Below are positions 1-64,000 of a DNA stretch of 64,000 nucleotides, piece by piece. The translations under genes were made by a program, and so were the position numbers. The notes beneath the pieces are model-generated. The model was given only the letters and a program-made list of their open reading frames with translations, was not told the origin of the DNA and made no database searches. Origin of the DNA: Acidobacteriota bacterium. GTDB taxonomy: Bacteria > Acidobacteriota > UBA6911 > RPQK01 > JAJDTT01. Positions within the stretch are counted from its first letter, which is position 1, and each line of letters starts with the position of its first letter. The stretch lies in the NCBI GenBank assembly GCA_965209055.1, contig OZ242374.1:4864001-4928000 (forward strand), read 5' to 3'.

Positions 1-852
1 CAGACCCTCTACCCTTCCCGGCGCGGGTACCGCCACGACCAGTTGGATCTGCGCACCGAGTTGAGCCAGGAGCAGAAGGCCACGGAGCCTCTAAACGCCG
101 ACTCCCACCTCACCTTCATGAGTTCCGGCCTCACCAATTGCGCGACCTATGAGAATCGCCCGGATACGCCCGTCTACTTCGTGGACCTGGACGGCATCTG
201 GAACGATGTCCGGCGCCGGCGCCGGACCACGGTGCTGGCTTTCAACGAAGAACAGGTGGTGGCTCGCGTGGACCTCCCGGTTCCGGTGTCCCGGCATCCC
301 ATCGACTCCATCAACCTGATGGATCCCCATCTGGGTTTCTTCTCCCGGCTCCAGGATCTGATCCGGACCCATCGGGTCGATCGGGGGCGCATCGACATCT
401 CCCTGGGGCCGGAAGAACGGAATGCGGGTCTCACCGTGAACGAGTACGAGACCCTGCTGATGAAACACGATCTGGCCAAAGTGCTGAGAAACCCACTGCA
501 TTTCATGGCCAAGAGCGGCCGGCAGATGCTGGGGAACCCGAGGGCCATTCCGGGAAGGGCCAGGGATTACGCCAAATACGATCTGGTCCAGATTCTGAAT
601 CAGACCGTGGACGCCCTGGGGTTGAGCGAATCGGTCTTCGAGCGCCTTCTGCAACGATTCGTCCGGGCGCCCGCCGACCACTTCATGGGCATGGACCGTT
701 CGCTGATCCTGCTGGTGTCCAGCGCCCATGCCAACGGAACCGGCCCCGGCTCCATCGTCAATGGGACCTACCAGAGTCCCATCCTGGTGCAATGGGACCG
801 CCCGGAAACGGACACGCGGCGCCTGGAGATTTCATTGGTCCGATTCGATTGA
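1..852 (+). CDS. YjbQ/UPF0047-like protein, apparently two tandem domains; 5' end outside the window
   Basis: Frame is open from base 1 (QTLYPSRRGYRHDQL...). YjbQ-like motifs YRHD, NADSHL and VYFVDLDG..RRR, plus a second set GTYQ..LVQWD...RR at the C-terminus. Confidence 0.55.
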   Translation, partial: QTLYPSRRGYRHDQLDLRTELSQEQKATEPLNADSHLTFMSSGLTNCATYENRPDTPVYFVDLDGIWNDVRRRRRTTVLAFNEEQVVARVDLPVPVSRHPIDSINLMDPHLGFFSRLQDLIRTHRVDRGRIDISLGPEERNAGLTVNEYETLLMKHDLAKVLRNPLHFMAKSGRQMLGNPRAIPGRARDYAKYDLVQILNQTVDALGLSESVFERLLQRFVRAPADHFMGMDRSLILLVSSAHANGTGPGSIVNGTYQSPILVQWDRPETDTRRLEISLVRFD

Positions 853-853
853 A

Positions 854-1768
854 TCACCCGCCGCCCGTGCGGACCCATTCCAGGATCGTCCGGTAGGACG
901 AGGACTCCCGGCTCCATCGAACGCCTCCGCCGTGTTGGCCGGACCCCGAAGTCCGAGTCCCTTCGGGAGGCTTCTCCCGGGTGGGCTTCAGCAACAGCAG
1001 GCTCTCCTGCGGCCGCTTCAGATCAATGACCCGCAACGCCGAACGATAGTAACTCCGCACCTCTTCCGGTCCGGCCCGTTCCTGAGCCGGCTCCAGGCGG
1101 AAGATGACGTGTGACTTGTGGCAGTCGAAGCAGCTCTTGTCATCGGCGCCGGACTTCTCCAGCAGCGGCAGCACGCGGTCCCGAAAGAATTGGAGCGAGG
1201 GGAGGGTCAGATCCGTCGCCGGACCCTCTCCCGGGAGTTGGGTCAGGCTCTCCGCGATCGCCGGCAGGTCGCGCAGTTCGGGACGGCTTCGAACCAGTTC
1301 CAGCGCCGACTCGCCCAGGGCGGGATCCGGATCCCTCAACGCCTCGCTCAGGAGACTGACGAATCGGAGATCCTGCAATCGTCCCGGTTTCTGACCGGCC
1401 AACTGCAGGATCGCCTCGCGCTTCCAGCCGTCCCGGCTGCGAAACGCCAGACTCAACCGTCTCCGGATCATGGCGAACGATTCCAGTCGCGGCGCCTCGA
1501 GACACAGTTCCACGGCCGCCCGGAAAATCACGGGATCCCTGGAGGCCAGGGACCGGAACACCTTTATCTGCACCGGCCGCCGATCCAGCAATCCCGGATG
1601 GGAAGCCACTGCCCGGAAGTCCTCAGCCTGGGCCTCGGCCGCAAGAAACGCCCGCTCCACCTCGGCCGAGTCCTGCCGACCGGCGGCGGCGCCGAGGGAC
1701 GTACCCATTGCCAACCATAAGACCGCAACCGACTCAATCGGAACCAGCATCAAATGACTCATTGTCAC
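854..1768 (-). CDS. Secreted protein with HEAT-like region and C-terminal c-type cytochrome domain (planctomycete-type)
   Basis: Hydrophobic N-terminus, CFDCH heme-binding motif, SLLLLKPT...HGGG.RW..S..Y..ILEW pattern. Confidence 0.6.
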   Translation of the reverse strand: MTMSHLMLVPIESVAVLWLAMGTSLGAAAGRQDSAEVERAFLAAEAQAEDFRAVASHPGLLDRRPVQIKVFRSLASRDPVIFRAAVELCLEAPRLESFAMIRRRLSLAFRSRDGWKREAILQLAGQKPGRLQDLRFVSLLSEALRDPDPALGESALELVRSRPELRDLPAIAESLTQLPGEGPATDLTLPSLQFFRDRVLPLLEKSGADDKSCFDCHKSHVIFRLEPAQERAGPEEVRSYYRSALRVIDLKRPQESLLLLKPTREKPPEGTRTSGSGQHGGGVRWSRESSSYRTILEWVRTGGG

Positions 1769-1986
1769 TACCGCGCCAGAGGCACTCTAACAACATGCTG
1801 CAAACCTCGCTGCTGAAGGACTCTCCTCCAGATTCCGCTTTTCCTGAGCCTTGGGCCAGTGCCTTCCCGCTCCGGCAGGTCAGAGTCGTTTGTTATCTTG
1901 AAATCGTAGGTTGGTGAGTTGTCGGCTGGACTATCGGGGAAACCAGTTGGTTCGAAACCGCGACTGAAACTCTGGAGGAAAGAGCC

Positions 1987-3411
1987 ATGTCCTTCAACCG
2001 AACCCTGACCGTGGCGCTGATTGCAGCATCGCTCCTGGCGGGTGTGCCTGACCTGCGAGGACAAGAAGAACTGCGGGAGGTCGATGGTCTCATCTATGAC
2101 CTGAGACACCCCGAGTTGGAGCGGCGGAAGACGGCGGTCGTGGGGCTTGGAAAACATCGGATTCGGCAGGCCATCCCGGAATTGTCCAGGCTGGTCAAGG
2201 ACCCGGATGACCTTCTCCGGACCGCGTTGGCCCAGGCTCTGATCAAGATCGGCGACATCCGGGCTCTTCCGGCTCTGATGACGCTCTGCCACGATTCCAG
2301 GAAACAGACGCAACTCGTGGCGGTTCAAGGGTTGGTCAAACTCTATGTGAACCTTCCCGACGGCTTCTTTCACGGGGTGAAACGTGTTGTCAGTTTCATG
2401 AATCCAGCGGACGACGACTACGATCCCCTGGTCGTGGAACCTTACATTTCCGTCAGCCCTGACGCGATCGATACGCTGGCCACTCTGCAGAGTGACTCGG
2501 ACGCGGACGTTCGGAGGAACGCCGCCCTTGCTCTGGGGATACTGCGCGGCCGTCGAGCCCTTCCCACACTACAAGCCGCTCTGGAGCAAGAACCGGAAAA
2601 CGGCGTGAAGGTGGAGATGATCCGCGCCATCTACAAGATCGGGGACCCCGAAGCCGGCGTCACGTTGGTTCCCCTGATTTGGGCCCCCGACAAGAAGGTC
2701 CACGACGAGGCCATTTTCGCGTTGGGGCGTCTGAGGGTGGAGGCTGCGGTCCCGGCGCTCACGGAGCTATACAACAGCGGCGTTACGGAGCGGAAGAAGA
2801 TTCTCGGCGGGCTGGTCCCCGTGAGTCGAAGCGACGATCTGAGGCGAAAGACTCTCGAAGCCCTGGCGAATATCGGCGACCGTCGCAGTCAGGGAATATT
2901 CATCGAGGCGATCGCAGACGAAAGAACTGCCTTTCGCCGGTATGGCGCCGAGGGATTAGGCAGAATCGGAGACCCGAGCCTGATCCCCAAGTTGGCGTAC
3001 ATGTTCCAAGGCGAGCGGGAACCGGAAGTGATCTCGGCCCTGAACTTTGCCCTCTTTCGTCTGGGCGGTGACGCGCACCTTCCCGAACTGGTGGACCGAA
3101 TCAACAACGATCAAGTCTACTTCTACCTGTTGGAACTGGAACCGGAGGAGGTTCCCAAGCTCCATCCGCATCTCCTGCTGAACGCCAAGGAACCTGGTAT
3201 TCAGGTCCGTCTCCTGGACGTCATCGGTCAGCGCGGCGATACCTCTTCCCTGGCGGTGGTGGAACCCCTGACCCGGAGCGAAAACTCTGACGTGATCTCC
3301 TCTGCAAACGTCGCGCTGAGGCGGCTCCAGGGCCGGCACCCCGGTGCGACCTTGAGTTCCATGGTGGGCCCTGACGCCACCGGCGAAAGCGTTGGCGTTC
3401 CGGTGAATTGA
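1987..3411 (+). CDS. Secreted HEAT-repeat protein
   Basis: RBS GGAGGA, signal peptide, repeated VRRNAALALG / AIFALGRL / AEGLGRIGD units. Confidence 0.8.
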   Translation: MSFNRTLTVALIAASLLAGVPDLRGQEELREVDGLIYDLRHPELERRKTAVVGLGKHRIRQAIPELSRLVKDPDDLLRTALAQALIKIGDIRALPALMTLCHDSRKQTQLVAVQGLVKLYVNLPDGFFHGVKRVVSFMNPADDDYDPLVVEPYISVSPDAIDTLATLQSDSDADVRRNAALALGILRGRRALPTLQAALEQEPENGVKVEMIRAIYKIGDPEAGVTLVPLIWAPDKKVHDEAIFALGRLRVEAAVPALTELYNSGVTERKKILGGLVPVSRSDDLRRKTLEALANIGDRRSQGIFIEAIADERTAFRRYGAEGLGRIGDPSLIPKLAYMFQGEREPEVISALNFALFRLGGDAHLPELVDRINNDQVYFYLLELEPEEVPKLHPHLLLNAKEPGIQVRLLDVIGQRGDTSSLAVVEPLTRSENSDVISSANVALRRLQGRHPGATLSSMVGPDATGESVGVPVN

Positions 3412-3430
3412 CGGGCAACGGCGAAGAGAT

Positions 3431-4900
3431 TCAGTCCAGTCCCAAGTGAGGCCAGAGCCGGTCTACCCGTTCCCGGGTGTCCGTATCCATGACGATCTCT
3501 TCGGGCCAATCTCTCTGAAATCCCTCCTCGGGCCACTTCCGAGTGGCGTCGATCCCCATCTTGGAGCCGAAGTCGGGCAGACGGGAGGCGTGGTCCAGGG
3601 AGTCGACGGGGCCCAGCGTGAACTGGATGTCACGCTCGGGATCGATGTGGTTGAGAGCCCTCAAGAGGACCTCCGGATAGTCGTTGAGGTCGACGTCCTC
3701 GTCCAGAACGATGATGCACTTGGAGAACATGAGCTGACCCAATCCCCAGATGGCGCTCATGACCTTGCGGGCGTGTCCCGGATACCGTTTTCGGATACGG
3801 ACCAGGACCAGGTTGTGGAAAATGCCCTCGAAGGGCAGGTGCATGTCCAGGATCTCCGGGAGCTGCTTTCGTATCAGGGGCAGGAAGATCCGCTCCACGG
3901 CATATCCCATGTAGCAATCCTCCTGGGGAGGCTTGCCCACGATGATGGTCTGGTAGATGGGATCGCGGCGGTGCGTGACGCAGGTCACGTGAAAGACCGG
4001 GTACTCGTCGGCCAGGGAATAGTACCCGGTGTGGTCCCCGAAGGGTCCTTCGGTCCGGAGTTCGTCCAGGTTCACATACCCTTCCAGGACGATCTCGGCG
4101 TTGGCCGGAACTTCCAAATCGACGGTCTTGCAAGCCGTCATCTCCACCGGGGAACGCCGCAGGAACCCGGCGAACATCATCTCGTCCAGGTCATCGGGCA
4201 AGGGCGCAATGGCGGAGAAGACGGTGGCCGGATCCGCCCCGATGGCGGCAGCTACTTCCATGCGCCTTCCGCTCGCCTCCGCGCCGCCAAGGCGGACGGC
4301 CTCCCGAAAATGCTGGGCGCCGTGCTTGTGAGTCTGCCAGTGCATGGCCGTGGTCCGTTCGTCGAAGACCTGCATGCGGTACATGCCGCAGTTGCGCTTT
4401 CCCGACTCGGGATTCTTGCTGAAGACCAGGGGCATGGTGATGAAACGGCCGCCGTCCCCGGGCCAGCACTTGAGAATGGGAAAGTCGAGCAGGGAGAAGC
4501 CTTCCGTCTTGACCACCTCCTGACAGACGCCCCGGCGCACCATCTTGGGAGTCAGGGACGCCAATTCGGTGAGCTTGGGAAGCAGCTTCAGTTTGTCCAT
4601 CGCACCGGAGGGGGCCTTCAGGTCCAGCAGGTCCTCGATCCGATCCGCAATCCGATTGACGGAATCGACCCCCAGGGCCAGATTCATCCGGTTGTAGGAA
4701 CCCAGGGCATTGATGAGCAGCGGATGTTTCGACCCTTTGGGCTTCTCGAAGAGCAACGCGGGCCCCATGCGCTTGGAGACCCGATCCGCGATCTCGGCGA
4801 TCTCCAGCACCGGATCCACCGGCGTGTCGATGCGCCTCAGTTCTCCCTGCCGTTCCAGGACCTGGACGAATTCTCTCAGGTCCCGGTGCGGATACTTCAT
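3431..4900 (-). CDS. ubiD: UbiD-family (menaquinone biosynthesis) prFMN-dependent decarboxylase
   Basis: Start MKYPHRDLREF at 4900; motifs RNCGMYRMQ, EGPFGDHTGYY, KMGIDAT. Confidence 0.92.
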   Translation of the reverse strand: MKYPHRDLREFVQVLERQGELRRIDTPVDPVLEIAEIADRVSKRMGPALLFEKPKGSKHPLLINALGSYNRMNLALGVDSVNRIADRIEDLLDLKAPSGAMDKLKLLPKLTELASLTPKMVRRGVCQEVVKTEGFSLLDFPILKCWPGDGGRFITMPLVFSKNPESGKRNCGMYRMQVFDERTTAMHWQTHKHGAQHFREAVRLGGAEASGRRMEVAAAIGADPATVFSAIAPLPDDLDEMMFAGFLRRSPVEMTACKTVDLEVPANAEIVLEGYVNLDELRTEGPFGDHTGYYSLADEYPVFHVTCVTHRRDPIYQTIIVGKPPQEDCYMGYAVERIFLPLIRKQLPEILDMHLPFEGIFHNLVLVRIRKRYPGHARKVMSAIWGLGQLMFSKCIIVLDEDVDLNDYPEVLLRALNHIDPERDIQFTLGPVDSLDHASRLPDFGSKMGIDATRKWPEEGFQRDWPEEIVMDTDTRERVDRLWPHLGLD

Positions 4901-5184
4901 CTCAGCCCCACCTTTCGCAGAAGATCCTCCAGTTCCCGCCGGAACGCCTCCCGGTTCAGATCCCGGCTCCCATCGGGGCCGTCCACCCGAAACAGTTCCG
5001 CCTGCCGGATCACATCGGACGGCGAGGGCAAGCCTCTCAATTCGCTCAAGGCGAGGAACCGGCCATAGTTGTTGGCCCGCTCCAAGCCCCCCGAACTCAC
5101 GAGGATGAAGCCGGTGTCGGAACTCCCCAGCCGAACCTGGCAATCCCGCAGCCGGCAATAGTCGGAAATCTCTTCAAGGGTCAT
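4897..5184 (-). CDS. Small hypothetical protein, translationally coupled to ubiD
   Basis: MTLEEISDYC..., 95 aa; ATGA overlap with the ubiD start. Confidence 0.6.
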   Translation of the reverse strand: MTLEEISDYCRLRDCQVRLGSSDTGFILVSSGGLERANNYGRFLALSELRGLPSPSDVIRQAELFRVDGPDGSRDLNREAFRRELEDLLRKVGLR

Positions 5185-5232
5185 GGTTGTCAGCCGGTAA
5201 TTCTCCAACGCGGTCCATTGCAGGTCAAATTG

Positions 5233-5352
5233 GAGCCGCCGTTTCCAACCGCCGAGCGGAGCGGCGATTTCCTTATCGCCGCTCCGGAACAGCGGGTTCC
5301 AACGCCCGAAGTCCGGCACCCACATGAGACGGGGGGCGACTACAAATCGCCC
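5233..5352. repeat. Cluster of REP-like palindromes
   Basis: GCCGTTTCCAACCGCC, GGCGATTTCCTTATCGCC, GGCGACTACAAATCGCC; the same family recurs in other intergenic regions. Confidence 0.65.
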
Positions 5353-5396
5353 CTCCTGTCTTTTCTGCCGCCCCCGGCCCGGCTAACCTGAGAGGC

Positions 5397-6272
5397 ATGC
5401 CGAAACAACACGAGGCCTTGTTGGGCGCCCACATGTCGATTGCGGGAGGCATTCCCAAGTCCCTCGACCGGGCCATGGACGCCGGCTGCAACGTCCTCCA
5501 GATCTTCGTCAAGAACAACAACCAGTGGCGGGGCCGGCCCTTGCACGACCCCGAAGTGCACGAGTTCCGGCAACGCCGGGCCGAGTCCTCCATCCGCCAG
5601 GTGGTGGCCCACGATTCCTACCTCATCAATCTCGCGTCCCCCAAACCGGATCTCTGGGAACGCTCCATCGCCGCGTTCCTGGACGAGATGAAACGCTGCG
5701 AACGGCTGGGACTGAGTCACCTGGTCACTCACCCGGGAGCCCACGTGGGTGCCGGCGAGGCCTGGGGCATCGACCGGATCGCGGCGGCGCTGAATCGGAT
5801 CCTGGAGCGAACGGCCTCCTACCAGGTCAAGATCGCACTTGAGACCACCGCCGGCCAGGGAACCACCCTGGGCCACCGCTTTCAACATCTCCGGGACATC
5901 ATGGCCGGGTGCGGGTCCCCGGAGCGGATCGTCGTCTGCATGGACACGTGTCACGTCTTCGCCGCCGGCTATGAGATCAGAACCGAGGAGGGTTACGCCG
6001 GCGTCATGGACCAGTTCGACCAGGTCGTGGGCCTGGAAAAACTGGAGGTCCTGCATTTCAACGACAGCAAGCGATCCTTCGGAAGCCGCGTGGACCGGCA
6101 TGAGCACATCGGAGAGGGGGAGATCGGGAAGTCGGCGTTCGGCTGGTTTCTGAACGACCCTCGCCTGGTCCAGGTCCCCAAGTTGCTGGAGACGCCGAAA
6201 GAAAACGAGGGGGAGGCCGACCGGAGAAACCTGAAGGTGCTGCGCTCTCTGTTGGACAAACCTGAGCCATGA
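5397..6272 (+). CDS. nfo: Endonuclease IV (AP endonuclease)
   Basis: GAHMSIAGG, HDSYLINLAS, HPGAH, ETTAGQG, DTCH, HFNDSK, DRHEHIG, LETP. Confidence 0.96.
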   Translation: MPKQHEALLGAHMSIAGGIPKSLDRAMDAGCNVLQIFVKNNNQWRGRPLHDPEVHEFRQRRAESSIRQVVAHDSYLINLASPKPDLWERSIAAFLDEMKRCERLGLSHLVTHPGAHVGAGEAWGIDRIAAALNRILERTASYQVKIALETTAGQGTTLGHRFQHLRDIMAGCGSPERIVVCMDTCHVFAAGYEIRTEEGYAGVMDQFDQVVGLEKLEVLHFNDSKRSFGSRVDRHEHIGEGEIGKSAFGWFLNDPRLVQVPKLLETPKENEGEADRRNLKVLRSLLDKPEP

Positions 6273-6679
6273 ACTCCTACAGCGCCCAGGAACGGGAAGA
6301 GATCCTCCTGGACTACTTCGGCTCCGCGTCCGAAGACGACCCGCTCTGTCCCGACTGCGGTGAGGACCTGGAATTTCGATCGCAGTACCCCTCAGGAGAT
6401 TCTCCGTACCGGCTCCGGGTGGACTGTCCCGACTGCCACGCCGGATTCACTTGGGAACAGGACCGGGACCGGGAGGACTGGACCTCGATTCAGCTCTCCT
6501 ACTGCCGGGAACGGTACCGGCAAGGGAACGCGCCCCGCTGTCCCGTGGATGATTCCTACATCGTCTGCACCGAGTTCACCGACGACACGGTGGAGTTTCG
6601 CTGCCCCTACTGCAACCGCAGCGGCCGGGCACGGACAGGCGTCAACCCACCGGCTCCCGAATCGCAGGATCTCAGGTAG
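6269..6679 (+). CDS. Hypothetical double zinc-ribbon protein
   Basis: ATGA overlap with nfo; CPDC, CPDC, CPVD and CPYC motifs. Confidence 0.7.
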   Translation: MNSYSAQEREEILLDYFGSASEDDPLCPDCGEDLEFRSQYPSGDSPYRLRVDCPDCHAGFTWEQDRDREDWTSIQLSYCRERYRQGNAPRCPVDDSYIVCTEFTDDTVEFRCPYCNRSGRARTGVNPPAPESQDLR

Positions 6680-6776
6680 CCAAGGGTTCTGCGGCTGGAA
6701 ACCCGCCGCTCCCGGGTGCTACCATTTGCCCCGATTTTTCCGCTTATCGAAATCAGAATCGAGGGAGCAGACAGGC

Positions 6777-7394
6777 ATGAAAAACTACGTGGTCGAGTTT
6801 ATTGGGGCATTCTTCCTGGTGCTGGTCATTGGCTTGGCTTCCGGAGACCTGGCGCCGCTGGCCATTGGCGGCGCGCTGATGATCATGGTCTACATGGGGG
6901 GCCACGTTTCGGGGGCCCACTACAACCCGGCCGTCTCCATCGCCTGCCTGGTCCGAGGCGCCCTGGACGGCGCCACCACGGGAATCTACATCGTGAGTCA
7001 GATCCTGGGGGCGCTGGCGGGAGCCTGCACGGCCACTTTCCTGGCGGGACAAGCGACCACGGTGGCCCCCGGCGACGGCGTCAGCGCCACGAACGCGCTC
7101 CTGGCCGAGTTTCTGCTGACCTTTGCCCTGGCCTCGGTGGTCCTCAACGTCGCCACCTCCAAGGACCATCCCGACAACTCGTTCTATGGGCTGGCCATCG
7201 GATTCACCATCTTCGTCGGGGCCGTTTCAGTGGGCCCCATCTCGGGAGGGGCCTTCAACCCGGCGGTGGCGCTGGGCCACAACATCGTCTCCGGCTCACT
7301 GGGAAACATCTGGATCTACCTGCTGGGCCCCGTTGCCGGCGCCGTCGCGGCCTCACTCGTGTTTCGAATCACGAACCCCCACGAGTTCGAGTAG
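6777..7394 (+). CDS. Aquaporin (MIP family)
   Basis: Start MKNYVVEF; SGAHYNPA and SGGAFNPA motifs; six hydrophobic segments. Confidence 0.93.
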   Translation: MKNYVVEFIGAFFLVLVIGLASGDLAPLAIGGALMIMVYMGGHVSGAHYNPAVSIACLVRGALDGATTGIYIVSQILGALAGACTATFLAGQATTVAPGDGVSATNALLAEFLLTFALASVVLNVATSKDHPDNSFYGLAIGFTIFVGAVSVGPISGGAFNPAVALGHNIVSGSLGNIWIYLLGPVAGAVAASLVFRITNPHEFE

Positions 7395-7527
7395 CCGGTT
7401 CCGCAAAGACGGTCGATACAGCGAGAAACCGGCAACTACGGTAATCCGTCCTTGATCGGAGCGTGTTTCGCATTGATGGCTCGATTCCAATATTGAGTAA
7501 ATTTAGGCAATACCGTATCAGGAGTGC

Positions 7528-8244
7528 ATGGCCACCTATGAACGGGCCCACGTCTCGAAGCTCTTTGACCGCCTCGCGGAAATTGCCCACCGGCTGATCA
7601 TCATCACCGGACCCCGCCAGACGGGCAAGACGACACTCGTCCGGCAAGCTCTGGCGCGGATTCGACGACCTCATCACTATCTGGCCGTCGACGAACCTGA
7701 AACGGCGACGCTCCCCTCCTTCCCGACGCTCGCCGAAGGCATGGCACTGCCCTCCACTCGGTTGTTCGTTCCACTCGGACACGAGAGAGATCTACAGTGG
7801 CTTGTCCGCCATTGGGAACGAGCCCGGATAGAAGCCAGCCGTTCGGAACGGGGCTTCGTCCTGGTATTGGACGAGATCCAGAAAATCCCCAACTGGTCCG
7901 AAGCCGTGAAGGGATTGTGGGACGCCGACCGGCGTCATGGCCGTCAACTCCACGTGGTCCTGTTGGGCTCGGCCCCGCTTCGCATGCAGCAAGGTTTGAC
8001 CGAGAGCCTGGCCGGCCGGTTCGAGACTATCCGTCTCACACACTTGTCGTTTGCAGAGATGGCGGCAACGTTCGACTTCGACTTTCGGAGCTACGTCTAT
8101 TTCGGCGGCTACCCCGGCGGCGCCCCGTACATCCACGAGCCGGACCGTTGGCGCGCTTCCATCTTGACCGCGCTCGGAGGTATCGGTGACGATGTTCGGT
8201 TCCCTTGTTATCGGAACGGATTGATCACGCGCAGGCCCGCGTAG
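7528..8244 (+). pseudogene. AAA_14/DUF4143-type ATPase, C-terminally truncated
   Basis: GPRQTGKTT, LVLDEIQK, LLGS, ESLAGR, FGGYP, then runs into the end of the vapC gene without the usual C-terminal half. Confidence 0.7.
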
Positions 8245-8615
8245 TTCTGCTGGTCGCTCAGATCCTCAGAGTACACCGCGTCGCACCCGCTTGTTCGCGC
8301 GGCAGCGAGAATCGCTCCGTCCCAGTACGACAGCCGGAAGCGCTGACTCAGCGCCACGCCAACCCGAAATACCGCGAGGGTCATGTCCTGCACCGGGAAC
8401 TCGCGAATGGATTCGATGAACCTCAGCGCCTGCGAAGAGGTCAGCGGTTCTGTACGACTGGATCTCGTGACCTGCGAATAGAACTCCTGGAGCACCTGCA
8501 CCGACACTACCAAGCCCCCCTCTCGCAACAGTTCCTGCGCCCGGCGACGCTTCTCGGCCTCCCTGGGAGACGGGCTGACCGCGTATATCAAGACGTTGGT
8601 GTCAACGAATCGCAT
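8208..8615 (-). CDS. vapC: PIN-domain toxin (VapC family)
   Basis: MRFVDTNVLIYA, QVLQEFY, SYWDGAILAAA, YSEDL, INPF. Confidence 0.9.
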   Translation of the reverse strand: MRFVDTNVLIYAVSPSPREAEKRRRAQELLREGGLVVSVQVLQEFYSQVTRSSRTEPLTSSQALRFIESIREFPVQDMTLAVFRVGVALSQRFRLSYWDGAILAAARTSGCDAVYSEDLSDQQNYAGLRVINPFR

Positions 8616-8892
8616 CGCGGTCGTATAGGGCTTCTCGGGGGATATTGTCGGCCGCCTTGAATCCACTACGGGTAGCGCAGATGTCCTCGAACACCTCTTT
8701 CAATAGCCGGCGCCGGCGGTCGCGCTCGGTCTCCACCTCCAGTTCCTGATCGCCGGTCCACTCGACGGGGTCTCGAACCAGACGTTCGAGAAAGCGACGC
8801 ACCAGGGCAGACACGGAGGTGTCCAATTCCGCCGCCCGGATGCGAGAACGTCGATACGTGCTGTCGTCAATGGATACCGTGATGTTCCTCAT
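8602..8892 (-). CDS. Ribbon-helix-helix antitoxin paired with the PIN toxin
   Basis: MRNITVSID...RIRAAELDTSVSALVRRFL...REALYDR; overlaps the toxin start. Confidence 0.85.
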   Translation of the reverse strand: MRNITVSIDDSTYRRSRIRAAELDTSVSALVRRFLERLVRDPVEWTGDQELEVETERDRRRRLLKEVFEDICATRSGFKAADNIPREALYDRDAIR

Positions 8893-8927
8893 CGACACAT
8901 TCTCACAGTTTCAGTGTATCACAGGAT

Positions 8928-9125
8928 CTACGTGTGAAGAGGATTCACCCGTTGCCTCTCAGCAGCGTTCTCAGGCTTGATCGGCGCTGTTGCGTCTGTC
9001 GGTGCATCGAATTCGTCCAGCAGCACGGCCGCCGATTCATGGATGTCGAGCTTGCCGGTGACGACAGCGGCGATCAGGTGCGTCCGGTATTCGCGGAGGA
9101 GGTCATTCTCTCTTGCGATCCTCAT
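8928..9125 (-). pseudogene. C-terminal remnant of a type I restriction specificity subunit (HsdS)
   Basis: LLREYRTHLIAAVVTGKLDI resembles the conserved HsdS C-terminus; no upstream body. Confidence 0.6.
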
Positions 9126-9192
9126 CAGCCCGCATTTCTCAGAAGCTCCCCCGCCTGCCGGTAGCCGGCGAAATCCCGGTAGAAAAAGTATG

Positions 9193-9260
9193 GGCGGCGG
9201 TTTCCCAACCGCCGGACTCCGGTAACACTATGGAGAAATGGGCGATTGGAAATCGCCTCC
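9193..9260. repeat. REP-like palindrome pair
   Basis: GGCGGTTTCCCAACCGCC and GGCGATTGGAAATCGCC. Confidence 0.65.
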
Positions 9261-9289
9261 TTTCAGAGAAGTGTGCAGAAGGGGACGGT

Positions 9290-9394
9290 CACTTTGTTGC
9301 TTGTTGTTCGGATCAAGCGGATCGCGATCCATGCCGGATCGGCGATACGCCACCCGACGTGGGCATCCTGAACTGTTTCGCACCGCAGTTCCAT
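9290..9394 (-). pseudogene. Frameshifted 5' remnant of a RES-domain toxin
   Basis: MELRCETVQDAHVGWRIADPAW, then after a frame change RDPLDP; starts 2 nt after the stop of the HTH antitoxin. Confidence 0.45.
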
Positions 9395-9396
9395 GG

Positions 9397-9787
9397 TCAC
9401 GCGTGCACTCGCTCGAACCGGAACATGTTGCGGCATACCGCCACCACCGCTTGCGTGTCACCGTGCGCCAGCAGGCTCACCAGGGACGCGCCGCCAAGCG
9501 ATTGGATCGGCCTGCGCACGACGGCGGGGATTCGGTCGCGTTTGAGATAGTGCGCGAGGACGTCGGTGGCGGCAGCCAAGTCCGAGACTGCTCCAGCACG
9601 CTCGGGGGGCACGCCCTGTCGCAGCCACTTGCCGACTGCTTGGCGGCTCACACCGAAGAGACGGGCCGCTTCGGCTTGGCTCAGGTCCCATACTTCAAGG
9701 GTTCGCGCCAAGGACCCGCCCGCGCGCGGGCGATCAAGGCTGGACGAGGAGGCTGTGGCAGTGGTGGCGGAGCTGGTCGAAGTCATC
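9397..9787 (-). CDS. HTH antitoxin (Xre/MbcA-like)
   Basis: LSQAEAARLFGVSRQAVGKW helix-turn-helix, then RDRIPAVVRRP..LGGAS; start uncertain. Confidence 0.65.
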
Positions 9788-9947
9788 GGTTCGGGGCCAT
9801 CTGAGTGGTGAAAGGAAACTGGAGAAACCCACATCTGCCGTTGCCGGGAGCCAACCATTTTTCTCAGCGGTAGATTGAAGCCGGTGGAACGGATATTGTC
9901 GTTTTGTCGCTTGAACGAAGTTGCCTCGTCGAGTCGGAGACGTCTTG

Positions 9948-10400
9948 ATGAACAATATGGAACGGGAGCGCGTCGACGGTGAACTTCTTGCGCAGTTGAC
10001 AAGTGCTCTGGAGGAGCGCGAGGAGATCCTGGAAGCCTACCTCTTCGGATCGCATGCCTGTGGCCAAGCACGCCCGAATAGCGACATCGACGTCGCCGTC
10101 TACATCGATGAGGAGAGAGCCGGCGACGGCGCGTGGGGCTATCAGGCGCAACTCACGACAGACCTCATGATCGCGTTGGGTACGAACGACGTCGATGTCG
10201 TCGTGCTCAACAAGGTATCCATTCTCCTGTACCACCGGGTTCTGCGCGACGGCGTTCGATTGATGTCCCGGGACCTCAGGGCGACAACCACGCGTGCAGG
10301 TCAGGCCCTGTCCCGCTACTTCGACTTCCTTCCCCAACTGGACAAGATGGACCGCGCACGGCGGCACGCCGCCGGCTCCGCCATAGAGGATCAGCATTGA
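9948..10400 (+). CDS. mntA: Minimal nucleotidyltransferase antitoxin (MntA family)
   Basis: YLFGSHACGQARPNSDIDVAV (GSx10DxD), VDVVVLN. Confidence 0.88.
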   Translation: MNNMERERVDGELLAQLTSALEEREEILEAYLFGSHACGQARPNSDIDVAVYIDEERAGDGAWGYQAQLTTDLMIALGTNDVDVVVLNKVSILLYHRVLRDGVRLMSRDLRATTTRAGQALSRYFDFLPQLDKMDRARRHAAGSAIEDQH

Positions 10401-10837
10401 CTCCAGGCCGTCCCGACCGCCGTGTCGTCCAGAGACGGCTCATCGCGCTGCGTCGAGCGGTCTCAGTCTTACGCCGGCACGCCGGATGTACGCCGCAGGA
10501 ACTCAGCGCCGATATCGACCGCCGGTGGGCCATTGAACACGGGCTTCAGGTTTCGGCCCAAGCCGCTCTCGACGTAGCGACTCATCTCGGTTCAGCGTTG
10601 GGGTATGATCCAGGGACGTATGGATCGTCAATCGACTGTCTGGTCGAGGCCGATATCCTGCCGCGGAGCTTCGGGGAACGGTTCCGGCGGATTGCCGGTT
10701 TTCGGAACGTGCTCGTCCATGGATACCTGGAGGTCGACCTCGACCTGGTCGCCGAGATACTCTCCGAACGACTCGACGACTTCGAAGATTTCGTGCGCCA
10801 CGTCGAGCGGTGGCTCGACGAGTCCCCGGCCACTTGA
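10397..10837 (+). CDS. hepT: HEPN/DUF86 RNase toxin (HepT family)
   Basis: TTG start overlapping the mntA stop (TTGA); GFRNVLVHGY Rx4HxY motif. Confidence 0.88.
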   Translation: MTPGRPDRRVVQRRLIALRRAVSVLRRHAGCTPQELSADIDRRWAIEHGLQVSAQAALDVATHLGSALGYDPGTYGSSIDCLVEADILPRSFGERFRRIAGFRNVLVHGYLEVDLDLVAEILSERLDDFEDFVRHVERWLDESPAT

Positions 10838-10975
10838 TTCGGTCCGGCATCGGACCAGGATAACCACTGGAAACGCCAGTGAAGAGAACCAGGCCGGCGC
10901 CGAAGGGAACCAGGGGCAGTCAGCGGGTTCCGGACGGCCCGCGGCCGAAACATTTCGTCCTGAAGGAGGAGGCCA

Positions 10976-11425
10976 ATGAACTGGAAACTGATCATCATCG
11001 GCGGGCTGGCCTTTTGGCTCGTAACGAACATCCTGGGGTTGGGAGTCACCGGTCCCATCATCCACGAAGCGATCCTCGACCCGATGTACAAAGCCACCGA
11101 GTCGCTGTGGATCGAGCCCTTGCGCCAGGACCCACCCGACATGGCGGCCGTCATGCCGCGGTGGATCCTGGTGTCGCTGATCAGCAGCCTGGTCGTGGCC
11201 GGGCTCTACAGTTGCCTGCGCAAGGCTTTCGACGGTCCCGGATGGAAATGCGGGATGACCTGGGGGCTCTATCTGGGCATCTTCTCTTTCGTGACTCTGT
11301 TGAGTTACTCCGGGGTGATCGCCCTGCCCATGACGATCGTGCTCTGGTGGGGCGTCGATGGGCTGATTCTTTTCGTTTTGGGAGGAGCCGCCATGGGCTG
11401 GGCCGGAGAGAGGTTCGCGGGCTAG
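10976..11425 (+). CDS. Four-TM membrane protein (DUF1761-like)
   Basis: RBS AGGAGG; four hydrophobic helices. Confidence 0.7.
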   Translation: MNWKLIIIGGLAFWLVTNILGLGVTGPIIHEAILDPMYKATESLWIEPLRQDPPDMAAVMPRWILVSLISSLVVAGLYSCLRKAFDGPGWKCGMTWGLYLGIFSFVTLLSYSGVIALPMTIVLWWGVDGLILFVLGGAAMGWAGERFAG

Positions 11426-11677
11426 CCGGGTGCGCCTCCGCGCCGAACTCTCCAAGGCGAACCGTCGCGCCGCTGGTCGAAGAGGTGGCTCACCACCCGC
11501 TGCCGGGAAAGCCAGTGTCATGAGAGCTGCAAGGGTCTTCGAACTGGCCCACGGGAGATGAGAAAGGACGCGGGCTGGACCGGGGAGCCGCGCTTCGTGT
11601 CAGCCGGCCGGTCCGGAAAACGCCGGTGACCGCAGATTGGGGCAAGAAAGCACGAAATTTACATTCCGAGGGTATTC

Positions 11678-12001
11678 GTGTTTGATATATACGTGCCGGT
11701 ACATTTCGCTATGACATCCACCTTTTTGCACGCCGACTTCCTCCTTGCATTCGGCTTCATCTTCTTCCTGCTTCTAATCGTGCTGGTGTTGTGGATCGGG
11801 TTCCGGCGGCGACTCTCGGAAATCCAATCGGATCAGGAACAACAACGGGAACAGTTGGACGTCCTGGAGAACAAGATGGCACGGATAGAGGGCGCACTGT
11901 TCTATGGGCCGTCAGCGACGTGGACTATGGAGCACCGAGGGCAAGCTCCCGACCGGGCCACGACCCGTCCGAGCGATCCTCAGATCAGGAAGGATTTGTA
12001 A
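11678..12001 (+). CDS. Small membrane-anchored coiled-coil hypothetical protein
   Basis: One TM segment followed by ..LENKMARIEGAL; start uncertain. Confidence 0.5.
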   Translation: MFDIYVPVHFAMTSTFLHADFLLAFGFIFFLLLIVLVLWIGFRRRLSEIQSDQEQQREQLDVLENKMARIEGALFYGPSATWTMEHRGQAPDRATTRPSDPQIRKDL

Positions 12002-12014
12002 TCAATCTGAGGAG

Positions 12015-12064
12015 TTGGTGGAGCTGATGGGATTCGAACCCACGACCCCCTGAATGCCATTCAG
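12015..12064 (-). repeat. att site: 50-bp duplicate of the tRNA-Ala 3' portion
   Basis: TTGGTGGAGCTGATGGGATTCGAACCCACGACCCCCTGAATGCCATTCAG is identical to 33592-33641. Confidence 0.95.
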
Positions 12065-12245
12065 CGAAAACGGTCGTCTCACCACGTCTCATCTTATCCC
12101 ACAAGATCTTTCAACTGACTGATATACTTGAACTTGTCAGTCTATCATCGTATCATTCCGTCTCAGGAATTCCCGGTAAATCCGGAGCTGGTTGGAACCT
12201 ATATGGAACCAATATCTGAAATGGGTTCCAGTAGGAGGAGACGAA

Positions 12246-13421
12246 ATGCCCACCGCAAAGCTGACCGACAGGCTGCTGAAGAACCTGAAGACGGAACAAA
12301 CTGTCCAGGAATTCTGGGATCAGTCCTTCCCTGGCTCTTTCGGAGTTCGGGTCATGAAGAGTGGGCGAAAAACCTTCATGTTCCTCTATCGAACCGACGG
12401 CCGACGAAGACGGATGAAGCTTGGCGTCTACCCGGCACTTTCTCTGGCTCAGGCCAGGTCCCAGGCGTTCAAATTGCTGGGTGCCGTCCAGCGAGGAGAA
12501 GACCCGGCGGAAGAACGTCGGCAGGAACGCCAAGCCGGTACGTTCGAGGAGTTGGCCGATTTGTATCTGGAGAGGCACGCCCGACCCAACAAGAAACCGG
12601 CCAGCATCAAGGAAGACACCCGCATCTTGAACACCTACCTGCTGCCGGTTTGGGGCCGAAGAAAGTTTCGCACCATCACACGGTCCGATGTCATTCGTCT
12701 TCTGGACGACATCCAATTCAATCGTCAGGCTCCGGTCATGGCCAACCGGGTCAAGGCACTGACCTCCACGATCTTCAATTTTGCGTTGAGGAAGGCGCTG
12801 GTTCCGGAGACATTTGCCAATCCCTGCACCCACGTCGCTTTGCCGGCCAGGGAAAGGAGTCGTGACCGCGTGCTGAGCGACCATGAAATCCGGGCGCTTT
12901 GGAAAGATTTGGAGAACCGAATGGAACCGACCGCTTCCATCTATCGGCTCATCTTGTTGATGGGGCAAAGACCCGGCGAAACGAAAGCGATGCGGTGGCG
13001 CGACCTGGACGACGAGAACATCTGGACCATTCCAGCCACCGAAACCAAGAACAAGCGTGAACACAAGGTGCCCTTGTCGTCGCAGGCTCTGGTCATCATC
13101 GAGGGCCTGCGCCCCTTGACTGGTGACTCGGAATTTGTCTTTGCCTCCCCCAGAGGTGGACACATCCGCTGGCTCCAAAAGATGAGCCAACGCATTCAGA
13201 AAAAAACAGGATTCCATTTTCGACCCCACGACTTGCGGCGGACCTGTGCGACGAACTTGAGCAAGCTCGGCACCGACGATGTCACAATCGCCCGGATTCT
13301 GAACCACTCGTGGCCGTTCCGGCACATGACAGCCGTGTACAACCGGTGGGACAAGCTGCCGGAAATGGGCCGAGCGTTGCAAAGGTGGGGGGAACGTCTT
13401 GAGCAGATGGTCACTGGCTAG
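12246..13421 (+). CDS. Tyrosine integrase (P4-like, with N-terminal arm-binding domain)
   Basis: RBS AGGAGGAG; N-terminal FGVRV..SGRKTF...LGVYPALSLAQAR; catalytic GQRPGE, TKN, HDLRRT, LNH, VYNR. Confidence 0.93.
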   Translation: MPTAKLTDRLLKNLKTEQTVQEFWDQSFPGSFGVRVMKSGRKTFMFLYRTDGRRRRMKLGVYPALSLAQARSQAFKLLGAVQRGEDPAEERRQERQAGTFEELADLYLERHARPNKKPASIKEDTRILNTYLLPVWGRRKFRTITRSDVIRLLDDIQFNRQAPVMANRVKALTSTIFNFALRKALVPETFANPCTHVALPARERSRDRVLSDHEIRALWKDLENRMEPTASIYRLILLMGQRPGETKAMRWRDLDDENIWTIPATETKNKREHKVPLSSQALVIIEGLRPLTGDSEFVFASPRGGHIRWLQKMSQRIQKKTGFHFRPHDLRRTCATNLSKLGTDDVTIARILNHSWPFRHMTAVYNRWDKLPEMGRALQRWGERLEQMVTG

Positions 13422-13450
13422 AAGAGAGTGGTTTCATTCAGGCCAAACGC

Positions 13451-13599
13451 GGGCACTGGGTGCGGTTGTGCCGCACGGGTTCCGGTCGTCATTCCGAGAC
13501 TGGGCGGCCGAGGAGACGGATCATCCGCGCGAAGTCGTCGAGGCGGCGTACCGGCGGACGGACCTGTTCGAGCGCTGGTGTCGGCTCATGGAGGACTAG
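13451..13599 (+). pseudogene. C-terminal remnant of a second P4-type integrase
   Basis: PHGFRSSFRDWAAE...EAAYRRTDLFER..LMED, with the LAH segment missing. Confidence 0.75.
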
Positions 13600-13723
13600 G
13601 CGAGCTATCTGGCTGGCGAGATCCGGGCTCGGGCGTCCGTCCGGGTCTGTTGATCCGCCGTGGTGGTTCTCCCGGCAGGCTTCGAGATCTGGCGTTCGAG
13701 GCGGCGTCCGGGAGTTCGAACTG

Positions 13724-14020
13724 GACCGCTGAAAAGTGGGGTTCCGCGCCCGAACCGGGAGTGTAAGTGAGACAAAGAACGCGAGTTACATCGCGGAAGT
13801 CTGCCGACTTACACCTCCGATTTCCCCGATCTCTTTATCGGTCATGCAGTTACGTCCATATTCCCGGCTTCGCCGTGCCCGCACGGGGAAATCGGAGGTG
13901 GACGGGAGCGACCCCCCATTTTTCCTGCCCGGTGCGGGCATGGCGGTGTTGCGCAACTTACATTTGCGCAGCACCCCCTGGGGGGTCGCTCCCGTCGCAT
14001 TTTTCCCTCGCGGGAAGGCA
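13724..14020 (+). repeat. Structured non-coding element, copy 1 of 3
   Basis: Inverted repeats 13814-13827/13885-13898, 13873-13884/13932-13943, 13901-13917/13980-13996, 13945-13956/13964-13975; homologous to the ~16890 and ~17880 copies. Confidence 0.8.
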
Positions 14021-14150
14021 GTATGAACTCCCAACGAAGTGCCCGTATGTAATTGGAATTCAAGGTCGTCGAGTCCTGACCGGTAGATCGCTACGGCTGA
14101 GTTGGACCTTAAAACCGCCTCCTCTCGGGAACCTATGGTAGGCTTTTGTT

Positions 14151-14348
14151 ATGGCGATCATGCTGTCGGAAGTTTACGATGCGCTTATGGAGGCAGGTGC
14201 GAGCGAGGCCAAGGCTCGCGCCGCCGCCGAGCAGGTCGCCAGCCACAATAGTCGGTTACTCCGACTCGAAGTCATGACCGCATTGATCCTGACGCTGGTC
14301 GTAGCGATTTTCGTAATGGTGATCAATCTCTCCACCAAGCCTGCCTGA
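14151..14348 (+). CDS. Small protein with short coiled coil and C-terminal TM helix (DUF1640-like)
   Basis: EVYDALMEAGASEAKARAAAE followed by a hydrophobic tail. Confidence 0.7.
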   Translation: MAIMLSEVYDALMEAGASEAKARAAAEQVASHNSRLLRLEVMTALILTLVVAIFVMVINLSTKPA

Positions 14349-14589
14349 TTCAATTGAGAATCAGCGATCGCCGTGGTTCCCGGTCTATACCTGGAGAACT
14401 CGGGGCATCCTGTGGATCCAGCCTCCGTCGCAGTCGAGTCGGCGTAAGCTCGGGACTCCCTCATGAGTGCAATATTGGATAGGGCAGCCTGTTAGATCAT
14501 GCGTCTTTCCTGATGACCCATGTGATTCCTTGAAATAGGCTGGATTCAAATCTGCTTCCCCCGTTTAGGAACGCCCCCTTTCACAAATC

Positions 14590-14780
14590 CCCGTTGTGGT
14601 CGATGGTGTTCGCTCGCCAGGTACTGGACATCCTCCAGCGGCACGTTGTAGCTGAGCAGATCCGTGACCACCAGACCGCGAAACGAGTGGGCCGAGAGGA
14701 TCTCCGGCAGCCCGGCCGCCTTGAGCCGGAGCTTGAGAATTAGCTGCACGGCGAGAGGTAAACGCGACCGCTCGGTTTGC
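14590..14780 (-). pseudogene. XerC/D-like recombinase remnant
   Basis: KAAGLPEILSAHSFR..VTDLL..VPLEDVQYLA; no start and no catalytic Tyr region. Confidence 0.65.
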
Positions 14781-14983
14781 CTTCCCGCAGGTCTTTCGGA
14801 GACGACGGCGGTGCCGATCTTACGTCGCCATTCGAAGGCGCGAGGGTGCGAAATTCGTCCTGGGTCGGTGGCTCCTTGCCGACGCCCATCCCCCATTCAC
14901 TTTCAGATACGATCTGTTGGGGGTCCCCGGATACGCCCGAAACGACGGTTGGGGGTCTACGGTCACCCAAGGGACTACGGTAG

Positions 14984-16609
14984 ATGCTCGTATACGCGAA
15001 TCGGCTACAAGTTCACGGCGAGGCTTCCGAATCGGTGGTATTCAGAGCCATCGGCGGCTGGCTCAAGGAACAGCTTGGGTTCGGTCTTCATCCGGAGCAA
15101 CTGCTCTTGACCGGAATACACAACGGCCGACGCGGGGAACTGCCATCGCGGCTTCAGATCTTCAGCTGCTACGACGGCGATCCAGCGCTATGTGTATGGG
15201 TACTGAAGCACGGGGATGTGGCTGTCCGAGGACGACGGTGGACTGTCGAGATCGGGATCAAGAAGTCCGCTGGAACGTTGGAAGTCTCGTGCGTCGTGAA
15301 GACGGACGAAGGCAGCACCTTGGTCTCGACTCCCGTCAGTGCGTCCCAGCCACGGGTTATCCGATACATCGTCAACAACGTTGCGGACTCCAAGGAGATC
15401 ACCTTCGCCAAAACCGTACCCGGCGAGGTCCTGCGGACAGTTGGCGAAGATCGTGACTCGTACCGGGCTTTCTCATACTACATCCATCGGCACGACCGAA
15501 ACGGCCCAATCGTCCTCGTAAGCCCCACACGGGAGGGTGCATACCTCGTCAGTCCGACCGAACTTCAGAAAACTCTGATTGGCCTGGCTAACGTCGTTCA
15601 TGTGCTGCCGGGCTCCAACACCTACGAAATGGCGGACGGACTTGGGCGTCGGATGTCGGCCTGGGACGGAGCGGTGAACGTGCTGTCCATCCCATCGCCA
15701 TCAGGCGAGGTCCGGTCTCGGCTCTTCCGCTCGGACGAGATTCAAGCGTGGGGCGAGCATCCGCAGCGGATCTCGCGGGTCTTGGCGTGGGTAACCGTGA
15801 CGACCAACGTTCCGCGGTTGCGAGAGCGTGTCCGGCCGGAAGGTGTAAGGCTACTGTCCACGCGGCGGCGCATGGAGAAGCTGCGGGCAAGCGCAATCAA
15901 GATGAAGGAGGAGGAGGGGCGTCAAGCGCTGATCGAGGCCTCGCGACAAGCGGAGGAGGAGCAGGAACGAGTCTTCGAAGGGTTCGCGGAGGAGAACGAA
16001 GATCTCCTCAACGAAGTCTCGCGGTTGGAGGATGAACTCCGGGATGCGCAGGACGAACTTCGGAGGAAAGCCTACGAACTCAGTGCCGTGAAGGGTCAGC
16101 TTTCCGCCGCCGGCACCGAGAAGAGCGTCGAATTCGATCCCGGCCCTCTCTTGCGCCTCCTTGCGCGGAAGTGGCAGCCGAGCCCTTTGGAGTGCCTCGA
16201 CATCATCGAGCAGTACCATCGCGACAAATGTACGGTCCTGGACAGTGCTCGGAAGAGCGCAAGGAAATCTCCATTCATCAACGGATGCGAATTACTCGAT
16301 CTGTTAATCCGCCTCGTAACCGAGTACCGTGCTGGCTTGCTGGAAGGAGACGACGGCAAGGCGCGCTTGGTGTTCGGGAAGAACGAGTACGCAGCGAAAG
16401 AATCTGAGACCGTCACGGCGAACCCGGCGATGCGACGCCGGAGAACCTTCTTCTACGATGGCAGACCGTTGGAGATGTTTCGACATCTGAAGATCGGGAT
16501 CGCCGACGACCCGACGCAAACGGTACGGGTTCATTTCCACTGGGACGGAACTCGCCGGAAGATCGTGATCGGGTACTGTGGAGAACATCTCCCGGTTACC
16601 AGCCACTAA
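14984..16609 (+). CDS. Uncharacterised 541-aa protein with central coiled coil and C-terminal RelE-like (putative RNase) domain
   Basis: Long clean ORF; E/Q/R-rich coiled coil; C-terminal HLKIG...RVHFHWD...IVIGYCGEHLP. Function inferred. Confidence 0.7.
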   Translation: MLVYANRLQVHGEASESVVFRAIGGWLKEQLGFGLHPEQLLLTGIHNGRRGELPSRLQIFSCYDGDPALCVWVLKHGDVAVRGRRWTVEIGIKKSAGTLEVSCVVKTDEGSTLVSTPVSASQPRVIRYIVNNVADSKEITFAKTVPGEVLRTVGEDRDSYRAFSYYIHRHDRNGPIVLVSPTREGAYLVSPTELQKTLIGLANVVHVLPGSNTYEMADGLGRRMSAWDGAVNVLSIPSPSGEVRSRLFRSDEIQAWGEHPQRISRVLAWVTVTTNVPRLRERVRPEGVRLLSTRRRMEKLRASAIKMKEEEGRQALIEASRQAEEEQERVFEGFAEENEDLLNEVSRLEDELRDAQDELRRKAYELSAVKGQLSAAGTEKSVEFDPGPLLRLLARKWQPSPLECLDIIEQYHRDKCTVLDSARKSARKSPFINGCELLDLLIRLVTEYRAGLLEGDDGKARLVFGKNEYAAKESETVTANPAMRRRRTFFYDGRPLEMFRHLKIGIADDPTQTVRVHFHWDGTRRKIVIGYCGEHLPVTSH

Positions 16610-16809
16610 GCCGAGGACCCATTGGGTCGCATGATTCGCGAGGCGCGGGCAGCACCGGCTTACCAGCGACACCAACCATCAAGGCGCACCAACAGCGGGC
16701 CGTCGGGCGGCTACCAGCGGCGGAAGGTCGCTCCTTCCAGGTCGTGATTGACCGTGAACTCACTTGTCAGTCGCAAAGGCTGATGGAGGCTCGTTTCGGC
16801 TGTGCGTAA

Positions 16810-17092
16810 AGGGGGGCTCGTGCCCGTACGGGAGTGTGAACGGGACATGCGGGGTGGATTCACAAAAAGCGGTCCCGGCGGTTCACAAAGCCGCTTTCTC
16901 CGATCTCTTTGTCGCTCATGCAGTTACGGCCACATTCCCGGCTTCGCCGCGCCCGCACGGGGAAAGCGGAGGTGGATGGGAGCGCCCCCCCCTTTTTGCT
17001 GCCCGGTGCGGGCGCGGGGGTGTGGCGCCATTCACAATTGCGCCACACCCCCTGGGGGGGCGCTCCCATCGAATTGATCCCTACGGGAAGGT
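16810..17092 (+). repeat. Structured non-coding element, copy 2 of 3
   Basis: Same stems as copy 1 with compensatory changes, e.g. GATGGGAGCGCCCCCCC...GGGGGGGCGCTCCCATC (16975-17070). Confidence 0.8.
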
Positions 17093-17499
17093 GGAAGAAA
17101 CGCTCTATGAAGTGGAGAAATGTGGTCCTCGTTCCGGCTGGATTGGCGGCAGTGATCTGCCGCTGCGGATAGGGTCCCCTTCCCGGGCTTGGAGACAATC
17201 CCGTATCGGATCGGATCGCTGTTCACGAGCCAATGCTGCATGCGGTGGTCCAGGCTGGGGACGATTTGGCGTCAAGCGCCGGGGAGCGCACAGCCCACCA
17301 GCCAGCGCGGCCAACAAGAGTGCCTCCATTGAGATGATTATGATACCAATGTGGGTCCCACTCATTCTTACAGCGGAAGCTTCCACCAGAGTTATGGGAG
17401 CCGCGACACGATGGCAAGGAGCCCAGCGACGGCGGCCAAGATGGCTCCGCTGGAGCCAGAGGGCACGGAAAGGCTGGGGCGGGTGGCGAGCGGCGCGAC

Positions 17500-17688
17500 C
17501 GCGTCGTGTCGGTCCTCGGACCACAGGACGCAGTAGTGCGGCACATGCGGGCCTTGCCGCACCGGGAGTTGGCGTCGGTGCTCTGGAAGCTACGGGCCTC
17601 GGAGGCAAAGCCCGTGGCTCGGTTGGCCTTCGAGTTCCTGGTGCTCACGGCGGCGAGGTGGGACGAGGTGCGCTGGCGGATGTGGTGA
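17500..17688 (+). pseudogene. Internal fragment of a P4-type integrase
   Basis: HMRALPHRE...ARLAFEFLVLTAARWDEVR. Confidence 0.7.
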
Positions 17689-17725
17689 AAAACAAAGTCG
17701 AGCCGGATTCCAGGAGGTCGATCTT

Positions 17726-18017
17726 GACCGCTGAAAAGTGCGGTTCCGTGCCGATCGGGGAGTGCACATGAGACAACGGGGGGCATGTGCACCATGAGGG
17801 CTCGTCGACGTGCACGGCGACTTTTCTCTAACCTGCTGTCCCCGTTCGGGTTACGGATTTCCTCGCGGCTCGGCGGTGTCGCTCGGGGAAAGCGGAGGTG
17901 GACGGGAGCGACCCCCTTTTTTTGCCTCCCGGATCGGCAATGCGGGGCAGCCTGATGTGCACTCGCGTGCCATCGTCTTGGGGGGTCGCTCCCGTCTCAT
18001 GATCCCTTCGGGAAGGC
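17726..18017 (+). repeat. Structured non-coding element, copy 3 of 3
   Basis: GACCGCTGAAAAGTG shared with 13724; GGGGAAAGCGGAGGTGGACGGGAGCGACCCCC...GGGGGTCGCTCCCGTC (stem 17901-17996). Confidence 0.75.
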
Positions 18018-18197
18018 CAACAGAAAACAGGTTTGTGCGTCGCCACACACAGACCGACGCACCAGGACGGCGCCTCGTGACCCAGCAAAGAGAACCTTGC
18101 TAAGCCTCCATCGAAGGAGTACAAAGACGAAGACCGTGCAACGCCTCGCGGTAAACCCATCCAAGAAAGCGGGACACCTTCAATAGATAGAGACGAA

Positions 18198-20447
18198 GTG
18201 CCTCAACCAAAGCATTACGCACACAGTGCGGAATCGGCTGCGCGAAACCGGTGGCACCCGCTGGCGAAGCATTTGGAAGACACGGCAGCGACCGCAAAAG
18301 AATTTCTCGCACCTGTGGTTGGAGGGGAATTCGGGTTCGCAGCCGGTCTACTACACGACCTTGGCAAGTACGCGCCGCGATTCCAGCGACGGCTCGACGG
18401 CGCAGGCCGTGTTGACCACGCCACGGCTGGCGCCAAAAAGGCGATCGGGCGTTACGGGGAGCTTCGCGGCAAAATGTTGGCATTCTGTATTGCCGGTCAT
18501 CATGCCGGCCTCGCCAACGGTGTGAATGGCCACAAAATCTCCGCCCTGGCAGACCGGCTCCAGAAGCAGGTTCCACGACTCGACCCGGTGTGGAACGAGG
18601 AGATCACATTTCCAGACTTACCAATACCATCCCTTAAGGCGCGTGATCGGGACAGCGCGGCCTTTTCCGCCTCCTTCTTCATCCGCATGGTGTTCTCCGC
18701 TCTTGTGGACGCGGACTTCCTGGACACGGAGGCGTACTACAATGCGCTGGCAGGAACTTCGAAGGCACGCGGGCAGCACCCGGAACTGCGAGAGTTGTCC
18801 GGGCGTCTCGATACATATCTCCAAACGCTTGGGTTGAGCGCAGAGCCCAGTGACGTGAACAGGCTGCGTCAAGAGGTGCTGATTTACGCCCGGAAGCAGG
18901 CAGCAAAGCCACCGGGCCTGTTCACTCTGACCGTTCCCACGGGAGGCGGCAAGACGCTGACCTCCCTTTCCTTCGCCCTGGACCACGCCGCGCGCCACGG
19001 GCTTGCGCGGGTCATCTACGTAATCCCTTACATGAGCATCATCGAACAGACGGCCGCCGTGTTTCGCGAGGCGCTCCGCGACGGCCCGACCGGTGCAGCG
19101 GACTTCGTTGTCGAACATCACAGCACCTTCGAAGATTGGCCCTATAGTCGGGAGGCGAAGGAAAAGCTGTTCCTGGCGATGGAAAACTGGGACGCCCCCA
19201 TCATCGTCACCACGGCCGTACAATTCTTTGAGAGCCTGTTCGCAAACCGCCCCGCACGCTGCCGCAAGTTGCACAACATCGCAAACAGCGTCATTGTCCT
19301 GGACGAAGCACAGACCCTGCCCTTGAAATATCTGCGTCCCTGCGTTGCCGCCCTCGACGAGTTGGCCCGTAACTGGCACGCGAGTGTCGTGCTCTGCACG
19401 GCTACACAGCCAGCCCTGGCAGAAACCTCCGGCTTCCGTGGAGGCCTGGAGAACCTGCGCGAGTTGGCCCCCGAGCCTCAGCTTCTCTACCAAACCCTGA
19501 AGCGCACACAGATTCGTAGTGTGGGACGGCTGGGCGACGCCGTACTCGCAGAACGGTTGCGTGATTCGCCGCAAGTCCTGTGCATCGTTAACACTCGGCG
19601 CCACGCCCGCGAGCTGTACGAAGCGCTCGGGGACATCGAGAACACCTTTCATCTGACCACCCTGATGTGTGCACACCATCGAAGGGAGCGACTCGACAGA
19701 GTACGTGTGCTCCTGAAGGAGGGGGCACCGGTGCGATTAGTCGCTACATCTCTCATCGAGGCCGGGGTCGATGTGGACTTCCCTGTCGTCTGGCGAGCAG
19801 AAGCGGGGTTGGAGTCGATTATCCAAGCCGCCGGACGGTGTAACCGCGAAGGTCGAGTACCCCTCGCTGACGTGTTCGTGTTCGAGCCGGAAGAAGGGGA
19901 AGGGCGCAAGCCCCCACCAGAGATCTGCCAGTTCGCAGCAGCGGCGCGTAGCGTCCTGAGCCGCCACGACGATCCCATGTCCCTGACGTCCATCGACGAC
20001 TACTTCCGGGAACTCTACTGGAGCAAGGGCAAAGATGCACTCGACGCCAAACACATCCTTCGGCAGCTACGTGAGCGTCGAACAACCCTAGACTTCCCCT
20101 TTGAGACTATCGCCCGGGAGTTTCGGTTGATCGAGACAGCCATGGAACCAGTGATTGTCCCCTATCGTGGCGCCAACTGCGACGCCCCAACCGTCGATCG
20201 CCTCCTCGAAAATCTGAAGTGGGTCGAGCGCCCGGGCCACATCGCACGCCTGCTTCAGCCCTATGTCGTAAATGTCCCATCTTCGGCAAGGGTGTCGCTG
20301 CTACGCGCCGGCGCCGCGCGGATCGTCCGGGAAGCCGATTTTGGTATGCAGTTTGTAGTTTTGACCAATATCGACCTTTACCACGAGGAACTTGGCTTGA
20401 TTTGGGATGATCCCACGTTCCTTAAGTTGGAAAGTCTTCTCATGTGA
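18198..20447 (+). CDS. cas3: Cas3 HD nuclease-helicase (type I-C)
   Basis: HDLGK, GHHAGL, LVDADFLDT, VPTGGGKT, DEAQ, QAAGRCNR. Confidence 0.96.
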   Translation: MPQPKHYAHSAESAARNRWHPLAKHLEDTAATAKEFLAPVVGGEFGFAAGLLHDLGKYAPRFQRRLDGAGRVDHATAGAKKAIGRYGELRGKMLAFCIAGHHAGLANGVNGHKISALADRLQKQVPRLDPVWNEEITFPDLPIPSLKARDRDSAAFSASFFIRMVFSALVDADFLDTEAYYNALAGTSKARGQHPELRELSGRLDTYLQTLGLSAEPSDVNRLRQEVLIYARKQAAKPPGLFTLTVPTGGGKTLTSLSFALDHAARHGLARVIYVIPYMSIIEQTAAVFREALRDGPTGAADFVVEHHSTFEDWPYSREAKEKLFLAMENWDAPIIVTTAVQFFESLFANRPARCRKLHNIANSVIVLDEAQTLPLKYLRPCVAALDELARNWHASVVLCTATQPALAETSGFRGGLENLRELAPEPQLLYQTLKRTQIRSVGRLGDAVLAERLRDSPQVLCIVNTRRHARELYEALGDIENTFHLTTLMCAHHRRERLDRVRVLLKEGAPVRLVATSLIEAGVDVDFPVVWRAEAGLESIIQAAGRCNREGRVPLADVFVFEPEEGEGRKPPPEICQFAAAARSVLSRHDDPMSLTSIDDYFRELYWSKGKDALDAKHILRQLRERRTTLDFPFETIAREFRLIETAMEPVIVPYRGANCDAPTVDRLLENLKWVERPGHIARLLQPYVVNVPSSARVSLLRAGAARIVREADFGMQFVVLTNIDLYHEELGLIWDDPTFLKLESLLM

Positions 20448-20489
20448 ATACTCTACAATCTCGCACACATTAGGATGATTTTCTACTAC

Positions 20490-20518
20490 ATGCACGAAGA
20501 ACAAAAATATGCCATACT
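20490..20518 (+). promoter_or_regulatory. Predicted sigma70-type promoter for the mini-array/hicA transcript
   Basis: ATGCAC-17 nt-CATACT with extended -10 TG at 20510-20511, ending 7 nt before the first degenerate repeat; predicted by eye. Confidence 0.45.
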
Positions 20519-20525
20519 TCCGAGT

Positions 20526-20624
20526 GTCGTTGGCCGACGAGAGCCAACGCGGGTTGAAACGTGCAAGTGGTGCGTTTGGTCGCAACGAGTCGTCCCCGGC
20601 TGCTCCGGGGGCGCGGATTATCCG
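20526..20624 (+). ncRNA. Cryptic CRISPR mini-array / crRNA-like RNA (two diverged I-C repeats, one 28-nt spacer)
   Basis: R1 GT-CGTTGGC-cgacgaga-GCCAACG-CGGGTTGAAAC (20526-20560); spacer GTGCAAGTGGTGCGTTTGGTCGCAACGA (20561-20588); R2 GT-CGTCCCCGG-ctgct-CCGGGGGCG-CGGATTATCCG (20589-20624). The array repeat is GT-CGCCCCC-ttacac-GGGGGCG-TGGATTGAAAC. Confidence 0.82.
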
Positions 20625-20672
20625 GTAGGACAACGAGGAAAGTGGATTTAGACCCAGCAGCCGGAATTTGCC

Positions 20673-20879
20673 GTGAAGGTTCGCGATGTCATACGCACGC
20701 TCAAGCAGCATGGGTTCCGATTGGACCGTCAATCCGGAAGCCACAGGCTGTTCGAAGGTGTGGCCGGCGGACGCCGCCGCATAGTGCCGGTACCCGGAAA
20801 GGATGGCGACGACGTTCGTGTAGGTACGTTGTCAGCAATCCGACGGCAATCCGGTCTGCCAAAGGCGCTGTTCCGCTAG
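20673..20879 (+). CDS. hicA: HicA-family mRNA interferase toxin
   Basis: 68 aa; KVRDVIRTLKQHGF..RQSGSHRLF...VPVP...GTLSAIRRQSGL, with the catalytic GSH intact. Confidence 0.9.
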   Translation: MKVRDVIRTLKQHGFRLDRQSGSHRLFEGVAGGRRRIVPVPGKDGDDVRVGTLSAIRRQSGLPKALFR

Positions 20880-21187
20880 GTAATCGCAGGAAGTTTATGG
20901 TGGAAGGAACGACCCTGAAAACAACCGGCCGCGCCTGGAACTCGAGACAACCACGTCATGAACGCGAGTTTTGCGCGAAGGTGCCATGGGGACTTGCGTG
21001 CCAAGAAATGGCTTTGTTCTTGGACCGGCAACTCGGCAACCCTCTCCAAGTAAAGTTCGATACAGACGGCGAGCGATTTCTTGACTTCGTCCAGAGACGG
21101 CGCGAACGTTGCGACATCCAAGTCGATGCAGATCGCTTCCCAATCATCACCGGAGGGGTACGCATAGCATTTGAGGTCAAGGGTCAC
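20876..21187 (-). CDS. hicB: HicB-like antitoxin, convergent on hicA
   Basis: RBS GGGAG plus GTG at 21187 (alternative ATG 21208); WEAICIDLDVATFAPSLDEVKKSL..IELYL is a HicB partial RNase H-fold pattern. Confidence 0.65.
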   Translation of the reverse strand: MTLDLKCYAYPSGDDWEAICIDLDVATFAPSLDEVKKSLAVCIELYLERVAELPVQEQSHFLARKSPWHLRAKLAFMTWLSRVPGAAGCFQGRSFHHKLPAIT

Positions 21188-21294
21188 ATTCGACTCCCTG
21201 GGTTCCATATGGTAAAGGGAGGCATCTACCATCAAAATACCAAAGGATGGCACCATATGCACGGAGTCGCAGCCCACGACGCCGAGAGGACCTT

Positions 21295-21966
21295 ATGCCA
21301 TACGGAGTGAAGTTGCACATTTGGGGTGACTACGCCTGCTTCACGCGACCCGAAATGAAGGTTGAGCGGGTGTCGTACGACGTGATAACACCTTCCGCGG
21401 CGCGCGGGGTCGTCGAAGCGATTCATTGGAAACCGGCCATCCGCTGGATGATCGACCGCATCCACGTCTTAAAACCGATCCGCTTTGAGAACCTCCGCCG
21501 CAACGAGTTGGGTCGAAAGATTCCAGCAGGCAGTGTCCTTCGGGCGATGAAACAAGGCAAGACGGAGGGACTTTACACCCTGATTGAGGACAACCGCCAG
21601 CAGCGGGCCACGACCCTGTTGCGCGACGTGGCCTACGTTATCGAAGCGCACTTCGTCCTCACTGAGGCCGCGACGTCTTGCGACACCGCAGCCAAGCATC
21701 TGTCCATGTTTAACCGACGTGCTTCCAAGGGCCAGTGCTTTCACCGACCCTATCTCGGTACCCGTGAATTCGCCGCCAACTTCGCGCCAGTGGAGGGCAT
21801 GATGCCAAAGTCAACGCTGCCTACCACTCAACAGGATCTCGATTTGGGCTGGATGTTGTACGACATCGACTTTGAAGATGATCGGTCCCCCCGTTTTTTC
21901 CGCGCCAAGCTGCAAAATGGCGTGATGGACGTGCCGCCGCTGGACTCCGAGGAAGTCAGGGCGTGA
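21295..21966 (+). CDS. cas5: Cas5c (Cas5d), type I-C
   Basis: GDYACFTRPEMKVERVSYDVITPSAARG, PYLGTREF, LGWMLYDIDF. Confidence 0.96.
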   Translation: MPYGVKLHIWGDYACFTRPEMKVERVSYDVITPSAARGVVEAIHWKPAIRWMIDRIHVLKPIRFENLRRNELGRKIPAGSVLRAMKQGKTEGLYTLIEDNRQQRATTLLRDVAYVIEAHFVLTEAATSCDTAAKHLSMFNRRASKGQCFHRPYLGTREFAANFAPVEGMMPKSTLPTTQQDLDLGWMLYDIDFEDDRSPRFFRAKLQNGVMDVPPLDSEEVRA

Positions 21967-23747
21967 GTATTCTTCAAGCTCTTGCCAGCCATTACAAACG
22001 CCTTCATGCAAATGGAGAAGCGCCAGATTACGGGTATTCCCGTGAGCCGGTTTCGTTTGCCATCGTGTTGTCGCCGGATGGTGAACCCGTCGATGTCATG
22101 GATTTGCGGGATCCATCAGGCAGGATGCCAAGGCCATCGCTCCGCGGGGTACCCCGACCCGTCACCCGCTCATCGAACATTGCCGCTAATTTCCTGTGGG
22201 ACAAGACCGCCTATACGCTCGGCATGAAGCGTGACCGCGACACGAAACAGCCGACGTCCGCAAGCCGCGAGCACGCTGCTTTCAGGAAGCTACACCAAGA
22301 ACTGCTCCCAGGGACAGGAGACGAGGGACTCAAAGCTCTACGCATCTTCTTGGAGCAATGGCAATCGGAGAATTACTCCAGCCTACGGCACGGAGACGAC
22401 ATGCTGGACGCGAACGTCATCTTTCGACTTGAGAGCGAACAGCGGTTCCTGCATCAGCGGCCAGCGGCACGAGGTATCTGGCAAGCCTATCTGGCAGGAA
22501 CAGACAAATCTCTAGGTCTCTGTCTTGTCTCAGGTGAGCAGGCACCGATCGAACGGCTTCACCCGAAGATCAAAGGCGTCAGAGGAGCGCAATCCTCTGG
22601 CGCGTCCATGGTCTCTTTCAACCTTGACGCCTTCGCATCGTTCGGCAAGAGGCAAGGCTCCAATGCCCCCGTGTCGAAACGAGCTGTCTTCTCCTATGCC
22701 ACCGCCCTGAACACGTTGCTGGCAAGGGACAGCGCGCGACGCATTCAGATCGGCGATGCGACGACGATCTTCTGGGCCGAGGCATCCGGCAACGAAGCGT
22801 GTGCCGCAACGGCGGAAGATTTGTTCTCGTTGCTTGCCGATCCGCCGACGGATGCGGAAGAAGCCATCAAGGTGGGAGACAAGCTCTTGGCGGTTGCGGA
22901 AGGTAAACCGCTGACCGCTGTCGAGCCAGAATTAGACGAGCACACAAGTTTCTACGTGCTTGGACTCGCTCCCAATGCGGCGCGCCTCTCGGTCCGTTTC
23001 TGGCATGTTGACAGCATCGGAGCGATTGCACGACAGATTGGCGAGCACTGGCGTGATCTGCTCATTGATCCGCTTCCCTGGACCACCCCGCCTGGCGCAT
23101 GGCGCCTGCTATACGAAACGGCCGTGCAGCGTAAATCTGAAAACATACCGCCAATCCTCGGTGGCGCGTTAATGCGTTCGATACTAACAGGTGGTCGTTA
23201 TCCCCGATCTCTACTTGCCGCCGTCGTGGCCCGAATGCGCGCCGAGGGAAACATCACGGCCCTCAGGGCAGCGATCTGTAAGGCATGTCTTGCCCGTGAC
23301 CACCGCCTGGGCTTCGAAATGGAGGATGTACCCGTGAGCCTGAACCCGGAAGAAACCAACCAAGCCTATCGCCTTGGAAGACTGTTTGCTTTGTACGAAG
23401 ACGTCCAACGTGCCGCCTTGGGCAATGTCAACTCGACGATCAAGGATCGCTATCTTGGGGCCGCTTCCGCCACCCCAGCATCGGTTTTCCCCTTGCTTGA
23501 GCGCAACTCCGCGAATCACCTTGCGACGCTCCGGAAAGGCAACAAAGGTGGTCTAGCCCATTGGTTTGAGCAACAGATCGACTCCATATTCGACGGTTTG
23601 GACGGGTCCTTTCCACGTAGTCTTCGTCTTGAGGATCAAGGACGTTTCGCGATCGGCTATCACCACCAGAGAGTCAAGAAACGAACCTCTTCAGACAAAG
23701 GAAGAGAAGGTACGGACGCCGAAACCCATGATGAGGAAGGACCATGA
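21963..23747 (+). CDS. cas8c: Cas8c/Csd1 large subunit
   Basis: [61 protein letters not shown]. Confidence 0.95.
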
Positions 23748-24676
23748 ACCCGATCAAACACCGCTATGACTTCGTTTATCTGTTCGATGTCACCAACGGG
23801 AATCCGAACGGCGACCCGGACGCGGGTAACCTGCCACGTCTTGACCCGGAGACCAATCAGGGGCTGGTTTCGGATGTCTGTCTGAAGCGCAAGGTGCGTA
23901 ACTTCGTCGCCTTGACCAAGGAAGACGCACCGGGCCACGAGATCTATGTCACCGAGCGTGCCATTCTTGAACTGCAGCAAAAGCGCGCCTGGGAAGCGAT
24001 TATCCCTGAAGCCACAGCCAAAGATCGGGAAAAGCTCCCCAAGGACCAGCAGAAAGCCCGTGAGATCACACGGTGGATGTGCGCTAACTTCTTTGATGTC
24101 CGTACATTCGGTGCAGTCATGTCAACGAGGGGCGCCAACTGCGGTCAAGTGCGCGGTCCGGTCCAGTTCTCGTTCGCGCGTTCGATCGATCCGATTCTCC
24201 CTTTGGAGGTCTCCATTACACGGATGGCTGCGACCACCGAAGCCGACGCCGAGTCCAAAGGCGACATCCGCACGATGGGCCGTAAGCACATCGTCCCCTA
24301 TGGCTTGTACCGCGCTCACGGTTACGTATCCGCTTGTCTCGCCGGGGGTGCTAAGGGTACCGGCTTCTCCGAGGAAGATCTTGCACTAGTCTGGTTGGCT
24401 CTCGAACAAATGTTCGATCATGATCGATCTGCGGCCCGTGGCGAGATGGCAGCACGGAGGCTGGTCCTGTTCGAGCATGAAACCGCACTCGGCAATGCGG
24501 CCGCCCACCGGTTATTCGAGCGCGTCGCGGTCAAGCGAGCATTCGACGGTAGAGAATACGAGCCCGGCGCGCGCGATGCTCGCCATCTGCCGCCAGCACG
24601 GGCCTACACCGACTATGCGGTCCACATCGACGAGACGGATTTGCCGAACGGGATAAAGATCATAGACCGGATCTGA
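23744..24676 (+). CDS. cas7: Cas7c/Csd2 backbone subunit
   Basis: [47 protein letters not shown]. Confidence 0.96.
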
Positions 24677-24680
24677 ATTG

Positions 24681-25316
24681 ATGGATGCGATCGAACCTGT
24701 CGCACAAGACGAATTGGTACCGATTTCGGCCCTGCAGCACATGCTCTACTGCCCGCGACAATGTGCGCTCATCCATGTCGAGCGGCACTGAGCCGAAAAC
24801 CGCTTTACTGCCGAAGGAAGCATCTTGCACCTGCGCCCCGACGCCGGAAGGGACGAACGCCGCCGCACCATACGAATCGAGCGCAGTGTTCCCCTCCGCT
24901 CTTCTCGGCTTGGTCTTTTCGGCGTGGCCGATGTAGTCGAGATGCATGCCGGCGGACGCATCTATCCGGTGGAGTACAAGCGCGGCCGGCCCAAGACTCA
25001 TCGTGCCGACGAAGTGCAACTCTGTGCGCAGGCAATTTGTCTAGAGGAAATGCTGGATGTCCCTGTTCTGGAGGGAGCCTTGTTCTATGGCCGCAGCCGG
25101 CGCCGTAAGGTGATCGTATTCGATGCTGGGCTGCGCGCGCTCACCGAAGCCGTCGCCGCCGATACGTGGAGCATGCTCGCCGCCGGCCGGACGCCACCAG
25201 CCGAGTTCGAAGCGCGCAAGTGCAACGCCTGCTCGCTCAAGGAAGCATGTCAGCCAGAGAGCCCCCGAGGGGCAGATGTCGTCGATCGCTGGCTGAGGCG
25301 CGCCGTCGAGGGCTGA
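24681..25316 (+). pseudogene. cas4: Cas4 with in-frame TGA at codon 37 (24789-24791)
   Basis: MDAIEP...[31 protein letters not shown]...DVVE..PVEYKRG..QLCAQ..C..CSL...C; TGA sits where W is expected. Confidence 0.9.
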
Positions 25317-25327
25317 TACAAAGTTCC

Positions 25328-26368
25328 ATGCGCCGTCACCTGAACACCCTGTACGTGACGACGGAAAACGCTTGGCTGCACAAGGATGGCGAGAATGCGG
25401 TGGTCAAGGTAGAGGGCTCAGAACGCGGCCGTGTACCCGTACATCTCCTCGGCGGCATCGTCTGTTTTGGTTCGATCGGACTGACGCCGCGACTGATCGG
25501 GCACTGCGCCGAACGCGGCGTTTGCATCTCACTGATGACCCGCTACGGCCGCTTTCTGGCTCGCGTCGAAGGCCCTGTCGCTGGAAACGTGCTTCTGAGG
25601 CGGAGTCAATATCGCGCCAGCGATGATGAGACCACCACCGTAACGCTGGTACGCAACTTGTTGACGGGAAAACTGCTCAATCAACGGACCGTAGTCCGGC
25701 GGGCGCTACGTGATCATGGCAAGAACATGCAGCCGGATGCACGCGCCCGCATGGAAGCCTGCGAGCGCCGACTGAGTGGTGCGGTGCGGCGCACGACTCG
25801 ATCAAAATCGACGAACGTACTGAGAGGAATCGAAGGAGACGCCGCGCGGACCTACTACAGCGTGTTCAATGATCTAGTATTGAGGACAGAATCAGCCTTC
25901 AGGTTCACAAACCGTTCGCGCCGACCGCCACTCGATCCAGTGAACGCTTTACTGTCGTTCGTTTATACCCTTCTGGTTCACGATTGCCGATCGGCCCTGG
26001 AAACTGTGGGGCTCGATCCCGCTGCGGGATTCTTGCATCGAGATCGTCCAGGTCGACCGGGCCTTGCGCTCGACCTCATGGAAGAGCTGCGGTCCGTAAT
26101 CGCTGACCGTCTGGTTCTATCGTTGATCAATCGCAAACAGATCTCGGCCAAAGATTTCACCACGGCAATCAGTGGGGCAGTCTCATTGCGAGACGATCCA
26201 CGGAAGGCGATTCTGGTCGCGTACCAAGCGCGAAAGAAAGATGAACTGACGCACCCGTTTCTCAAGGAAAAAATGATGCTCGGTATCGTCCCGTTCGTCC
26301 AAGCTACTCTGATGGCCCGGCGGTTGCGGGGTGACCTTGACGGCTATCCTCCGTTTCTCTGGAAGTAG
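25328..26368 (+). CDS. cas1: Cas1, type I-C
   Basis: LNTLYVTT, GNVLLRR.QY, RGIEG, RRPPLDPVNALLSF.Y, LALDLMEELR, YPPFLWK. Confidence 0.96.
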   Translation: MRRHLNTLYVTTENAWLHKDGENAVVKVEGSERGRVPVHLLGGIVCFGSIGLTPRLIGHCAERGVCISLMTRYGRFLARVEGPVAGNVLLRRSQYRASDDETTTVTLVRNLLTGKLLNQRTVVRRALRDHGKNMQPDARARMEACERRLSGAVRRTTRSKSTNVLRGIEGDAARTYYSVFNDLVLRTESAFRFTNRSRRPPLDPVNALLSFVYTLLVHDCRSALETVGLDPAAGFLHRDRPGRPGLALDLMEELRSVIADRLVLSLINRKQISAKDFTTAISGAVSLRDDPRKAILVAYQARKKDELTHPFLKEKMMLGIVPFVQATLMARRLRGDLDGYPPFLWK

Positions 26369-26377
26369 GGGGCAACA

Positions 26378-26668
26378 ATGTTGATGCTTATCACGTACGA
26401 TATTGCCACTGGAGAATCTGGAGGACAACGACGCTTACGTCGTGTCGCTCGGCTTTGTCAGGATCTCGGACAGCGGGTTCAGTACTCAGTGTTCGAGTGC
26501 CAAGTCGACCCGGCTCAATGGGCGATACTACGTTCCCGACTCATGAACGAAATCGACGAAAATGCCGATAGTCTTCGCTTTTACAGACTCGGCTCCAATT
26601 GGCGCTCGCGCATCGAACATGTGGGAAACAAGAAGTCCTACGATCCAGATGGACCACTCGTATTCTGA
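26378..26668 (+). CDS. cas2: Cas2
   Basis: LITYDI, RLRRVAR.C..GQRVQYSVFEC, DSLRFYRLG. Confidence 0.96.
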   Translation: MLMLITYDIATGESGGQRRLRRVARLCQDLGQRVQYSVFECQVDPAQWAILRSRLMNEIDENADSLRFYRLGSNWRSRIEHVGNKKSYDPDGPLVF

Positions 26669-26850
26669 GGATGCGCGAACCCAGAGCTCCCAAGATATTC
26701 GTAACAAGTTCGCACAGCCTGCAAATCATGATTTCGCAATACTATGGTTTGCTCGGTTGGCGCTGGAAGAGGTTTTCTTGACGTAACAGGGTCCGGTTCG
26801 CGCAATCGGGTCAATTTCGCCTGTTTTTCAAATCAGATAGAGTGGCTGCG
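26669..26850 (+). promoter_or_regulatory. CRISPR leader
   Basis: Non-coding, lower-GC 182 bp between cas2 and the first repeat, with GCGAAC/GTTCGC motifs as in I-C leaders. Confidence 0.75.
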
Positions 26851-29800
26851 GTCGCCCCCTTACACGGGGGCGTGGATTGAAACTCTGATATCAGAAACAC
26901 TTGCCAGGGGGCCTCTGGTCGCCCCCTTACACGGGGGCGTGGATTGAAACACCCCCGCGACCGCAGGCGACTGGTTCCCGAGGACGTCGCCCCCTTACAC
27001 GGGGGCGTGGATTGAAACTGCGTAATCTCCCCACGGGTGACCATCTGGTCCAGGTCGCCCCCTTACACGGGGGCGTGGATTGAAACCCGAATCTCCTGGC
27101 GAGTCCACGGCCGGCGCGCGGGTCGCCCCCTTACACGGGGGCGTGGATTGAAACACCTTCTGATAGATCGGGTCCGGCGCTTCCTCGAGTCGCCCCCTTA
27201 CACGGGGGCGTGGATTGAAACCTGCAACCGGATCAAGGGGAACCGGGGCATGGAGGTCGCCCCCTTACACGGGGGCGTGGATTGAAACACTCTGATGCTG
27301 GTAACTCTCAACGTCGTGTGGGGTCGCCCCCTTACACGGGGGCGTGGATTGAAACCAGGTAGGGGCCTCGTGGACGGCCCAATCATTCGCGTCGCCCCCT
27401 TACACGGGGGCGTGGATTGAAACACTCTGATGCTGGTAACTCTCAACGTCGTGTGGGGTCGCCCCCTTACACGGGGGCGTGGATTGAAACCAGGTAGGGG
27501 CCTCGTGGACGGCCCAATCATTCGCGTCGCCCCCTTACACGGGGGCGTGGATTGAAACAAAACGGCGTCTCCGAGTCCATCTCAGGGCTCCAGTCGCCCC
27601 CTTACACGGGGGCGTGGATTGAAACCGGCTCGTTGTTCGAATAACGAACCCGGTATTTCGGGTCGCCCCCTTACACGGGGGCGTGGATTGAAACTTGACG
27701 AGTCTCAAAAGATTCTGGCGGTGCCTACGTCGCCCCCTTACACGGGGGCGTGGATTGAAACCAGGCCATGAGCAATGCTCTGCCGTCCGAGGTCACGTCG
27801 CCCCCTTACACGGGGGCGTGGATTGAAACACCGACGCAATACTCTGTTCCACCAGGCCCAGTCGTCGCCCCCTTACACGGGGGCGTGGATTGAAACCTAC
27901 GTTATGAAGTCCTTGGGACGGTGCCGGCTCGTCGCCCCCTTACACGGGGGCGTGGATTGAAACTTGATAAACTTGGCCAGGCCCTTCTGCGCCGCCGGTC
28001 GCCCCCTTACACGGGGGCGTGGATTGAAACTGGCATGCGCTTGATCGTCGCGGACTGACTGCCCGTCGCCCCCTTACACGGGGGCGTGGATTGAAACAAC
28101 ACGGAGGGAGCATGACCGACGACAAGCACCGGGTCGCCCCCTTACACGGGGGCGTGGATTGAAACCTTGCGCTCGGCGAAGCTCTGCCGGCGCTGCCGGC
28201 GTCGCCCCCTTACACGGGGGCGTGGATTGAAACCTCGTGTCTTCCATGGCGCTCCTCCTCTGATGCGGTCGCCCCCTTACACGGGGGCGTGGATTGAAAC
28301 AGGAACAATATCCCGACGTTGATTGCCGCTCCGATGTCGCCCCCTTACACGGGGGCGTGGATTGAAACCAAGAGGAGAACCGCACCATGACACCTACCCC
28401 ACGTCGCCCCCTTACACGGGGGCGTGGATTGAAACAAACTGGAACCGGCGTACTGGCGAGCCGTCGAGCGTCGCCCCCTTACACGGGGGCGTGGATTGAA
28501 ACGATCGTCACCGCGGAGCGTGGCCTCCGAGCCCCGTCGCCCCCTTACACGGGGGCGTGGATTGAAACTCGCCGACAACGCCGCCACCGATCCCGACGAC
28601 GGGTCGCCCCCTTACACGGGGGCGTGGATTGAAACTCCAAGACCACCAAAGATAAGGTTTGTTCGGCCCGTCGCCCCCTTACACGGGGGCGTGGATTGAA
28701 ACATTGGTAAATTGAACTGCATCCCGAATGGCCCCGGGTCGCCCCCTTACACGGGGGCGTGGATTGAAACTACCGATTAAACCCTACTGCCCAGGGTGAA
28801 ACTAGTCGCCCCCTTACACGGGGGCGTGGATTGAAACACGGTATTTGCAAATCCGTTCAAATTTGCCAGCAGTCGCCCCCTTACACGGGGGCGTGGATTG
28901 AAACCATGCGGGTGTTGATTGCTTTTTGGTCAACCTGAGTCGCCCCCTTACACGGGGGCGTGGATTGAAACCCAATAGGGCTTGATCAATACAAATGGGT
29001 GAAACGTCGCCCCCTTACACGGGGGCGTGGATTGAAACACCCATATTTCGCTTGGCGAGGCGTGGATTCACGTCGCCCCCTTACACGGGGGCGTGGATTG
29101 AAACTCTATATTGGGCTCTCTTCGTCTCTGATATTCTCGTCGCCCCCTTACACGGGGGCGTGGATTGAAACACCGGAACGGGCGGGATATCACTTCGGAA
29201 TTCACGTCGCCCCCTTACACGGGGGCGTGGATTGAAACCAAGCTCTCTGCAATGGACGGTTGATCGAGGTCAAGTCGCCCCCTTACACGGGGGCGTGGAT
29301 TGAAACCCACCACGCTTCCCGTCGCCACCCGGGAATCGGCGGTCGCCCCCTTACACGGGGGCGTGGATTGAAACTCGGTTGTAGTCTCGATACTTGGCCA
29401 CCCCTTTCAGGTCGCCCCCTTACACGGGGGCGTGGATTGAAACACCCAAAAGATGGCCACGCAGGCTGGATTCTACGGGTCGCCCCCTTACACGGGGGCG
29501 TGGATTGAAACTCTGGCAGCGCGAAGAACCCATTGGGCCGCGTCGTGTCGCCCCCTTACACGGGGGCGTGGATTGAAACTCCAAGGGGCTGACAGCATTG
29601 AAAGTCGCCCTCGTGTCGCCCCCTTACACGGGGGCGTGGATTGAAACACGGAACCCTGTTTCATTGTATGAAAGGATGTAGTCGCCCCCTTACACGGGGG
29701 CGTGGATTGAAACCAAGAAGGGGCATATACCGGGCCGCGTTTTGAAGGTCGCCCCCTTACACGGGGGCGTGGATTGAAACAAATGAACAGGTAGCGGACC

Positions 29801-30452
29801 AAGCAAGAATGATTGTCGCCCCCTTACACGGGGGCGTGGATTGAAACAATATAAGGGTCTAGTTCCTTGCCCGTTCCAACCGTCGCCCCCTTACACGGGG
29901 GCGTGGATTGAAACGACCCGGAGGCCGCACGTGCCTAGAACACCGAAAGTCGCCCCCTTACACGGGGGCGTGGATTGAAACCGCTAAGAACGTGAAGGGC
30001 CTCCACGAGGTCACGTCGCCCCCTTACACGGGGGCGTGGATTGAAACGTCGATCGCTGTCCGTCGCACACGGGCTGAGGAGGTCGCCCCCTTACACGGGG
30101 GCGTGGATTGAAACGATCGTCCGGCTGTCGTCGTCGTCGCGCAGCACGTGTCGCCCCCTTACACGGGGGCGTGGATTGAAACAATTACGGGATTTCAGAG
30201 CACACTGGTCGGGCCGCGTCGCCCCCTTACACGGGGGCGTGGATTGAAACCCACAGACTGGTCAGATGATGCCATCAGCCCGTCGTCGCCCCCTTACACG
30301 GGGGCGTGGATTGAAACCAGCAGGAGGACGAACCATAACTGATTCCTCCAAGTCGCCCCCTTACACGGGGGCGTGGATTGAAACACTCTATTCCCCGCCA
30401 GGTACGGCGGGTCGAGGAAGTCGCCCCCTTACACGGGGGCGTGGATTGAAAC
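26851..30452 (+). CRISPR. Type I-C array, leader-proximal part: 54 repeats
   Basis: 33-bp repeat GTCGCCCCCTTACACGGGGGCGTGGATTGAAAC, spacers 33-36 bp (hand count). Confidence 0.98.
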
Positions 30453-30611
30453 TACACTTTGCGGAGCTGTCAATGGCCGTTGAAAATTGCACACTCTTGG
30501 CCTTCGAAAATTGCACACTTTTGGCCACTGAAAATTGCACAGGTCGCGGGAGCCCCCGTGGCGGTCGCTACGCTCCCTTCACGGGGGCTCCCGCGGCCGG
30601 ACCTGGTCCCC

Positions 30612-31433
30612 TCATGCCCCCCTCCTCCCCAAGCCCGATTCCTGGGCACTGACGGCTCGGGCGGCGGTCGGATGGATCGCCTTCGAGAGCTCCGCGTGGT
30701 GCCTCAACCGGTAGCTATTGCCTCGGATGTTGACGATGTGGCACCGGTGCAGGATCCGGTCCAGAAGCGCCGCCGCCATCACCTCGTCCCCCAAGATCTG
30801 GCCCCATTCCTCGAAGCCCTTGTTCGAGGTCAACACCGTCGAGGCCCGCTCGTAGCGCCGGTTCACCAGTTGGAAGAACAGCACCGCTCCGCTCTGGCTG
30901 ACCGGTAGGTAGCCGATCTCATCCACCACCAGGAGCGCCGGATGGGTCAGGGTCTTGAGCCGGTGGTTGAGCCGGCCCGCCGCTTTCGCTTCCTCCAACG
31001 AGTCAATCAGGTCCACCAACGTGCCGTAGTAGACCCGCCGACCACGCTCGGCCGCGGCGATCGCCAGGCTGATGGCCAAGTGCGTCTTTCCCACCCCGGG
31101 CGGACCCAGGAAGACGATGTTCTCCCGTCGCTTCACGAAGCCCAGCTCGTGCAGCGAGTCGATCTGCTCCCGCTTGATCGAAGGCTGGAAGCTGAAGTCG
31201 AACTCCGCGAGCGTCTTGATCGTCGGCAGTCGGCTGGAACGCATCGCCGCCTCCAGCCGCCGGCTGTTGCGCAGGGCGATCTGGGCCGCCAGGAGCCGTT
31301 CGATGGCTTCCGAGGCGGTGGTCCCTCCACCATCCACTCCGGAGAGTACGCTATCCAGGGCTTCCAGGGCACCCGGCATCTTCAGGTCCGCCAGCTGGGC
31401 GGCGATGCGCTCACGACGGGAAGGGAGGTTCAC
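30612..31433 (-). CDS. istB: IS21 helper ATPase IstB
   Basis: GPPGVGKTHLA, LLVVDEIGY, LTSNKGF, ALLDRILH, GNSYRL; GTGA overlap with the istA stop. Confidence 0.95.
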   Translation of the reverse strand: MNLPSRRERIAAQLADLKMPGALEALDSVLSGVDGGGTTASEAIERLLAAQIALRNSRRLEAAMRSSRLPTIKTLAEFDFSFQPSIKREQIDSLHELGFVKRRENIVFLGPPGVGKTHLAISLAIAAAERGRRVYYGTLVDLIDSLEEAKAAGRLNHRLKTLTHPALLVVDEIGYLPVSQSGAVLFFQLVNRRYERASTVLTSNKGFEEWGQILGDEVMAAALLDRILHRCHIVNIRGNSYRLRHHAELSKAIHPTAARAVSAQESGLGRRGA

Positions 31434-32470
31434 GACACCCCTCCCGTGAGGCGGGCATACTCGGTCAGGGGACGGCGCTCGACGTCCACCATACGCGGCC
31501 AGTTCGTCGCCGGTACCGGAGTTGCCGACGGCTTCGGCAGTGGAACCACAGTGGAGTGGTAAGGCCAAGTGGCCAAAGGAGTTAGAGTCTCACGCTCCCG
31601 CTCGAACCGGTCCACGGGCCGTTCCTTGAGCGTCCCGTGGTTGCGGACATTGGCCTCTTCGTCCCGCCACTTCCGAGCCCGGGCGTTGAGATCGGTGTCC
31701 GAGACGAAGTCCCGGCCATAGAAGAAACTCTCCCGAATGTAGCGGACCGGCCGCTCCACCTTCCCCTTCGTCTGAGCTCGATAGGGTCGGCAGGCCCGCA
31801 CCCGAAAACCCCAGTGGCGGCTGAAGCGAACGAACTCCCGGTTCTCGATCAACCGTCCGCCCTCTTCGCGCCCATCCCGGACGATGACCGCCTTCATCTG
31901 GTCGAACAGAAGTTCCCCAGGGACACCCCCGAAGTAAGTGAACGAGGCCTCCAGGCCCCGCATCACCACCGGCATCGTCTTGCGCTCGTAGTACCGAAAC
32001 CACAACAACCGGGAGTAGCCCAGCACCACGATCAGGGCGTACCGCTTGCCCCACGGCAACCGGAAATCCGCAAAGTCCACTTGCCCTTGGTGCCCCGGAG
32101 GGGTCTCGAACCGTTGGACCGGTTCCTGGACCACCCGCGGCCGCACTTGGCGAACGTAGCGCTTCACCTGTCCGTAGGCCCCGGGATAACCCGCCTTCCG
32201 GACTTCCCGGAACAGCCGCGTCGCCGTCAACTTCGGATACTCGGCCAGACGAGCGTCGATGATCGCCTTGTACGGATCCAGCTTCGACCGCACAGACCGC
32301 CTCGGTCCGTACTGGGCCGGTTCCTCCTTCTCTCCCCGGTTCAACTGGCCCGTCTTGATCCAGTAGTAGACCGTCCGCCGGCTGACTCCCAACTGCCGCG
32401 CGATGGCGGCCTTGATCATTCCTTGCTCCAGATAGTGTCGCAGCAGCACCCTCTTGTCGCTCCCAAACAT
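31430..32470 (-). CDS. istA: IS21 transposase IstA
   Basis: N-terminal HTH, SKLDPY, RFETPPG.QGQVDF, FDQMK, CRPYRAQTKGKVER. Confidence 0.95.
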   Translation of the reverse strand: MFGSDKRVLLRHYLEQGMIKAAIARQLGVSRRTVYYWIKTGQLNRGEKEEPAQYGPRRSVRSKLDPYKAIIDARLAEYPKLTATRLFREVRKAGYPGAYGQVKRYVRQVRPRVVQEPVQRFETPPGHQGQVDFADFRLPWGKRYALIVVLGYSRLLWFRYYERKTMPVVMRGLEASFTYFGGVPGELLFDQMKAVIVRDGREEGGRLIENREFVRFSRHWGFRVRACRPYRAQTKGKVERPVRYIRESFFYGRDFVSDTDLNARARKWRDEEANVRNHGTLKERPVDRFERERETLTPLATWPYHSTVVPLPKPSATPVPATNWPRMVDVERRPLTEYARLTGGVS

Positions 32471-32678
32471 AACGTCTCCTCCTCTCGGTAGAGACGCTAG
32501 GTAACAAAATCTCGCCCCCGCGGCGAACTTCTCGAGAACCTCCTTGTGGCTCCCCCCTAAAAGCCTCTTCAGGAACCAAAAGTGTGCAATTTTCCATGGC
32601 CACATCTGCGCAACTTTCGACGGCCACATCTGTGCAATTTTCCATGGCCGCCAACAACTGGCCGCAAAAAAGACGGAC

Positions 32679-32913
32679 GTCGCCCCCTTACACGGGGGCG
32701 TGGATTGAAACAGCCGGTCCAAGGGATTCAAGGTGCGCGCCACAGGTCGCCCCCTTACACGGGGGCGTGGATTGAAACCTATGTAGCGCCTGGGGGTACT
32801 GACGCATAAGAAGTCGCCCCCTTACACGGGGGCGTGGATTGAAACTATGTGAATGAGTACAACGTCCGGCGGTTGTACGGGTCGCCCCCTTACACGGGGG
32901 CGTGGATTGAAAC
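32679..32913 (+). CRISPR. Type I-C array, distal part: 4 repeats
   Basis: Identical repeats at 32679, 32746, 32813 and 32881. Confidence 0.97.
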
Positions 32914-32944
32914 GATCATCGGAGGCCGAGCAGCCGGCAAGGCC

Positions 32945-33450
32945 AGGGCTCCCGGCTCTACGCGCTCATCCAGGAATTCTCGGAGCGTATCGCCCTTGGT
33001 GTCGTCCACCACCTTCGCCACCACCCGATTGGTCTTCCGGTCCTTTACGTCGGTCACGGCGGTCATATCGCGGGGGCCCCGGCCTTCCATCTTGGCCCGA
33101 TCTGACTTCGGCTTGTTCTTCCATGTCCCGCCGACATAGGTGGTGTCGGTTTCCACCGGACCTTCAAACTTCTACTCCGGCCAGAAGTTCCAGGCTTGCC
33201 GGAGCCGGTGCGCCATGAACCAGGCACTCTTTTGCGAGATCTCAAGCTCCCGATGGAGCTTCATGGACGAAACGCTCTTGAGATCGTGGTAAACAGATAG
33301 ACGGCAAAGAGCCGATTCTGATAGCCGATCTTGGACCCTTCCATGAAGGTTCCAGTCTTGACGCTGAAATTCTTGCCGCAACCCTTCTCGCGGCAATGGA
33401 AGGGCATGGTCTTATGCTTGCATCCGGTCCGGACGTTGGCGATCAGGGGT
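32945..33450 (-). pseudogene. IS1595-family transposase remnant
   Basis: Fragments in several frames: zinc-ribbon C...CGKNFSVKTGT, SSMKLHRELEISQKSAWFMAHRLR, ETDTTYVGG..KNK, VKDRKTNRVVAKVV. Confidence 0.8.
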
Positions 33451-33592
33451 TACGCAATCCGCTGGAGCACCCGCTCCAATTCACGACCGGAGACGCCAAT
33501 CTCTAGAGCTCGCTTGTGGAACCCATAGGGAACCTTTCCTGAACGAACCCGACATTTAAGAGAGGAAAAATCCTGTAAACCATTGAAAATAT

Positions 33593-33668
33593 TGGTGGAG
33601 CTGATGGGATTCGAACCCACGACCCCCTGAATGCCATTCAGGTACTCTTCCAACTGAGCTACAGCCCC
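33593..33668 (-). tRNA. tRNA-Ala(GGC)
   Basis: GGGGCTGTAGCTCAGTTGGAAGAGTACCTGAATGGCATTCAGGGGGTCGTGGGTTCGAATCCCATCAGCTCCACCA, 76 nt, anticodon GGC, G3:U70 pair, CCA encoded. Confidence 0.97.
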
Positions 33669-33819
33669 ACGCTGAAGAGTTTGGAGGAGGAACTTTAGCA
33701 CGTTTGCCGCCTGGACATAAAGCGGCGGCGAGGAGCGGCGGCTTCCAGCCGCCGAACTCCCGAGTGGCAATCCACCCCGGCCGGTGAGAGACCACAAGTC
33801 TCCATACACATCCTTGCAC

Positions 33820-34413
33820 TCAGGGATAGAGGCGTCTCACCGTCCAACCCTGGCCGGTCTTCTCGTAGAGCAGCCGATCATTGAGACGGAAGGACCGTCC
33901 GGTCCAGAATTCGATGCGATGGGGGATCACCCGGAAGCCGGACCAGAACTCGGGACGCGGAACGTCCGAGCCCGGGTACTTGGCTTCGTAGGCGACGACC
34001 TCGGAAATCAGCCGGGCTCGGTCGGCCAGGGGACGAGATTGCCTCGAAGCCCACGCTCCCAACTGGCTGATCCGGGAACGGGTCACCCAGTAGAGATCCG
34101 CCTCCACCGGGCTCACTTCCTGAACCGGACCCTCCACCACCGCCTGCTCCCAATAGGGGTCCCAATAGAAACAGAGGGCCGCCCAGGAATTGGCGGCCAG
34201 TTGCTCCCCCTTGCGGCTCTCCCGGTTCGTGTAGAAGACGAAGCCATCCCGCCCGAAATCCTTGAGCAGGACGGTCCGGGCCGAGGGCCGTCCCCGATCG
34301 TCCGCCGTGGCCAGCGTCATGGCCGTAGGTTGGCGAATCAACCCCTCTTCCCGCCCCCGGCGAAGCCTGCGGGCGAACTCCTCCAGCGCCTCCTGGTACA
34401 GATCCCGGTTCAC
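33820..34413 (-). CDS. pdxH: Pyridoxine/pyridoxamine 5'-phosphate oxidase
   Basis: AMTLAT, PSARTVLLK, FYTNRESRKG, SQLGAWASRQS, EFW.GR..RL.DR, RLYP. Confidence 0.95.
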   Translation of the reverse strand: MNRDLYQEALEEFARRLRRGREEGLIRQPTAMTLATADDRGRPSARTVLLKDFGRDGFVFYTNRESRKGEQLAANSWAALCFYWDPYWEQAVVEGPVQEVSPVEADLYWVTRSRISQLGAWASRQSRPLADRARLISEVVAYEAKYPGSDVPRPEFWSGFRVIPHRIEFWTGRSFRLNDRLLYEKTGQGWTVRRLYP

Positions 34414-34852
34414 GTTCCGCTCCCTTTGACCTGCACGATAGTGCCCGCCATCGGTGGATTCAAGAAACTATGGAGAGGGGAACCGGTCAGAATCGAAGCA
34501 GCGGGGAGGTACCGGGGAAAATCCAAGTTACTAGTTGCATCCCAGGCTCAATTCGTAATGGCGTCCCCCGGCACGTCCCGCTACTTCTTGGTTGCTCCGT
34601 TGTCTAGCAAGTCCCGTGCCGAAGTTCTGCTGAAGCCTCGTAAACCGTTTAATTTCAACTACTAAGACGATTCCAGCACAGAGCCTCCGGCAGAGGTCTC
34701 GGAACGAAAATCCAATATTCTGGTTCGAAGAGGATCCGCTATTTTCCTAAACCACTAATAAAAAAGGATTTACAGCATACGATAATCTGAATCTCAGGGA
34801 GGCCCCACCAGGTCGCGGCAGGTATCGTCGCGCCGCATCCGCAAAGTGTAGG

Positions 34853-36382
34853 ATGATTCACGGAATGTATCTCGGCGTGGATTGCGGCACCCAGAGCCTC
34901 AAGGTCATCGTCTGGGACCCCGGCTCCGAATCGCTGATCTCGAGCTCCCAGGGCTACGGCCTGATTTCCGGACTCCCTCCCGGACACAAGGAGCAGCATC
35001 CTCAGACCTGGATCGAAGCCCTGGACGCATGCATGGAACGGCTTGCCGGACAGGGCGCCGGCCTGTCACGGGTACGAGCCATCGGCGTCTCCGGGCAGCA
35101 ACACGGACTCGTGCTCCTGGACCGGTCGGACCGGGTCCTGAGACCGGCCAAGCTCTGGAACGACACCAGCACCGGCGCCCAGTGCCGGCGGATTCTGGAA
35201 ACGGCCGGCGGGCTGGACGCCTACAGGGAGGAGATCGGCAACAGTCTTCCCCCCGGATTCACCGCCTCGAAGATCCTGTGGGTGAAGGAGAACGAACCCG
35301 ACACCTACCGGCGGGCTGACACCTTCCTCCTGCCCCACGACTACCTGAACCTGCACCTGACCGGCGAGAAGACGGCCGAAGCGGGCGACGCCTCCGGGAC
35401 GGGATACTTCCAGGTGGCCGGGAGAGCCTGGTCGGAGCGCGCTCTGAAGTGGCTCGATCCCGCGCGCGACCTGGCAGCCTGCCTGCCCCGCCTCATCGGC
35501 GCCCGGGAACCGGCTGGAACGCTGAGACCGAGTCTCGCTGGGAAATGGGGACTCCCGGCCGGGGTCCGGGTCAGCTCGGGTGGCGGCGACAACATGATGG
35601 GCGCCATCGGCTCCGGGAACGTCTCGGGCGGCAAGATCACCGTCAGCCTGGGAACCTCAGGAACCTTGTACGGCTACAGCTCCACTCCCGTGCTGGACCC
35701 GCAGGGCGAGATCGCGGGCTTCTGCGACAGCACGGGAGGCTGGCTTCCGCTGGCCTGCACCATGAACGTGACGGTGGCCACCGAGATGGTCCGGACCGGG
35801 TTCTCCCTGGCGTCACTGGAAGAATTCAACCGCCGGATCGAGGCGGTCCCTCCCGGCTCCGACGGGTTGATTCTGTTGCCCTACCTGGAGGGGGAGCGAA
35901 TGCCCGACGTCCCGGAGGGGACGGGTGTCCTGCTGGGTCTGCGTCCCCGAACCGCCCTTCCCGGCCATCTGGCCAGGGCCAGCATGGAGGGCGTCACCCT
36001 GGGTCTCCGCTACGGGCTGGACCGCCTCCGGGAACTGGGCGCCCGGCCCGACGAGATCCGGCTCATGGGAGGAGGTTCCAGGAGCCGCGTCTGGCGGCAA
36101 ATCGCGGCCGACGTCTTCGGATGCCCCGTGGTCTCCCTGAGCCAGGAGGAAGGACCGGCCTTCGGCGCCGCCCTGCAGGCCGCCTGGTGCCGCGAAGAGG
36201 AGAGTCTCGAAACCTGGGTGGAACGATTCGTCCGGCTGGATGGATCCAGCCGCCGGTTGCCGTCCCGATCCGGACAGGAGCTCTATGAGCAGGTCTATTC
36301 CGTGTACCGGGAACTCAGCGACACGCTCATCGCCAGCCCCGTCTTTGCCGGCCATCGGCAACTGATCAACAGAAAGGACTGA
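34853..36382 (+). CDS. xylB: Xylulokinase
   Basis: LGVDCGTQS, SGQQHG, AKLWND, GGGDN..GAIG, SLGTSG, GER; adjacent to xylA. Start may be 34865. Confidence 0.92.
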   Translation: MIHGMYLGVDCGTQSLKVIVWDPGSESLISSSQGYGLISGLPPGHKEQHPQTWIEALDACMERLAGQGAGLSRVRAIGVSGQQHGLVLLDRSDRVLRPAKLWNDTSTGAQCRRILETAGGLDAYREEIGNSLPPGFTASKILWVKENEPDTYRRADTFLLPHDYLNLHLTGEKTAEAGDASGTGYFQVAGRAWSERALKWLDPARDLAACLPRLIGAREPAGTLRPSLAGKWGLPAGVRVSSGGGDNMMGAIGSGNVSGGKITVSLGTSGTLYGYSSTPVLDPQGEIAGFCDSTGGWLPLACTMNVTVATEMVRTGFSLASLEEFNRRIEAVPPGSDGLILLPYLEGERMPDVPEGTGVLLGLRPRTALPGHLARASMEGVTLGLRYGLDRLRELGARPDEIRLMGGGSRSRVWRQIAADVFGCPVVSLSQEEGPAFGAALQAAWCREEESLETWVERFVRLDGSSRRLPSRSGQELYEQVYSVYRELSDTLIASPVFAGHRQLINRKD

Positions 36383-36385
36383 TCC

Positions 36386-37558
36386 ATGAACGCCGATTAT
36401 CGACCGACCCCGGAGGACAAGTTCAGCTTCGGACTTTGGACGGTGGGCAATCCGGGCCGCGACCCCTTCGGCGGACCGACCCGGTCCTCCATCCCTCCGG
36501 CGCGCCTGGTGCAGTTGCTCGGAGAAGAGGGGGCTTACGGGGTCAACTTCCACGACAACGATCTGATCCCCATCGACGCCACGCCACGGGAGAGAGCCCG
36601 GATCCTGCGCGACTTCAAGCAGGCCATGTCCGATTACAACGTCTGCGTTCCCATGGCCACCACCAACCTTTTCAGCGAGCCGGTCTTCAAGGACGGAGCC
36701 TTCACGTCGCACGACGCCGACGTGCGCGCCTATGCGTTGCAGAAAACCATGCGGGCCATCGACCTGGGGGCGGAGCTGGGCGCTCGGGTCTACGTCTTCT
36801 GGGGAGGACGCGAGGGGGCCGAGGTGGACGCGGCCAAGGACGCCTCGGAGGCCATCAAACGCATGCGCGAGTGCCTCAACTTCCTCATCGGCTACGTCAA
36901 GGACAACGGCTACGACCTGAAATTCGCCCTGGAGGCCAAGCCCAACGAACCGCGGGGCGACATCTACTTCGCCACCACGGGAGCCATGCTGGCGTTTACC
37001 TACACCCTGGACGATCCGGACATGGTGGGCGTCAATCCGGAGTTGGCCCACGAGCACATGGCCGGATTGAACTTCTACCACGCGGTGGCCCAGGCCTGGG
37101 AGGCCGGAAAGTTGTTCCACATCGACCTCAACGATCAGAAGCCGAACCGCTTCGACCAGGATCTCCGGTTCGGGTCGGAAGGACTGAAGGCGGCCTTCTT
37201 CCTGGTCAAGTTCCTGGAGGAGGTGGGGTATTCCGGCCCGCGCCACTTCGACGCCCACGCCTACCGGACGGAGGACGAGGAAGGCGTCCGGGACTTCGCC
37301 GCCGGATGCATGCGCACCTACCTGATCCTCAAGGAGAAGGCGCGCCGCTTCGCCGAAGACCCGGAGATCCAGGAGATCCTGGCGGAACTGCGGGGAAGGG
37401 GCTCGCTGGTCCCGGCCGGCGAATTCCGGACCTACACCCCGGAGGCTGCCCGGAACATCCTGGAGGCTCCGCTGGACCGCCATCGCCTGGCGCGGCGCAA
37501 ACTGCGGCACGAACGCCTGGACCAGTTGACGGTGGACCTGCTGCTGGGAGTCCGCTGA
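36386..37558 (+). CDS. xylA: Xylose isomerase (short class I type)
   Basis: [54 protein letters not shown]. Confidence 0.96.
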
Positions 37559-37640
37559 GGCAGGCTGTGCCAGGAAAGGGATAAGTTCCCCCACCGGGCC
37601 GGGCCGGCGGACTCCCGGTAGAAGGAGGATGGGAGGGGGG

Positions 37641-37750
37641 GCGGCGGTTTCCTAACCGCCGATTCTCCCGTGGGAACGGCGGTTTCCTAACCGCCGATTC
37701 TTGGGCATCCCCGAACAAGGCGGAACCGGGCGATTGGAAATCGCCCTTCC
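37641..37750. repeat. REP-like palindrome cluster between convergent genes
   Basis: GGCGGTTTCCTAACCGCC twice and GGGCGATTGGAAATCGCCC. Confidence 0.7.
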
Positions 37751-37756
37751 TGTTTC

Positions 37757-39301
37757 TCACTTGAAGCGGAAGGAATAGAGGTCCGCGTCCTTCATCACGA
37801 AACGGAGCCGCACCGGGTGTCCGGCGATCCGGCGCAAGGGACGGTCCGACGTGCCCTTGGAATGGGTCCGCACCCACCTCACCTTCTCCTCGATCTCGTC
37901 GCCCCAGATCAGGGGAGACTCCTCCAGGGCGAAACCGGCCAGCGGGTTCCCCGCCAGGTCCTGAATCTCCAGTCGGATGCTTCCCACGGCCGAGGTGGCG
38001 TAGTTCAGATACAGGTTTTCTCCCTTGAACAGGATGGGCTTCGTCACCAGCTCGCCGCCGTCGTAGCCGGCGTGGACCGAGACGAACCCGTCGGTCCGGA
38101 GAACCATCCGTTCCAAGTGGCAACTGGGCATGTTGTAGTTTCGGACCACGTAGACGGAAATCTCATCGGAAGCGGTCGGATGGATTCCGACCGCCACCAG
38201 ATTGTTCCGGTGCGTCCAGTTGCGCGGATCCCGGCCGGGCCGGACGAAGGCTTCCATGAAGCGCCGGTCCCAGTGGAGTCCGTCCCGGCTGGTCAGAAAG
38301 ACCGCTTCGGAGGCGCCGGGAAAGGGGGTCGAGGCAAACCGTTTCCGCCAGGGCTGAAACCGCTTGGGAAACGCCATGTAGATGTGAGGCGCCCGGTAGT
38401 AGGGAGTCGTTCCATTGGTGTAGAGGTGTTCGGTGGCGGCCTCGCCGAAATCGACCCACTTCGGCATGCTCCAGTTGACGAAGTCGTCCGAAGTGGCGAA
38501 CTTGAAGCTGCGGTTCCCGTAGTTGAACGGCGGCCCCGCCGTGTGGTCGAAGGGGAGCGAGTGGGGGCTGATCCCACGGTCCGAATCGCGGAAGAAGATG
38601 CTGTAGCGTTTCCGGTAGGAGTCCCAGAAGGCCACGTTCAGGGCGTCGAAGGCGTTCCGGTGAAGCCCCTTCCGGATCAGGGACTTTTGGCCCTGCATTT
38701 CGGTCCACCGAAACCCGTCGGGAGAAACCAGGGCGACCAGCGGATAACTGCTTCCCCCCAACGCCTTGTAGCGCTGGGAGTCGGGAGCTGCCGGATTGCC
38801 GTCCTTGAAGACATGCATGCATTCGGTGACCGACTGGTCCGGATTGTCCATCCAGACGATGGAGTTGTCCTTGGATCCCTGGAACTCCCACAGCCCCAAC
38901 GAGGGACGCTCCCAGACAATGCCGTCGCGGCTTTCCGCATAGGAGATGGTGAAAGGGTGGTCCTCGACCTGCTTCTCACCCGGTTTCAGGAGACCCGTGT
39001 CCACGTACGCTTTGTTGTTGCTCCCGCGGAAGTACATGCGCAGCCGGTCGCCGTCCTTGATGATGTTGGTGTAGAAGCTGGTGTTCCCCTCCCAGGGAGC
39101 GTCGTAGGAGAGGACCTTTCCCGCAGAGCGGGGCCGGTGGAGCTTCAGTTCCACACCCGGCATCCGCTCGATCAGGAAGTCGTCCACGAAGAGTTCGAGC
39201 CGGGACCCGATGTCGATGGGCTTGGATTCTTTCGCTCCGCCCCCGGCGGCATTTCCCGTCCACAGACCCAGCCAGACCAGCAAACAGACCTTTTTGAACA
39301 T
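37757..39301 (-). CDS. Secreted beta-propeller glycoside-hydrolase-like protein
   Basis: Signal peptide MFKKVCLL...; RLELFVDDFLI, Asp-box-like ESRDG..W / SPDG..W / TSRDG..W, LRTDGFVS. Confidence 0.7.
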   Translation of the reverse strand: MFKKVCLLVWLGLWTGNAAGGGAKESKPIDIGSRLELFVDDFLIERMPGVELKLHRPRSAGKVLSYDAPWEGNTSFYTNIIKDGDRLRMYFRGSNNKAYVDTGLLKPGEKQVEDHPFTISYAESRDGIVWERPSLGLWEFQGSKDNSIVWMDNPDQSVTECMHVFKDGNPAAPDSQRYKALGGSSYPLVALVSPDGFRWTEMQGQKSLIRKGLHRNAFDALNVAFWDSYRKRYSIFFRDSDRGISPHSLPFDHTAGPPFNYGNRSFKFATSDDFVNWSMPKWVDFGEAATEHLYTNGTTPYYRAPHIYMAFPKRFQPWRKRFASTPFPGASEAVFLTSRDGLHWDRRFMEAFVRPGRDPRNWTHRNNLVAVGIHPTASDEISVYVVRNYNMPSCHLERMVLRTDGFVSVHAGYDGGELVTKPILFKGENLYLNYATSAVGSIRLEIQDLAGNPLAGFALEESPLIWGDEIEEKVRWVRTHSKGTSDRPLRRIAGHPVRLRFVMKDADLYSFRFK

Positions 39302-39405
39302 GCTTGAGACTCTACCAGTCCGGGGGATGAGTCGCCATGCGACAGGCGATATCGGGTTCGTCGGAAGGCTCCCCAACTGGTAGGATGGCCGCCGGGAGGA
39401 CGACC

Positions 39406-40752
39406 ATGAGCCAGCCGCGGGTTTCAGGCGCCCTGTTGCTCCAAGATCCCGCCTATGACTATCCGGTGGTGGAGAGAGGCGAGGGGATCTACGTCTACGA
39501 CGGCGCCGGCAAGCGCTACATCGACGGCACGGCGGGAGCCGGCAACGTCATTCTGGGACACGGCCGCCGCCGCATCGCCCGGATCATGGCGGACCAGGCC
39601 GGGAAGCTGGCATTCGTCTTCACCGCCCATTTCGCCAACCCCGTGGCGGCCGAACTGGCTGGACGGCTGGCGAAAAAGGCGCCGGGCCGCTTGAACCACG
39701 CCTACTTCGTCTCGGGCGGCTCGGAAGGAGTCGAGACCGCGCTGAAACTGGCCCGGCTCTACCACCTCCGGCGGGGCCAAGGCCAGAAACACCAGGTCAT
39801 CGCCCGTTGGACCAGTTATCACGGCGCCACCCTGGGAGCCCTGTCGACCACGGGTTCCGGAGTCCGCCAGGCCTACAGTCCCTGGCTTCCCGGCTTCGAC
39901 CACATCGACCCCTGCCTGCCTCGAGCCTGCGTCTTCGACGGATGCGGGGAAACCTGCACCCTCGCCTGCGTCCAGGAGTTGGAGCGGGCCATCGTCCGGG
40001 CCGGACCGGAGAACGTGGCCGCCTTCGTGGCCGATCCCATCGTCCTGGCCGCCGGGTCCGTGAGCCTTCCGCCAGCCGACTATTTCCCCCGGGTCCGGGA
40101 AATCTGCGACCGCCACGACGTGCTTTGGATCGCCGACGAAGTGGTGACCGGCTTCGGCCGGACGGGGCGATTCTTCGGCGTCCAGCACTGGGACGCGGTT
40201 CCGGACATCATGGCCTTCGGCAAAGGGGTCAGCAGCGGCTACCTGCCCATGGGCGGGGCGCTGTTCACCGACGAGATCCGGCAGGTGCTGGAAGACAAGA
40301 AAGATCCCCTCCCCCACGTCTTCACCTACGTGAACAATCCTCTCGCCGCCCGGGTCGGTCTCACCGTCCTGGACCTGATGGAAGAGGAGAACATCGTGGA
40401 GAGGTCGGCCTCCATGGGGGAATACCTGCTGGAACGAATCCGGACCTTGCGGAATCATCCCATCGTGGGCGACATACGGGGCCGGGGATTGCTGGTGGGT
40501 TTCGAGCTGGTGCGCAGCCGCAAGCCCTACACCTACTTTCCCGCCTCGCTGAAGGTCCACGAGCGATTGCACCGGCTGCTCATCCGGCAGGGACTCTCCG
40601 TCGCCGCGGCGGGTGGTCCCGGTGACGGGAGCCCGGGAGACGGCATTCGCATCTTCCCTCCCCTGGTCATCACGCGAGAGCAGATCGACGAGATTGTCGC
40701 GATGCTGGACGAGGGACTCCGGGTGATTCAGCGTCAGATCGAGAGGGAGTGA
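39406..40752 (+). CDS. Class III PLP-dependent aminotransferase
   Basis: SGGSEGVETALKLAR, SYHGAT, IADEVVTGFGRTG, FGKG..SGY.P, RGRGL. Confidence 0.92.
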   Translation: MSQPRVSGALLLQDPAYDYPVVERGEGIYVYDGAGKRYIDGTAGAGNVILGHGRRRIARIMADQAGKLAFVFTAHFANPVAAELAGRLAKKAPGRLNHAYFVSGGSEGVETALKLARLYHLRRGQGQKHQVIARWTSYHGATLGALSTTGSGVRQAYSPWLPGFDHIDPCLPRACVFDGCGETCTLACVQELERAIVRAGPENVAAFVADPIVLAAGSVSLPPADYFPRVREICDRHDVLWIADEVVTGFGRTGRFFGVQHWDAVPDIMAFGKGVSSGYLPMGGALFTDEIRQVLEDKKDPLPHVFTYVNNPLAARVGLTVLDLMEEENIVERSASMGEYLLERIRTLRNHPIVGDIRGRGLLVGFELVRSRKPYTYFPASLKVHERLHRLLIRQGLSVAAAGGPGDGSPGDGIRIFPPLVITREQIDEIVAMLDEGLRVIQRQIERE

Positions 40753-40755
40753 GAC

Positions 40756-41028
40756 ATGCGGGAACGGGATTTCTATCGGGAACGGCGTGAAACCAAGAAA
40801 GCCCGGTTCACCTGTCCCTACTGCCGGCAGTCGGACGACTACCAGGTCCGCTGGCTGGTGCGGGAGAAGAAGGGCCGCCTGCCCTATCGCGCCAACCCGG
40901 ATGACCGCCGCCGCTTCGCCAAGATCCGCTCCTACATGGTCCGCGAGGACGAGTACCTCTTCTGCCCCAAACCCAGGTGCCGCCGGCGCTTCGAGATCCC
41001 CAGCCAACAATCGGTCGTGTTGTTGTAG
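40756..41028 (+). CDS. Small zinc-finger hypothetical protein
   Basis: RBS GGAG; CPYC and CPKPRC motifs; 90 aa. Confidence 0.75.
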   Translation: MRERDFYRERRETKKARFTCPYCRQSDDYQVRWLVREKKGRLPYRANPDDRRRFAKIRSYMVREDEYLFCPKPRCRRRFEIPSQQSVVLL

Positions 41029-41231
41029 GAGCGGAGCGGAGCGGCGGTTTCCAACCGCCGACCGGGGGGTTAGGGGGGACGGCAGTCCCCCCTGTACGCT
41101 TTCCCCATCCAATTAGTTAAGCAAACACGGGGCGGTAGCAAAACTGCCCCTCCTGACGGGCTTGCGCCTCCAATTCGGAACGAATACGATCTGCACTGCT
41201 TTTCTTCCAGACGGATACGGAGACCTTCGAC

Positions 41232-42842
41232 ATGCAATTGCACTTCGCCGATCACGTGGTCCTGGTGGCCTATCTGGGAGCCATGATGTTTCTGGGTTGG
41301 CGCCTCTCCCGGGGCCAGAAGACCGGCGAGGAATACTTCCTGGGCGGACGGCGGCTTCCCTGGTTCGCCGTGGGCATCAGCATCATCGCTTCCCTGCTCT
41401 CCAGCATCAGCTTCCTGGCCTATCCCGGCGTAGTCTGGCGTTTCGGCTTCGGAAACCTGATGAGCACCTTCCTCGGGTTTCCCCTCCACGTGCTGTTCAT
41501 CCTGCTGCTGACCATCCCCTTCTTCGTCCGCTTCCGCTTCACCACCGCCTACGAATACCTGGAGCACCGTTACGGCCTGTCGGCGAGGCTCCTGGGCGCT
41601 TCCATGTTCCTGATGTTCGTATCGGTGCTGATGATGGTGATCGTCCTGGTCTCGTCCCGCGCCCTGGCCGTGGCCACCGGAATTCCCCTGATCGCCATCA
41701 TCCTCACCGTGGGCGTCGTGGCCACGGTCTACACCATGATGGGCGGGATCCGGGCCGTGGTCTGGACCGACGTGATCCAGGTGGCGCTGCTCCTGGGCGG
41801 CGGCTTCTTCACCATCGGCTACGTGGCCTGGGCCACCGGCACCAACCTCTTCGACTGGATGGAGGTGGTCAACGCCCGGGACAACGAGAGCTTCACCTTC
41901 TTCTCCCCCGATCCCACCCTGCCCGCGACGGTGGTCACCTTCACCCTGACCGACGCGCTCTGGATCGTCGTCGCCCACTGCGCCAACCAGATGACCATGC
42001 AGCGATACTTCAGCACGGTGAACGTCGAGGCCAGCAAACGGAGTTTCGTCACCGGGGCGGTCACCGGCGTGATCATCATCCTGGTCCTCACCATCGTGGG
42101 CGCCAGCCTGGTCTACTACTTCACCCAGGGACCCGAGCCCCTTCCCGGACACATCGACTTGGCCAGCGGCAAGGACCGCGACAGCATCTTCCCCTTCTTC
42201 GTGGCCTCCCGAGTCCCGGCCGGCCTGGCCGGCCTCATCTTCGCCGCATTGCTGGCGGCGGCCATGTCCACCATCGATTCGGGGGTGAACTCCTTCGCCA
42301 CGGTGGCCACCGTGGACTTCGGACGCCTTCGAAAGAAGAAGAAACCCATCGACGAGGTCCGCCAGGCCCGCATCATCACCCTGGTGGTTGGATTGGCGGT
42401 CACCTTGGGGGCCCTGTTCCTGGACAACCTCACCGGCTCGGACGACATTCTCACCATCCTGCCCAAGACCTTCAACGCCCTGGTCGGTCCCATGGGCGGG
42501 CTGTTCCTGGCCGGGATGTTTCTCCCCCGCGCCGGCCTCCGAACCGTCTGGCCCGCGGCCGTCATCGGCTTCATGACATCCCTGGTTGTCGCGTATTCCC
42601 AACCCCTGCTCCAGTCTCTCGACCCGTCGTCCCAGCAGGCTCTGGTGGCGGTGCTGGGAGACAGCTTCGGTCCGCGGCTCATCGAGAAGGGGATGGGATT
42701 CACCTGGATCATGCCCACCTCCTTCGTCGCCAGCTTCGGCACGGCCTGGATCCTGAGCCTGATCTTTCCCAACCGGAACCAGGACCGCCTGGCCGGACTG
42801 ACCTGGAAGACCCGGCACGAGAAGACTTGGCTGACTTCGTAG
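41232..42842 (+). CDS. Sodium:solute symporter (SSS family)
   Basis: EYFLGGR, TAYEYLE.RY, GGIRAVVWTDVIQ, QRYF, AAAMSTIDS; many TM helices. Confidence 0.93.
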   Translation: MQLHFADHVVLVAYLGAMMFLGWRLSRGQKTGEEYFLGGRRLPWFAVGISIIASLLSSISFLAYPGVVWRFGFGNLMSTFLGFPLHVLFILLLTIPFFVRFRFTTAYEYLEHRYGLSARLLGASMFLMFVSVLMMVIVLVSSRALAVATGIPLIAIILTVGVVATVYTMMGGIRAVVWTDVIQVALLLGGGFFTIGYVAWATGTNLFDWMEVVNARDNESFTFFSPDPTLPATVVTFTLTDALWIVVAHCANQMTMQRYFSTVNVEASKRSFVTGAVTGVIIILVLTIVGASLVYYFTQGPEPLPGHIDLASGKDRDSIFPFFVASRVPAGLAGLIFAALLAAAMSTIDSGVNSFATVATVDFGRLRKKKKPIDEVRQARIITLVVGLAVTLGALFLDNLTGSDDILTILPKTFNALVGPMGGLFLAGMFLPRAGLRTVWPAAVIGFMTSLVVAYSQPLLQSLDPSSQQALVAVLGDSFGPRLIEKGMGFTWIMPTSFVASFGTAWILSLIFPNRNQDRLAGLTWKTRHEKTWLTS

Positions 42843-42871
42843 AGACGGGTGAATTCTCAGCATTGAACTAG

Positions 42872-44060
42872 GGAAGGTCTGAACAAGTCGATTCAAGGGA
42901 CGTGAGAGCCGTTATTGTTTCGGCTTTGCGGTGTCCAAACCTTCATTATGAGGAGTACCACCCTGGCAAGGCTCTGGGTGCCCCCATTCTCAGACTGATT
43001 CCCCGAATCTCGACGCACCTCTCCCGCGCCCGGATCAGGCGTTCACGCCAGAGCGCTCGGCGATCATCAGATTGGCGAACCCCACCAGCAAATAGATCCG
43101 TTGGGTGTTTTTCGCCAGCCCCCGGTAGCGCACCTTCGCGTAGCCGAAATGCCGTTTCAGGTACCCGAATACATGTTCTGCCTTGGCCCGAACCGACGCT
43201 TTGCGCCGCTCGGCCAACGCCGCCTCACTCTCCGGTGGCAGCCGCCAACGCTTCCCCGGCTTCATCATCACCTGCCAATCCACCGGCCGATCTCGATTCT
43301 CCGACCGCTTTCCCACTCCCTGGTATCCCGAATCCCCCCAAACTTGAGACTCCGAGCCGTGCAGCAACTCACCGGCTCGCGTCACGTCATGCTCGTTAGC
43401 CGGCGCCGTCACCACCGTGTGCGCCACCCCCGTCTGGGCGTCCACCCCCAGGTGGGCCTTCATTCCGAAATACCACTGTTTTCCCTTCTTCGTCTGATGC
43501 ATCTCCGGGTCCCGCGCCCCCTCCCTGTTCTTGGTCGAGGAAGGCGCCGCCAGGATACTCGCGTCCACGATCGTCCCCCGGCTCAGCCGCAGGCCTTGCC
43601 GCTGCAGGTGAGAACCGATCTCCTCGAACAGCGCCTCCCCCAGACCATGCTCCTCCAGCCGATGACGGAATTTCAGAATCGTCGTCTCGTCCGGCAGCGG
43701 CCCCGTGAGCTTCAGGCCCACGAACCGCCGCACCGACTCCACCTCATAGAGCAGATCCTCCATCCCCGGATCGCTCAGGTTGTAAAACAGCTGCACGCAG
43801 TGGATCCGAAGCATCGTCGAGAGCGGGTAGGGACGCCGTCCCCGTCCCGCTTTCGGGTAAACGGGCCGAATCCGGGCTTCCAACTGCTCCCATGGAATCA
43901 ACCGGTCCATCCGGGCCAGAAATCTCTCCCGACGGGTCACCCGCTTCTTGCCGTCGTATTCCAGATCTGCGAACGTTCGTTGCGACATCATCTATCCTCC
44001 ATGCAGTGATGATGGAAGAATTATCGTGCAGAACGCTGACTCGACTTAATCAGACCTTCC
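42872..44060 (-). mobile_element. IS5-family element (1189 bp) with CTAG target duplication
   Basis: IRs GGAAGGTCTGAACAAGTC / GACTTAATCAGACCTTCC; CTAG at 42868-42871 and 44061-44064. Confidence 0.95.
43035..43991 (-). CDS. IS5 transposase
   Basis: TRRERFL..MD..IPW, MLRIH, PDETTI, IVDAS, KKGKQWYFGMKAH, GDSGY, KVRYRGLAKN. Confidence 0.95.
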   Translation of the reverse strand: MMSQRTFADLEYDGKKRVTRRERFLARMDRLIPWEQLEARIRPVYPKAGRGRRPYPLSTMLRIHCVQLFYNLSDPGMEDLLYEVESVRRFVGLKLTGPLPDETTILKFRHRLEEHGLGEALFEEIGSHLQRQGLRLSRGTIVDASILAAPSSTKNREGARDPEMHQTKKGKQWYFGMKAHLGVDAQTGVAHTVVTAPANEHDVTRAGELLHGSESQVWGDSGYQGVGKRSENRDRPVDWQVMMKPGKRWRLPPESEAALAERRKASVRAKAEHVFGYLKRHFGYAKVRYRGLAKNTQRIYLLVGFANLMIAERSGVNA

Positions 44061-44071
44061 CTAGGGCCGCC

Positions 44072-45010
44072 ATGGAATACAGACGTCTTGGAAAAACCGA
44101 TCTCCAGGTAAGCGCCATCGGCTTCGGCGGCGCCACCTTCGGCCGCGAAATCGACCAGCCCACCGCCTGGATGCTGCTGGACCGGGCCTTGGAACGGGGG
44201 ATCACCCTCATCGACACCGCCGAGTCCTACAGCAAGAGGGAGTCGGAGCGGATGATCGGCGAGTGGCTGCAGGCGCGAGGCACCCGGCAGCAGATCGTCC
44301 TGGCAACCAAGTGCGGTTTCACCGGACCGCTGGACGGGCCCAAGGTGACGCAGAAGATCGAGCAGAGCCTCCGGACGCTTCAGACCGACGTCATCGACCT
44401 GTTCCAACTCCACCACTGGCCCCTGGAGGGAGATCCGGTGGACGAGATCCTGGAGGCCTTCTCAAGAGCCGTGGAGCAGGGCAAGGTGCGCTACCTGGGT
44501 CTCAGCAACTCGGCCGCATGGCAGTTGTGCAAGGCGCTCTGGACCCAGGACAAGAACGGCTGGGCCCGATTCGACTCCATCCAGCCCCAGTACAACCTTT
44601 CGGACCGGTCCATGGAGGCGGAGATGGCTCCCCTCTGCCAGAACCAGGGATTGGGCATTCTCTCCTACAGTCCCCTGGGAGGCGGCTTTTTGGCCGGCAA
44701 GTATTCGCCCTCGGGACCGCTGCCGCCGGGAACCCGGTTTGATCTGGCCAGGGACTGGCAGGACGACTACTTCCACCCGCGCGCCTTTTCGCTGGTGGAA
44801 CGCATGAGGGCGGTGTCGCAGGAAACGGGGCGGACCATGGTGGATCTGGCCCTGGCCTGGGCGCTGTTCCAACCTCAAATCACGTCGGTCCTGATCGGAG
44901 GCAGGCGGCCCGGCCACATCGACCAGGCGTTCGACACTCTCGCCGCGGGCCTGAGCCCGGAGTTGCGGGACCGGTTGGACCGGGTCTCCGACCCCACCAC
45001 CTTCGGCTGA
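44072..45010 (+). CDS. Aldo/keto reductase
   Basis: MEYRRLGKTDL.VS.IGFG, IDTAESY, LATK, IDLFQLH, YSPLGGG.L.GKY. Confidence 0.93.
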   Translation: MEYRRLGKTDLQVSAIGFGGATFGREIDQPTAWMLLDRALERGITLIDTAESYSKRESERMIGEWLQARGTRQQIVLATKCGFTGPLDGPKVTQKIEQSLRTLQTDVIDLFQLHHWPLEGDPVDEILEAFSRAVEQGKVRYLGLSNSAAWQLCKALWTQDKNGWARFDSIQPQYNLSDRSMEAEMAPLCQNQGLGILSYSPLGGGFLAGKYSPSGPLPPGTRFDLARDWQDDYFHPRAFSLVERMRAVSQETGRTMVDLALAWALFQPQITSVLIGGRRPGHIDQAFDTLAAGLSPELRDRLDRVSDPTTFG

Positions 45011-45039
45011 CGTCCCCGGACCAGGAGCGTTCCCCTTTC

Positions 45040-46107
45040 GTGCGTGTCGCCTTCTACTACCATCAGGACCGGCCGCTTCCTCCCGATCACGAAGGGAGCA
45101 ATCCCTACGGCGCCCTGCTCACCGAGGCCCTGGAGCGCCAGGGCGCTCAGGTGGAGTACACCCGGGACTACAGCCCCGGATACCTGCGCAGGAACAGCGG
45201 CCGGATCCAGGTGCTTCATTTCCATTGGCCCCACCATGACTATTTCCACCCGGACGACCGGATCATGCAGGAACGGATGCGGGAGATGGCGGCGTCACTG
45301 GAGCTGGCCCGCGAGCTGGGCTACAAGATCGTCTGGACCGCCCACAACATCTATCCCCACAACCGGCTTCATCGATCCATCGACCATGAGTTCCGGCTCG
45401 AGATCTGCCGGTTGGCCGACGCCGTCATCGCCCACTGCCCGGTCAACGCCCACGGGGTGAAGGAGCGCTTCGGACGGACCCGCCGGGTCTTCATCATTCC
45501 CCACGGGCATTTCATCAACGTCTACCGGACGGCCTTCACACGCGAAGACGCCCGGAGAGAGTTGGAGATCCCGCAAGACGCCTTCGCCTACGGGTTCATC
45601 GGCGGCATCCTGCCCTACAAGGGGATCGAGGAGTTGGTCTCCGCGTACGAGCGGCTCTCGACAGAGGACTCCTGGCTGCTGCTGGCCGGCGGCGGCCCCG
45701 GCGACTTTACGGAGCGGATCCGCCGCCGCGTCGCGGGGCGTCCCCGGATCGTCTCCAAGATCGTCGACGGCGACATGCAGGCCACGAACCGGGACCTCCT
45801 CCTGTTTCTGGAAGCCAGCGACGTGGCGGTGCTCCCCTTCCGGGCCACCATGACCTCGGGGAGCGTCATTCTTGCCCTTTCCCGGGCCCGCCCCGTCATC
45901 GCTCCGGCGCTGGGCTGCCTCCCGACGGTCGTTTCGCCCGGAGCCGGACGGCTCTATGATCCGGGACGCAAAGAGCCGTTGCTGCGCGCCATGGAAGAAG
46001 TTCGAGCCTGGGACCACGAGGCCGCCTCGGAGGCCGCCCTGGAGTGCGTTCGGCGCTTCGACTGGGACCGGATCGCCGAACAGACCCTGGAGGCGTATCG
46101 AGCGTGA
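45040..46107 (+). CDS. GT-B glycosyltransferase (GT4-like)
   Basis: NPY, HFHW, WTAHN..PH, IPHG, YKGIEEL, SGSVILALS...PVI. Confidence 0.8.
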   Translation: MRVAFYYHQDRPLPPDHEGSNPYGALLTEALERQGAQVEYTRDYSPGYLRRNSGRIQVLHFHWPHHDYFHPDDRIMQERMREMAASLELARELGYKIVWTAHNIYPHNRLHRSIDHEFRLEICRLADAVIAHCPVNAHGVKERFGRTRRVFIIPHGHFINVYRTAFTREDARRELEIPQDAFAYGFIGGILPYKGIEELVSAYERLSTEDSWLLLAGGGPGDFTERIRRRVAGRPRIVSKIVDGDMQATNRDLLLFLEASDVAVLPFRATMTSGSVILALSRARPVIAPALGCLPTVVSPGAGRLYDPGRKEPLLRAMEEVRAWDHEAASEAALECVRRFDWDRIAEQTLEAYRA

Positions 46108-48149
46108 CCCTGTTGACGCCGAAATGGAGCCGGAACCTTCGGGCTCGGGCGGCTCACCCCAAACTGGCCGCGGCCCGGGAAGCCCTCGACGCTCAACTGG
46201 AGGGCTATCAGAGTTCCCTGCCTCCGGTGCCGGATCAACAGGCGGGCTACTACCACGACTTCTTTTGCGCAGAGCACGCCACCCAGCTTCTGTTCGACCC
46301 CGGCAGCCCCCGGCGCCACGTCTGCCCCGTGGACGGCGCCGTCTTCAGCGGCGAGCCCTACGACAGCGCCTGGCTCTGGTCGGTGAACGACAGGCTCAGC
46401 GACGCGGCCCTGAAGTTCGCCTTCCGGTCGCACCTGGAAACGGGGACGAGCCGGTCCGGTTCCGACGCCGCCGAGGCGGCCCGAATCCTGGAGACCTACG
46501 CCCGCCGTTACCTGCGCCTGAAACCGGCGCCGACGGTCTACGAAGAGGAGCCGGGGATCGCCACCTGGCAGAACCTGGACGAATCGGTCTGGATCGCCCG
46601 CCTCTGCTGGGCGTACGCCCTGCTTGCGGAGACGCTCTCCGACGAGACCCGGGAGTTGGTGACGCGGCAGCTCTTCCGGCCGGCGGCCACCCACATCCGG
46701 CGGGTCCGGTGCCGGGAGATCCACAACGTCAGCAATTGGAACAACGCCGCTCTGGCGACGCTGGCCCGAGTCCTGGAGGACGACCGGCTCCTGGAGGAGG
46801 CTCTGCGGGGGGATTTGGGGCTGGCGGCCCAGTTGGAGCAAGGGGTCACCGGAGAGGGACTCTGGTGGGAGGTCTCCCTGAGCTATCACTTCTACAGTCT
46901 GGACGCCATCGTCAGGACCCTGCGCATCCTCAAGGCCACGGGAGAATCCTTCGATGACGGAGGCGTGGTGCGGCGCATGTTCCTGGCCCCCATTCAGGTT
47001 TCGCTTCCCGACCTGAAGCTGCCGTCCGTCAACGACTGCTGGCACTTCATCGGCCTGGAAGAGAAAGTCGGCCATGGAATCCCAGACGCCGACGGCTTTT
47101 ACGAAACCGCGTATGCGTGGTTCCGCGACCCGGGCTTTGCCTGGATACTGGGGCGGAACTACCGCTCCCGTCCCCGCACCTGCTTCGAAGCCTTGCTGGA
47201 CGGAGTTCCAGCGATTCCCGACGGCGATCCTCCCGACCGGGACAGCCGCCTGTTCCCCGGGGCGGGCCTCGCCCTCCTTCGCGGAGGCGGGTCCCGGCAG
47301 AATCAGAACTACCTGCTTCTGAAAGCGGGCCGCCACGGGGGAGTCCACGGACACCGGGACCAGTTGCGGATCCAAATGTGCGGCTCCGGATCGCCGCTCA
47401 TACCCGATCTGGGGACGCCCGGGTACGGCATCGAGCTCAACCACACTTGGTACCAACAGACGGCCAGCCACGCCACGGTGCTGGTGGATGGCGAGTCGCA
47501 GCCTCCGACTCGAGGCCGGCTCGACCGGTTCTCGGAAGAGGACGGTTTCACACGGGCCGACGCTTCGGCCGCCTGGGAGGAAGGCGTCTACGCCGGCGTG
47601 CGGATGAGGCGCACCCTGCTCTGGCGGGACACCTATTTCGTCGACCTGTTTCAGGTCCTCTGTCCTGCAAAACGGGACCTCTACTGGGTCTGTCACGTCG
47701 ATGGCGAACTGGTGCGCGGCGCGTCGGACCTGCAACCCACCGCCCCGCTGTCCGGCGGGGGCGGTCTCCGGCACGTCCGGCTGGACGGGGAAACGCCGGA
47801 GTGCCCGGATTCCCGATTGCGCTGGCGGCATCCGGCCGGTTCGGTCGACTTGCACCTCGCCGGTCCCTTCGGGCGTCTGCTGGTGGGCGATGCTCCTTCC
47901 AACCCTGCCAGCCAACGGCTCTCAACCGTGATCCGGCACCACAGAGCAGATCGTACGGTCTTCGCCTCCGTCTTCGCTCTCGGCAGGATGGATCAGGAAC
48001 CGGCGATCAGGGAGGTGTCCGGCAGTTGGCGGGACGAGGACGCCTGGAGACTGACCTTGTCTACTCCGGCCGGCCCGGAAGAATGGCGGGCCGCCGCCCA
48101 TACCGGCCAAATCCAACTCATGAAAAAGGGGGATGGCACCCATGCATAA
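46104..48149 (+). CDS. Heparinase II/III-family oligo-polysaccharide lyase (PL17-like)
   Basis: GTGA overlap; YYHDFFC, Q.LDESVW, HN, WWE.S..YHFY, HGH.DQL, DLGTPGY, H.TVLVDG..Q. Confidence 0.8.
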   Translation: MTLLTPKWSRNLRARAAHPKLAAAREALDAQLEGYQSSLPPVPDQQAGYYHDFFCAEHATQLLFDPGSPRRHVCPVDGAVFSGEPYDSAWLWSVNDRLSDAALKFAFRSHLETGTSRSGSDAAEAARILETYARRYLRLKPAPTVYEEEPGIATWQNLDESVWIARLCWAYALLAETLSDETRELVTRQLFRPAATHIRRVRCREIHNVSNWNNAALATLARVLEDDRLLEEALRGDLGLAAQLEQGVTGEGLWWEVSLSYHFYSLDAIVRTLRILKATGESFDDGGVVRRMFLAPIQVSLPDLKLPSVNDCWHFIGLEEKVGHGIPDADGFYETAYAWFRDPGFAWILGRNYRSRPRTCFEALLDGVPAIPDGDPPDRDSRLFPGAGLALLRGGGSRQNQNYLLLKAGRHGGVHGHRDQLRIQMCGSGSPLIPDLGTPGYGIELNHTWYQQTASHATVLVDGESQPPTRGRLDRFSEEDGFTRADASAAWEEGVYAGVRMRRTLLWRDTYFVDLFQVLCPAKRDLYWVCHVDGELVRGASDLQPTAPLSGGGGLRHVRLDGETPECPDSRLRWRHPAGSVDLHLAGPFGRLLVGDAPSNPASQRLSTVIRHHRADRTVFASVFALGRMDQEPAIREVSGSWRDEDAWRLTLSTPAGPEEWRAAAHTGQIQLMKKGDGTHA

Positions 48150-49167
48150 AAGACAGCCGGTACGATGGGGCATCATCGGCGCCGGAGACATCTCTCACCG
48201 GGTGATGGCGCCGGCCATGCGCGCCACCGAGTGCAGCGAGTTGGCGGCCGTGATGCGGACCACCCAGTCCGGGGCCGAGGAGTTCGCCCGCGAGCACGGG
48301 GCCCGGAGCGCCTATGACAACGTGGAGGCCCTGGTCCGCGACCCGGAGGTGGAGGCCGTTTACGTCTCGACGCCCGTCGATCGACACTGTCCCGACACAC
48401 TGGCGGCGGCGGCCCACGGAAAACACGTCTTGTGCGAAAAGCCGCTGGCCCTGAGCGTGGCCGAGGGAGAGGCCATGCGGCAGGCCTGCCGGGCTGCCGG
48501 GGTCACCTTCATGACCTGCTACTACCAACGCTTCAGCGCCCGGCACAGCAAGATCAAGGAGATCATTCAGCGGGGCGGCATCGGCCGCGTCACCGCCGTC
48601 CGCTGGAACTTCTCGGGACGGTACCCTTCGGGCCGGGAAATCTGGCAACACGATCCGGCCCGGGCCGGGGGCGGTCCCTTCACCGACCTGGGCACCCACG
48701 GCGTCGACCTGATGCGCTTTCTGGTGGGAGAGATCGTGGCCGTCGCCGCGTTCGTGGACACCCTGGTGGAGAGCTACGCCGTCGAGGACACGGCCAGCGC
48801 CCTCCTCAAGTTCGCCAACGGCGCGCAGGGCGTGGCCACGGCCCATTGGAGCACGGGGGACCCGGACGAGCACCGGAACTCGTACATCGAGATCCTGGGC
48901 ACCGACGGCGTGATCCTCTCCTCCCCCCTGCACGACAAGTTCTCCCGGGGACGGCTGGTGGTGGCCACCGAGGACGGCGAAACCTCATACAACTTCGATC
49001 AGAGCACCCATGCGTTGGTTCTGGAGGAATTCGCCGCGGCGGTCGCCGAAAACAGAGAACCGGCCATCACCATTGAAGACGGCATCCGCGCCCAGCAGAT
49101 CGTGGAGGCGGTCTATGAATCGGGACGATCCGGCCGCGTCGTCGAGCTTCCGGTTCCGTCTGGGTGA
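48133..49167 (+). CDS. Gfo/Idh/MocA oxidoreductase
   Basis: WGIIGAG.I, GKHVLCEKP, GGG...DLGTH..D. Confidence 0.92.
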   Translation: MAPMHKRQPVRWGIIGAGDISHRVMAPAMRATECSELAAVMRTTQSGAEEFAREHGARSAYDNVEALVRDPEVEAVYVSTPVDRHCPDTLAAAAHGKHVLCEKPLALSVAEGEAMRQACRAAGVTFMTCYYQRFSARHSKIKEIIQRGGIGRVTAVRWNFSGRYPSGREIWQHDPARAGGGPFTDLGTHGVDLMRFLVGEIVAVAAFVDTLVESYAVEDTASALLKFANGAQGVATAHWSTGDPDEHRNSYIEILGTDGVILSSPLHDKFSRGRLVVATEDGETSYNFDQSTHALVLEEFAAAVAENREPAITIEDGIRAQQIVEAVYESGRSGRVVELPVPSG

Positions 49168-49281
49168 AGAGAGAAATTGAGGGGTTTTCCGGGCACCTGA
49201 GACCAGTTGAATTCGGCGGCTGATTCGGCCATTCTTGGAGGCGGTCCTATCGTTTGCCCTCAGTCCATTAGGAGGAATTCC

Positions 49282-49944
49282 ATGTCCCTTACCGTCGGAG
49301 ACACCGCACCTGATTTTTCGGCCGATACCAGCCAGGGGCCCATCAACTTCCATGAGTGGATCGGCGACGGCTGGGCCATACTCTTTTCCCATCCCAAGGA
49401 CTTCACTCCGGTCTGCACCACCGAACTGGGCTACATGGCCAGCCTCAAGCCCGAGTTCGACAGGCGCAACTGCAAGATCATCGGATTGAGCGTCGACCCT
49501 GCGGACAGTCACCGGGCCTGGGCGCAAGACATTCAGGACGCCACCGGACATGCCCCCAACTACCCCATCATCGCCGACACCGAGCTGGCCATCGCCAAGC
49601 TCTACGGCATGCTGGCGGCGGACGCCGGGGAGAGCTGCGAAGGGCGCACCCCCATGGACAACGCCACGGTCCGATCGGTGTTCGTCATCGGACCGGACAA
49701 GCAGATCAGGCTGACCATCACCTATCCCATGAGCACCGGCCGCAACTTTGACGAGGTGCTGCGGGTGTTGGACTCGGTGCAGTTGACCGCCAGCCACAAG
49801 GTGGCCACGCCGGTGAACTGGAATCACGGAGACAAGGTGATCATTCTGCCGGCGGTTTCGGACGAAGCCGCCCGGGAAAAGTACCCTCAGGGTTGGGACT
49901 CCCCCAAGCCCTATATCCGATTCGTCGATCAGCCGGGGGATTGA
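49282..49944 (+). CDS. 1-Cys peroxiredoxin (Prx6 family)
   Basis: RBS AGGAGG; FSHPKDFTPVCTTE, TGRNFDE.LR, ATPVNW. Confidence 0.95.
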   Translation: MSLTVGDTAPDFSADTSQGPINFHEWIGDGWAILFSHPKDFTPVCTTELGYMASLKPEFDRRNCKIIGLSVDPADSHRAWAQDIQDATGHAPNYPIIADTELAIAKLYGMLAADAGESCEGRTPMDNATVRSVFVIGPDKQIRLTITYPMSTGRNFDEVLRVLDSVQLTASHKVATPVNWNHGDKVIILPAVSDEAAREKYPQGWDSPKPYIRFVDQPGD

Positions 49945-50162
49945 CACCGGCCGCCTGCGCCATGGGCCGCTCCAGGACAACTGCCCGGCACGGAATCTCC
50001 CACGGCCGGATTGCGGAATGTCTCCGGTAAGACCGGGACACTCACCAGAGGGGAACGAGTTCGGTTTCCCGGATATTTGTGTTATCTTGACGGGAATTCA
50101 GGGATTCCGTACGCGATTTCTTGCGGCGCCGGCTCGAAGGCATACGGTTCGCGAACACGATC

Positions 50163-51677
50163 ATGGACGGACCCGAAGGCTTATTGGAAACGCCGCTGAC
50201 TCCTGAACAGTCCGACAAATCGCCCACTCCCGACACCTTCCTCGAGGAATCGGCCCCCCTCCGGATGTCCCGCGAAGCCATGCTCGAACTGGCCCGCCGG
50301 GCCGCGGAGCTATTGGTAGAGCGCACTGGCCGGTTACCGGACGAGCATGCGTGGGACGGAGAGTTCCGGCAGGACCTGGTGGACCAGTTGATGGAGGATC
50401 CACCCGAGTCGGGCCAGCCGGCGCTGCAGGTCATCGAACGGGCCGCACGGGACATCCTCCCGCTGGCGTTGCGCAACGACCATCCCCGTTCTTTTGGTTT
50501 CATCCCCTCCTCTCCCACTTGGCCCAGCATCGTGGCCGACTTCATGGCCGCCGGTTTCCACGTCAACCAGTGCACCTGGCTGACCTCCAGCGGCGCCAGC
50601 CAGCTCGAGTTGGTCGTCATCGACTGGTTCCGCCGTTGGGTCGGCTACCCGGAGACTGCGGGCGGTCTCCTGACGAGCGGAGGCTCGGCGGCCAGCCTCG
50701 ACGCCTTCGTGGCGGCGCGCGAGGCCGCGGGCCATCCGGACCGCGCCACGGTCTACATGAGCGATCAGAGCCACAGCGCCCAGATCCGGGCGGCAAAGAT
50801 CATCGGCATCCGGCCGGAGCACGTCCGCAAGGTGGCCAGCGACAGCCGCTTCCGACTCGACATGGACGCGCTGGTGGGCGCCGTGGCCGACGACCGTGCG
50901 GCCGGGCTCCATCCCATCGCGGTCTGCTCCAACGCCGGGGCGGGCAGCACGGGCGCCATCGATCCGCTCGGGGCGATGTCGGATTTCTGCGAATCGGAAG
51001 GCCTTTGGCACCACGTGGATGCCGCTTACGGCGGTTTCGGCGTGTTGACCGAGAGGGGCAAGAGGTTGCTGCGCGGAATCGAGAGGGCCGACTCCATCGG
51101 CATGGACGCCCACAAATGGTTCTTTCAGCCGTACGAGGCGGGTTGCCTCCTGGTGAAGGACGCCAAGACGCTGAATCACGCCTTCCGGATCTCCCACGAC
51201 ATGCTGCAGGACACGATCTGGGGTGCGAATCACCCCAACTTCTCGGACCGCGGCCTGCAGTTGAGCCGCTCGGTCCGGGCCTTGAAAATCTGGGTCTCCG
51301 TTCAGACCTTCGGCATGGCCGCCTTTCGCCAAGCCGTGTCCAAGGGGATGGAACTGGCCTCCCGGGCGCAGGAATACGTCGAAAGGAGCCCGCTGCTGGA
51401 GGTCTTGAACCCGGCGTCCCTGGGAATCATCTGTTTCCGGGTCAACCCGGACGCCGACGACATCGACGAATACTCGCTGGGAGAGATCAACCGCACGGTG
51501 CTGGCCCGCATCTTCTGGGACGACCGCGCGTTCATTTCTTCGACGCTGTTGCACGGGAGATTCTCATTTAGGATGTGCATCCTCAACTCCAGCACGACGT
51601 GGGATGACGTTCGCGAGACATTGGAGGCTGCCGAGCGGTTCGGTTCGATGGCGGTGTCCGAATGGAAGGATGCGTGA
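50163..51677 (+). CDS. Group II PLP-dependent (aromatic L-amino acid type) decarboxylase
   Basis: HPR.FGFIP, TSGGS, HVDAAYGG, DAHKW, QLSR..RALK.W; start uncertain. Confidence 0.88.
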   Translation: MDGPEGLLETPLTPEQSDKSPTPDTFLEESAPLRMSREAMLELARRAAELLVERTGRLPDEHAWDGEFRQDLVDQLMEDPPESGQPALQVIERAARDILPLALRNDHPRSFGFIPSSPTWPSIVADFMAAGFHVNQCTWLTSSGASQLELVVIDWFRRWVGYPETAGGLLTSGGSAASLDAFVAAREAAGHPDRATVYMSDQSHSAQIRAAKIIGIRPEHVRKVASDSRFRLDMDALVGAVADDRAAGLHPIAVCSNAGAGSTGAIDPLGAMSDFCESEGLWHHVDAAYGGFGVLTERGKRLLRGIERADSIGMDAHKWFFQPYEAGCLLVKDAKTLNHAFRISHDMLQDTIWGANHPNFSDRGLQLSRSVRALKIWVSVQTFGMAAFRQAVSKGMELASRAQEYVERSPLLEVLNPASLGIICFRVNPDADDIDEYSLGEINRTVLARIFWDDRAFISSTLLHGRFSFRMCILNSSTTWDDVRETLEAAERFGSMAVSEWKDA

Positions 51678-51805
51678 GTGGGACCGGATTCGGAGAAACA
51701 AGCAAACAGGGGCACGGCCGCGCGTGGCGACCGTTGTCACGAAATAATCGCGCCGGGTTCGCACCTCGAACGGGTTCGAATCTCATACGAAACGGAGTGA
51801 CTGTT

Positions 51806-53575
51806 GTGAAGTTCTCAAGATCGAAAATGTTATGGGCAACCGTGCTGACTTTGGCCGCCTTATCCGGCGCCGTGCCATCTGCCCTGGCCCAGGACGACCG
51901 CACCACGGCCAGCGAGGTGGTGGACCGGGACACCCTGAAGGCCTTTGTCCTCTCCGCGAGGGATTACATCGCGAGCATAACTGACATCAATCAGTTGGCG
52001 GCGCTCGCGGTTGAATTACGGGAAGAAGGAGGGGATTGGAAAGACGGAAACATGTATTTCGTCATTCTCTTGCCGAACGGTACCGTGTGGTTTCACGGGG
52101 CCGACGTCAAATTGGATGGAACCGATGTCTCGGGTGTCAAAGACGACGATGGAGTCGAGGTCGTACAAGAGATTCTCGCTGCAGGCAAAACGGAGGGCGG
52201 AGACTTTGTCGAATATACGTGGGACGATCCCTCGGACCCGGACGACACCAATCCCAAGGTTTGCTACGCCCTCGGTTACACATCCGAGTTGGCGCAAACC
52301 GATTTTATCCTGGTGGCCGGCTACTACCAGGATCTCTCCGCCGTTGAGACCGACATTGGTGAACTCCCCGATCCACCGGCACTCAACGCAGCGCACGTCG
52401 TGGACCGGGAGACCCTGAAAGCGTTCGTCCAAGGAGCCGTCGCATGGACTTTCGAAAGCGTGGCCGAGCATGACCTGGGTTTGGTGAAACTGACGGAGGA
52501 ATTCCGCAGAGAGGGAGGGCCATGGAGACAGGGGGCCACATACCTCTTCGTTATGACCGAACAAGGGTTTGTGCTCTTTCATGGCTCTCGACCGGACCAG
52601 CAAGGTCACATTCAGATCGAACGCGAGGACCGCAACGGATTCAAATTCGTGAACGCCCTCATCGATGCGGCCACCTCGGGAGGAGGTTACGTCGAATATT
52701 ATTGGGACGATCCGTCGGTGATGGGAGACGAGGATCTCGGCTCCGCCAAGGTCGGCTACGCCGAGACCATCGCGGTGCCGGACAACAGTCCCGTCTACGC
52801 GGGCGAAACCCTGGTCATCGGCTCCGGATTCTACAAGGGACACCAGATGGCCCTGGACTTCGCCCATTTCGCCAATGGCGGATCCTTCAGCTCCGACGTG
52901 GTGTTGGTGAACCTGGCCGCCACCCCGATCCGGCCCCTGGTCTATTTCTATGGCGAGGACGGCGAGCTCATCGACCCGGGATCGGTGGTGAACGTCATGG
53001 GCAACCTGTTCCCCACCCCCTTTGGGGCTCTGACCCTTCTGACCGAGTTGCCGGCCCTGGGAGAGATCACCATTTCAACCAACGGCATGGGAGGACTCAC
53101 GACCGGATCGGTCAAGGTGGTCACGGAAGGCCTCGACAGTCCCATCGGCGGGGTGCTTCGATTTGACGCACCCGGCATCGGCGTGGCGGGTGTGGGCGCC
53201 AGCCAGGCGGTCCGGGACGCCGTCATCCCGGTGCGCCGCCAGATGGGAGGCATCGACACCGGAGCGGCCCTCCGCAACCTGAGCGAGTCGGAGCTGACGT
53301 TGGACTGCCACTTGATGATGGGCGGCGAGATGATCGAAATGCAGGAGGTCACACTGCCGGCCAACGGCCAGGACGCCATGTTCATCAGCGAGTTGTTCGA
53401 GCACGACACGTCCGATTTCACCGGGTCCCTGCGCTGCACGGCCCCGGCGGGCGAGCAGGAATTTACCGGCGTGGCCGTGGAGTTGGATGCCATGAACGGC
53501 ATCTTCACCACGCTGCCGGTGGTGCCGTTGAGCGGGCACATGATGTCTGAAGAGGAGATGGCATCGGACGAATAG
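51806..53575 (+). CDS. Secreted protein: two sCache_2-like domains plus one C-terminal beta-rich domain
   Basis: Signal peptide; two DRxTLKAFV...Y.F....G...FHG...D..G....GG.VEY.WDDP units; LDFAHFANG...FTTLPVVP domain. Confidence 0.8.
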   Translation: MKFSRSKMLWATVLTLAALSGAVPSALAQDDRTTASEVVDRDTLKAFVLSARDYIASITDINQLAALAVELREEGGDWKDGNMYFVILLPNGTVWFHGADVKLDGTDVSGVKDDDGVEVVQEILAAGKTEGGDFVEYTWDDPSDPDDTNPKVCYALGYTSELAQTDFILVAGYYQDLSAVETDIGELPDPPALNAAHVVDRETLKAFVQGAVAWTFESVAEHDLGLVKLTEEFRREGGPWRQGATYLFVMTEQGFVLFHGSRPDQQGHIQIEREDRNGFKFVNALIDAATSGGGYVEYYWDDPSVMGDEDLGSAKVGYAETIAVPDNSPVYAGETLVIGSGFYKGHQMALDFAHFANGGSFSSDVVLVNLAATPIRPLVYFYGEDGELIDPGSVVNVMGNLFPTPFGALTLLTELPALGEITISTNGMGGLTTGSVKVVTEGLDSPIGGVLRFDAPGIGVAGVGASQAVRDAVIPVRRQMGGIDTGAALRNLSESELTLDCHLMMGGEMIEMQEVTLPANGQDAMFISELFEHDTSDFTGSLRCTAPAGEQEFTGVAVELDAMNGIFTTLPVVPLSGHMMSEEEMASDE

Positions 53576-53785
53576 TCGAATGGAGGCCATAGAACGAATC
53601 CGGGCGGGCCGTATCGTCGGCCTGCCCGGATGGTCCGGTGTTGGAAACGCCGGCTTTCTTCTTCCCGGCCCCTGACTTGACCGGCGGACCGGCCGGAAGC
53701 CCGTGGCGATACTTGCCACGGGCTTTTGTTTATTGGATGCTTACCGCCAAAGAATCACATCTCAACGGGAAAGGAACGGATTTCC

Positions 53786-56284
53786 ATGAAGTTCTCAAGA
53801 TCGATGTTGCTATGGGGATTGGTACTCAGCTTGTCCGGGATTCTCGGCGCAATGTCCCCGATTCTTGCTCAGGACGCAGAGCTGACCACGGCCAAAGATG
53901 TGGTGGAGGCGGCTCCCGACGAGACCAAGGATACGCTGAAGAAGTTCGTCGAATCCGCGAGAGATCACTTTTTGACCCTTCCCATCAGTGCGCTCCTCAC
54001 GCTGGGGGACACCCTGCGGGAAGAGGGCGGGGATTGGAACTACAAGTCCATGTACCTCGTTGTCCTGACCGACACGGGCTCCGTGTTTATTCACGGCGAA
54101 GATATGAGCAAAGACAACACGGACCTGACGGAAGAGGTAGACGACAATGGGAAAATGGTCGTCCAAGAGATCGTCGACACGCTAATAGAAGATGAAGAAG
54201 AGGAAGTATTCGTCGAGTACACGTGGGACGATCCGGCAACCGACGACACGAATCCCAGGTATTGCTTCGCCATCAAGGGCGGTCATCCCGCGTTGCCCGG
54301 CCGGGTGTTCATTCTGGTCGGCGGCTATCACGTGAACGTTGCGACGAGCACGGATCCGGGAGAGGAAACCGAAGAGCTCCCTGAATTGCCGGAGGTCTCG
54401 GCCATGGACGTCCGGGATCGGGAGACCTTGAAGGCTTTCGTTCAAGGGGCGGGCGATTGGGCTATTCGGGCCCTGCCGACATTGAGCTTCGATCTGCAGA
54501 AATTGGAGGCCATCTTCAGGCTGGAAGGGGAAGGGGGTCATTGGAAGAGCGGCTCCACCTACATCTTTACGATGACGCCTGACGGCAGGGTGATTTTTCA
54601 CGGGGCCCGTGAAGACCAGGAGGGCACGATCAACATCGACCTGGAAGACCGCAACGGATTCAGATTCGTGGAGGCTCTCATCGGTGCTGCCATCGACGAG
54701 GACGCAAGCGGGTATGTCGAGTATTACTGGGACGATCCGGGCGTCGACGGGGATGAGGCATTAGGGTCCGCCAAGGTTGGCTACGCCGAAGCCCTCACGC
54801 TACCGGACGACTTCGCGATTTTCCCCGGTGCCACTGTCATCGTCGGCTCCGGCTTCTACAAGGGCAACCAGTTGGCTCTCGACTTCGCCCACTTCGCCAA
54901 CGGGGGAGGCATCACCTCGGACGTCGTGGTGGTGAACGCGTCCGCCAATGCGGTCCAGCCGGACATTTACTTCTACGACACGATGGGCGGACTCATCGAG
55001 GCGGGATCAGTCGTGGACGTCATGGGGCAGGGTCTGGAGGTCACGAGCTATGGAGCTCTGACCGTCCCGACCGCAATCCCGTCGCTGGGCGAGGTCACCA
55101 TCCCGACCCACGGCATGGGAGACCTGATGACCGGGTCGGTGAAGGTGGTTTCCGACAGTACCGACAGCCCCATCGGCGGTGTTCTGCGCTTTGATCTCAC
55201 CAATGTCGGCGTGGCCGGCGTCGGATCCAGCAAGCCGGTTCGGGACGCCATCTTTCCGGCGCGCCGCATGGCAGGCGGGATCAACACCGGGGCGGCGTTC
55301 CGCAACCTGAGCGAGTCGGAGCAGACGCTGACCTGCCGCCTGATGCAGGACGGTCAGGCGCTTGGCGACGATGCGATGGTCGAATTGCCGGCCAACGGAC
55401 AGGACGCCAAGTTTATCCACGAACTGTTCGACCACGACACGTCCGACTTCACGGGGTCGGTCCGCTGCATGTCGCCGGAAGGGGAGCAGGAGTTCACCGC
55501 CGTCGCCCTGGAGTTGGATACCAACAACGGCGTCTTCACCACCCTGCCGGTGGTGCCGGTGGATATGGACGGATCCGGCTCCGGCAACGGACAAGCCACA
55601 CTCTATTTCGCCCACTTCGCCAATGGAGGCGGCATCACCTCGGACATCGTGGTGGTGAACGCGTCCGCCACGGCGGCCCAACCGGACATCTACTTCTACA
55701 ACACCATGGGTGAAATCATTGATGCGGGATCGGTGTTGGACGTCATGGGACAAGGCCTGGAGGTCACGGACAGCGGATCTCTGACCGTCCCGGACCCGAT
55801 ACCGCCATTGGGCGAGGTCACCATCCCGACCCACGGTATGGGAGACCTGATGACCGGTTCGGTAAAGGTGGCTTCCGACAGCACTATCGGCGGAGTCCTG
55901 CGCTTTGATCTGACCAATGTCGGAGTTGCCGGCGTGGGGTCCAGCCAGCCGGTCCAGGACGCTATCTTTCCGGCGCGCCGCATGGCAGGTGGGATCAACA
56001 CCGGGGCGGCGTTCCGCAACCTGAGCGATTCCGAACAGACGTTGACCTGCCGGCTGATGAAGGCCGGTCAGGCGCTTGGCGACGATGCAATGGTCGAATT
56101 GCCGGCCAACGGACAGGACGCCAAGTTCATCCACGAACTGTTCGACCACGACACATCCGACTTCACGGGGTCGGTCCGCTGCATGTCGCCTGCAGGGGGA
56201 CAGGAATTCACTGCCGTCGCCCTGGAGCTGGATGCAAACAACCGCGTCTTCACGACGCTGCCCGTGGTCCCGGTGGCGCAGTAG
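53786..56284 (+). CDS. Secreted protein: two sCache_2-like domains plus two beta-rich domains
   Basis: Paralog of the preceding gene; the FAHFANG...TTLPVVP domain is duplicated with near-identical DNA. Confidence 0.8.
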   Translation: MKFSRSMLLWGLVLSLSGILGAMSPILAQDAELTTAKDVVEAAPDETKDTLKKFVESARDHFLTLPISALLTLGDTLREEGGDWNYKSMYLVVLTDTGSVFIHGEDMSKDNTDLTEEVDDNGKMVVQEIVDTLIEDEEEEVFVEYTWDDPATDDTNPRYCFAIKGGHPALPGRVFILVGGYHVNVATSTDPGEETEELPELPEVSAMDVRDRETLKAFVQGAGDWAIRALPTLSFDLQKLEAIFRLEGEGGHWKSGSTYIFTMTPDGRVIFHGAREDQEGTINIDLEDRNGFRFVEALIGAAIDEDASGYVEYYWDDPGVDGDEALGSAKVGYAEALTLPDDFAIFPGATVIVGSGFYKGNQLALDFAHFANGGGITSDVVVVNASANAVQPDIYFYDTMGGLIEAGSVVDVMGQGLEVTSYGALTVPTAIPSLGEVTIPTHGMGDLMTGSVKVVSDSTDSPIGGVLRFDLTNVGVAGVGSSKPVRDAIFPARRMAGGINTGAAFRNLSESEQTLTCRLMQDGQALGDDAMVELPANGQDAKFIHELFDHDTSDFTGSVRCMSPEGEQEFTAVALELDTNNGVFTTLPVVPVDMDGSGSGNGQATLYFAHFANGGGITSDIVVVNASATAAQPDIYFYNTMGEIIDAGSVLDVMGQGLEVTDSGSLTVPDPIPPLGEVTIPTHGMGDLMTGSVKVASDSTIGGVLRFDLTNVGVAGVGSSQPVQDAIFPARRMAGGINTGAAFRNLSDSEQTLTCRLMKAGQALGDDAMVELPANGQDAKFIHELFDHDTSDFTGSVRCMSPAGGQEFTAVALELDANNRVFTTLPVVPVAQ

Positions 56285-56349
56285 AGAGTTACACCGCAGG
56301 AATGAATTCAGTGAGAGCCTCCGCTGGTCAGAGTAAAGGAGCACCCACT

Positions 56350-57609
56350 ATGAAACTTCCTAAATCGCTGCTTCTCATGGGGGTCTTGGCTTCGGCGGTC
56401 GTCTTTTCCGCGTGGCACCCCGCCCTCGCCCAGGGCAACGGGATCACGGCCAGAGAGGTCCTGGACCGGGAGACGCTGAAGGCCTTCGTTCAGTCGGCAA
56501 AGGCATACGTGGAAGGCATCACCGACGCTGCCCAGATCGACGATTTATTGAACGAGCCATGGAGGTTCGGCTCCGTCTACGTCTACCTTTCGAATGACGA
56601 GGGCGTCATCCGCTGGCACGGGGCCAATGCGGCCCTGGTGGACCAGGATCTCAGCGGCGTGGTAGACGCGCTCACCGGGGCCCCGTACGTCCAGGAACTC
56701 ATCGCCGCAGCCCGATCGGGAGGAGGCTACGTCGAGTATCATTTCGACGATCCGTCGATTGAAGGAGACGAAGACCATACTTCCCCCAAATTGGGATACG
56801 TCGAGCCTTTCACTTCTCCCATTGCGGATCTCTTTCCGGAACAGGACATGGTCATTGGCTCCGGCATCTATCTCGGACATCAGGTCGCGCTGGACTTCGC
56901 CCATTTCGGCAATGGATCCACAATCAGTTCCGACATCGTGTTGGTGAACCTGGCCGCCACGCCGATCCGGCCTACGGTCTACTTCTACGACGAGATGGGC
57001 GAACTCATCGATCCGGCGTCCGTGGTGGATATCGGGGGGAATTTGACAGCCACGGATTACGGGGCGGTTACGCTCCAGTCCGAACTGGCACCCTTGGGCG
57101 AAGTCACGATCTCGACCAACGGTCAGGGCGAGACCGTGACCGGATCGGTGAAAGTGATCTCCGACGGTCCCCACAGCCCCATCGGCGGAGTCCTGCGATT
57201 TGACGTTCCCGGCGTCGGCGTGGCCGGGGTCGGAGCCAGCCAGGCGGTCCGCAACGCCATCTTCCCGGCCCGGCGTCAGGCTGGAGGCATCGACACCGGT
57301 GCGGCGCTCCGCAACCTGAGCGAGAAGGAGCTGACGTTGACCTGCAGCCTGATGATGGGCGGCGAGTTGTTGGAAGAGGCGGACGTGCCGCTGGCGGCCA
57401 ACGGCCAGGACGCCAAGTTCATCAGCGAGATGTTCGAAACCGACACCTCGAACTTCACGGGATCGGTGCGCTGCATGGCGCCGGGAATCGCTCAGAAGTT
57501 CACCGGAGTCGCGGTTGAATTGGATGGCGTGAACGGCATCTTCACCACGCTGCCGGTGATTCCTCTGCAGGGCGGGATGCCCGCCATGGAGGAAATGGAG
57601 TCCGAATAG
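56350..57609 (+). CDS. Secreted protein: one sCache_2-like domain plus one beta-rich domain
   Basis: RBS AAGGAG; signal peptide ending ALAQ; same domain motifs as the two preceding genes. Confidence 0.8.
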   Translation: MKLPKSLLLMGVLASAVVFSAWHPALAQGNGITAREVLDRETLKAFVQSAKAYVEGITDAAQIDDLLNEPWRFGSVYVYLSNDEGVIRWHGANAALVDQDLSGVVDALTGAPYVQELIAAARSGGGYVEYHFDDPSIEGDEDHTSPKLGYVEPFTSPIADLFPEQDMVIGSGIYLGHQVALDFAHFGNGSTISSDIVLVNLAATPIRPTVYFYDEMGELIDPASVVDIGGNLTATDYGAVTLQSELAPLGEVTISTNGQGETVTGSVKVISDGPHSPIGGVLRFDVPGVGVAGVGASQAVRNAIFPARRQAGGIDTGAALRNLSEKELTLTCSLMMGGELLEEADVPLAANGQDAKFISEMFETDTSNFTGSVRCMAPGIAQKFTGVAVELDGVNGIFTTLPVIPLQGGMPAMEEMESE

Positions 57610-57742
57610 GAGGGGGGACTGTTGGTCCCCCATTGGGACAGGCGGCTTCCTTGCCGCCTGCTGGATCGATATAACGATCGGGAAGAATAGAGGGCCTCCG
57701 TCCCCCGCCCCCCCTGGTCGGCGACAGGAAAGTCGCCGCTCA

Positions 57743-57835
57743 TCACTTCAAAAACGCGTAGGAGACTCCCAGGGTCAGATAGAGGCCTCCCATCAATAGG
57801 ATGCCGGCCCACCGGACCTTGCCGTAGCGGTACTT
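57743..57835 (-). pseudogene. Displaced copy of the 3' end of the Nramp-like transporter gene
   Basis: Translates KYRYGKVRWAGILLMGGLYLTLGVSYAFLK*, versus EYRYGKAWWASIVLMGCLYLVLGVSYAFLK* at 62832-62924. Confidence 0.85.
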
Positions 57836-57857
57836 GAACGGAAAGAGTATTTCCCTT

Positions 57858-59132
57858 GTGAATCCATTTCGCTTCATTCACACCGCAGACGTTCATCTGG
57901 ACAGCCCCTTGAAGGGGCTTGCCAGACATGAGGGTTCCGCGGCCGACTCCATTCGCACCGCCACCCGGACAGCTTTGCATCAATTGGTCGGACTCGCCAT
58001 CGAAGAGCAGGTCTCCTTCCTGATCATCGCCGGCGACCTCTATGACGGCGACTGGCGAGACTACCGGACGGGCCTGTACTTCGTCAGCGAAATGGGCCGC
58101 CTCCATAGGTCCGGCATTCCCGTCTATCTACTCTACGGCAATCATGACGCCAGGAGTCAGATCACGCGCCGCCTCACCCTGCCCGGGAATGTGCACGTTT
58201 TCGGATCACGAAGACCACAGTCCTTTGCGATTGACAGCCTGAACGTCGTCCTTCACGGACAGAGCTTCAGGCAACGGGATGTCACGGACAATCTGGCGCT
58301 GAATTATCCGGAACCGTTCCCGGGCGCCTTCAACATCGGCGTCCTGCATACGGGACTCGGGGGTGCCAGCGGCCATGAGAACTACGCGCCGTGTGCACTC
58401 GCCGACCTTATCGGCAAGGGCTACGACTACTGGGCGCTGGGCCATGTTCACCGTGCGGAAGTACTTCATTCCCGGCCCCATATCGTGTTTCCCGGGAACT
58501 TGCAGGGACGGCACGTGCGGGAGACCGGCGCCAAGGGCGCCACCATGGTCACGATCGACAACGGCGAAATCTCAGATCTTGAAACCTTGCCTTGTGATGT
58601 CGTGCGTTGGACCGTCGTGACGGTCGACTTGGGGTCTGCGACAAGCTTCGACGAGGTCTTGGATCGAATTCGGGACGCCCTTGATGATGCCGTCGACACT
58701 TGCTCCGGAGGTCGTCTTCTGGCGTGCCGCATCGTGCTCCAAGGCCGTACCGAAGTCCATGGCCGACTTCTGACGGACGAGGAGCCACTCCTCGCCGAGG
58801 CGCGCTCCGTGGCGCTGGGCCTCGGGGATGACGCGGCCTGGGTGGAAAAGGTGATCGTGGAGACCGAACCGGCGATCGCCCCGGAAATCCTGGAGCGGCG
58901 GGAGGATGCCGTCGGCGAACTGCTCCGGATGCTGGAGGAGGCGGGTTCCGATACCGACCTGCTGCACCGGCTGGAGACCGACATCGGTGGGATGGTCCGT
59001 CGGCTACCGTCGGAGGTGCGGTCCGCAGTGGAGGATACGGTGCTCAAGGCCGCGGTCGACGGCGACCACGCCGCGTTGATCGGCGGAGTGGCGCCGTTTC
59101 TGTCCGCACGGCTGACGGAAGGACGAGACTGA
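57858..59132 (+). CDS. SbcD/Mre11-like metallophosphoesterase (YhaO family)
   Basis: FIHTADVHLDSPL, AGDLYD, GNHD, ALGHVH, PGNLQGRH.RE.G.KG. Confidence 0.92.
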   Translation: MNPFRFIHTADVHLDSPLKGLARHEGSAADSIRTATRTALHQLVGLAIEEQVSFLIIAGDLYDGDWRDYRTGLYFVSEMGRLHRSGIPVYLLYGNHDARSQITRRLTLPGNVHVFGSRRPQSFAIDSLNVVLHGQSFRQRDVTDNLALNYPEPFPGAFNIGVLHTGLGGASGHENYAPCALADLIGKGYDYWALGHVHRAEVLHSRPHIVFPGNLQGRHVRETGAKGATMVTIDNGEISDLETLPCDVVRWTVVTVDLGSATSFDEVLDRIRDALDDAVDTCSGGRLLACRIVLQGRTEVHGRLLTDEEPLLAEARSVALGLGDDAAWVEKVIVETEPAIAPEILERREDAVGELLRMLEEAGSDTDLLHRLETDIGGMVRRLPSEVRSAVEDTVLKAAVDGDHAALIGGVAPFLSARLTEGRD

Positions 59133-59133
59133 A

Positions 59134-62100
59134 ATGCGTTTCGGACAGCTTGACCTGCTCCGTTACGGGCACTTCACGGACCGTTCCTTCGGGTTTCCGG
59201 CCAGCGAGGTCGATTTCCACGTGGTGTTCGGTCTCAACGAGGCCGGAAAATCCACCGCGCTCTCGGCCATCGAGGACCTCCTGTTCGGCATTCCCATGAG
59301 AACTCCCTACAATTTTTTGCACGACTACGGGAGCCTGCGGATCGGCGCCGTCCTGGAAAACGAACAGGCGTTGCTGCAGGTGGTTCGCCGCAAGGGCAGT
59401 AAGGATACGCTGCTCGGGACCGACCAGCTTCCGCTGCCGGGCGGCGAGACTGCGTTGCGACCTTTTCTGGCGGGCGCTGATCGTCCTTTCTTCGAGCGGA
59501 TGTTCAGTCTCGACCACGTTCGGCTCGAAACCGGCGGTCGGGAGATTCTGGAAGCCAAGGACGATGTCGGGCAGGTGCTGTTCTCAGCTGGCGCCGGGCT
59601 TACAGGCCTGCGAGATCTGCTGGGCGAGCTTTCCCACGAGGCCGACGGACTCTGGGCGCCGAGAAGGGCGAGACGCAGAAAGTTCTATCAGGCTCTTGAC
59701 AGGCTGAGGGACGCCGGAACGGAGCTGCGGCAACGGACGGTCACGGCCCACAAGTGGCATGAGTTGAAACAGGCGTTCGAACGCGCCGAAGAGGCCTACG
59801 CCGGAATCGAGTCCGAGTTCGAGAATCTTTCCGCCGAAGTTCGCCGGCTCAGTCGCATCCGGCGCGTCTATCGCGAGGTCTGCCGCATGGTCGACCTGGA
59901 AGAGGAAAAGGATATTGCGGCGTTGGAAAAGGTCGTCCTGCTGCCCGAAGACGCTCGACGGGTCCTGGAGGAATCGGAGCGAAGGGACAGCGAGTTGACC
60001 ACCCGGATCGAGACTCTCTCCGGTCGCCTGGCCCAAGCGCGGGAGGAGTTGAGCACTCTCGAATACGATGAACGGCTGATCCTTCGCGACCCGGACATCA
60101 CCCATCTCCATGAACGCCGGATCGAGGTCCGCCGCGGGAAGGATGACCTTCCGAAGCGGCAGGCGGAGCTCGCCGCGGCGGAAGTCGAGCTGCGGGACCT
60201 GGCCGCCGAGTTGGGCTGGAAAGAGGAAGTCGGCAAGTTGATCTCACGCATACCGGCGCGGACCAAGCTGGGGGTCCTGCGGTCCCTCCTGAGCCGGCGA
60301 GGCAAGCTGGCCTCGGACCGGGAGAACCGGGACGAGAACGTGCAGGAGGCGCAAGCCGAACACGAAGAGATTCGACAGACCATCGAGGTCATGGGCGAGA
60401 CCTTCGATGTCTCTCGGTTGAGATCGGTCATCAGGGCGATCCGGGAGAGCGGCGACATCACCGGGCGCGTACGCCGGGCGGAGTTGGAGGTCAGGCACAC
60501 TGAGGATCGCCTGGATCGACTGCTCTCCGCCTTGCACCCGGCTGTCCCGAGTCCGGAAGCCGCCAGGGAGATGCGCGTGCCCCCGGCGGCCACCGTGCAG
60601 GCGCATCGGGACAAGCTGCAGAGCTGGGAGCGGCGCACCCACGAGGCGGTCCGCCAACTTGCCCGCACCAAAAAGGAACTTCATCGAGCTCGCAAAAAAT
60701 TCCGGAGCGCCATGCGAGAGGAACAGATCGTCTCCTTGGAGACCCTCCGGGAGGCCAGAGACGATCGGGACGCTCTCTGGAGATTGGCCAAGAAAAAGCA
60801 CATCGACAATCTGCGGGTGACCGCCGAGGAGGCGAGGCGCTACGCGCACGCGCTCGATGACCTGGCGACGGCCGTGGCAACCGCGATACGCAACGCGGAC
60901 GACTTGGCGGACCGACGATTCGACAACGCCGAAGCGGCCGGACGCTTAGCGGAGATGTCCCGCACCATCGATGAGCAGGAGTCCGGCGTGTCCCAGCTCA
61001 CCCAACTCCGGGAGGAGCTCGTTCAGGAAGGCGAGCGCCTGCACGCCGATTGGGAGACCTTGTGGAGCCGGGCGCCATTTTCGCCGTTGCCTCCCGACGC
61101 CATGCTGGAGTGGATGAAGACGCGAAATGATCTGCTGGAAGCGGTCGACGACCGGGCCAGGGCGGCCCGCACGCTGGAGGTCCACTGCGAAGAGCTGCGA
61201 GAGGCCAGAGCGGAGCTCCTGGCCGAATTCTCGTCACTCGGCGCCGACCCCGGCTTGTTGGAGCAGCAGACCCTTCCGATGTTGCTGGAGCGTGCGGACG
61301 GAATACGTTTGGATCATGAGCAGGAGGCGGACACCAAGAGTCGATTCGAGGACCGCCTGCAGGAAGCGAAGTCCACCCTGGAGCGTCGCCGCCGCGAGTT
61401 GGCCCGGGCGGAGCAGGCGTGGGTCCGGTGGCGGAAGGAGTGGTCGGCCGCCCTGAACGAGGTCGGGCTCGCCATGGGCTCGAATCCCGATTCGGTGTCC
61501 GCTCTGATCGACGTCATGGACCGGATACGAGAGAAGTCCCTGCGGATCAACGACCTGCGCCATCAACGCATCGGAAAGATCCGGCGAGACGTGGCCGACT
61601 TCGAGGCCCTCGTCGAGAAGATGGTCCATGAGGTGGCGAGAGACCTCTCCGGGACACCCGCCGAGGACGCGGTTGTGGAGATTGAGGACCGCTTGGCCGA
61701 CGCTCGGCGCACACGTGACCTTCGGGCCAGGAAGGAGCAGGAGACAAGAGATCTGGAGAACAACCTCCGCGTCCTGGTGGAGGACCGCGAAGCGGCACGT
61801 GGGTCGGTCAACTATCTCAGGGACGCGGCCGGCGTGGCGACCAGTGGGGAGCTGAGCAACGCCATTGAGAAATCCGAATCCCTGCGGGCGCTGCACCTCG
61901 AGCTGGCTACGATCCGGAAAGCACTGGAGCAGCAAGGGGATGGTCTGACGGCGGCGGAGTTGGAAGAAGAGTGCGAAAACGTGGATCTGGACCAGGTCGT
62001 GGCCCAGGAAGACACGACCCAGGCCAGACTGAGGCGATTGCGGGACCAGTTGGCCGCCGCTGCCGAGCAGCGAGCTCAGGCTCGAAGCGCTTTCCAGGCG

Positions 62101-62664
62101 GTCGGCGGCGACGCGGCGGCGGCCCGAGCCGAAGCGGCGCGTCAGGAGGCTCTCGTGGACCTCGGCCAGATCTCCGAGCGCTATATCCGCGTTCGGACCT
62201 CGGTCCTCTTGCTGCGGTGGGCCATCGACCGCTACAGGCGCGAAAAACAGGCTCCTCTGCTCAGGCGCGCCGGCCAGCTCTTCGCGACCGTCACCGGGGG
62301 CTCGTTCACCGAGCTTCGGGTCGACTACGACACCGGGGATCAGGCTCATCTGATCGGAACGAGGCCCGATGGTGAGGTCGTTCCCGTAACAGGCATGAGC
62401 AGGGGAACCGCGGACCAGCTTTACTTCGCTCTGCGCATCGCTTCCATCGAAAACTATCTCGGTCATGCCCCGGCCCTGCCCTTCGTTGCCGACGATCTGT
62501 TCGTCAACTTCGACGATGACCGGGCGCGAGCCGGCTTCCAGGTGCTGGGAGAACTGGCCGGGAAGACCCAGGTGCTCTTCTTCACCCACCATCGGCACCT
62601 CCTGGAAATTGCACGGGAGACGTTGGGCGGCTCAGTTTCCGATGTGGACCTGACCCGGCGCTGA
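59134..62664 (+). CDS. SMC/SbcC-like ATPase (YhaN, AAA_27)
   Basis: YGHF, GLNEAGKST, long coiled coil, MSRGTADQLYFALR, PFVADDLFVNFDD, QVLFFTHH. Confidence 0.92.
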   Translation: MRFGQLDLLRYGHFTDRSFGFPASEVDFHVVFGLNEAGKSTALSAIEDLLFGIPMRTPYNFLHDYGSLRIGAVLENEQALLQVVRRKGSKDTLLGTDQLPLPGGETALRPFLAGADRPFFERMFSLDHVRLETGGREILEAKDDVGQVLFSAGAGLTGLRDLLGELSHEADGLWAPRRARRRKFYQALDRLRDAGTELRQRTVTAHKWHELKQAFERAEEAYAGIESEFENLSAEVRRLSRIRRVYREVCRMVDLEEEKDIAALEKVVLLPEDARRVLEESERRDSELTTRIETLSGRLAQAREELSTLEYDERLILRDPDITHLHERRIEVRRGKDDLPKRQAELAAAEVELRDLAAELGWKEEVGKLISRIPARTKLGVLRSLLSRRGKLASDRENRDENVQEAQAEHEEIRQTIEVMGETFDVSRLRSVIRAIRESGDITGRVRRAELEVRHTEDRLDRLLSALHPAVPSPEAAREMRVPPAATVQAHRDKLQSWERRTHEAVRQLARTKKELHRARKKFRSAMREEQIVSLETLREARDDRDALWRLAKKKHIDNLRVTAEEARRYAHALDDLATAVATAIRNADDLADRRFDNAEAAGRLAEMSRTIDEQESGVSQLTQLREELVQEGERLHADWETLWSRAPFSPLPPDAMLEWMKTRNDLLEAVDDRARAARTLEVHCEELREARAELLAEFSSLGADPGLLEQQTLPMLLERADGIRLDHEQEADTKSRFEDRLQEAKSTLERRRRELARAEQAWVRWRKEWSAALNEVGLAMGSNPDSVSALIDVMDRIREKSLRINDLRHQRIGKIRRDVADFEALVEKMVHEVARDLSGTPAEDAVVEIEDRLADARRTRDLRARKEQETRDLENNLRVLVEDREAARGSVNYLRDAAGVATSGELSNAIEKSESLRALHLELATIRKALEQQGDGLTAAELEEECENVDLDQVVAQEDTTQARLRRLRDQLAAAAEQRAQARSAFQAVGGDAAAARAEAARQEALVDLGQISERYIRVRTSVLLLRWAIDRYRREKQAPLLRRAGQLFATVTGGSFTELRVDYDTGDQAHLIGTRPDGEVVPVTGMSRGTADQLYFALRIASIENYLGHAPALPFVADDLFVNFDDDRARAGFQVLGELAGKTQVLFFTHHRHLLEIARETLGGSVSDVDLTRR

Positions 62665-62831
62665 GATCTGCGGATTCGTGGAGTCTCCGCGAGTCGGTCT
62701 CAGTTTCGCGCCCGGCGGCCTCGGCCTCTCTTTCCGGAAACAACGATACGGGCGACTTGGAAGGGGGACTTTCAGTCCCTCGCCCGTCGGTGCAACTACG
62801 GGAATCGGCGACAGGAAAGTCGCGGCTCCCG

Positions 62832-64000
62832 TCACTTCAGAAACGCGTAGGACACTCCCAGCACCAGGTAGAGGCATCCCATCAACACGATGCTGGCCCA
62901 CCAGGCCTTGCCGTAGCGGTACTCGGCCGGCAGGTACTTTCGCCCCAGGAAGGCGTAGGCGACCATCATGATGCCGATCATGGGTGTGTCGATGGCGCCC
63001 ATGACCAGGACCAGGGTGACCGGCTTGGGGAAGAAGGCGTAGACGGCCCAGGAACCGGCCATCATGGCGCTCAGAATCAGCTTCTGCCAGACCTGGGGCG
63101 ACAGCTTGCCGAACAGGCCCGGCGCCTTCATCCGCAGGGGCTGCAGGAACATGCGCGAGGAGCCGTCGAAGATGGAGATGGCGGTGCTGATGATGGCGGC
63201 CCACGCCCCCAGGTAGAAGACGTTCCGGGACCAGGGCCCCAGGACCTCGGTCATCATCAGGCTCAACTCCCGCGCCAGGCCCGGACCCCCAAGGGTGATG
63301 CCCGCCGGGTGCAGAATGCCGACGCCCAGGATGAAGGTGGACATGCAGACGATGAGGCCCAGCACATAGGTCAGGACGATGTTGGTCCGGTTGATCCGGA
63401 GCCAGCCCCGCATGCGGCTCACTTCCTCGGACGAGTTGGGCTGAAACTGCTCCCGCGTCAAACGGCCATGTTCCCGGGCGTGGCCCAGAAGGCCCATTCC
63501 CCGTTCCTCGGCCCAGGCGCTGTACTTGATGGTTCCCGAACCGGCCATGACGATCCCGGCCAGGGACATCATGACCAGCAACTGGTCGAAATCGGTGGCC
63601 ATTCGCGGCACCAGGCCCCGGCCCAGCTCTCCGGTCACGTCCGGAGCCACGAAGCTGGCGCAGATCAGCAGGCTCAGCGTGAACAGCAGGCACATGACCG
63701 TGTTGAAGGTCTCCACCGGCCGGTAGCCGCCGACGATGAGGATCACCCAGACCAGCAGGAAATTGAGGAAGGTCCAGAACACCTGCTGCTGGATCTCGCC
63801 CGCTCCCGGCAGCAGTCCGCCGAAGATGTCGTGGCAGATGAGCCCGGCGATGGCCACGATCCCGCCTCGCAGCAGGAAGTCCTTGATCAGGTTGATGCAG
63901 AACCAGATCCAGGGCACCCAGGAGAACGGCGGTCCCATCCCGGAGCAGGCCTCCAGGAAGTTCTGGCCGGTGACGATGGAGACCCGGCCGATGGCCTCGT
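62832..64000 (-). CDS. Nramp/MntH-like membrane transporter; 5' end outside the window
   Basis: Frame open to the window end (EAIGRVSIVTGQNFLEA); GGY..VE, YS.W..E.G, many TM helices. Confidence 0.72.
   Translation of the reverse strand, partial: EAIGRVSIVTGQNFLEACSGMGPPFSWVPWIWFCINLIKDFLLRGGIVAIAGLICHDIFGGLLPGAGEIQQQVFWTFLNFLLVWVILIVGGYRPVETFNTVMCLLFTLSLLICASFVAPDVTGELGRGLVPRMATDFDQLLVMMSLAGIVMAGSGTIKYSAWAEERGMGLLGHAREHGRLTREQFQPNSSEEVSRMRGWLRINRTNIVLTYVLGLIVCMSTFILGVGILHPAGITLGGPGLARELSLMMTEVLGPWSRNVFYLGAWAAIISTAISIFDGSSRMFLQPLRMKAPGLFGKLSPQVWQKLILSAMMAGSWAVYAFFPKPVTLVLVMGAIDTPMIGIMMVAYAFLGRKYLPAEYRYGKAWWASIVLMGCLYLVLGVSYAFLK

Follow-up and report, generated by a model that had tools for sequence, protein, structure and literature searches.

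In the gap between cas3 and cas5c of a type I-C CRISPR-Cas locus of an Acidobacteriota bacterium we found what is, as judged from the DNA, a genuine degenerate two-repeat mini-array of crRNA-like type, with the I-C hairpin and 11-nt handle and on the strand expected, followed by a mobile cassette of hicA and a hicB-like gene. We regard it as an even bet that the element belongs to the CreR/CreA, SRU or crlRNA class of regulatory mini-arrays and heads the unit after cas3, with the hicA/hicB-like cassette inserted under its self-repressed promoter. The locus lies in a window of 64,000 nt (the whole stretch of DNA that was analysed), and the genes and repeat units concerned are as follows.

18198–20447, plus strand: cas3 (HD nuclease and helicase, type I-C; Pfam DEAD, Cas3-like_C_2 and Cas3_HD)
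20526–20560, plus strand: PsiR1, a degenerate I-C repeat consisting of GT, CGTTGGC / loop / GCCAACG and the 11-nt handle CGGGTTGAAAC at 20550–20560
20561–20588, plus strand: spacer-like segment of 28 nt, 6 nt below the commonest array spacer length (34 nt)
20589–20624, plus strand: PsiR2, a degenerate repeat consisting of GT, CGTCCCCGG / CTGCT / CCGGGGGCG (a 9-bp hairpin) and the tail CGGATTATCCG
20673–20879, plus strand: hicA, 68 aa, GTG start, intact; Pfam HicA_toxin (PF07927), 1.5e-16
20876–21187, minus strand: hicB-like gene, 103 aa, GTG start at 21187, convergent with hicA
21295–21966, plus strand: cas5c, the pre-crRNA endonuclease of type I-C; Pfam Cas_Cas5d, 2.6e-46; TIGR01876 type I-C Cas5c, 1.2e-57
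21963–23747, plus strand: cas8c; Pfam Cas_Csd1, 5.8e-184
23744–24676, plus strand: cas7; Pfam Cas_Cas7, 3.5e-99; with cas8c the remainder of Cascade

A sequence-only reading of this DNA had assigned the cas locus to type I-C, and Pfam and NCBIfam profiles confirmed this; the start of cas5c was corrected to 21295. The locus has cas3, cas5c, cas8c, cas7, cas4, cas1, cas2 and an array whose hairpin repeat ends ATTGAAAC. An in-frame TGA interrupts cas4 in this genome, and an IS divides the array into two parts. The array repeat, GTCGCCCCCTTACACGGGGGCGTGGATTGAAAC, is present in 58 exact copies, and the spacers between them are 33–36 nt long (34 nt, 31 spacers; 35 nt, 19; 33 nt, 4; 36 nt, 2).

The mini-array (20526–20624) sits downstream of the cas3 stop (20447) and upstream of the cas5c start (21295), and both of its repeats share with the array repeat its 5′ GTCG, hairpin and tail motifs; the tail of PsiR2 has diverged, with 5 of 11 positions as in the array. 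When the 6.08-Mb genome was searched on both strands (12.15 million positions), the motif CG[CT]GG[AG]TTGAAAC occurred 59 times, 58 times in the two array parts and once in PsiR1. Similarly, GGGGGCG[CT]GGATT was found at 59 sites, of which 58 were in the arrays and one was in PsiR2. Outside the arrays these motifs are thus unique to PsiR1 and PsiR2, which indicates that the two units were derived from the I-C repeat of the locus, beyond what chance would give. The folding energies of the hairpins are −11.7 kcal/mol for PsiR1 and −19.7 kcal/mol for PsiR2; in comparison with shuffled sequences only the PsiR2 hairpin stands out (z −2.75; PsiR1, z −1.36). An Rfam search gave no meaningful match. 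The 28-nt spacer has no full self-target in the genome, and its best match (20/28, PAM CCG) lies in a repeated element of four copies. The coordinates and sequences that the sequence-only reading had given for the repeats and spacer all hold on re-reading; the spacer is indeed shorter than those of the array, and both stems, described there as changed in sequence but still pairing, fold as described.

Orthologues of the mini-array are limited to two loci in all, that of the window and that of a MAG, G006: a DNA pattern scan for more gave none in metagenome contigs and only G006 among genome contigs, and this cas5c is present in 2 of 15 genomes of the family. PsiR1 is 29/35 identical in G006 (83%); of the six differences, one falls in the handle and the others in the loop or upper stem. 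The block just upstream (20510–20525) is 81% identical, compared with 47% for neighbouring spacer DNA. In the spacer, positions 1–5 and 8–11 are kept; those that vary are 6 and 12, which do not pair, and 7, a pairing seed position. PsiR2 is 61% identical and its hairpin is lost. The earlier expectation that homologous loci would conserve the stems was borne out for PsiR1 and failed for PsiR2. The 99-nt mini-array unit has no indels relative to G006, whereas its flank has a 10-nt indel. In G006 codon 10 of cas5c is TAA and cas3 is broken into two ORFs, although in a MAG both lesions could be errors; hicA is intact.

We then considered where the spacer could guide Cascade. Two candidate targets and two predicted promoter elements were located in the gap.

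20468–20498, minus strand: candidate target A, with PAM TTC at 20498–20496 and the protospacer from 20495
20510–20518, plus strand: predicted extended −10 element TGCCATACT, read by eye, which would start transcription at about PsiR1
21234–21242, minus strand: predicted extended −10 element of the hicB-like promoter (TGGTATTTT), read by eye in a four-genome alignment
21235–21265, minus strand: candidate target B, with PAM TCC at 21265–21263 and matches at spacer positions 1–5 and 8–13

At site A, spacer positions 1–5, 7, 8, 10 and 11 match (9/10 in the seed) and position 9 could form an rG:dT wobble. Complementarity is confined to the seed: of the 15 effective positions among the first 18 nt, 9 match, and none of these lies beyond position 11. 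The site begins 21 nt past the stop codon of cas3, lies upstream of PsiR1 at a distance of 28 nt and overlies the predicted promoter, which, on reading by eye, is the only candidate promoter upstream of hicA; its −10 element has the counterpart TGCAATACT in G006. A generic sigma-70 promoter scan and a terminator scan of 20300–21400 returned no promoters and no terminator-like sites. Genome-wide, site A is among only nine TTC-flanked sites with at least 9/10 seed matches, and the 847-nt gap holds two seed matches of at least 9/10 where about 0.07 would be expected (478 in the genome). The position of the TTC seed match appears improbable by chance, the statistics on sites A and B being post hoc. 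In the search for targets upstream of cas3 only weak matches were seen; about 590 nt before cas3, G006 has a TTC-flanked site that would form 8 Watson–Crick pairs and 1 wobble, to which nothing in the window corresponds. The counterpart of site A in G006 has PAM TCC and 6/10 seed matches, and no TTC-flanked seed match was found in the G006 gap.

Site B overlaps the −35 region of the predicted hicB-like promoter, 30–60 nt upstream of cas5c. In G005, G006 and G007 that promoter keeps the −10 form TGnTAnTTT, also in copies that lie outside cas loci, and site B itself is not conserved in any of the three. Its score of 11/15 effective positions is reached by 1386 sites in the genome with any PAM. 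We rejected site B as the main target, one in a cas5c promoter, on account of this count, of its TCC PAM and of its absence from G006, and also because the DNA there is homologous to the region upstream of the hicB-like gene in the non-cas copies of G005 and G007, which differ at the site.

Other type I-C loci were compared. A hairpin with an approximately 11-nt GAAA[CT] unit was present within 300 nt upstream of cas5c in 20 of 72 metagenomic I-C loci, as against 4 of 72 for a cas8c control region; the count comes from our own detector and many of the loci are close kin. Mini-arrays elsewhere have TTC-flanked targets matching at 13–14 of 15 positions (L032, L050, L052, L057 and L075) or 12 of 15 (L070). 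In L050, L052, L057 and L075 the target follows directly after the cas3 stop, the same position as site A, and a 28-nt spacer is also found in the mini-arrays of L032, L052 and L057. The mini-arrays of L022, L026 and L070 directly abut cas5c with no cargo, and for those of L022 and L026 no target was found within their own locus.

These comparisons bear on the view that PsiR1 and PsiR2 are decaying remains of a former mini-array or array fragment, with no remaining role as a guide for Cascade, and that the seed matches arose by chance. The missing targets in L022 and L026 would fit such a relic, as would the chance level of site B, the degenerate PsiR2 and the lack of a conserved target in G006, and the broken cas4 and split array of this genome. 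We nevertheless think it quite improbable, given that the stem and handle of PsiR1 were kept at a dS of 0.6–0.9 next to spacer DNA that is 47% identical, that the indel seen in the flank has no equal within the unit, and that a TTC seed match is unlikely to lie where site A does by chance.

The intact hicA that had been described 48 nt downstream of the mini-array on the same strand was confirmed by the HicA_toxin match, and residues G22, S23 and H24 are present in all four aligned copies; the functional role of Gly22 and His24 is known from HicA of Burkholderia pseudomallei (PMC3969222). The presence of a convergent hicB-like gene was also upheld, with its start moved: it lies at the GTG at 21187 and not further upstream, giving 103 aa, and all 11 database homologues in the alignment have 102–103 aa. 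The stop codons of the two genes share one CTAG (20876–20879). Searches of the HicB-like protein against profiles gave no Pfam match at E ≤ 10 (15 members), no NCBIfam match and no PDB sequence match. Its AF2 model has a pLDDT of 70, and the two best Foldseek matches are 2yzt (probability 0.97, E 0.35) and 3k6q, the antitoxin of a putative toxin–antitoxin system; the best Atlas cluster, by language-model likeness, is named HicB family antitoxin (0.93). From this likeness in fold and language model, the gene probably encodes a HicB-type antitoxin, one that is a member of no HicB family model.

Prediction of a complex between HicA and the HicB-like protein gave weak support, with a score of 0.48 (best control, 0.01); this mark is reached by 58 of 80 solved complexes and by 2 of 110 mismatched pairs, and a score of 0.60 or below came from both of those mismatches and from only 7 of the 80 solved complexes. 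Between runs at least 97% of the contacts are shared, and the partners have a pLDDT of at least 63. Between the window and G006, dN/dS is 0.12 for hicA and 0.19 for the hicB-like gene, and for these two and all cas genes together it ranges over 0.09–0.19 at a dS of 0.6–0.9. The HicB-like protein was found in 8 genomes out of 76 in the order and in 5 out of 401 sampled across the phylum; a search of a plasmid collection gave no match.

The same convergent cassette occurs outside cas loci in G001 and G008, and copies with a decayed hicA were found in G005 and G007. Convergent order with stops sharing CTAG is kept in the window, G006, G001 and G008. Likeness to the stand-alone cassettes of G001 and G008 begins at about 20628, 4 nt past PsiR2, and upstream of that point similarity is not above that of shuffles; the 48-nt stretch between PsiR2 and hicA is homologous to the 5′ UTR of the stand-alone cassettes. 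On the 3′ side, homology with G005 and G007 extends to about 21290. By this comparison, a mobile two-gene cassette is inserted exactly between PsiR2 and the ribosome-binding site of cas5c, and hicA is here without its native promoter, with no room for one of its own. It appears that the cassette landed precisely between a mini-array regulating Cas and cas5c, and the toxin thereby lost its promoter; the locus illustrates how such a circuit can arise. We also tried the idea that PsiR2 is a remnant of hicA promoter DNA, to which a MAFFT likeness to the stand-alone cassettes had pointed, but rejected it, since local alignment was at shuffle level (152–362 of 500 shuffles were as good).

It is possible, at appreciably less than even chances, that the mini-array is an ordinary I-C CreR which tunes Cascade and that the cassette is a mere passenger, a self-contained type II toxin–antitoxin pair in a known insertion hot spot, so that loss of Cascade would release no toxicity. 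The stand-alone and decayed copies just described suggest as much, and so do the intact hicA beside a broken cas5c in G006, the cargo-free mini-arrays abutting cas5c in L022, L026 and L070, and the creA-like I-C elements without a toxin gene in the CreR preprint (10.1101/2023.03.10.532045); moreover, 31 of 57 metagenomic I-C loci in which cas3 was found have at least 0.9 kb of other DNA between cas3 and cas5c. What this explanation leaves aside is that hicA lacks its native promoter and starts 48 nt past PsiR2 on the same strand, so any control of the mini-array promoter must also act on hicA. In addition, a third I-C locus, L020 (Cas5 71% and HicB-like protein 45% identical), also carries this cassette immediately before cas5c, which argues for a lasting association. 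The contig of L020 ends inside hicA. The search for a mini-array with hicA in other cas3–cas5 gaps, which had been suggested earlier, yielded G006 as the only full case. Should the cassette be a passenger, the locus would be one more cargo insertion between cas3 and cas5c.

For the self-repressed unit that we favour, we propose the following course. Transcription would start near PsiR1 from the promoter with the extended −10 element at 20510–20518, and Cas5c would cleave PsiR1 at the 3′ base of its hairpin, leaving the 11-nt handle with its 5′ end at 20550. The 28-nt guide would enter a Cascade with one Cas7 fewer than usual and would pair, through the seed only, with site A, which is flanked by TTC and covers the −35 region of the guide's own promoter; since pairing would be through the seed only, Cascade would repress without cutting by Cas3. 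As its native promoter has been lost, hicA would belong to this self-repressed unit, perhaps together with cas5c–cas8c–cas7 by read-through, which is possible because 20300–21400 contains no terminator-like site. The HicB-like protein, made from its own promoter on the opposite strand, would neutralise HicA made at the basal level. Provided that all this holds, transcription of hicA would go up when Cascade is lost or inhibited; with a probable protein antitoxin present, the RNA would not be the sole brake on HicA.

The repression of hicA by Cascade, as put forward in the sequence-only reading, finds part of what it needs in the location of the mini-array in the cas3–cas5c gap, the TTC seed match over the predicted promoter and hicA just downstream. 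It is weakened by a match of 9/15 at site A as against 12–14/15 in the comparator loci, and by the fact that neither target is kept in G006. That reading went further and took the RNA for the effective antitoxin in a strict addiction or abortive-infection system, in which HicA would kill or arrest the cell whenever Cascade is lost or inhibited by an Acr. Such a system agrees with the layout of site A, promoter and hicA, and CreTA, CrePA and the I-C CRISIS systems have been shown to work in this way, but we consider it unlikely here: a conserved protein antidote is present under purifying selection, the stop in cas5c beside an intact hicA in G006 suggests that loss of Cascade may be tolerated, and a second seed match on the antitoxin promoter fits simple addiction logic poorly.

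That second match could belong to another arrangement, in which the toxin–antitoxin pair is under CRISPR supervision through two seed-only Cascade sites, A on the guide/hicA promoter and B on the hicB-like promoter. The genes are convergent, their stops overlap and no terminator was found, so derepression of the guide/hicA promoter would raise HicA while transcription running into the hicB-like gene would silence the antidote; an anti-CRISPR would thus turn HicA up and the antidote off, as an abortive-infection switch. We hold this to be unlikely as well. The orthologous locus in G006 lends itself to a comparison of Cascade and the protein partner as the agent that restrains the toxin.

If Cascade does control hicA, a type II toxin–antitoxin pair, from the commonest class of bacterial toxins, would be added to a supervised cargo that so far comprises RNA toxins, a KilA-N protein and multi-gene defence systems, and such supervision would reach the Acidobacteriota, which are remote from the models studied in Neisseria, Acinetobacter and haloarchaea. 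A literature search for HicA with CreA, crRNA-like or Cascade-repressed elements gave no work describing HicA under mini-array control, and the strings "hica" and "hic" do not occur in the main texts of the most relevant works, including 10.1101/2024.12.27.630466 and PMC10120712, whose supplementary tables may list such loci. CRISPR-supervised cargo as a kind has already been described, and HicA as cargo appears new as far as these main texts go; the earlier statement that no I-C example was known appears to stand for HicA and falls for the kind, crlRNA cargo in I-C being known (10.1101/2024.12.27.630466).

The closest known systems are those of Shu et al. (10.1101/2024.12.27.630466), in which I-C crlRNAs encoded between cas3 and cas5c repress cargo promoters (CRISIS, Nezha, Gabija); by sRNA-seq and reporters, Cas5c was reported there to cut the units to an 11-nt handle, and promoters with a TTC or TTA PAM were repressed. 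The cargo of L052, two TIR proteins and SLATT, matches their "Shaseng". Our locus shares with these systems the type, the non-cas cargo in the cas3–cas5c gap, the repeat unit with hairpin and 11-nt handle, and, at candidate site A, a partial match with a TTC PAM to a predicted promoter right after cas3, with positions 6 and 12 free. The order differs, being target, cargo, repeat unit and cas5c in their systems and target, repeat unit, cargo and cas5c in ours. In addition, the cargo here is a type II toxin–antitoxin pair instead of a phage-defence system, pairing is seed-only, and the locus is known from sequence alone.

Toxin–antitoxin cargo between a mini-array and the effector genes, as found here, was described by Shmakov et al. 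(2023; PMC10120712), with a predicted target in the cargo promoter and addiction or abortive infection as the proposed outcome. The clades that they describe are I-D, with toxin–antitoxin enrichment in I-B, I-E, I-F1 and I-D; type I-C is listed (a mini-array in 7% of 1206 loci) and is not discussed in the text. Unlike canonical HicAB (PMC3969222), with which it shares a 68-aa HicA with the Pfam domain and conserved G22 and H24, our pair has a convergent partner with overlapping stops instead of a co-directional one, and in this partner no HicB Pfam model and no DNA-binding domain were detected. With CreTA and CrePA (10.1101/2024.01.05.574328; PMC12737573) the locus has in common a degenerate mini-CRISPR RNA of limited pairing and Cascade, as proposed, on a toxin promoter within a cas locus. 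CreT, however, is an RNA toxin (I-B, I-F) and CreP a KilA-N protein (Acinetobacter I-F), whereas HicA is a protein of an RNase family; and CreA is the only antitoxin in both of those systems, whereas a probable protein antitoxin accompanies the RNA here. In CreR (10.1101/2023.03.10.532045), a degenerate mini-CRISPR represses the promoter of the effector cas genes, and creA-like I-C elements appear in Figure S7 of that work. CreR loci often have no toxin, whereas here a toxin gene stands between the RNA gene and the effector genes.

Searches with Pfam and NCBIfam identified a complete type I-C system in the window, the genome being one contig of 6.08 Mb. The features concerned are as follows.

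18198-20447, cas3
20468-20498, minus strand, site A, a candidate target of the mini-array spacer
20526-20560, PsiR1, degenerate repeat
20561-20588, mini-array spacer, 28 nt
20589-20624, PsiR2, degenerate repeat
20673-20879, plus strand, hicA
20876-21187, minus strand, hicB-like gene
21235-21265, minus strand, site B, a candidate target of the mini-array spacer
21295-21966, cas5c
21963-23747, cas8c
23744-24676, cas7
24681-25316, cas4, with an in-frame TGA at 24789-24791
25166-26368, ORF containing cas1
26378-26668, cas2
from 26851, CRISPR array
30612-31568, minus strand, IstB of the array insertion
31430-32743, minus strand, rve-integrase/HTH transposase of the array insertion

The array repeat is 33 nt long and present in 58 exact copies, with spacers of 33-36 nt. 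A 2226-nt insertion with IS21-type genes on the minus strand divides the array (30460-32750), and 4-5 more repeats lie beyond it (32699-32913). The TGA in cas4 is codon 37, at which the 214-aa Cas4 of G006, a relative with the orthologous locus, has Trp; the remaining frame is 81% identical to that of G006, and spacer acquisition in the window genome may be impaired.

The sequence-only reading had described a mini-array of two diverged repeats in the cas3-cas5c gap, and all its sequence details proved right on rechecking. The mini-array spans 20526-20624, and RNA folding showed that both repeats retain the 5' GTCG, a correctly placed hairpin and an 11-nt tail. The PsiR1 tail motif CG[CT]GG[AG]TTGAAAC occurs 59 times in the genome, 58 times in arrays and once in the mini-array, and the counts for the PsiR2 motif GGGGGCG[CT]GGATT are the same (59 copies, 58 and one). 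Because each motif is found outside arrays only in the mini-array, PsiR1 and PsiR2 are not chance look-alikes; the mini-array is genuine and belongs to a known class.

For comparison, 80 metagenomic I-C loci were retrieved with a Cas5c query. The cas3-cas5c distance was at least 0.9 kb in 31 of the 57 loci with cas3 found upstream. A hairpin followed by a GAAA[CT] unit of about 11 nt was present within 300 nt upstream of cas5c in 20/72 loci, against 4/72 in a cas8c control region, the detector being simple and many of the loci closely related. The mini-array spacers of L032, L052 and L057 are 28 nt long, as in the window. Targets with a TTC PAM and 13-14 of 15 effective matches were found in L032, L050, L052, L057 and L075 (12/15 in L070), with mismatches at positions 6 and 12; in L050, L052, L057 and L075 the target lies immediately past the cas3 stop and before the cargo. 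No target was found for the mini-arrays of L022 and L026. In L050 (609-1552) the one gene between cas3 and the mini-array encodes about 230 aa, its product Fic/Doc-like by eye; the TTC-flanked 14/15 target right after the cas3 stop mismatches only at 6 and 12 in its first 16 positions.

In the window, site A begins 21 nt past the cas3 stop, a position as in the comparator loci, and lies 28 nt upstream of PsiR1. It has a TTC PAM (20498-20496), and spacer positions 1-5, 7, 8, 10 and 11 pair, with an rG:dT wobble possible at position 9. Only nine TTC-flanked sites in the genome match 9/10 seed positions, site A among them, and none matches 10. The site overlaps the -35 position of a predicted extended -10 element (TGCCATACT in the window, TGCAATACT in G006), which is the best-conserved stretch of that intergenic DNA relative to G006 (81% vs 47%). 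Site B has a TCC PAM, pairs at positions 1-5 and 8-13 and sits on the -35 region of a conserved predicted extended -10 promoter of the hicB-like gene; its score is unremarkable (1386 sites genome-wide with any PAM). The 847-nt gap holds two seed matches against about 0.07 expected, a notable number in post hoc statistics. A four-copy repeated element (G000:C1 1181084, 2015528, 3010897, 5285897) also matches the spacer at 20/28 positions, including 1-8 and 10-12, with PAM CCG, probably by chance.

A DNA search of 61 genomes (the window's own included) and a Cas5c search of 15 family genomes found an orthologous locus in G006 only. The stems are conserved there in part: PsiR1 is kept at 29/35 positions, together with spacer seed positions 1-5 and 8-11, but the PsiR2 hairpin is absent. 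Codon 10 of cas5c, Trp in the window, is the stop TAA in G006, and its cas3 is split between two overlapping ORFs (L010, 6235-6906 and 7744-9992). Both hicA and the hicB-like gene, as well as cas8c, cas7, cas1, cas2 and a 21-repeat array, appear intact in G006, and since all cas genes have dN/dS of 0.09-0.17, the cas5c and cas3 lesions are either recent or errors of this MAG, in which sequence errors are possible. That the mini-array is a decaying remnant would fit the loss of the PsiR2 hairpin in G006; we regard this reading as quite improbable. The proposal of a CRISPR-repressed toxin fared less well than the mini-array itself, which is real: pairing at site A stops at position 11, much shorter than in the comparators, and is confined to the seed, the G006 counterpart of site A has TCC and 6/10 seed positions, and site B is absent in G006.

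As had been claimed, hicA is intact, with a Pfam HicA_toxin match and both G22 and H24, which according to PMC3969222 are required for toxicity of the Burkholderia HicA. The proposed HicAB module holds for hicA and the convergent gene order, but its partner matches no HicB family model. The hicB-like gene truly starts at GTG 21187; its protein has 11 database homologues of 102-103 aa and no match in Pfam, NCBIfam or PDB sequences. The two best Foldseek hits of its AlphaFold model (pLDDT 70), both weak, were 2yzt (E 0.35) and 3k6q (E 0.47), the latter annotated 'antitoxin part of a putative toxin/antitoxin system', and by language model the closest cluster bears the automatic name HicB family antitoxin (0.93). 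A predicted complex with HicA scored 0.48 against 0.01 for the best control, which is weak support. The tail-to-tail arrangement, with stop codons overlapping in one CTAG, is conserved in the window, G006, G001 and G008, and both genes are under purifying selection relative to G006 (dN/dS 0.12 for hicA, 0.19 for hicB-like). The product is a probable HicA antidote; its membership of the HicB family is not demonstrated.

Judged by sequence comparison, the pair is a mobile unit. Copies free of any cas context occur in G001 and G008, copies in which hicA is decayed lie away from cas loci in G005 and G007, and the window genome contains a fragmentary second copy. Similarity to the stand-alone cassettes starts at about 20628, 4 nt past PsiR2, and upstream of this point is no better than that of shuffles. 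At its right end the cassette is homologous to G005 and G007 through the hicB-like promoter region up to about 21290, just ahead of the cas5c ribosome-binding site; in other I-C loci cas5c starts about 15-35 nt after PsiR2. In the simplest history, the cassette would have inserted between a pre-existing mini-array and cas5c, leaving its native hicA promoter behind. In the G005 and G007 copies (L011, L012; hicA decayed) the DNA in place of cas5c, just past the hicB-like promoter region, encodes a protein divergent from hicB-like that resembles the N-terminus of canonical HicB/UPF0150 (…HIERDGEWHIAYCPEIPGA…). Besides those of the window and G006, a third I-C locus, L020 (1-552; Cas5c 71% identical), carries a hicA/convergent hicB-like cassette immediately upstream of cas5c, but the contig ends within hicA and covers nothing upstream of the cassette.

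The best reading, to which we give about an even chance, is that the I-C mini-array regulates cas genes and represses its own transcription unit, and that this unit captured the HicA cassette. That the cassette is a mere passenger beside the mini-array would agree with its mobility; we consider the passenger account possible, if doubtful. We think strict HicA-mediated addiction or abortive infection possible but unlikely: a probable protein antidote is present, and G006 has an intact hicA beside its interrupted cas5c.

Shmakov et al. (PMC10120712) report mini-arrays in 7% of 1206 I-C loci, and CrePA (10.1101/2024.01.05.574328, PMC12737573) is described as an I-F protein toxin controlled by CreA. 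The main texts on I-C crlRNAs, mini-arrays and CrePA do not mention HicA, and we found in the main texts of the related literature no description of, and no paper on, an I-C mini-array with HicA cargo. The account in 10.1101/2024.12.27.630466 concerns I-C loci in which non-cas genes separate cas3 from cas5c and a solitary repeat unit stands ahead of cas5c. The RNA of this unit is cleaved by Cas5c 3' of the hairpin, which leaves an 11-nt handle. Targets with TTC or TTA PAMs lie immediately before the cargo, repression is 4.8- to 60-fold, and when supervision is lost the cargo triggers autoimmunity or abortive infection. One of its CRISIS systems, 'Shaseng', consists of SLATT and two TIR proteins. 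L052 agrees with it: the gap (1955-3989; close relative L057) holds two ThsB-like TIR genes and one SLATT gene, the mini-array adjoins cas5c, and cas3 is followed directly by the 14/15 target with its TTC flank. The window mini-array is of exactly the same class as described in that account.

Follow-up and report, generated by a model that had tools for sequence, protein, structure and literature searches.

[quoted passage not shown]

CRISPR-Cas effector complexes loaded with crRNA-like guides are able to repress promoters in their neighbourhood, be it promoters of the cas genes themselves or of toxin and defence genes lodged beside them. In the type I-B system of Halobacterium hubeiense, CreA represses its own operon, PcreTA, and a change at any one of 10 seed bases abolished this repression, according to the available text of the study (Cheng et al. 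2021, PMC8501985). CrePA of Acinetobacter baylyi ADP1 (bioRxiv 10.1101/2024.01.05.574328) is described, in the accessible part of that preprint, as a crRNA-like antitoxin which represses a protein toxin together with the effector complex. CreR guides, as presented in the available sections of Liu et al. (bioRxiv 10.1101/2023.03.10.532045), autoregulate cas genes and were tested in types I-B, I-E and V-A. The survey of Shmakov et al. 2023 (PMC10120712), as far as its available text goes, found toxin-antitoxin genes to be enriched between mini-arrays and cas genes; type I-C is only tabulated there, with a mini-array in 7% of loci. For type I-C itself, the available text of Shu et al. (bioRxiv 10.1101/2024.12.27.630466) reports mini-arrays that control Nezha, Gabija and eight systems called "CRISIS", the evidence being sRNA-seq, primer extension and repression of a gfp reporter by 4.8- to 60-fold.

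The DNA analysed here is a 64,000-nucleotide stretch of an Acidobacteriota genome (the window), and it contains a complete type I-C CRISPR-Cas system, as judged from Pfam hits to the cas genes. All on the plus strand lie cas3 (18198-20447; 749 aa with HD domain and helicase; Pfam DEAD, Cas3-like_C_2 and Cas3_HD), cas5c (21295-21966; Cas_Cas5d), cas8c (21963-23747; Cas_Csd1), cas7c (23744-24676; Cas_Cas7), then cas4 (24825-25316), cas1 (25166-26368) and cas2 (26378-26668), each likewise recognized by Pfam, and finally a CRISPR array (26851-32913) with 58 repeats of 33 nt and spacers of 33-36 nt, split by a 2226-nt insertion. The interval between cas3 and cas5c is filled by a mini-array, followed by hicA and by a convergent hicB-like ORF on the opposite strand. 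Searched from 20300 to 21400, this region gave no Rfam family at gathering score, and a consensus scan over the same positions predicted no terminator.

The mechanism that we propose for this interval is of a known kind; what differs is the cargo, HicA with a convergent HicB-like protein, and the place of the guide, which precedes the cargo and directly adjoins the promoter. Like the CreTA module, the interval has a mini-CRISPR of two degenerate repeats and a guide that would share one transcription unit with the toxin; CreA pairs through seed positions 1-5 and 7-11 beside a TTC PAM in its own promoter, where Cascade represses without cutting. CreTA nevertheless belongs to type I-B and to an archaeon, its toxin is a tRNA-sequestering small RNA, creT lies ahead of creA, and no protein antitoxin is described in the available text (PMC8501985). 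CrePA resembles our locus in the position of the module between cas3 and the effector genes and of creA upstream of a protein toxin gene, yet it is of type I-F, CreP is a cell-division inhibitor of phage origin, and creA has its own promoter and targets a separate creP promoter between the two genes, as far as described in the available part of that source. CreR shares a degenerate mini-array in a cas intergenic region and a partial, PAM-flanked match to a promoter, but has no toxin (10.1101/2023.03.10.532045). In the survey of mini-arrays, the cases with toxin-antitoxin cargo that its available text names are of type I-D, and the enrichment concerns types I-B, I-E, I-F1 and I-D (PMC10120712). 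CRISIS systems, in the available description, are of the same subtype, place their cargo in the same slot between cas3 and cas5c, and have a TTC-flanked target just after cas3, at the promoter of the cargo, with mismatches at positions 6 and 12. The window agrees with them in having its cargo in this slot and a TTC-flanked target right before it (TTC or TTA being the CRISIS definition). It differs in that their repeat unit follows the cargo directly before cas5c, whereas here the repeats precede the cargo, abutting the promoter; furthermore, their cargo is anti-phage, whereas here it is hicA with a convergent hicB-like gene. In the available texts on CreTA, CRISIS, CrePA, CreR and the mini-array survey HicA is not mentioned, and their supplementary tables may list such loci. 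Supplementary tables aside, we found no HicA cargo behind a crRNA-like guide in the literature. One paper on HicA reportedly deals with HicAB activated by Cas13a.

The mini-array consists of two degenerate repeats, psiR1 (20526-20560) and psiR2 (20589-20623), and a 28-nt spacer between them (20561-20588; GTGCAAGTGGTGCGTTTGGTCGCAACGA), all on the plus strand, upstream of hicA and 672 nt before cas5c. Both repeats begin with GTCG and both retain a hairpin, with calculated energies of -11.7 kcal/mol for psiR1 and -18.2 kcal/mol for psiR2 against -15.7 kcal/mol for the canonical array repeat; the corresponding z-scores are modest (-1.4 and -1.9). The 3' end of psiR1 resembles a 5' handle (GGGTTGAAAC, compared with GGATTGAAAC in the 58-copy array repeat), and psiR2 has lost this end (GGATTATCC). 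Degenerate copies of the repeat of the same locus, with hairpin and the 5'-handle part retained, are a defining trait of crRNA-like regulatory RNAs, and the mini-array shows it. When searched for throughout the genus, the psiR1 pattern appeared only in G000 and G006; a metagenome scan with the psiR1 DNA pattern matched 6 contigs, with no mini-array among them. Of the Logan contigs from four metagenome runs that were aligned with 20000-21600, none extends over 20486-20701.

The target candidate lies on the minus strand, 66 nt upstream of the spacer, and shows a TTC (20498-20496, GAA on the plus strand) followed by GTGCATGTAGT (20495-20485), which corresponds to positions 1-11 of a protospacer whose first position is 20495 and whose full 28-nt footprint would be 20468-20495; on the plus strand, 20485-20498 is ACTACATGCACGAA. 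The spacer, which starts with GTGCAAGTGGT, pairs with this target at positions 1-5, 7, 8, 10 and 11. Mismatched are position 6 and position 9; at the latter the spacer has G and the protospacer A, thus T on the target strand, so an rG:dT wobble is possible. The initial annotation had described this PAM, these pairs and both mismatches, with the possible wobble, and was right to the base. A scan of the whole locus found no pairing past position 11 in the window. The spacer therefore has partial, PAM-proximal complementarity to a PAM-flanked site, as crRNA-like regulatory RNAs do, at what is probably a promoter.

With nine of ten counted seed positions, the site is the single best among the 2381 TTC sites of the window, where one other TTC site reaches 8/10 and 14 reach 7/10; when any PAM is allowed, the window has five sites at 9/10. 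In the whole genome (6.08 Mb), 9 of 229,523 TTC sites, that of the window included, reach 9/10 and none reaches 10/10, which is approximately the number expected by chance. Because nine equally good TTC sites exist in the genome, the match in the window taken alone is weak evidence for a target. Its unusual feature is its location: of 5000 random 11-mers drawn from the locus, 4 reached at least 9/10 in the 150 nt ahead of psiR1, a figure that includes any 11-mer taken from the site itself.

Stronger evidence comes from related loci. A Cas5c scan, restricted to one genome per species, yielded 80 type I-C loci, seven of which (L041, L043, L045, L047, L049, L050 and L052) have hicA between cas3 and cas5c; L047 and L049 are identical in the region from cas3 to cas5c, which leaves six distinct loci in addition to the window. 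Their source genomes are MAGs assigned to Acidobacteriota, Alphaproteobacteria, Pseudomonadales and Gammaproteobacteria, besides one unclassified bacterium, and all hicA-bearing loci share the order cas3, mini-array, hicA, convergent hicB-like gene, cas5c. Each whole locus was scanned on both strands, irrespective of PAM, for the best non-self match to its local spacer. In four of the six distinct loci this match was flanked by TTC, had 11-14 paired positions and, at 58-70 nt upstream of the spacer, overlapped a -35-like hexamer. The pairs are 1-5 and 7-16 in L043 (70 nt upstream), 1-5, 7-13 and 15-16 in L050 (62 nt), 1-5, 7-11 and 13-15 in L045 (58 nt), and 1-5 and 7-15 in L052 (58 nt); as in the window, whose own site is also the best match of its locus, the target is always on the minus strand. 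Position 6 is mismatched in all five matched loci, and the pairing of the window is the weakest of the five. No corresponding target site was found by the same scan in L041 and L047, so that the guide-target pair is present in five of seven distinct loci, the window counted.

Spacer and target moreover change together. At position 4 both are C in L043 and both T in L050; at position 7 both are T in L045 and both G in L052; at position 14 both are T in L045 and both C in L052; and at position 1 both are G in the window and both A in L045 and L052. Such covariation in homologous loci had been put forward in the initial annotation as a check on its proposal, and it is found at these four positions. 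When the five spacers were swapped among the loci, each matched best on its own upstream region (9-10), whereas scores were 9 within its own clade and at most 8 across clades. Because of the homologous position, the longer matches, the covariation and the swap control, the site in the window is, on comparative grounds, a homologue of longer and co-evolving Cascade target sites and no coincidence, and we are highly confident that it descends from a real Cascade docking site.

The distribution of the mini-array follows that of its cargo. A Cas5c tree built from 27 loci places all seven hicA rows inside one clade of 13 loci (SH-aLRT 82); mini-array and hicAB occur together in these seven, and the other six have neither, nor any guide-target pair in the gap between cas3 and cas5c. 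The guide is thus linked to hicA and the hicB-like gene and not to cas5c.

Close kin of the window are a poor test of the guide-target pair. Elsewhere in the genus a syntenic locus is present in one genome only, G006, an Acidobacteriota MAG with 76% DNA identity, whose locus is L041; a Cas5c search across the same taxonomic order had matches in only 3 of 76 genomes. G006 has no PAM-flanked match to its own mini-array spacer across 31 kb. The site aligned with that of the window is TCC followed by GTCCATGTGAC and agrees with its own spacer at 6 of 10 counted positions, as read by eye, and the best TTC-flanked site in the 150 nt before its psiR1 reaches 5/10. Its psiR2 has lost the repeat-like fold, and two reading frames are needed to cover its cas3. 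Between the window and G006, identity in psiR1 (29/35) and in the spacer seed (9/11) is above that of the neighbouring non-coding DNA (60-65%), whereas the target seed (7/11) and psiR2 (21/35) do not exceed this background.

The target coincides with a candidate promoter, the core of which, as read from sequence, would occupy 20490-20518 on the plus strand: a -35-like ATGCAC (20490-20495), a 17-nt stretch that includes the complement of the PAM, a TG (20510-20511) and a -10-like CATACT (20513-20518), with transcription expected to start at about 20524-20526. These elements, predicted in the initial annotation, are indeed there and their geometry recurs in relatives; however, a consensus scan from 20300 to 21400 calls no promoter, and ATGCAC has only 2 of 6 bases in common with TTGACA. 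In all five matched loci the GAA complementary to the PAM stands 22-28 nt before psiR1, a distance that leaves room for a core of -35 hexamer, 17-18 nt, -10 hexamer and start. The hexamer immediately 5' of GAA is TTGCAT in L045 and in L052 and ATGCAC in the window; 17 nt further on follow TAAACT, TACACT and CATACT, respectively, which lie 5-8 nt before psiR1. L043 and L050 have TTGCAA within the protospacer, and TACTGT (L043, 18 nt) or TTCTGT 17-18 nt downstream of it. Because this spacing is conserved across loci, the protospacer would cover the -35 region together with adjoining upstream DNA, and transcription would set in shortly ahead of psiR1, where the initial annotation had also placed the start.

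The gene presumably served by this promoter, hicA (20673-20879, plus strand, GTG start), encodes 68 aa that match the HicA_toxin family PF07927 with E = 1.5e-16 and 60.7 bits (cut-off 27). Residues G22 and H24 are invariant in nine sequences; we take the invariant histidine to be the catalytic residue. Protein searches found relatives with 94% and 90% identity in metagenome assemblies. The convergent hicB-like ORF (20876-21208, minus strand), conserved in nine loci, encodes 110 aa from an ATG at 21208, and its stop overlaps that of hicA. This start, 86 nt from cas5c, is suggested by a comparison of codons with L041, made by eye, in which only one differing codon upstream of it is synonymous. 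As in type II HicAB systems, HicA belongs to PF07927 and a small neighbouring gene is conserved beside it; in contrast to the single operon of those systems, the two genes converge with overlapping stops, and the partner matches no HicB model. None of its nine members had a Pfam match at E <= 1, no DNA-binding domain was found by the Pfam search, and no PDB sequence matched. Its AlphaFold model (pLDDT 74) had no Foldseek fold match at E <= 0.001; the top 14 hits include 3kwr, 2yzt, 4p7d, 4p78 and 3k6q, with TM of 0.28-0.40. These five are HicB-family or HicAB structures. A modelled complex of HicA with the HicB-like protein scored 0.56, a weak value to which solved HicAB complexes may contribute by likeness, and the best of three controls scored 0.00; at least 94% of contacts agreed between runs, with a partner pLDDT of at least 56. 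Of 80 solved complexes, 58 attain the mark applied to such models, as do 2 of 110 mismatched pairs, and scores up to 0.60 comprise only 7 of the 80 solved complexes together with both passing mismatches. PADLOC has no model that matches either protein. Convergent hicA/hicB-like pairs also occur on their own at other places in the genus, with about 70% HicA identity, a different upstream region and no mini-array; the 5' leader of hicA in the window (GGAAAGTGGAT) recurs at them. Both genes are also intact in L041 and L047, which have no guide-target match, so survival in these two cases does not depend on Cascade control.

We propose that the guide from the mini-array docks Cascade on the promoter from which the guide is itself transcribed together with hicA, and thereby represses that promoter; on the comparative evidence we regard this as probable. 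Transcription would start a few bases before psiR1 from a promoter with ATGCAC (20490-20495) as -35, and Cas5c would cut psiR1 and psiR2 to release a guide of about 60 nt. Cascade loaded with it would read the TTC at 20498-20496 and pair at positions 1-5 and 7-11, with G:T at 9, which would be too short for a full R-loop or for cutting by Cas3. Bound in this way it would cover the -35 and the DNA upstream and hold down its own transcript, which carries hicA and may run on into cas5c-cas8c-cas7c, an extension not considered in the initial annotation. The promoter would open, and HicA would rise, once other crRNAs titrate Cascade away, an anti-CRISPR blocks it, or the complex is lost. We infer all five steps, the observation behind them being a guide-target pair that keeps its place and co-evolves in four related loci. 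The negative autoregulation of the mini-array/hicA transcript suggested earlier gains support in kind from the longer TTC-flanked matches in L043, L050, L045 and L052. Against it count the poor agreement of the -35-like hexamer with TTGACA, the absence of a called promoter, the seed position without a Watson-Crick pair, the eight other equal TTC sites of the genome, and the two loci without a match. That the site still works in this particular genome seems to us only slightly favoured over its having ceased to do so, and repression here may be partial because the pairing is the weakest of the set.

The same observations may be read in other ways. The match might be accidental, the mini-array having no target here or having it elsewhere, and the nine paired bases, the equal TTC sites of the genome in about the expected number and the lack of a match in L041 agree with this; but the site is homologous in position to longer, covarying, TTC-flanked matches in four loci, and the local chance is at most 4 in 5000. 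We thus hold an accident to be very improbable, and the reservation in the initial annotation that so short a match could be chance is hard to maintain given covarying matches in four homologous loci. Only slightly less improbable is that the functional target is a second partial match, TCC followed by GTGCATATGGTGC on the minus strand (21265-21250), which would control the hicB-like gene, cas5c or both. This site, of uncertain status, pairs at positions 1-5 and 8-13 with a possible G:T at 7, and it lies in the 86-nt divergent region between the hicB-like gene and cas5c, next to a conserved minus-strand TGGTAGA that, judged by eye, could be the -10 of the hicB-like gene. Its mismatch falls inside the seed, however, the whole-locus scan of the other six loci found nothing equivalent that reaches 9/10, the aligned bases of L041 do not match, and its PAM is TCC, whereas the published type I-C regulatory targets have TTC or TTA in the available text (10.1101/2024.12.27.630466). 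A relic deserves more weight, although we still consider it unlikely: the circuit would have worked in an ancestor and would no longer repress here, so that the HicB-like protein alone restrains HicA. The pairing in the window is the shortest of the five loci, with 9 Watson-Crick pairs; the sister locus has lost the match, the fold of psiR2 and an unbroken cas3; hicA/hicB-like pairs live without any mini-array in the same genus; and single seed changes abolish repression in type I-B, according to the available text (PMC8501985). Yet the one departure in the window seed is the mildest possible (G:T), the PAM, psiR1 and the spacer seed have been kept above the non-coding background, and the cas genes and the 58-repeat array are intact.

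The most serious competitor, possible in our view but well short of even, is compatible with repression of the hicA promoter and differs in the main role: as with CreR, Cascade would regulate itself, 20490-20518 being the promoter of the Cascade operon and the mini-array and hicA lying in its leader. Among hicA-less loci with a gap of at least 130 nt between cas3 and cas5c, 23 of 40 have a handle-adjacent spacer and an upstream TTC-flanked match of at least 9/10, compared with 2/40 for reversed and 0-2/40 for shuffled spacers. In 21 of these 23 loci, 66-146 nt separate the spacer start from cas5c, and the target, upstream of the spacer, lies near the cas3 stop, which is exactly the type I-C pattern of Shu et al. 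Some have cargo between target and spacer, namely SIR2 with HerA in L081 and a 458-aa ATPase with a 197-aa partner in L075; as candidates for new cargo these were rejected, since the literature already describes them, as Nezha and most likely as Erlang. The 21 loci speak for Cascade autoregulation, and so do the lack of a predicted terminator in the window and the short distance from the hicB-like start to cas5c. On the other hand, no mini-array is present in any of the six closest relatives that lack hicA, the guide thus following hicAB and not cas5c, and a transcript that reaches cas5c must cross the convergent hicB-like gene. A bolder extension of the proposed repression, which we offer as rather speculative, is an undescribed CRISPR-guarding module spread across several phyla, in which Cascade guide, HicA and convergent antitoxin are wired as one switch. 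Active Cascade would shut the single promoter; upon loss of Cascade or the arrival of an anti-CRISPR, HicA would be made together with antisense RNA through the hicB-like gene, the toxin/antitoxin ratio would flip, and dormancy or abortive infection would follow, while the Cas5c cut at psiR2 would set the 5' end of hicA mRNA.

If guide-directed repression of the hicA transcript is true, the principle that CRISPR supervises its neighbours would extend to cargo from a classical type II toxin family, HicA, with the guide placed at the extreme 5' end of the repressed transcript and a putative antitoxin transcribed towards it; beyond this, the locus would be a further instance of a mechanism already demonstrated in types I-B, I-C, I-E, I-F and V-A. 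The five loci with mutually compensated guide-target pairs represent a natural mutational series for the minimal pairing with which type I-C Cascade would repress, and the decay of such a circuit is illustrated by the version of the window, with nine pairs and a G:T, and by two loci that have no match and retain hicA and the hicB-like gene.

The mini-array spacer has a second partial match in the window, on the minus strand at 21250-21265, where TCC is followed by GTGCATATGGTGC; the spacer is paired at positions 1-5 and 8-13, and position 7 is a possible G:T. This match lies within the 86-nt gap separating the start of the hicB-like gene (21208) from cas5c (21295), and its counterpart is absent from all six related type I-C loci that carry the hicA module (L041, L043, L045, L047, L050 and L052). 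The same intergenic region contains, by eye, a TCTACCA(C/T)-like motif on the plus strand in all seven loci compared, namely the window and these six. Its minus-strand form, (A/G)TGGTAGA, could serve the hicB-like gene as an extended -10 element.

Convergent hicA/hicB-like pairs are also present away from any CRISPR locus. Pairs with overlapping stops were found in two congeneric genomes (L005 in G008 and L006 in G001), and a further, partial copy (L008, G000:C1:3534616-3537802) is located in the genome of the window itself. These non-CRISPR pairs of the same genus show about 70% HicA identity, and their upstream region is without a mini-array. In two further congeners, G005 (L003) and G007 (L004/L009), hicA is truncated or broken and can be aligned over residues 29-68 only, while the hicB-like gene is intact.

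In the sister locus of G006 (contig C12, L036/L037; about position 11702 of the reverse-complemented 31-kb stretch), residues 1-231 and 232-749 of cas3 align in different reading frames, owing to a frameshift or to a fault in the assembly. Cas5c of this locus also has one in-frame TAA within its extended frame. In L052, a MAG scaffold, the mini-array is duplicated at about 2594-2770, together with a stretch of Ns and G/A sequence of low complexity. This duplication is probably a scaffolding artefact, and the analysis of L052 was limited to the first copy and its upstream region. The cas4 ORF of the window (24825-25316) is short, with 163 aa, and of the 160 positions in the Cas4 profile it matches 55-159 alone. 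A real start further upstream, or truncation of the gene, may account for this. Two repeats of the window's CRISPR array (30470-32650 region) are split apart by a 2226-nt insertion, which encodes an IstB_IS21 ATPase on the minus strand (30612-31568) and carries at each end three tandem 24-nt repeats, mutually inverted (30474-30545 and 32576-32649). The insertion looks like an IS21-family element within the array.

In two other type I-C loci, complete defence systems are enclosed by a mini-array and its target: SIR2 and HerA in L081 (276-3489), PD-T4-4 A and B in L075 (1177-3501). In both, the target comes just after cas3 and the mini-array just before cas5c, with the defence genes between them. 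The arrangement in L081 and L075 is not new; it corresponds to the published Nezha and, most likely, Erlang (bioRxiv 10.1101/2024.12.27.630466).
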